Shown: positions 1 through 3,095 of the stretch, piece by piece | How positions within the stretch are numbered: position 1 is the first letter of the stretch | Layout of the letters: each line of letters starts with the position of its first letter | From: Escherichia coli | Lineage (GTDB): Bacteria > Pseudomonadota > Gammaproteobacteria > Enterobacterales > Enterobacteriaceae | Reading direction: 5' to 3' (one strand) | Assembly (NCBI RefSeq): GCF_003334815.1 | Contig: NZ_QOWO01000086.1 | Length of the DNA: 3,095 bases | Position numbers and translations under genes: made by a program | The notes under the pieces: model-generated | Database searches by the model: none | What the model was told of the DNA's origin: nothing | Seen by the model: the letters and a program-made list of their open reading frames with translations, nothing else

Positions 1-378
1 AATCGCTCCCCTGCGGCGACTCTTGTCATAAGAGTGCCGGAGCGTTTTTCCATCAATTGCAATGACGTCTTTATCATCTGAAGAATGGCAGTCACGCATC
101 CAGTTAATAAAGCACTCGTGAAATTTTGCAGGACTGATACAGGATACAACTCTGGCAATGGTATCGTGAACAGGAATACCATTTTCAAAATCACCATATT
201 GCTTCAAAAAATCGGGATGTGTTTCCCCAAAATCCTCTATATCTTCCCAGCCTTCTGCACCAGAAATAACGGCACAAATAGTCAACAGTAGAATATCCGA
301 TAACTTATGTTCCATTTTCCAGGCTTGTCTGTAATCGGGGATAATAGAAATATGTCCCATCAATTTTTTAAGTTCCAT
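1..378 (-). CDS. ISAs1-family transposase (H-repeat-associated protein), N-terminal 126 codons; the rest of the gene lies beyond the window start
   Basis: Absent from the ORF track because there is no stop in the window. ATG at 378-376 is preceded by AAGGAG (plus 385-390) with a 6-nt spacer, and the frame is open to position 1. My hand translation: [126 protein letters not shown]. This is colinear with the N-terminus of the 862..1608 ORF at about 60% identity by hand alignment. It matches my memory of E. coli H-rpt (YhhI-type) ISAs1 transposases; not searched. Confidence 0.85.
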
Positions 379-440
379 TTTGTTCTCCTTAATTATGTAA
401 GGAGTATTTGATCATGTGTAAGCAATAAAAAACAGCTTTA
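1..440 (-). mobile_element. ISAs1-family (H-repeat) insertion sequence, copy A, partial; the upstream boundary near 440 is approximate
   Basis: Contains the transposase start (378) and about 60 nt of upstream leader. The leader shares a TGATCAAA-containing block (plus 407-414) with the leader of the second copy (plus 1652-1659). Terminal inverted repeats could not be defined by eye. Confidence 0.55.
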
Positions 441-463
441 GGTAATAAGGAATATCTCAATTT

Positions 464-1608
464 TTAAACATAAAATGCGAATTGTTTAGTACAAAAAGTG
501 AACTTCTGATGATCTTTCCCTGTGTTTAACGCAGCCTTCTTTCTTTTCCTCTTCACCCTTAATGTCTTTGCAATCTCTTAATAAATTCAGTGCCATCTTC
601 TTTATTCCAGATATTATTTAGGCTGCGTTTCCTCTTCTTATCCGGCTGGCATCTTCATTCATTTTTACATCTAACACCCAATGAAGACTGTGCTCGATCA
701 GCCAGTGCGCTCTGATAGCATGTGCAAATTCTTTAGCATCCATATCCTTTGATGAAATATAATATCGGATGCTTACACCTTCTGCTGATTTATCTTCTTT
801 CTTCTGCCTGAATGACAATGCTACACAAAGCTTTTTTAATCCCTTCCATTCGAATTCAAAATCACAAAAGTTCAGGCGTTACGTTACTGACAATATGCAA
901 ACGTGTTTCTTTTCTTCCATGACTTATCTCCTGCGTACTAAACGAATCGCCTTTATAATTAGAAAACACATTTACAGGAAATTTTTCCTCGAATGCATGA
1001 TGTAATTTCCCCTGATTGCCTTTTACTGCCAGAAGATAATCTGCTTTTTTATCTTTGATCTTCGAAGCGATATCTTTCTGACAGCCCATAGCATCAATGG
1101 TTATCAAATTTTTCTTTAAATACAGTAGGTTAAGCAACTCTGGAATGGCTGTAATCTCATTACTTTTGGCTTCCGTTTTCACCTGCCCCAGTACAACACC
1201 ATTTTCGTTCGAGAATGCACTCACCATATGGATTGCTCCTTTTCTTTTTCCCTTATCAAAGGAGCCTCTTATGGTCTTTCCATCTATTGCTATAATTTCA
1301 CCATCAGTGATTTCATGGCACTCCTGCATCCATTCAATAAACATCTTTTCAAAGGCCAAACTGTCAATGTTACTCACAACGCGTGCAATGGTGTCATCGA
1401 CCGGAATGCCATTATCAAAATCACCATATTTCTTTAGCCATTCAAGTCTTTCATGTCCAAAATCTTCAATTTCCTGCCACTCATCGGCACCTGCAATTAC
1501 TGCACATACGGTGAGAAACAAAATAGCAGATAATTTATGTTTAACCTTTCCTTGTTGTCGTATATCAGGGGTCACTGAAATATAATCAAGCAGACTTTGA
1601 ATACTCAC
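464..1608 (-). pseudogene. ISAs1-family transposase (H-repeat-associated protein), disrupted: +1 frameshift near 861-864, in-frame TAA at 618-620, second frameshift near 555-560
   Basis: Track ORF 862..1608 (248 aa, MSIQSLLDYISVTPDIRQQGKVKHKLS...) is the N-terminal two thirds; the start is GTG at 1608 with AAGGA 6 nt upstream. After TPELL the protein continues in the +1 frame as [25 protein letters not shown]...[29 protein letters not shown] (track ORF 618..818, whose reported M is a TTG). This is interrupted by TAA at 618-620 where homologs have Glu. The same frame then reads IISGIKKMALNLLRDCKDIKG. A further frame change gives VKRKRKKAALNTGKD... and a stop at 464-466. Total span is about 381 codons, matching a full-length ISAs1 transposase of roughly 378 aa (length from memory). 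Confidence 0.8.
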
Positions 1609-1683
1609 CTGGCGTCCTTTTTTATCTTTTTAGTTATTCCAAAGGTTAAATTTTGATCACCTGTAGGCGTTAAAGCAAAGATG

Positions 1684-1709
1684 AAAATCGTGATTTACAT
1701 CACAATTTT
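1684..1709 (-). repeat. Imperfect inverted repeat / hairpin (11-nt arms, 4-nt loop); candidate weak terminator for the rhs-immunity transcript or an IS-end structure
   Basis: Plus strand reads aaaatcgtgat-ttac-atcacaatttt. On the minus-strand RNA the arms AAAAUUGUGAU / AUCACGAUUUU pair fully with one G:U wobble. It lies about 80 nt downstream of the small-ORF stop (1790) and about 75 nt upstream of the copy B transposase start. The stem is AT-rich and the U-run is inside the stem, so it is weak as an intrinsic terminator. Confidence 0.2.
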
Positions 1710-1789
1710 CATGATCTTGCCCTGCCCCGTCCCTTGCTCTCATGTCTTTCTGTATGTATTTTATATTTTTCTCTTTCTGGTGTTGTTCA

Positions 1790-1945
1790 TTATGACCATT
1801 TACCAATCCAGTCAAAAACTTCATTTTTCAAATTGTTATCATAATAATCAACATCATAATAGTCTCCATAATTAATTATTTTATAACTAGCCTTCTTGTT
1901 TTTATCACTAAAATACACCCGTTGTTTTGTAGCGCAGAACTCCAT
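1790..1945 (-). CDS. Small hypothetical protein (51 aa from ATG 1945; 62 aa if GTG 1978 is used); status uncertain, possibly a frameshifted 3' extension of the immunity gene
   Basis: Track ORF 1790..1978; the reported M at 1978 is a GTG. Internal ATG at 1945-1943 is preceded by GGAG (plus 1949-1952, 3-nt spacer). Peptide MEFCATKQRVYFSDKNKKASYKIINYGDYYDVDYYDNNLKNEVFDWIGKWS. It is AT-rich like the neighbouring immunity gene and I see no family resemblance. Confidence 0.3.
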   Translation of the reverse strand: MEFCATKQRVYFSDKNKKASYKIINYGDYYDVDYYDNNLKNEVFDWIGKWS

Positions 1946-1968
1946 ATTCTCCAGTTTACTAATGTTTT

Positions 1969-2271
1969 TTAATCGCACGCTATAAAGAATATCATTGAAA
2001 AATTAAGATTTATATCAACCACTCCACAGTGCGTCCTGTAATTATTAACCATTATACTTATAAAATGACCATTCCCTCTACTAATTTTTTGGTCATTAAT
2101 TATTTTATAAATAATATTTTTTTCAGAAAGATATATCTCAACGCTCTTTGGTGTTTTATGTCCATAAAATACGATGTCAGAATTTGAATTGTTATCAAAC
2201 CCAAGGTAAACAACAAATAAACAAAGGGTAATTAAAAAAATGACAAGTTTGCCTCTAATAATTTGAAGCAT
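1969..2271 (-). CDS. Putative Rhs immunity protein, 100 aa, with N-terminal signal-anchor / transmembrane segment
   Basis: ATG at 2271-2269 overlaps the rhs stop (TAG at 2257-2255) by 17 nt. Strong SD AAGGGAG (plus 2277-2283) with a 5-nt spacer. N-terminus MLQIIRGK + [17 protein letters not shown] is a positive n-region followed by a 17-residue hydrophobic stretch, then a polar run DNNSNSD. The gene is very AT-rich (13/60 G+C in the hand-counted sample 2101-2160). Position directly downstream of an Rhs toxin tip is the canonical immunity location. Confidence 0.6.
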
Positions 2272-3095
2272 CTGAACTCCCTTGCTTTGCTTTTATTGGA
2301 TTATCTGCTTTTATACCATCTAACCCGAAGAGTTGCCCAGTGTTATATTTTTCAATACATGCATCGCTACATTTGGCAGAAAAATCGCCACAAGCAATAC
2401 CGACAGTGTTATTTTTAAGATCCATGATTCTTTCTTTAGCTGGCTGACCTTGTCTATCCCCTGCCGCCTCATGATTTTTACCTATCACGTCAGCTATTGT
2501 TGATCCAAATGTCTTAGTCATTCGACACATCAAGTAACAATGTCTCATTGCATCGGCGGCCCCATTATGAGCTCCGCCAACAATAGCATCCATATCATAA
2601 CCGAACTGGTAAGCACTGTTAGTAATGCTGTTTGCAGCAATCAATCCAGGTACACCAGATACGGCATAAATTAGTCCACCTGATGTCATATTCTCAATCG
2701 CATCTAACCCCATTGGGTCTATCACTTGTATGGGATTCAACGGATACTGATACATATTCCATCCACCTCTCAACCCAATCGGGTCCGGGGTGATATACCG
2801 CCCCTGCAACGGATCGTAGTGCCGGTGACGGTTATAGTACAGCCCCGACTCCTCATCATGCTGCTGCCCTGGCAGACGGTACGGCTGGTGCAGGTGATGC
2901 GGGTTCTCCTCATTAAGCTGGTTGCCCCATTCATCATACTCCCCGCGCCACGCCGTATTGCCGTCTTCGCTGATGAGCGCCAGCGGCAGGCCCCGGTGGT
3001 CGCAGTGGTAAAAATGAACTTTTCGCGCCGGTGTGTATTCCGGCTCCACCTGTCTGGCCAGTTGCTCCACCGTCAGCCCGCACTGCGCAAGCCAC
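2255..3095 (-). CDS. Rhs family protein, C-terminal portion (end of Rhs core plus C-terminal toxin domain); 5' part of the gene lies beyond the window end
   Basis: Track ORF 2255..3070; the reported M at 3070 is an internal GTG and the frame stays open to 3095 (..[15 protein letters not shown]..). Contains the conserved Rhs core end [17 protein letters not shown]...YDEWGN...[56 protein letters not shown], with DPMGL at plus 2705-2719. The G+C-rich core (44/60 in sample 2941-3000) gives way to a lower-GC tip (30/60 in sample 2521-2580). Stop is TAG at 2257-2255. Confidence 0.9.
2258..2704 (-). other. Rhs C-terminal variable (toxin) domain, 149 aa, family unassigned
   Basis: Sequence after DPMGL: [149 protein letters not shown]. 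It has a His/Asp/Cys cluster [16 protein letters not shown] (plus about 2525-2569) and a second Cys cluster [13 protein letters not shown] do not recognise HNH, HExxH, deaminase (H[AC]E..PCxxC) or ART (R..STS..ExE) signatures. Confidence 0.7.

Follow-up and report, generated by a model that had tools for sequence, protein, structure and literature searches.

The ydcC end of an H-rpt element and its truncated ISEc26-type neighbour in the Escherichia coli RhsE locus

Introduction

The DNA analysed here is a 3,095-nucleotide stretch of E. coli (assembly GCF_003334815.1, contig NZ_QOWO01000086.1; hereafter the window), and it raises the question of how two related insertion elements came to lie side by side next to the tip of an Rhs element. 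An initial annotation, made from the letters alone, had noted an open frame starting at position 378 that runs off the end of the window and was absent from the list of open reading frames. It assigned this frame to another transposase of the ISAs1 family (H-rpt), with the decayed copy next to it lying in the same direction, regarded the two as distinct family members rather than a recent duplication, and suggested that the site had been targeted repeatedly or that one element had inserted at the end of the other. Here we identify the frame, locate the ends of both elements (copy A, which carries the frame, and copy B, the decayed one) and weigh the ways in which the pair may have arisen.

Results

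Identity of the locus

By alignment, the window is the RhsE locus of E. coli K-12 and the frame is ydcC (b1460). The window matched K-12 genomes with 100% coverage and 99.9% identity, and positions 1-1592 were base for base those of strain J53. From low to high window coordinates, the annotated order is pptA (outside the window), ydcC, an ISAs1 pseudogene, yncO, ydcD and the 3' part of a truncated rhsE; we take the pseudogene to be yncI of K-12. Every K-12 record has ydcC, which has been an annotated gene for decades, and the gene, the adjoining pseudogene and the link to RhsE all stand in the standard K-12 annotation and are already known. For sequence below window position 1 we relied on K-12 genomes nearly identical to the window, in place of the source of the window itself. 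The loci compared were those of an MG1655-type genome (L001), an O157-type genome (L002), ET5 (L003), F3398 (L006) and J53 (L007), and junctions were counted over 5,426 complete genomes.

The window carries two private differences, both outside ydcC. One is a 1-bp deletion in ydcD, where positions 1992-1996 are a run of five A residues compared with six in the MG1655-type (L001), J53 (L007) and O157-type (L002) loci; it splits ydcD, which encodes 160 aa in K-12, into ORFs of 100 aa and 62 aa. None of the best-matching complete genomes listed shared this deletion, which could be either an error of sequencing in the homopolymer or a frameshift private to this genome. The other is a silent substitution at 1593, in codon 6 of copy B, where the plus strand of the window reads G; the base is A in K-12 and J53, and A also in ISEc26. 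Within ydcC, window base 163 is A, as in J53, and G in the aligned MG1655-type locus.

The open frame at the window edge

The features of this part of the window were as follows.

1-378, minus strand: first 126 codons of ydcC (translation, NF033564 match, PGAP annotation)
385-390, minus strand: Shine-Dalgarno sequence AAGGAG, 6 nt 5' of the ATG at 378 (direct reading)
385-404, minus strand: 7-bp hairpin CUCCUUA-CAUAAU-UAAGGAG, with the Shine-Dalgarno sequence in its 3' arm (scan and minimum-free-energy fold)

What had been reported of the frame was borne out on every point. Direct reading of the minus strand gave an ATG start codon at 378-376 and, 6 nt ahead of it, AAGGAG at 390-385; translation from 378 to 1 yielded 126 codons with zero stops, the frame being still open at the window edge. 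It is absent from the ORF list because the ORF lister omits ORFs that run off an end. The 126 aa inside the window matched the NCBIfam model NF033564, 'ISAs1 family transposase', with 128.5 bits (E = 2.9e-37); this is an equivalog model for ISAs1 with a curated cutoff of 70, and the match is far beyond chance. The part of ydcC in the window covers the greater part of the DDE_Tnp_1_assoc domain and reaches the first of the candidate catalytic residues, the aspartate D108, in the motif IAIDGKT. A further 252 codons lie past window position 1, as read from the near-identical genomes. Premature stops in this remainder had been named as a possible objection, and the frame was free of stops to 378 aa in the nearest genomes; ydcC was intact, with 378 codons, in the J53, MG1655-type and ET5 genomes.

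Several further searches gave no additional feature. The whole leader of copy A folded no better than shuffled sequences (z = -0.89), the promoter scan of positions 1-1800 returned 3 sites against 6.0 expected by chance, and a scan of the whole window at the Rfam gathering threshold found no RNA family. A promoter candidate at 420-392 on the minus strand, 5' of ydcC, was rejected, since its transcription start would fall at or after the Shine-Dalgarno sequence. Two plus-strand ORFs antisense to ydcC (85-291 and 307-411) had no NCBIfam match at E <= 1 and were treated as chance. The hairpin at 385-404 may mask translation on transcripts that read through from copy B.

The YdcC protein

Full-length YdcC (378 aa) scored 411 bits against NF033564 (E = 3e-123; cutoff 70). 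Two Pfam domains were matched, PF13808 (DDE_Tnp_1_assoc) at residues 9-94 with E = 6e-33 and PF01609 (DDE_Tnp_1) at residues 102-343 with E = 2e-29. Acidic residues were examined in an alignment of YdcC with eight relatives from E. coli, Aeromonas, Salinivibrio, Xenorhabdus, Enterobacter and Streptomyces, with identities down to 29%. D172 and E306 were invariant in all nine sequences, and D108 was present in eight, with E in the ninth. From their positions, D108, D172 and E306 are inferred to be the candidate catalytic DDE residues; D108 alone of the three lies inside the window. A search of PDB sequences with YdcC found no relative.

Synonymous and nonsynonymous differences numbered 8 and 4 between J53 and ET5, and 3 and 8 between ydcC and yhhI, counts that are too few for a call on selection. 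The ET5 gene carries D15N at an otherwise invariant position. In one MG1655-type genome (L001:5242-6378) residues 198, 219 and 225 are T, E and I, as in yhhI, and in J53 (L007:742-1878) and ET5 they are N, A and M; the T198/E219/I225 pattern looks like gene conversion between H-rpt copies.

Boundaries of copy A

The ends of copy A were placed from the breakpoints of genome alignments, from the comparison of inverted repeats and from an empty site.

508-522, minus strand: left inverted repeat (IRL) of copy A, CAGGGAAAGATCATC (breakpoints, inverted-repeat comparison)
379-522, minus strand: the 144 untranslated bp at the left of copy A, IRL included, up to the start codon of ydcC (alignment with yhhI)
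L001:5232-5246, outside the window: right inverted repeat (IRR) of copy A, CAGGGCAAGATTACG (breakpoints and empty site)

Copy A spans L001:5232-6522, is 1291 bp long and is 98.8% identical end to end to the yhhI element downstream of rhsB. The history of the H-rpt elements and the figure of 1291 bp are in part general background; the length was re-measured here. The left end, L001:6522, is window position 522, and the matches of many other genomes break at query position 143/144, which is window 522/523. The right end lies about 770 bp beyond the window: breakpoints fell at query 231-233, within 2 bp of L001:5232, and genome 14EC020, which has no Rhs island at this place, is homologous to K-12 only up to L001:5231. 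The stop codon of ydcC is 10 bp from the IRR end. The window thus holds the left 522 bp of copy A, that is, the IRL, the 144-bp leader and one third of ydcC. In K-12 the element sits between the Rhs tip region and pptA, and in F3398 it follows an intact vgrG-rhs module.

ISAs1 elements are about 1.2-1.5 kb long in ISfinder. In form, copy A is such an element, with 1291 bp, a single long ORF and short, imperfect terminal inverted repeats. Each of the testable defining features of the ISAs1 family and of H-rpt was found: the model score, the pair of domains, the acidic triad, the form of the element and the link to Rhs. Taken from sequence comparison, copy A is a complete ISAs1-family H-rpt element of the ISEc1/ISEc5 type. 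The names given by PGAP are ISEc5/ISEc1-type for copy A and ISEc26-type for the intact relatives of copy B.

Checks for inverted and direct repeats had been proposed, and the IRL and IRR were located at the ends of copy A as given above. Direct repeats flanking copy A were looked for and none was found, the flanks reading ...gcgttaaaca / element / ggcattattg....

Copy B, a truncated ISEc26-type element

523-1724, minus strand: copy B, yncI, an ISEc26-type ISAs1 pseudogene (99.1% identity to intact 1305-bp ISEc26)
1708-1724, minus strand: IRL of copy B, CAGGGCAAGATCATGAA (16 of 17 positions match the IRR of intact ISEc26, CAGGGCAAGAGCATGAA)

The intact 1305-bp ISEc26 used as the reference comes from O157-type strains. 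The 248-aa ORF of copy B (862-1608, minus strand) matched the NCBIfam ISAs1 model with E = 1.7e-87. Against the intact element, its frame is damaged by a +1 insertion at 870, a nonsense codon at 620 (E330*) and a 5-bp deletion between 559 and 558. There is a further +1 insertion in the leader at 1623, and the last 98-100 bp are lost, IRR included.

The PGAP pseudogene for copy B runs to 464, which takes it 59 bp (464-522) into the IRL and leader of copy A. This happens because the shifted frame stays open there by chance, and the stretch 464-522 is an annotation overrun, not real ISEc26 sequence. At the other end of copy B, a perfect 14-bp hairpin stands directly behind the IRL (1681-1712, minus strand) and has no counterpart in copy A. 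The 145-nt leader of copy B folded much better than shuffled sequences (z = -3.66). The hairpin may be a read-through terminator of ISEc26 or a protein-binding site. The annotated gene for the small protein YncO (1690-1875, plus strand) begins within the IRL and leader of copy B, reads outward and is antisense to the 3' end of ydcD; it accompanies the end of ISEc26 in the O157 locus too.

Divergence of the two copies

The two elements both lie on the minus strand and are directly adjacent, as had been described. The earlier figure of about 60% protein identity to the decayed copy proved close: we obtained 57% over 126 aa, ungapped, against the N-terminus of the 248-aa ORF, and 58% over 373 aa when full-length YdcC was aligned with the intact ISEc26 transposase. 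At the DNA level copies A and B were 67-68% identical, and each was 99% identical to a different reference, copy A to yhhI/ISEc1 and copy B to ISEc26. The view that they are distinct family members and not a recent duplication is upheld by these values and by their different named IS types; near-identity of the two copies, which would have spoken against it, was not seen.

The junction and its distribution

521-523, strand unspecified: junction of the copy A IRL with the truncated 3' end of copy B (2 bases, CA on the minus strand, common to both)

Copy B lacks its final 98-100 bp, and the point at which it stops coincides exactly with the outermost base of the copy A IRL. Microhomology at the junction was limited to the 2 shared bases, which is compatible with chance. 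The missing right end of ISEc26 was absent from the 15-kb locus, and the DNA past the IRR of copy A is the pptA leader.

When the locus was compared among related strains, as had been advised, copy A was found without copy B in ET5 and F3398, and in both the junction between IRR and pptA was identical to that of K-12. To the left of the copy A IRL, these two genomes have a spacer, a solo 15-bp IRL and an IS1 fragment, and F3398 also has an intact vgrG-rhs-immunity module. The spacer, solo IRL and IS1 fragment lie at L003:3144-3330 in ET5 and at L006:8610-8810 in F3398; the solo IRL reads CAGGGAAAGATCATC, and the spacer, which is about 150 bp long, had no match in the other loci compared. In O157 strains the left flank of copy B (yncO, ydcD and the Rhs fragment) recurs with about 98% identity at another chromosomal site, next to yafV, and is joined there to an intact ISEc26. 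In the O157-type locus (L002:2403-5245) the block by yafV is a second copy of the series Rhs fragment-ydcD-yncO-ISEc26, in which ISEc26 is intact and ydcD is annotated as frameshifted.

The junction of pptA with the copy A IRR was present in 2365 of the 5426 genomes, at 96-100% identity, and the junction of copy A with copy B in 2181 of them. The exact truncation point of ISEc26 is common to about 2,200 genomes, and the intact right end of ISEc26 was found in only 310, O157-type in every row listed. That so many genomes carry the same cut points to a single old rearrangement.

Discussion

Origin of the pair

We consider it very probable that ydcC marks the left end of a complete resident H-rpt element whose dead ISEc26 neighbour was cut in one old rearrangement, and that the pair is the product neither of duplication nor of simple nested insertion. 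The comparisons above suggest that copy A, fixed in position and inherited vertically, would be the resident of that end of the RhsE element which lies towards pptA, and that copy B, a dead ISEc26-type relative, would have arrived with the Rhs tip-ydcD block. A single old rearrangement would then have removed the 3' end of copy B and joined the IRL terminus of copy A to a point inside ISEc26; the aligned junctions point to such an event, with its breakpoint at the copy A IRL. Its likeliest cause would be transposase-mediated joining at one end, or an adjacent deletion, a suggestion that comes from the geometry of the junction alone, since the junction is precise at the end of an IS.

Other histories of the locus have to be set beside this one. 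Had an ISEc26 copy been in place first and copy A jumped into its right end, the boundary would be expected where it was found, at the outermost IRL base and within ISEc26 sequence, and to this extent the proposal that one element inserted at the other's end holds. A simple insertion is nevertheless unlikely: the remaining 98-100 bp of ISEc26 are missing on the IRR side and across the 15-kb locus, copy A is without flanking direct repeats, and a second event, a deletion with its end precisely at the IRR, would be needed. Moreover, copy A did not arrive inside copy B, because strains with copy A alone show the same IRR-pptA flank. Repeated targeting, in which two ISAs1 elements entered a preferred site by the Rhs tip separately, draws on a pattern that is real, for several Rhs elements carry an H-rpt element at their distal end (yhhI after rhsB, and ydcC after vgrG-rhs in F3398). 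Here we regard it as quite unlikely, however, in that copy B is incomplete and lacks its IRR, no target duplications were found, and yncO, ydcD and the Rhs fragment stay with the copy B type of element at about 98% identity even at a different site, by yafV, in O157 strains. The retention of the ydcD block there implies that the unit which moves or recombines is a larger block containing copy B, and the retention of its left flank makes independent targeting by copy B unlikely.

The two remaining alternatives concern the copies themselves. Same orientation, direct adjacency and membership of one family are what would be expected if one element had recently been duplicated in tandem and one of the copies had then decayed, but 67-68% DNA identity, 57-58% protein identity and separate references at 99% have already refuted this origin, which retains next to no probability. 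It is also very unlikely that copy A is itself a remnant, with its frame broken past position 1 in the window's own genome and no second functional transposase gene. The private changes of the window (the 1-bp ydcD deletion and the substitution at 1593) and the pseudogene state of the F3398 orthologue would fit such a break, but window positions 1-1592 are identical to those of J53, where the gene is intact, as it also is in the MG1655-type and ET5 genomes. One old rearrangement at the end of a resident copy A is therefore the reading that we retain.

Activity and mobility of copy A

By analogy with other DDE insertion sequences, YdcC would bind the imperfect terminal repeats, CAGGG(A/C)AAGAT..., and then cut and join the ends. 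An intact gene in K-12, the expected acidic residues and both inverted repeats in place are compatible with activity. Counted against it are a position that is fixed across thousands of genomes and the fact that the orthologous ydcC is a pseudogene in F3398 (O157-type). No target-site duplications were found at the ydcC, yhhI or ET5 copies, so this mark of recent mobility is missing from them; its absence bears on recent mobility and not on membership of the ISAs1 family. Text searches on H-rpt returned passing mentions only. One paper states that H-rpt elements have not been seen to transpose (PMC3032704). Transcripts of ydcC and ybfD were increased in long-term stationary phase, and the two were called putative transposases of unknown function (PMC4032248).

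Meaning of the arrangement

The identification as such carries little weight, ydcC and both elements, as named IS types, being already known. The useful yield lies in the exact ends of the elements, the defects catalogued in copy B and the reading of the pair as one old rearrangement at an IS end. A further idea is that the IRL of the resident H-rpt element serves as a working breakpoint for the swapping of Rhs tip and immunity cassettes. Three different contexts are found to the left of copy A, each joined to it at the IRL terminus or no more than 160 bp away, and the IRR-pptA side is fixed in more than 2,300 genomes; even so, we hold the idea to be improbable. If it were true that the breakpoint at the IRL reflects H-rpt activity, this would bear on the exchange of Rhs toxin tips, with an ISAs1 transposase (YdcC or a paralogue) catalysing the one-ended joining or deletions that remodel Rhs toxin loci.

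Comparison with known systems

The closest known system is H-rptB/ISEc1, the yhhI element downstream of rhsB in K-12. It resembles the ydcC element in its 1291-bp length, its terminal repeats and its 378-aa transposase, and the two are 98.8% identical in DNA from end to end, with 5-8 amino-acid differences between the proteins. Each is found distally on an Rhs element, and neither has target duplications. They differ in their neighbours (yhhJ for yhhI, pptA for ydcC), in the PGAP label (ISEc1-family for yhhI, ISEc5-family for ydcC) and in a few substitutions.

Intact ISEc26, as found by yafV in O157:H7-type strains, is like the ydcC element in family, architecture and orientation relative to ydcD, and is the parent type of copy B, at 99.1% identity. 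It differs from the ydcC element in sequence (58% protein identity to YdcC and 67-68% identity in DNA), in its length of 1305 bp, in its 390-aa transposase and in the strong hairpin behind its IRL. More distant relatives are ISAs12 of Aeromonas, ISKpn31 and ISPa60, which share with YdcC a single ORF, the two Pfam domains and the conserved acidic positions at 29-50% identity; in contrast to the ydcC element, they are carried on plasmids and have no link to Rhs.

Follow-up and report, generated by a model that had tools for sequence, protein, structure and literature searches.

A truncated, multiply damaged ISEc26-type H-repeat transposase (yncI) in the RhsE region of Escherichia coli

The stretch of Escherichia coli DNA analysed here (the window, 3,095 bp in full) carries two open reading frames (ORFs) between positions 464 and 1608 that look unrelated to each other. 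This raises the question of whether they are two genes or the remains of one. The preliminary description took them for an inner H-repeat transposase that had become a multiply inactivated pseudogene. This was borne out by alignment to an intact ISEc26 element, by the match of both pieces to a single protein profile, and by the presence of the same lesions in several lineages. It is almost certain that positions 523–1724 on the minus strand hold a dead, truncated copy of ISEc26, which is the RhsE-linked H-repeat known as yncI in K-12. No observation spoke against the pseudogene reading.

At 99.9% identity, the window matches the end of the K-12 RhsE element. The MG1655/K-12 RefSeq annotation gave the following map of the window.

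Positions ~2255–3070, minus strand: C-terminal part of the Rhs core protein (K-12 annotation)
Positions ~1790–2272, minus strand: ydcD (K-12 annotation)
Positions 1690–1875, plus strand: yncO, a small ORF (K-12 annotation)
Positions 464–1608 exactly, minus strand: pseudogene "ISAs1 family transposase; frameshifted; internal stop", yncI (RefSeq, MG1655)
Positions 1–378, minus strand: first 126 codons of the ydcC coding sequence, an intact ISAs1/ISEc5-family transposase gene (K-12 annotation)

The pseudogene at 464–1608 is the already known yncI, already annotated and ordinary. Only three differences from MG1655 were seen: single bases at 163 and 1593, and an A that is absent from a homopolymer at approximately 1997. 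Position 163, in ydcC, is A in the window and G in MG1655. Position 1593 is G in the window and A in MG1655, a synonymous difference in codon 6 of the yncI pseudogene. The minus-strand run at 1992–1996 in ydcD is A5 in the window, and A6 in MG1655 and in all five loci used for comparison. The A5 run splits ydcD (160 aa in K-12) into the ORFs 1969..2271 and 1790..1978, and this allele is rare (5 of 2,458 genomes in the band of at least 99%). The A5 run is either a private frameshift in ydcD, a putative Rhs immunity gene, or an error made in sequencing this homopolymer in the source. An exact match to the whole window was found in none of the 5,426 complete E. coli genomes.

The ORF list gave the two pieces as 862..1608 (248 aa, GTG start) and 618..818. 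A tblastn search with YdcC, together with three-frame translation, showed that the region encodes one transposase homolog with 56% identity to YdcC, read in three frames in turn. The first frame runs to a TGA at 862–864, the second runs from approximately 869 past a TAA at 618–620, and the third runs from approximately 553 down. The tblastn search thus joined the two ORFs as one transposase, and their unlike appearance is explained by the lesions, as had been proposed.

Positions 865..1608, minus strand: segment A, 248 codons, with the DDE_Tnp_1_assoc domain and the first two catalytic Asp regions, IAIDGK and ITIDAMG (ORF list, NF033564, Pfam on the ortholog)
Positions 621..869, minus strand: segment B, in the second frame, with the catalytic Glu region, LIEHSLHW (tblastn with YdcC, NF033564)

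Against the NCBIfam profile NF033564 (ISAs1 family transposase), segment A covered profile positions 1–218 of 314 with 293.5 bits and segment B covered positions 225–300 with 93.8 bits. Both scores lie above the cut-off of 70 bits; the intact ISEc26 ortholog scored 415 bits. Because the two pieces cover consecutive stretches of one profile, they are fragments of one gene and not two genes. In the intact ortholog, Pfam placed DDE_Tnp_1_assoc (PF13808) at residues 8–94 and DDE_Tnp_1 (PF01609) at residues 102–342. The same residues were found in the window copy in the domain order of the ISAs1 family, in shifted frames. A single long ORF over nearly the whole 1.2–1.3 kb element is present in the ortholog and absent from the window copy. 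Since the window ORF is broken into three frames with an internal stop, the copy is a pseudogene rather than a non-member of the ISAs1 family.

The intact ortholog was found by a search of the 5,426 complete E. coli genomes, at the corresponding place in O157:H7 strains. The window inner copy and the ISEc26 of EDL933 shared 98.5% nucleotide identity over 1,190 nt. Under the ISfinder rule, elements with >95% identity are the same IS. The 98.5% identity of the window copy lies above this value, the comparison being with the EDL933 copy, whose PGAP label, "ISAs1-like element ISEc26 family transposase", is the basis of the name ISEc26 used here. Of the 1,305 bp of intact ISEc26, the inner element has the first ~1,206 and lacks the right end.

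Positions 523..1724, minus strand: inner H-repeat, an ISEc26-type IS of the ISAs1 family (98.5% identity to EDL933 ISEc26)
Positions 1708..1724, minus strand: left terminal inverted repeat, CAGGGCAAGATCATGAA (comparison with EDL933 ISEc26)

The left end of the element, CAGGGCAAGATCAT, lies at window position 1724, and the left flank from 1725 onward, GAGCAAGGGACGGGG, is identical in EDL933. The shared left flank indicates that both copies descend from one insertion event. In EDL933, the left repeat CAGGGCAAGATCATGAA pairs with the right repeat CAGGGCAAGAGCATGAA at 16 of 17 positions. The right-end partner is absent from the window, where homology stops 99 bp short of the ISEc26 right end, and the window copy therefore has a terminal repeat at one end only, where the ISAs1 family has one at each end. 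No clear target-site duplication was seen around ISEc26 itself in EDL933.

Two other features lie at this left end. A perfect 14-bp stem with a 4-nt loop (ATGAAAATTGTGAT-GTAA-ATCACGATTTTCAT, then CTTTGCTTT) occupies positions 1681–1712 on the minus strand, immediately interior to the left inverted repeat. The scan marked it as terminator-like, and it is conserved in ISEc26 with one mismatch; the hairpin may block read-through transcription into the transposase gene. The yncO ORF (1690–1875, plus strand) spans the IS boundary at 1724/1725. It starts within the left end of the inner H-repeat, so that its first ~12 codons come from the IS, and the rest reads outward into the flanking DNA, overlapping the 3′ end of ydcD on the opposite strand. 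Because yncO begins in the IS and continues into the flank, it is a hybrid ORF made by the IS insertion.

The lesions were fixed by pairwise and multiple base-by-base alignment to the intact ISEc26 of EDL933 (locus L002). This comparison with an intact ISAs1-family element, of the kind that had been suggested for this locus, brought out three point lesions (a +1 insertion, a TAA, and a 5-nt deletion) and a 3′ truncation relative to the intact ortholog.

Position 870, minus strand: lesion 1, one inserted nucleotide (coding-strand C, plus-strand G) within the DDE domain, near codon 247 of 390 (ISEc26 alignments)
Positions 862..864, minus strand: premature TGA caused by lesion 1 (ORF list, translation)
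Positions 618..620, minus strand: lesion 2, a nonsense change of GAA (Glu330) to TAA (G to T at 620 on the coding strand versus ISEc26)
Positions 553..559, minus strand: lesion 3, loss of 5 nt, one unit of a tandem GGGTG pair, near codon 352 (ISEc26 alignments)
Positions 1606..1608, minus strand: native GTG start codon (the same GTG and VSIQSLLDYIS in the intact ISEc26 coding sequence, WP_000027427.1)

The context of lesion 1 is CCTGAA-C-TTTTGTGAT in the window and CCTGAA-TTTTGTGAT in ISEc26. A 1-nt insertion in a T-rich run at about 861–864 had been described earlier. The insertion, the splitting of the ORF, and the TGA at 862–864 were all found, but the inserted base is the C at 870, 6–9 nt away. 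The GAA-to-TAA change after RRGNAA was exactly as first described. The frame change that had been suspected near 555–560 is the loss of one GGGTG unit, AAGGGTGGGGTGAAG in ISEc26 having become AAGGGTGAAG in the window. The remaining unit lies at 554–558, and the change moves the gene to its third frame. By its sequence, this lesion reads as a 5-nt slippage deletion. The DDE_Tnp_1 domain spans residues 102–342, so lesion 1 (at about codon 247) and lesion 2 (codon 330) fall within the catalytic domain. The GTG start, at which the paralog YdcC has ATG, had been listed among the signs of decay. The bases are correct, but they represent no damage, as intact ISEc26 also starts with GTG.

In both the pairwise and the multiple alignments, the homology to ISEc26 stops abruptly at 522/523. 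This 3′ truncation, the largest of the lesions, had been overlooked in the preliminary description.

Positions 1..522, minus strand: lesion 4, the outer H-repeat (ISEc5-family, ydcC), 5′ part only, which interrupts and truncates the inner element (100% match to YdcC residues 1–126)
Positions 464..522, minus strand: annotated tail of the pseudogene, which is the left end of the outer ydcC H-repeat and starts CAGGGAAAGATCAT (no homology to the ISEc26 C-terminus)
Positions 523..532, minus strand: final 10 bp of inner-element sequence ahead of the break, GCGTTAAACA, a target site that insertion of the outer H-repeat duplicated (comparison with O26:H11)

Because the ISEc26 homology ends at 522/523, positions 464–522 of the annotated pseudogene are read-through into the neighbouring element. 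The outer ydcC H-repeat is 1,291 bp long with matching ends, and bases 440–523 match many H-repeat left ends across E. coli. The canonical H-rpt of Zhao et al. (1993) is said to be 1,291 bp, which agrees with the measured length of the outer element. Missing from the inner copy are its last 99 bp, which comprise 27 codons and the right inverted repeat. In the O26:H11 locus (L005), GCGTTAAACA comes directly after the right end of the outer element (...CTTGCCCTG), with the missing 99 bp of ISEc26, right inverted repeat included, next to it; GCGTTAAACA also precedes the left end of the outer element. The presence of GCGTTAAACA on both sides of the outer element in O26:H11 indicates nested transposition with a 10-bp target-site duplication.

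The ISEc26 3′ remnant was also sought after the right end of ydcC in K-12. It was absent there, and the sequence that follows is an unrelated flank upstream of pptA. A simple nested insertion was rejected for K-12 on this ground, as the remnant is absent after ydcC in K-12 and present in O26:H11. Among the 5,426 complete genomes, the remnant with its flank occurred in only 603, of which ~284 were of the nested type and ~312 of the intact O157 type. The last 27 codons and the right terminal repeat are thus gone altogether from the K-12-type copy and, by its sequence, from the window copy as well.

The block formed by the Rhs tip, ydcD, yncO, and the inner and outer H-repeats was observed at two chromosomal contexts, next to pptA (L001) or next to yafV. 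The compared loci with the block were L001 (pptA locus), L003 (JL05), L004 (SCU-308), L005 (O26:H11), and L002 (yafV locus). The 99-bp ISEc26 3′ remnant and the 10-bp target duplication are kept only in the yafV-locus copies. This suggests that the pptA-locus arrangement of K-12 is secondary, perhaps through recombination via H-repeat/Rhs homology.

Lesions were also seen in the outer copy. In JL05 (L003, 1667–2440), a deletion that begins within the outer ydcC-type transposase gene and ends just upstream of pptA has truncated this transposase. An internal stop or a frameshift is present in the same gene in O26:H11 and SCU-308. These lesions indicate that the outer H-repeat is also decaying in some lineages. 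The SCU-308 locus (L004, 2543–3674) has an extra A in several homopolymer runs compared with all other copies, and these residues are probably long-read assembly errors. Homopolymer indels from a single assembly in this region should not be over-interpreted.

The distribution of the lesions was determined with allele-specific queries of 70–80 nt against the 5,426 complete E. coli genomes. For the additional C at 870, the window-allele query gave 2,142 exact and 364 other matches, and the intact-allele query at the same site gave 311 exact and 2,198 other matches. The TAA at 618–620 gave 2,192 exact and 325 other matches. The 5-nt deletion was present in 2,207 genomes (1,879 exact and 328 with one mismatch), and 310 genomes had two GGGTG units. 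The junction of the inner and outer elements was found in 2,205 genomes at a coverage of at least 80%. The whole damaged set amounted to ~2,200 genomes (~41%), and the intact set amounted to ~310 genomes (~6%), consisting of the O157:H7 lineage and close relatives. All lesions were common to K-12-like, B1/STEC, and other lineages, and the damaged block was identical in K-12-like strains, JL05, SCU-308, and O26:H11.

Intermediate alleles were sought through the intact 870 allele. It occurred in 311 genomes, compared with 310 that had the GGGTG pair, so at most one genome was discordant. The lack of clear intermediates indicates that the decay is old and inherited. The inner copy had only 11 substitutions in ~1.2 kb compared with intact ISEc26, which indicates that the decay is about as old as the split of the E. 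coli phylogroups and not ancient. The earlier view that the damage reflects long-term residence is therefore supported by the ~2,200 genomes with the lesions, and qualified by the small number of substitutions. As the damaged and intact sets segregate cleanly, the locus can serve as a simple marker of lineage, with O157:H7-type strains on one side and most A/B1-type strains on the other.

These counts and alignments also bear on other explanations of the two ORFs. One is that the transposase is naturally encoded in two parts and that programmed +1 frameshifting at CUU-UUG-UGA links them, a device known from IS1/IS3-type elements and prfB; the gene would then be functional. If tRNA-Leu slipped by +1 from CUU to UUU at 870–867, the ISEc26 frame would indeed be restored, and the UGA lies one codon later. 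However, the A site would not contain the stop codon when the ribosome is at the slippery codon. The intact ortholog and the ISAs1 profile each consist of one ORF and show no frameshift here, and slippage would leave the TAA at 618–620, the 5-nt deletion, and the missing 3′ end in place. Programmed frameshifting was rejected on account of the downstream stop, the deletion, the truncation, and the ortholog that does without a frameshift, and we give it practically no chance. Natural separate genes, which would have overturned the preliminary description, are likewise at odds with the single ORF of the intact ortholog and of the NF033564 profile. Errors of sequencing or assembly in the window are just as hard to credit and have a negligible probability. 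The window does have one rare homopolymer difference elsewhere (A5 for A6 at 1992–1996, 5 of 2,458 genomes), but none of the three point lesions lies at a long homopolymer, and each of them, as well as the junction, is identical in ~2,100–2,200 independently assembled complete genomes. Sequencing error was ruled out by these population counts.

A third explanation accepts that the transposase is dead and supposes that its 248-aa N-terminal fragment is still produced and has been kept because it regulates or inhibits ISAs1 transposases such as YdcC in trans. Inhibition by truncated transposases occurs in other IS families. A Shine-Dalgarno-like AAGGA motif and the native GTG start are both preserved in the first ORF, which is undisrupted in ~2,100 genomes. 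The fragment contains the DNA-binding-type DDE_Tnp_1_assoc domain and half of the DDE domain. Against this, the promoter/terminator scan found promoter-like sites no more often than in shuffled sequence, with none upstream of the GTG, and the conservation of the fragment is explained by the low divergence among E. coli genomes. The coding substitutions compared with ISEc26 were 5 nonsynonymous to 2 synonymous, which gives no sign of purifying selection, although the numbers are small. An IS10 insertion in yncI is tolerated by the K-12 lab strain XL1-Blue (PMC11148124). Retention as a regulator is therefore very unlikely. There is correspondingly little to favour the idea that positions 865–1608 are expressed as a truncated, DNA-binding, catalytically dead protein that would modulate YdcC or other H-repeat transposases, or bind H-repeat ends, and its chance is slim. 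If it were true, the fragment would be a domesticated regulator rather than pure junk.

For the truncated ISEc26 pseudogene, we propose the following history. First, an ISEc26 element would have inserted immediately downstream of the Rhs tip/ydcD cassette. The 1,291-bp ydcC H-repeat would then have transposed into the ISEc26 3′ end, with a 10-bp target duplication, in the ancestry of most phylogroup A/B1-type strains, cutting the final 27 codons and the right inverted repeat off from the body of the element. The gene would also have gained the C at 870, the change of Glu330 to a stop (620), and the 5-nt slippage deletion (~553–559). In the K-12-type arrangement, the detached 99-bp 3′ remnant would finally have been lost altogether.

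The frameshift separates the IAIDGK and ITIDAMG Asp regions from the LIEHSLHW Glu region. By its sequence, the gene does not allow translation of a full-length DDE transposase, and from the separation of the catalytic residues we infer that it cannot yield an active one. Having a single terminal repeat, the element would be immobile even if a transposase were supplied in trans. The inner element is thus probably an inert genomic fossil, which would be inherited vertically or by homologous recombination with the Rhs region. H-repeats are IS-like components of Rhs elements, and their transposition has reportedly never been observed, intact copies included (PMC3032704). The word "inactivated" is therefore relative to an activity that has itself never been demonstrated.

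Beyond correct annotation, the importance of the locus is slight; it illustrates IS decay within an Rhs element in textbook fashion. In MG1655, yncI was reported to be truncated by a stop at amino acid 249 (PMC11148124), and it was described as a pseudogene in MG1655 and as intact in O157:H7 Sakai, where it is named ISEc26 family transposase (PMC11540155). The present analysis adds the exact bases of the three point lesions, the native status of the GTG start, and the assignment of the annotated 3′ tail (464–522) to the neighbouring element. It also adds the nested-insertion origin, documented by the 10-bp target duplication, and the clean two-state allele distribution across E. coli (~2,200 versus ~310 of 5,426 genomes).

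Three known systems can be compared with the window copy. The outer YdcC/ISEc5-family H-repeat (1,291 bp) belongs to the same IS family as the inner element and has the same domain order and orientation, and the two have similar terminal repeats (CAGGG[A/C]AAGAT...). However, YdcC has only 56% amino-acid identity to the inner copy, and it is intact, with 378 aa and an ATG start. ISEc26 of EDL933/Sakai (transposase WP_000027427.1) is 1,305 bp long with two inverted repeats and one unbroken 390-codon ORF. In O157:H7, it shares with the window copy the left flank, the left inverted repeat, the GTG start, and the neighbours yncO, ydcD, and the Rhs core. The +1 insertion, the nonsense codon, and the 5-nt deletion set the window copy apart from ISEc26, as does the loss of the last 99 bp through the nested ydcC element. 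The closest match is yncI of K-12 (b1458/b1459), an H repeat-associated, RhsE-linked transposase pseudogene with the same locus, coordinates, and lesions as the window copy. Inside the pseudogene, MG1655 yncI differs from the window copy at one synonymous site (1593).

Follow-up and report, generated by a model that had tools for sequence, protein, structure and literature searches.

Two insertion sequences at the RhsE locus

The stretch of Escherichia coli DNA analysed here (3,095 nucleotides, the window) carries two transposase genes in tandem, and the leaders ahead of their start codons raise the question of how such genes are controlled. A first-pass annotation had noted a short motif common to both leaders and a hairpin in one of them, and had proposed that these are the terminal inverted repeats of the insertion sequence (IS), promoter elements, or a terminator insulating the IS from rhs-operon read-through.

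Compared with complete E. coli genomes by megablast, the whole window matches K-12 strains at 99.9% and is the K-12 RhsE locus, with the minus-strand order rhsE' – ydcD – yncI – ydcC given by the MG1655 annotation, in which rhsE' is an RHS core protein fragment. Differences from MG1655 are substitutions at 163 and 1593 and one A missing from an A-run at about 1993-1997, a 1-base deletion that splits ydcD into ORFs 1969-2271 and 1790-1978; ydcD is annotated as frameshifted in O157:H7 SS17 too. yncI is annotated in MG1655 as an 'ISAs1 family transposase' pseudogene, for which PMC6001520 gives the gene name, and ydcC as an 'ISAs1-like element ISEc5 family transposase'. Both elements are insertion sequences of the ISAs1 family that follow rhsE-ydcD in tandem: the NCBIfam ISAs1 model NF033564 scores 415 bits with the ISEc26 transposase and 411 bits with that of ydcC (cut-off 70), and the PGAP names agree with this assignment.

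The ydcC element is ISEc5-like and 1291 bp long, and the window holds the 5' part of its transposase gene (1-378, minus strand, identified by annotation and family model; ATG at 376-378), which extends beyond the window edge. yncI (523-1608, minus strand, by annotation and alignment) is the body of a decayed ISEc26, with one frameshift and one stop, that lacks the terminal ~80 bp including the right repeat. Its start region (1606-1619, minus strand, from annotation and predicted folds) comprises the Shine-Dalgarno (SD) sequence AAGGA at 1615-1619 and a GTG start at 1606-1608. The intact relative is the ISEc26 of O157:H7 (locus L004), 1305 bp long and encoding a 390-aa transposase. Alignment of the two elements begins at the first base of the yncI element and stops ~80 bp short of the end, where the yncI element is truncated and adjoins the left end of the ydcC element at 522/523.

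An ISEc5-like element directly against a truncated ISEc26-like element is seen in several E. coli lineages (window 522/523; L003 1501-1737; L005 1537-1832), in which the relic ranges from ~1.2 kb in K-12 to 236 bp in EC21Z-101 and is internally deleted in O104:H21; this recurrence suggests repeated or ancestral insertion or deletion at the spot. The junction between the ydcD 3' flank and the IS, including the small gene yncO, lies at different chromosomal positions, the RhsE locus in K-12 and beside yafV in O157:H7 (L004 1386-1571), from which it follows that the IS moves as part of the Rhs tip and not by its own transposition. ISEc26-type transposases are also encoded on short MAG contigs labelled Sporosarcina, Bacillota, Planococcaceae and Flavobacterium (L006-L009), with protein 94-95% identical to that of E. 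coli and a left-end leader nearly the same as the E. coli ISEc26-type leader; these are probably assembly or binning contamination.

Ends of the elements

Both leaders start with CAGGGnAAGATCAT, running from 1724 to 1711 in yncI and from 522 to 509 in ydcC. Motif search places the left terminal repeat (IRL) of the yncI element, CAGGGCAAGATCATGAA, at 1708-1724 (minus strand) with a GATC Dam site at 1713-1716, and that of the ydcC element, CAGGGAAAGATCATCA, at 507-522 (minus strand) with GATC at 511-514. The boundary is fixed by diverged copies in other genomic contexts (H55/H56), which begin matching exactly at CAGGG. Plain MAFFT alignment of the two leaders misaligned these ends, and anchoring on CAGGG and GATC was required. 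The ydcC element is bounded by CAGGGAAAGATCAT and, on the right, by CAGGGCAAGATTAC, this right repeat lying at L001 3232, which gives the length of 1291 bp, and overlapping the stop codon. The terminal repeats of intact ISEc26 measure 17-18 nt, with 94% complementarity; the yncI copy retains the left end only. No clear direct repeat indicative of a target-site duplication flanks either element in the compared sequences, and none is expected at the ydcC element since it adjoins a truncated IS. Gammaproteobacterial ISAs1 elements carry the terminal repeat CAGGGCAAGATCAT, whereas CAGGGCAAACGCAT or a similar repeat, without GATC, is found elsewhere, in Bacteroidota, Firmicutes, cyanobacteria, Planctomycetota and others (loci L010-L085).

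This comparison of the leaders with IS ends disposes of the proposal that the motif and the hairpin are themselves terminal inverted repeats. The true ends are 1708-1724 and 507-522; the hairpin occupies IS nt 13-44 and the motif IS nt 66-73 of the yncI element, and the hairpin reaches into the 17-nt repeat only with its outer arm, over the inner 5 nt.

A conserved Dam-site box in the transposase leader

The motif TGATCAAA is indeed shared by both leaders, with exactly two minus-strand matches in the window, at 407-414 and 1652-1659. This count is by itself weak evidence for a shared element, given a chance expectation of 0.31 per window and at least two matches in 9 of 200 shuffles; the two sites are, however, at homologous positions in a family-wide alignment. 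For this alignment we located the left ends and start codons of 80 loci encoding relatives of the ISEc26 transposase in a species-level genome collection. In 17 non-redundant gammaproteobacterial ISAs1-family leaders, from Escherichia, Entomohabitans, Pseudocitrobacter, Cedecea, Vibrio, Rheinheimera, Shewanella, Parashewanella and Legionellales, TGATCA is nearly invariant in sequence that is otherwise not alignable. The distance from this box to the start codon is 31-41 nt, and 49 nt in ISEc26. Relative to the G of GATC, A(+6) is present in 16/17, T(+7) in 14/17 and T(+10) in 14/17; the family profile also places T-tGAC between -21 and -17 and a pyrimidine run from +10 to +18.

In yncI the GATC box defined by the family alignment, GTGATCAAAATTT (1648-1660, minus strand), holds the motif at 1652-1659, a Dam site at 1655-1658 and -10-like candidates, and in ydcC the box TGATCAAATACT (403-414, minus strand) holds the motif at 407-414, GATC at 410-413 and the -10-like hexamer AATACT at 403-408. 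The TTGCTT described ahead of each motif can be seen at 420-425 and 1673-1678, but its distance from the motif differs, being 5 nt in ydcC and 13 nt in yncI. We rejected it as a shared homologous element: only the yncI copy is at the family -35 position, and the ydcC copy lies 8 nt nearer the motif. The yncI copy (1673-1678, minus strand) is a candidate -35-like hexamer by sequence inference only. It is at most 1 base off the family T-tGAC position, 21-16 nt upstream of GATC, it begins 2 bases past the 3' arm of the hairpin, and it varies to TGGCTT in intact ISEc26 and TTGGTT in the L003 relic.

The spacing typical of the family, from TTGAC to nATAnT, is 20 nt; an alternative extended -10, TGa-TCAAAT, would give a spacer of 17 nt but put an unfavourable C at -11. 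Scanning for the sigma-70 consensus returns no match for yncI and a different pair, TACACA-17-CATAAT, for ydcC. The GATC box is probably the -10 region of the transposase promoter, carrying a Dam site. The earlier suggestion of a promoter element survives in this form, in that the box fits it by sequence conservation. A 23-nt imperfect inverted repeat, 74% complementary (1527-1549 with 1641-1663; L004 1598-1620 with 1711-1733), ties the GATC-box region to transposase codons ~20-27 in the K-12 and O157 copies and may be due to chance.

In IS10, IS50 and IS903, the transposase promoter and the recognition of the ends are both under the control of Dam methylation. In the window, both copies carry one GATC within the left repeat (IS nt 9-12) and another in the box, so that it is found in a terminal repeat and over the putative promoter, the sequence arrangement expected of Dam-regulated IS control. 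The right repeats are without GATC, reading GAGC in ISEc26 and GATT in ydcC. Among the relatives, 18/21 gammaproteobacterial elements have GATC in the left repeat compared with 0/29 in other phyla (Fisher p = 7e-11), a contrast confounded by phylogeny, and the same confounding attaches to the leader GATC, found 20-75 nt before the start in 18/21 and 4/29, respectively (Fisher p = 4e-7). Extra GATC sites lie on or beside the -35-like element in Vibrio and Legionellales leaders. Retention of GATC in leaders that are otherwise unlike matches the pattern of IS10, IS50 and IS903, and by analogy we infer that replication-coupled hemimethylation would gate transposase expression and end-binding here as it does in those elements.

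Predicted masking of the ribosome-binding site

Predicted folds of the leaders indicate a further point of likely control. In ydcC an anti-SD segment, CUCCUUA (398-404), comes right after the -10-like hexamer and pairs with the SD sequence UAAGGAG (385-391) through 7 bp, in the hairpin CUCCUUA-CAUAAU-UAAGGAG (385-404, minus strand). Equivalent SD pairings are predicted in most relatives, including those in Enterobacteriaceae, Rheinheimera and Legionellales, and are made by other sequences (CUCCC/GGAGA, UUCCU/GGGAA, GCUUCU/AGGAGC, UUCUUUU/AAAGGAA and UGCCUU/AAGGCG). In ISEc26/yncI it is ACGCCUACAGGUG (~1660-1672), upstream of the box, that is predicted to pair with GGACGCCAGGUG, the segment containing both SD and GUG start. 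RNAs like those of read-through fold with predicted energies of -5 to -15 kcal/mol, compared with 0 to -3 kcal/mol for RNAs from an assumed transcription start site, placed ~7 nt after the -10-like hexamer. With the start at this assumed position, the anti-SD, after the box in ydcC and before it in yncI, would pair with the ribosome-binding site (RBS) only in transcripts entering from outside, and by the logic of IS10 and IS50 such read-through RNA, its RBS masked, would not be translated. On these predicted folds we infer that RBS masking would provide IS10/IS50-style protection against read-through.

A covarying stem-loop inside the left end

The hairpin first placed at 1684-1709 with 11-bp arms is real but larger. 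Repeat search and folding define a subterminal stem-loop at 1681-1712 (minus strand; IS nt 13-44), with 14-bp arms at 1681-1694 and 1699-1712 and the loop GUAA. In yncI the arms are 93% complementary around this 4-nt loop, the sole mismatch being a G·U on the transposase-sense strand. Folding energies bear the structure out: a 91-nt RNA has -30.5 kcal/mol (z = -5.1) and 0/200 shuffles are as stable, while the ydcC leader is without comparable structure (z = -0.05).

The stem is maintained as its sequence changes. Intact ISEc26 has a perfect 14-bp stem and a perfect 32-bp palindrome. The L003 relic, only 73% identical, also has a perfect stem, AUUAAAGUUGUGAU/AUCACAACUUUAAU, with 3 compensated pairs, and near-identical copies form the series C-G (O157), U·G (K-12) and U-A (L007) at one pair. 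A relic in an O-antigen cluster (L002) has one further compensated pair, three G·U pairs and one mismatch. In the six distinct copies, pairing extends to 98.8% of cells and both sides have changed at 4 pairs, a level of pairing and covariation reached by 0/500 shuffles; registers slid along the same sequences pair at 32-51%. Most of the ISEc26-type copies compared are pseudogene relics. The covariation argues for selection or palindrome-templated repair. On the antisense strand, where each G·U is replaced by A·C, pairing is 92.9%, compared with 98.8% on the transposase-sense strand. This contrast rests on four transitions, of which three belong to one relic and the fourth to near-identical relic copies, that of K-12 among them, and it leans towards RNA on the transposase-sense strand.

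Unrelated hairpins occupy the same place in other lineages, namely Vibrio, Legionellales, Shewanella and one Bacteroidota group. The Vibrio hairpin is CCCUUAU-N3-AUAAGGG after CAGGGCAAGATCATGAAAA, and that of Legionellales a stem of ~20 bp starting from nt 7-9. In 49 non-redundant left ends the first 60 nt fold with z < -2 in 18%, against 4.5% of control windows (Mann-Whitney p = 0.001). We considered and rejected a hairpin universal to the family, as it is present in some lineages only and the ISEc5/ydcC type has none; between the two elements of the window it is confined to the ISEc26 lineage. The subterminal hairpin is recurrent but lineage-specific, and it is a feature of the left end only, the right end being coding and without a counterpart. 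A metagenome scan for CAGGGNAAGATCATNAAA gave 120 stretches, of which only 10 then had a recognisable ISAs1 transposase, and almost no new hairpin variants; the remaining stretches are probably chance matches to the 16 specified bases. A search of plasmids found near-identical copies only, and no Rfam covariance-model match up to E = 1 is present anywhere in the window.

Function of the stem-loop

The stem-loop sits between a co-oriented upstream operon, the ydcD stop being 78 nt away, and the -35-like hexamer, and it has the form GAAAA-stem-UUUUC, the architecture of a symmetrical terminator, which a lenient consensus scan flags as terminator-like. By this position, insulation of the IS from rhs read-through, as the first-pass annotation had it, is the most economical reading; what counts against a terminator in the usual sense is an AU-rich stem, a poor U-tract and a negative discriminant. 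Only 3 of the 14 pairs are G-C, and the tail, C(C/U)U(G/U)GCUUU across the variants, reads CUUUGCUUU in yncI, or UUUUCAU when only the upper 7 bp are counted. A discriminant of the d'Aubenton-Carafa type, calculated with modern energy parameters, is negative on both strands and lies between -12 and -70 for every variant, whereas two canonical terminators score +22 and +36. On this score we rejected a strong intrinsic terminator, which would moreover have a G+C-rich stem leading directly into a U-tract. The same-place hairpins of other lineages disagree over the strand that carries a U-run: it is the sense strand in Legionellales, the antisense strand in Vibrio, and elsewhere neither, so that 'terminator' is not a uniform reading across the family.

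Transcript ends have been mapped in E. coli by several methods. The parts of the curated Term-seq tables consulted (PMC7815308, Adams 2021) list no 3' end between 1,524,476 and 1,552,652, a locus that may be poorly expressed, and the portions of the ROSE, Cappable-seq, SMRT-Cappable-seq and TERMITe data examined contain no transcript ends for it.

Our best guess is that the stem-loop marks the IS boundary as a weak barrier to transcription in both directions. It would act at the RNA level, as an A-tract, stem and U-tract that cause weak termination or a pause in either direction, limiting transcription that comes in from rhsE-ydcD and possibly also transcription that goes out; this is the least certain step of the model.

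Transcription out of the IS also bears on a different possibility, which concerns the small protein YncO. yncO (1690-1875, plus strand, PGAP annotation) encodes 61 aa from a GTG at 1690 that lies within a hairpin arm, with an in-frame ATG at 1681. The ORF crosses the IS end and enters the 3' end of ydcD; it is a junction ORF to which the IS and the flank both contribute, and its product has no NCBIfam match. YncO is among the proteins detected with an SPA tag after chromosomal tagging (PMC6001520 Table 1), and with the start codon inside the hairpin this means that outward transcription across the IS end exists; ydcD-yncO is in addition listed as an overlapping-transcription pair (PMC12288877).

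The hairpin might then close an outward-directed antisense RNA comparable to the RNA-OUT of IS10, as its 3' stem-loop or its terminator. Such an RNA would start from a consensus TATAAT found by motif scan at 1581-1586 (plus strand), a perfect antisense-strand hexamer spanning +23 to +28 of the transposase ORF, pass over the start codon, SD and leader, and end with the hairpin and UUUUCAU by the IS tip, YncO being translated from read-through transcripts. In ydcC a consensus scan finds TTTCCA-18-GATAAT (316-345, plus strand) at the equivalent place, followed on the same strand by the terminator-like hairpin at 385-404, and in the Vibrio relatives the unrelated GC-rich hairpin abuts a conserved UUUUCAU on the antisense strand only. 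These antisense promoter-like elements, 23-39 nt into the two transposase ORFs, fall within conserved codons (D/H-Y/H-I-S), and the -10-like hexamers may therefore reflect coding constraint; promoter-like matches in the window number 10, compared with 9.8 in shuffles. The terminator discriminant is negative on the antisense strand too, the G·U pairs favour the sense strand (the 98.8% against 92.9% above), and no antisense RNA is documented for the locus. On balance we consider this reading, the main rival to a barrier, unlikely. A broader version, in which stem-loop and outward promoter form an RNA-OUT-like regulator with YncO as by-product, or the stem-loop is a structure-specific recognition element that is confined to the left end and makes transposition asymmetric, is in our view improbable.

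The palindrome could instead act as double-stranded DNA, a site beside the -35 for a dimeric protein, either the N-terminal domain of the transposase, for autoregulation or marking of the left end, or a host nucleoid protein. The perfect 32-bp palindrome of the intact element would suit such a site, as would its stopping 2 bases ahead of the -35-like hexamer and its occurrence at the left end only, expected of an operator; its outer arm moreover re-uses the inner terminal repeat (ATGAAAA / TTTTCAT), as the Legionellales palindrome re-uses IS nt 7-20. A sequence-specific operator is nevertheless hard to reconcile with four positions that change symmetrically while the sequence itself is unconserved, with the G·U intermediates tolerated, or with unrelated stems at the same place in other lineages, which are typical of nucleic-acid structure, and we give the DNA site a low probability.

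Template switching in quasi-palindromes generates changes that look compensatory. That the hairpin is without function for the IS, being a quasi-palindrome kept by such template switching or a host-selected rhsE-ydcD terminator inside a dead IS, is improbable: it would sit well with the relic state of most compared copies, with the same ydcD-IS junction carried in different E. coli loci and with a significantly stable first-60-nt fold in only 18% of family members, but the hairpin is perfect in the intact, transposase-encoding ISEc26, and same-position hairpins recur in independent lineages at a rate above that of the controls (18% vs 4.5% at z < -2, p = 0.001).

A model for the left end

Followed inward on the minus strand, the left end consists of the Dam-site repeat, the stem-loop (in the ISEc26 lineage only), the -35-like hexamer, the TGATCA box, the SD leader and the start codon. 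The sequences establish what the two elements are, where they end, that the box is conserved and that the stem covaries. The interval as a whole would be the left-end control region of a decayed ISEc26, with the second motif copy in the corresponding region of the ISEc5-like ydcC element, combining a promoter box, protection against read-through and a hairpin barrier, a composite reading drawn from conservation and predicted folds whose chances we put at about even.

The elements themselves are familiar. The H-repeat (H-rpt) of E. coli Rhs loci (ISEc1/ISEc5/ISEc26; also ISAs1 of Aeromonas and IS1358 of V. cholerae) comprises the same elements, with ISAs1-family transposases, units of 1291 bp and 1305 bp, CAGGG-type repeats and a position at the Rhs 3' end, and the copies here are no different from them. 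The GATC box, the GATC of the left repeat and the covarying hairpin have no description in the searchable literature, a search that omitted the original H-rpt and IS1358 papers; ISEc26 appears there in genome surveys only, and no study of ISAs1-family ends or promoters was found.

The closest parallels for control are IS10/Tn10 and IS50/Tn5, which share with the ISAs1 left end GATC in the repeat, GATC at a -10-like box, a segment upstream of the predicted transcription start that is predicted to pair with the RBS, and a possible outward promoter just inside the ORF. They differ in that the transposases belong to another family, the hairpin here is upstream of the promoter and not in the mRNA leader, and the right end is without GATC; the likeness in control is one of sequence. 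The symmetrical GAAAA-UCGUGAU-GUAA-AUCACGA-UUUUC also resembles a bidirectional intrinsic terminator, lying as it does between the convergent or overlapping units ydcD and yncO, but it differs from such terminators in having an AU-rich stem with 3 G-C pairs, only four U and a negative discriminant.

The left-end features belong to ordinary IS biology, in a family that has received little study; there is nothing new in what the elements are, and the current understanding of IS biology is unchanged by them. They do explain the origin of an annotated K-12 small protein, YncO, as the product of an ORF that runs from an IS end into its flank. ISAs1-family elements, the H-repeats of Rhs loci and copies in O-antigen clusters among them, are widespread, and their regulation and transposition are essentially unstudied. 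What is added is a modest, testable model of ISAs1 silencing, in which a Dam-site box conserved from Escherichia to Vibrio, Shewanella and Legionellales, masking of the RBS and a covarying boundary hairpin would together keep these elements quiet and shielded from neighbouring transcription.

Follow-up and report, generated by a model that had tools for sequence, protein, structure and literature searches.

The rhsE-ydcD-ISAs1 Locus

The 3,095-nt stretch of Escherichia coli DNA analyzed here (the window) is the K-12-type RhsE locus, with the order rhsE-ydcD-ISAs1. At one edge, on the minus strand, lies the end of the Rhs core (2705..3095), a YD-shell plug that runs up to the DPMGL motif (2705-2719), is recognized by NCBIfam and Pfam models and continues beyond the window. 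The C-terminal toxin tip of RhsE follows on the same strand (2258..2704; 149 aa after DPMGL, Pfam DUF6973). The Rhs stop codon (2255-2257, minus strand) sits inside a 17-nt overlap with the start of ydcD at 2271, and ydcD occupies the minus strand down to 1790. On the plus strand, yncO (1690..1875; RefSeq WP_120795385.1) encodes a 61-aa hydrophobic small protein. The remainder is annotated, again on the minus strand, as an ISAs1-family pseudogene (about 464-1608) and as the start of the ydcC ISEc5 transposase gene (1-378). The Rhs core has a GC content of 0.62, against 0.27-0.31 over the tip and ydcD, a drop of the sort that is usual for Rhs tips. A search of the window against Rfam returned zero RNA families, and a promoter scan of 1600-2400 found five candidates where 4.3 are expected from shuffled sequence, which is not above chance.

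The stretch is present at 99% identity or more in about 2,450 of 5,426 complete E. coli genomes. Across all 3,095 nt, the window differs from a J53-derived genome by a one-base deletion and by a substitution at position 1593 (G in the window, A in the J53-derived genome). None of the complete genomes is identical to the window, the best full-length matches carrying a 1-nt gap, and an 80-mer around the private G at 1593 has no exact match among 1,863 genomes.

One Gene in Two Reading Frames

Two open reading frames share the minus-strand interval 1790-2271, and almost certainly both belong to one known gene, ydcD, which a single-base deletion has cut in two. The first (1969..2271) encodes 100 aa and terminates at a TAA (minus-strand 1971-1969). 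As the first-pass annotation had pointed out, this stop lies inside the frame of the next small ORF: the adjacent frame is free of stop codons from 2002 to its own stop at 1790-1792, a run of 70 codons that ends in WIGKWS. This frame has two starts, an ATG at 1945 yielding 51 aa and a GTG at 1978 yielding 62 aa, the latter being the one given in the ORF list. At roughly 28% GC, a stop-free stretch of 70 codons arises in 0.1% of 20,000 shuffles, a frequency too low for the downstream frame to be a chance ORF.

The counterpart in E. coli K-12 is ydcD (b1457), the same gene at the same locus, where it forms one coding sequence of 483 nt and 160 aa annotated as ‘YdcD family protein’ (WP_000939263.1; AG100, J53 derivative). 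Inside this coding sequence, the sole difference between the window and K-12 is one missing T. It falls in a run of six T at coding nt 270-275, over codons N90-F91-F92, which in the window is reduced to five (1998..2002, minus strand; A5 on the plus strand). An indel in a T-run near 2000-2005 had been suspected from the reading frames; the run lies at 1998-2002, and K-12 has one more T. Restoring the T yields a gene encoding 160 aa, the length of K-12 YdcD and the approximate length that had been predicted for the fusion product. The first ORF matches YdcD residues 1-91 and the second residues 92-160, each with 100% identity. On the minus strand, codons 1-91, identical to K-12 ydcD, make up the authentic N-terminal part (1999..2271); an out-of-frame tail, SMIFFIACD, and the premature TAA (1969-1971) follow at 1969..1998; codons 92-160 and the stop lie out of frame at 1790..2002. 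Unlike its K-12 counterpart, the window thus specifies a 100-aa truncated product and an out-of-frame remainder. An identical allele occurs in strains 52F4 and GPEC87-32-644, where RefSeq labels it ‘YdcD family protein, frameshifted.’

Family models give the same picture. The YdcD family is described by the NCBIfam profile NF050020 (YdcD_fam), which has 164 positions and for which the curated threshold is 65 bits. With the T restored, the 160-aa protein reaches 215.3 bits across positions 1-164, above this threshold, while the 100-aa ORF matches positions 1-92 (118.5 bits) and the 62-aa ORF positions 101-164 (70.4 bits). Members of the family are single ORFs of about 160 aa that begin with a hydrophobic helix and end in W(I/L)xKWS, an architecture that the split copy in the window lacks. 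A Pfam search with YdcD found no significant family.

The first-pass annotation had proposed that single-ORF versions of about 160 aa be sought among homologs, and these exist. Homologs at 25-31% identity, retrieved by an exhaustive HMMER search, are single ORFs of 145-165 aa that align to the last residue, and over the whole range of 25-60% identity all homologs are single ORFs ending in WIxKWS. A divergent E. coli allele, P0029 (60% amino acid and 74% nucleotide identity) is also 483 nt long and has no indel. Positions conserved in the alignment of distant homologs are FYG, RGxGxF, C82-G83, F91-F92, L96, C113, W155, W159, and S160. Of these, F91-F92 coincides exactly with the frameshift site, the cysteines C82 and C113 are distributed one to each window ORF, and L96, C113, W155, W159, and S160 are carried by the downstream ORF. 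The tail SMIFFIACD aligns to none of the homologs. A conserved 100-aa protein followed by an unconserved frame would have spoken against the frameshift proposal of the first-pass annotation; the opposite is found, with a Nei-Gojobori omega against the P0029 allele of 0.07 for codons 92-160 and of 0.42 for codons 1-91. The lower value means that the ‘small ORF’ is the more strongly constrained half of the protein, in the fused frame.

The window therefore holds a disrupted member of the YdcD family, which is either a pseudogene or the result of a sequencing error. The feature is a broken copy of a known gene whose product has been solved structurally.

The Break Divides a Single Folded Domain

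YdcD has the double-wing fold known from PDB 8WJ5, an entry titled ‘Double-wing domain of E. coli YdcD,’ in which residues 26-160 form one folded domain that spans the junction between the two ORFs. A literature search found no paper tied to this entry. An AlphaFold2 model built on the homolog alignment (pLDDT 85.9, pTM 0.72) places a transmembrane helix at residues 2-26, followed by a linker and by one alpha/beta domain at residues of about 41-160. The predicted order of elements is H41-50, E55-63, E68-80, E83-92, E95-105, H110-121, E129-134, E138-144, and H146-159. The break falls between strands E83-92 and E95-105, at the turn joining the third and fourth strands, in the middle of the beta-sheet.

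The product encoded in the window consists of 91 authentic residues and nine junk residues (SMIFFIACD). The truncation deprives it of three beta-strands out of six and of two helices, as well as of C113 and the invariant W..KWS end, and for this reason the truncated YdcD, judged against the model, is very probably non-functional. Any re-initiation at ATG 1945 would leave a 51-aa half-domain in the cytoplasm.

The downstream half also contains an Asp/Tyr-rich micro-repeat, YGDYYDVDYYDNN, which had been attributed to a direct DNA repeat. This attribution stands: within the minus-strand gene, the 9-nt repeat ATCATAATA, read on the plus strand, occurs exactly twice with a 15-nt period (1838-1846 and 1853-1861; 1838..1861 in all) and encodes the YYD..YYD of YGDYYDVDYYDNN. 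A general repeat scan did not list the 9-mer, which an exact search recovered; about 0.07 matches to ATCATAATA would be expected by chance, and none of 200 shuffles had two. YYD..YYD maps to the predicted beta-strand 138-144 and its flanks. The micro-repeat is kept in the 60% allele and absent from the homologs at 25-31% identity, a distribution that marks it as a clade-specific beta-hairpin feature.

The RhsE Tip and a Putative Immunity Role for YdcD

The Rhs ORF matches the Pfam families RHS and DUF6973, the latter with an E-value of 1.2e-11 over model positions 17-100 in the tip, as well as the NCBIfam models RHS_core and Rhs_assc_core. A search of PDB sequences with the RhsE tip gave a weak match (E 0.16) to BteO in entry 9UU0. 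The aligned fragment of BteO itself matches DUF6973 (E 3.6e-14, model positions 16-100), the same region as the RhsE tip. BteO is a recently characterized periplasmic effector of the type VI secretion system of Bacteroides fragilis. Its toxicity is confined to the periplasm, its binding partners are OmpA-C-like domains, and a periplasmic immunity protein neutralizes it (PMC12541434). Residues R143, H144, H167, E168, and D191 of BteO are essential for its toxicity (PMC12541434); the RhsE tip has the same residue at all five positions, and an E in place of D187. The residue numbering in this alignment maps exactly onto the interface list of the same study (PMC12541434). By sequence comparison, the RhsE tip can thus be assigned to the same domain family as BteO.

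The toxin domain DUF6973 and the residues essential for toxicity are accordingly common to the RhsE tip and the BteO-BtiO pair (PDB 9UU0, 9UU1). Export to the periplasm or anchoring there applies to both immunity partners, for YdcD as a prediction. The two differ in delivery and in the fold of the partner: the RhsE tip is delivered in an Rhs cage, whereas BteO is a stand-alone effector with a transmembrane helix, and YdcD is a membrane-anchored double-wing protein, whereas BtiO is an OmpA-C-like mimic with a signal peptide. RhsI1 (PDB 6XTD) has no sequence relationship to YdcD and neutralizes a different Rhs toxin tip; set against it, the membrane anchor of YdcD suggests periplasmic action.

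In the window, ydcD follows the toxin tip immediately, shares its strand and overlaps its end by 17 nt, and this overlap is repeated in the 60% allele, behind a tip that has diverged along with it. On an unrelated contig (L020), a DUF6973 ORF sharing 49% identity with the RhsE tip has an 8-nt overlap with a YdcD homolog of 27% identity. Linkage to DUF6973 is found for the homologs at L006 and L020, and two of the four distant homologs have no recognizable DUF6973 neighbor. The ORFs upstream of these two (L021 and L018) have no BLASTP similarity to the RhsE tip, so toxin linkage is documented for L006 and L020 only; the other two may be orphan copies.

Because its gene overlaps rhsE and the tip shares DUF6973 with the periplasm-toxic BteO, we infer that YdcD is a periplasmic immunity protein, most likely that of the RhsE tip by analogy with BteO-BtiO. 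YdcD would consist of an N-terminal membrane helix followed by the double-wing domain, most likely in the periplasm as far as the structural predictions indicate. The clues to this compartment are the predicted transmembrane helix (2-26), the PDB construct starting at residue 26 and the cysteine pair C82/C113. In such a scheme, YdcD would act as the cognate, membrane-tethered partner of the toxin, binding and blocking the RhsE tip in the periplasm. The earlier suggestion of a membrane anchor with a larger periplasmic domain agrees with this architecture, a predicted transmembrane helix plus a domain, for which the periplasm is the probable location. Naming ydcD ‘the immunity gene’ is reasonable as a putative designation, and the kinship of the RhsE tip with BteO gives YdcD a concrete candidate role, that of a membrane-anchored periplasmic immunity protein with a fold unlike that of BtiO.

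The literature searched contains no experimental report of YdcD neutralizing the RhsE tip, nor any functional work on E. coli YdcD, mentions of ydcD being restricted to gene lists or to the unrelated ydcD of B. subtilis. A literature search for DUF6973 found nothing, and rhsE and ydcD are not mentioned in a paper on Rhs evolution (PMC2935791).

Broken ydcD Alleles Among E. coli Genomes

An exact 80-mer with the A5 run is found in two of 2,455 complete genomes, and the corresponding K-12 81-mer is exact in 2,096. The exact 100-aa product occurs on at least 55 contigs of independent assemblies, and the change from T6 to T5 has affected at least two ydcD haplotypes, distinguished by the presence or absence of C344A/T417C. 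For these two reasons, genuine T5 alleles very probably exist. One T5 carrier, a near-complete 4.66-Mb contig (L012), has several further homopolymer indels and looks error-prone. For the deletion in the window, a mutation and a sequencing or assembly error stand at roughly even odds, with a real change slightly favored since the window also has the private substitution at 1593.

A second break affects another homopolymer of the gene. At coding nt 149-155 (plus-strand 2117-2123), a run of seven A is shortened to six, exactly so in 666 of 2,457 genomes, including O157:H7, Ec42 and others, some of them unrelated strains. Like the copy in the window, the O157:H7 pseudogene results from a single-base homopolymer deletion and is labeled ‘frameshifted’ in RefSeq, but a different run is affected, and with 666 of 2,457 genomes the break is far more frequent than that of the window (2 of 2,455). 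In GPEC87-32-644, the T5 and A6 deletions occur together. The gene contains eight runs of at least 5 nt; among E. coli genomes with ydcD, more than one in four have it broken by a homopolymer slip.

What such losses imply depends on the state of rhsE. The K-12 rhsE is annotated as an RHS pseudogene without its N-terminus, and where rhsE is truncated in this way the loss of ydcD should be neutral or tolerated. A full-length RhsE of 1,407 aa stands beside a frameshifted ydcD in at least two strains, Ec42 and L016. This combination is unexpected if YdcD is an indispensable immunity protein against an actively delivered toxin.

Could the Frameshifted Allele Still Be Active?

Is it possible that the frameshifted allele is not null? 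It might allow a low level of -1 slippage to wild-type YdcD, or make immunity to RhsE reversibly switchable. If so, the presence of full-length RhsE beside a frameshifted ydcD in Ec42 and L016 would be explained. Taken together, these routes to residual activity seem very improbable, and each of them is a little less likely by itself.

Reversible switching would make the homopolymer tracts of ydcD an ON/OFF device of an orphan immunity gene, where the preferred reading sees one-way decay. The eight runs of 5 nt or more, two of which are recurrently altered, lend this idea some appeal, as do the appearance of T5 on at least two haplotypes and of A6 in 666 of 2,457 genomes as well as in unrelated strains. 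However, runs of 5-7 nt are shorter than those that contingency loci typically have, the A6 allele is inherited stably through the O157:H7 lineage, and the strain with both deletions, GPEC87-32-644, resembles accumulating decay or sequencing errors. The AT-rich composition alone accounts for the many runs. Phase variation is thus very unlikely.

Recoding fares somewhat worse. Here, a -1 slip of P-site tRNA-Phe on A-AUU-UUU-C, or slippage of the polymerase, would keep the supply of full-length YdcD sufficient. A -1 shift on the U-run does restore the wild-type ...NLNFFNDIL... exactly, and the strains combining an intact RhsE with a frameshifted ydcD are compatible with it. Nevertheless, the in-frame T6 is ancestral and overwhelmingly common (2,096 genomes against 2), all divergent homologs are in frame, and 5 nt is a short run for slippage to be efficient. 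Moreover, there is no X XXY YYZ heptamer in register, a stimulatory structure is not seen, and Rfam is without a match, so that we regard this explanation as scarcely credible.

Just as little can be said for the proposal, raised as an alternative in the first-pass annotation, that the downstream ORF is a separate functional micro-protein of 51 aa (ATG 1945) or 62 aa (GTG 1978), translated alone, for example by termination-reinitiation 24 nt past the stop of the 100-aa ORF. In its favor, ATG 1945 is preceded at a distance of 3 nt by a GGAG, gene callers have annotated precisely this 51-aa ORF on 1,000 contigs or more and the 62-aa one on 35, and the downstream frame is strongly conserved. This conservation, though, is accounted for by the frame being ydcD codons 92-160, and the annotations of the 51-aa ORF go together with the common upstream frameshift of the O157 type and with fragments at contig ends. 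Structurally, the region supplies three strands and two helices to one solved domain, lacks a signal or transmembrane segment of its own and is fused in frame in every non-frameshifted homolog down to 25% identity; at no homologous locus, among all intact homologs, is it a separate ORF with its own start, and M110, the residue encoded by ATG 1945, is not conserved in the distant ones. Re-initiation at this codon could yield a fragment in the mutant, as a by-product of the broken gene.

Annotation and the Antisense Gene yncO

With ydcD read as one interrupted gene, the practical value of the observation lies in quality control of the base at 1998-2002. Standard annotation pipelines already flag a ‘frameshifted’ ydcD pseudogene. 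Caution is needed with ydcD fragments, which sit in databases as separate ‘proteins,’ some of them mislabeled ‘dCTP deaminase.’ For a 61-aa ‘RhsE immunity protein’ of EDL933 (PMC7216683), a truncated YdcD and YncO are the two candidates considered, between which the text of that paper does not decide.

A small gene shares the 3′ end of ydcD. This gene, yncO, runs antisense to it and overlaps its last 86 nt, the shared coordinates being 1790-1875. YncO has been detected by chromosomal epitope tagging (VanOrsdel et al., 2018; PMC6001520), and the sequence in the window is identical to the published protein (PMC6001520, Table 1). The pair ydcD-yncO is listed as an excludon candidate (PMC12288877). 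Encoded on the plus strand, YncO is unrelated to the downstream ydcD ORF and unaffected by the frameshift.

Recurrent frameshifts in ydcD, in two loci beside a full-length toxin gene

The deletion that splits ydcD in the window (the T5 allele) is one of two frameshifts found in this gene. The second site is a coding-strand A7 run at CDS positions 149-155 (plus-strand T7, window 2117-2123), which is intact in the window's own copy and is shortened to A6 in three of the compared loci (L009, L004 and L002, the last from strain Ec42). The A6 allele is much commoner than the window's deletion, being found as an exact match in 666 of 2,457 complete genomes, the O157:H7 lineage among them, so that at least 27% of the genomes with ydcD have it as a pseudogene. 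In two loci a full-length RhsE toxin gene (1,407 aa) adjoins a frameshifted ydcD, which is the A6 allele in Ec42 and T5 in locus L016. Such a pairing would not be expected were YdcD essential for immunity to an active toxin. It may be that the toxin is not delivered in these strains; alternatively, the assignment of YdcD as the immunity protein may be incomplete.

The RhsE toxin tip (window 2258-2704, minus strand) carries a Pfam DUF6973 domain and belongs to the same family as BteO, a type VI secretion effector of Bacteroides fragilis (PDB 9UU0). At five of the six positions essential for BteO toxicity, the RhsE tip has the identical residue. The site of BteO action is the periplasm, where its targets are OmpA-C-like domains (PMC12541434), and this likeness suggests a target and a compartment for RhsE, an uncharacterised E. 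coli Rhs toxin.

Deposited ydcD products

In public records, ydcD fragments of 24-100 aa from frameshifted or contig-truncated copies are deposited as separate proteins, many of them under the name "dCTP deaminase." No support for that name was seen, YdcD_fam being the sole family given by Pfam and NCBIfam, and it looks like a propagated misannotation. In an in-silico study of EHEC EDL933 (PMC7216683), the RhsE immunity protein is given as EDL933_2188, with 61 aa and a lipoprotein signal. This is also the length of YncO, encoded antisense to ydcD, and ydcD is frameshifted in O157:H7; a fragment, or an ORF of the wrong strand, may therefore underlie the assignment.

The antisense gene yncO and the downstream region

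The yncO gene (window 1690-1875, plus strand) crosses the 3' end of ydcD in antisense and encodes a hydrophobic small protein from a GTG start, with an in-frame ATG at 1681. The His/Asn-rich tail of YncO, YHNNQHHNSLHN, is the Asp/Tyr micro-repeat of YdcD read antisense. YncO has been detected by SPA tagging (PMC6001520) and the ydcD-yncO pair has been listed as an excludon candidate (PMC12288877); the M-initiated 61-aa string had no exact match in the protein collection. A near-perfect 32-nt palindrome (window 1681-1712; ATGAAAATTGTGATGTAAATCACGATTTTCAT on the minus strand), with a 14-bp stem and a 4-nt loop, lies 78 nt downstream of the stop codon of ydcD, overlapping the start of yncO. It was marked as terminator-like in a scan, yet contains just three G-C pairs.

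Two tandem ISAs1-family (H-repeat) elements follow ydcD, both on the minus strand: a proximal pseudogene (window 464-1608) interrupted by a frameshift and by an internal stop, leaving ORFs at 862..1608 and 618..818, and the distal ISEc5 transposase gene ydcC (window 1-378). In L006, the contig with the 60%-identical ydcD allele, the place of ISAs1 after the gene is taken by a 215-aa ORF with a DUF4329 domain and an ORF of 100 aa (L006 1003-1949), which look like an orphan toxin-immunity module; this contig lacks the 5' half of yncO.

At 1593, close to the beginning of the ISAs1 pseudogene, the window carries G against A in all compared loci, and the 80-mer around this G was matched exactly in none of 1,863 genomes. 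On the minus strand the change gives CTG versus TTG (Leu). Apart from this base and the ydcD deletion, the window does not differ from a J53-derived K-12 genome.
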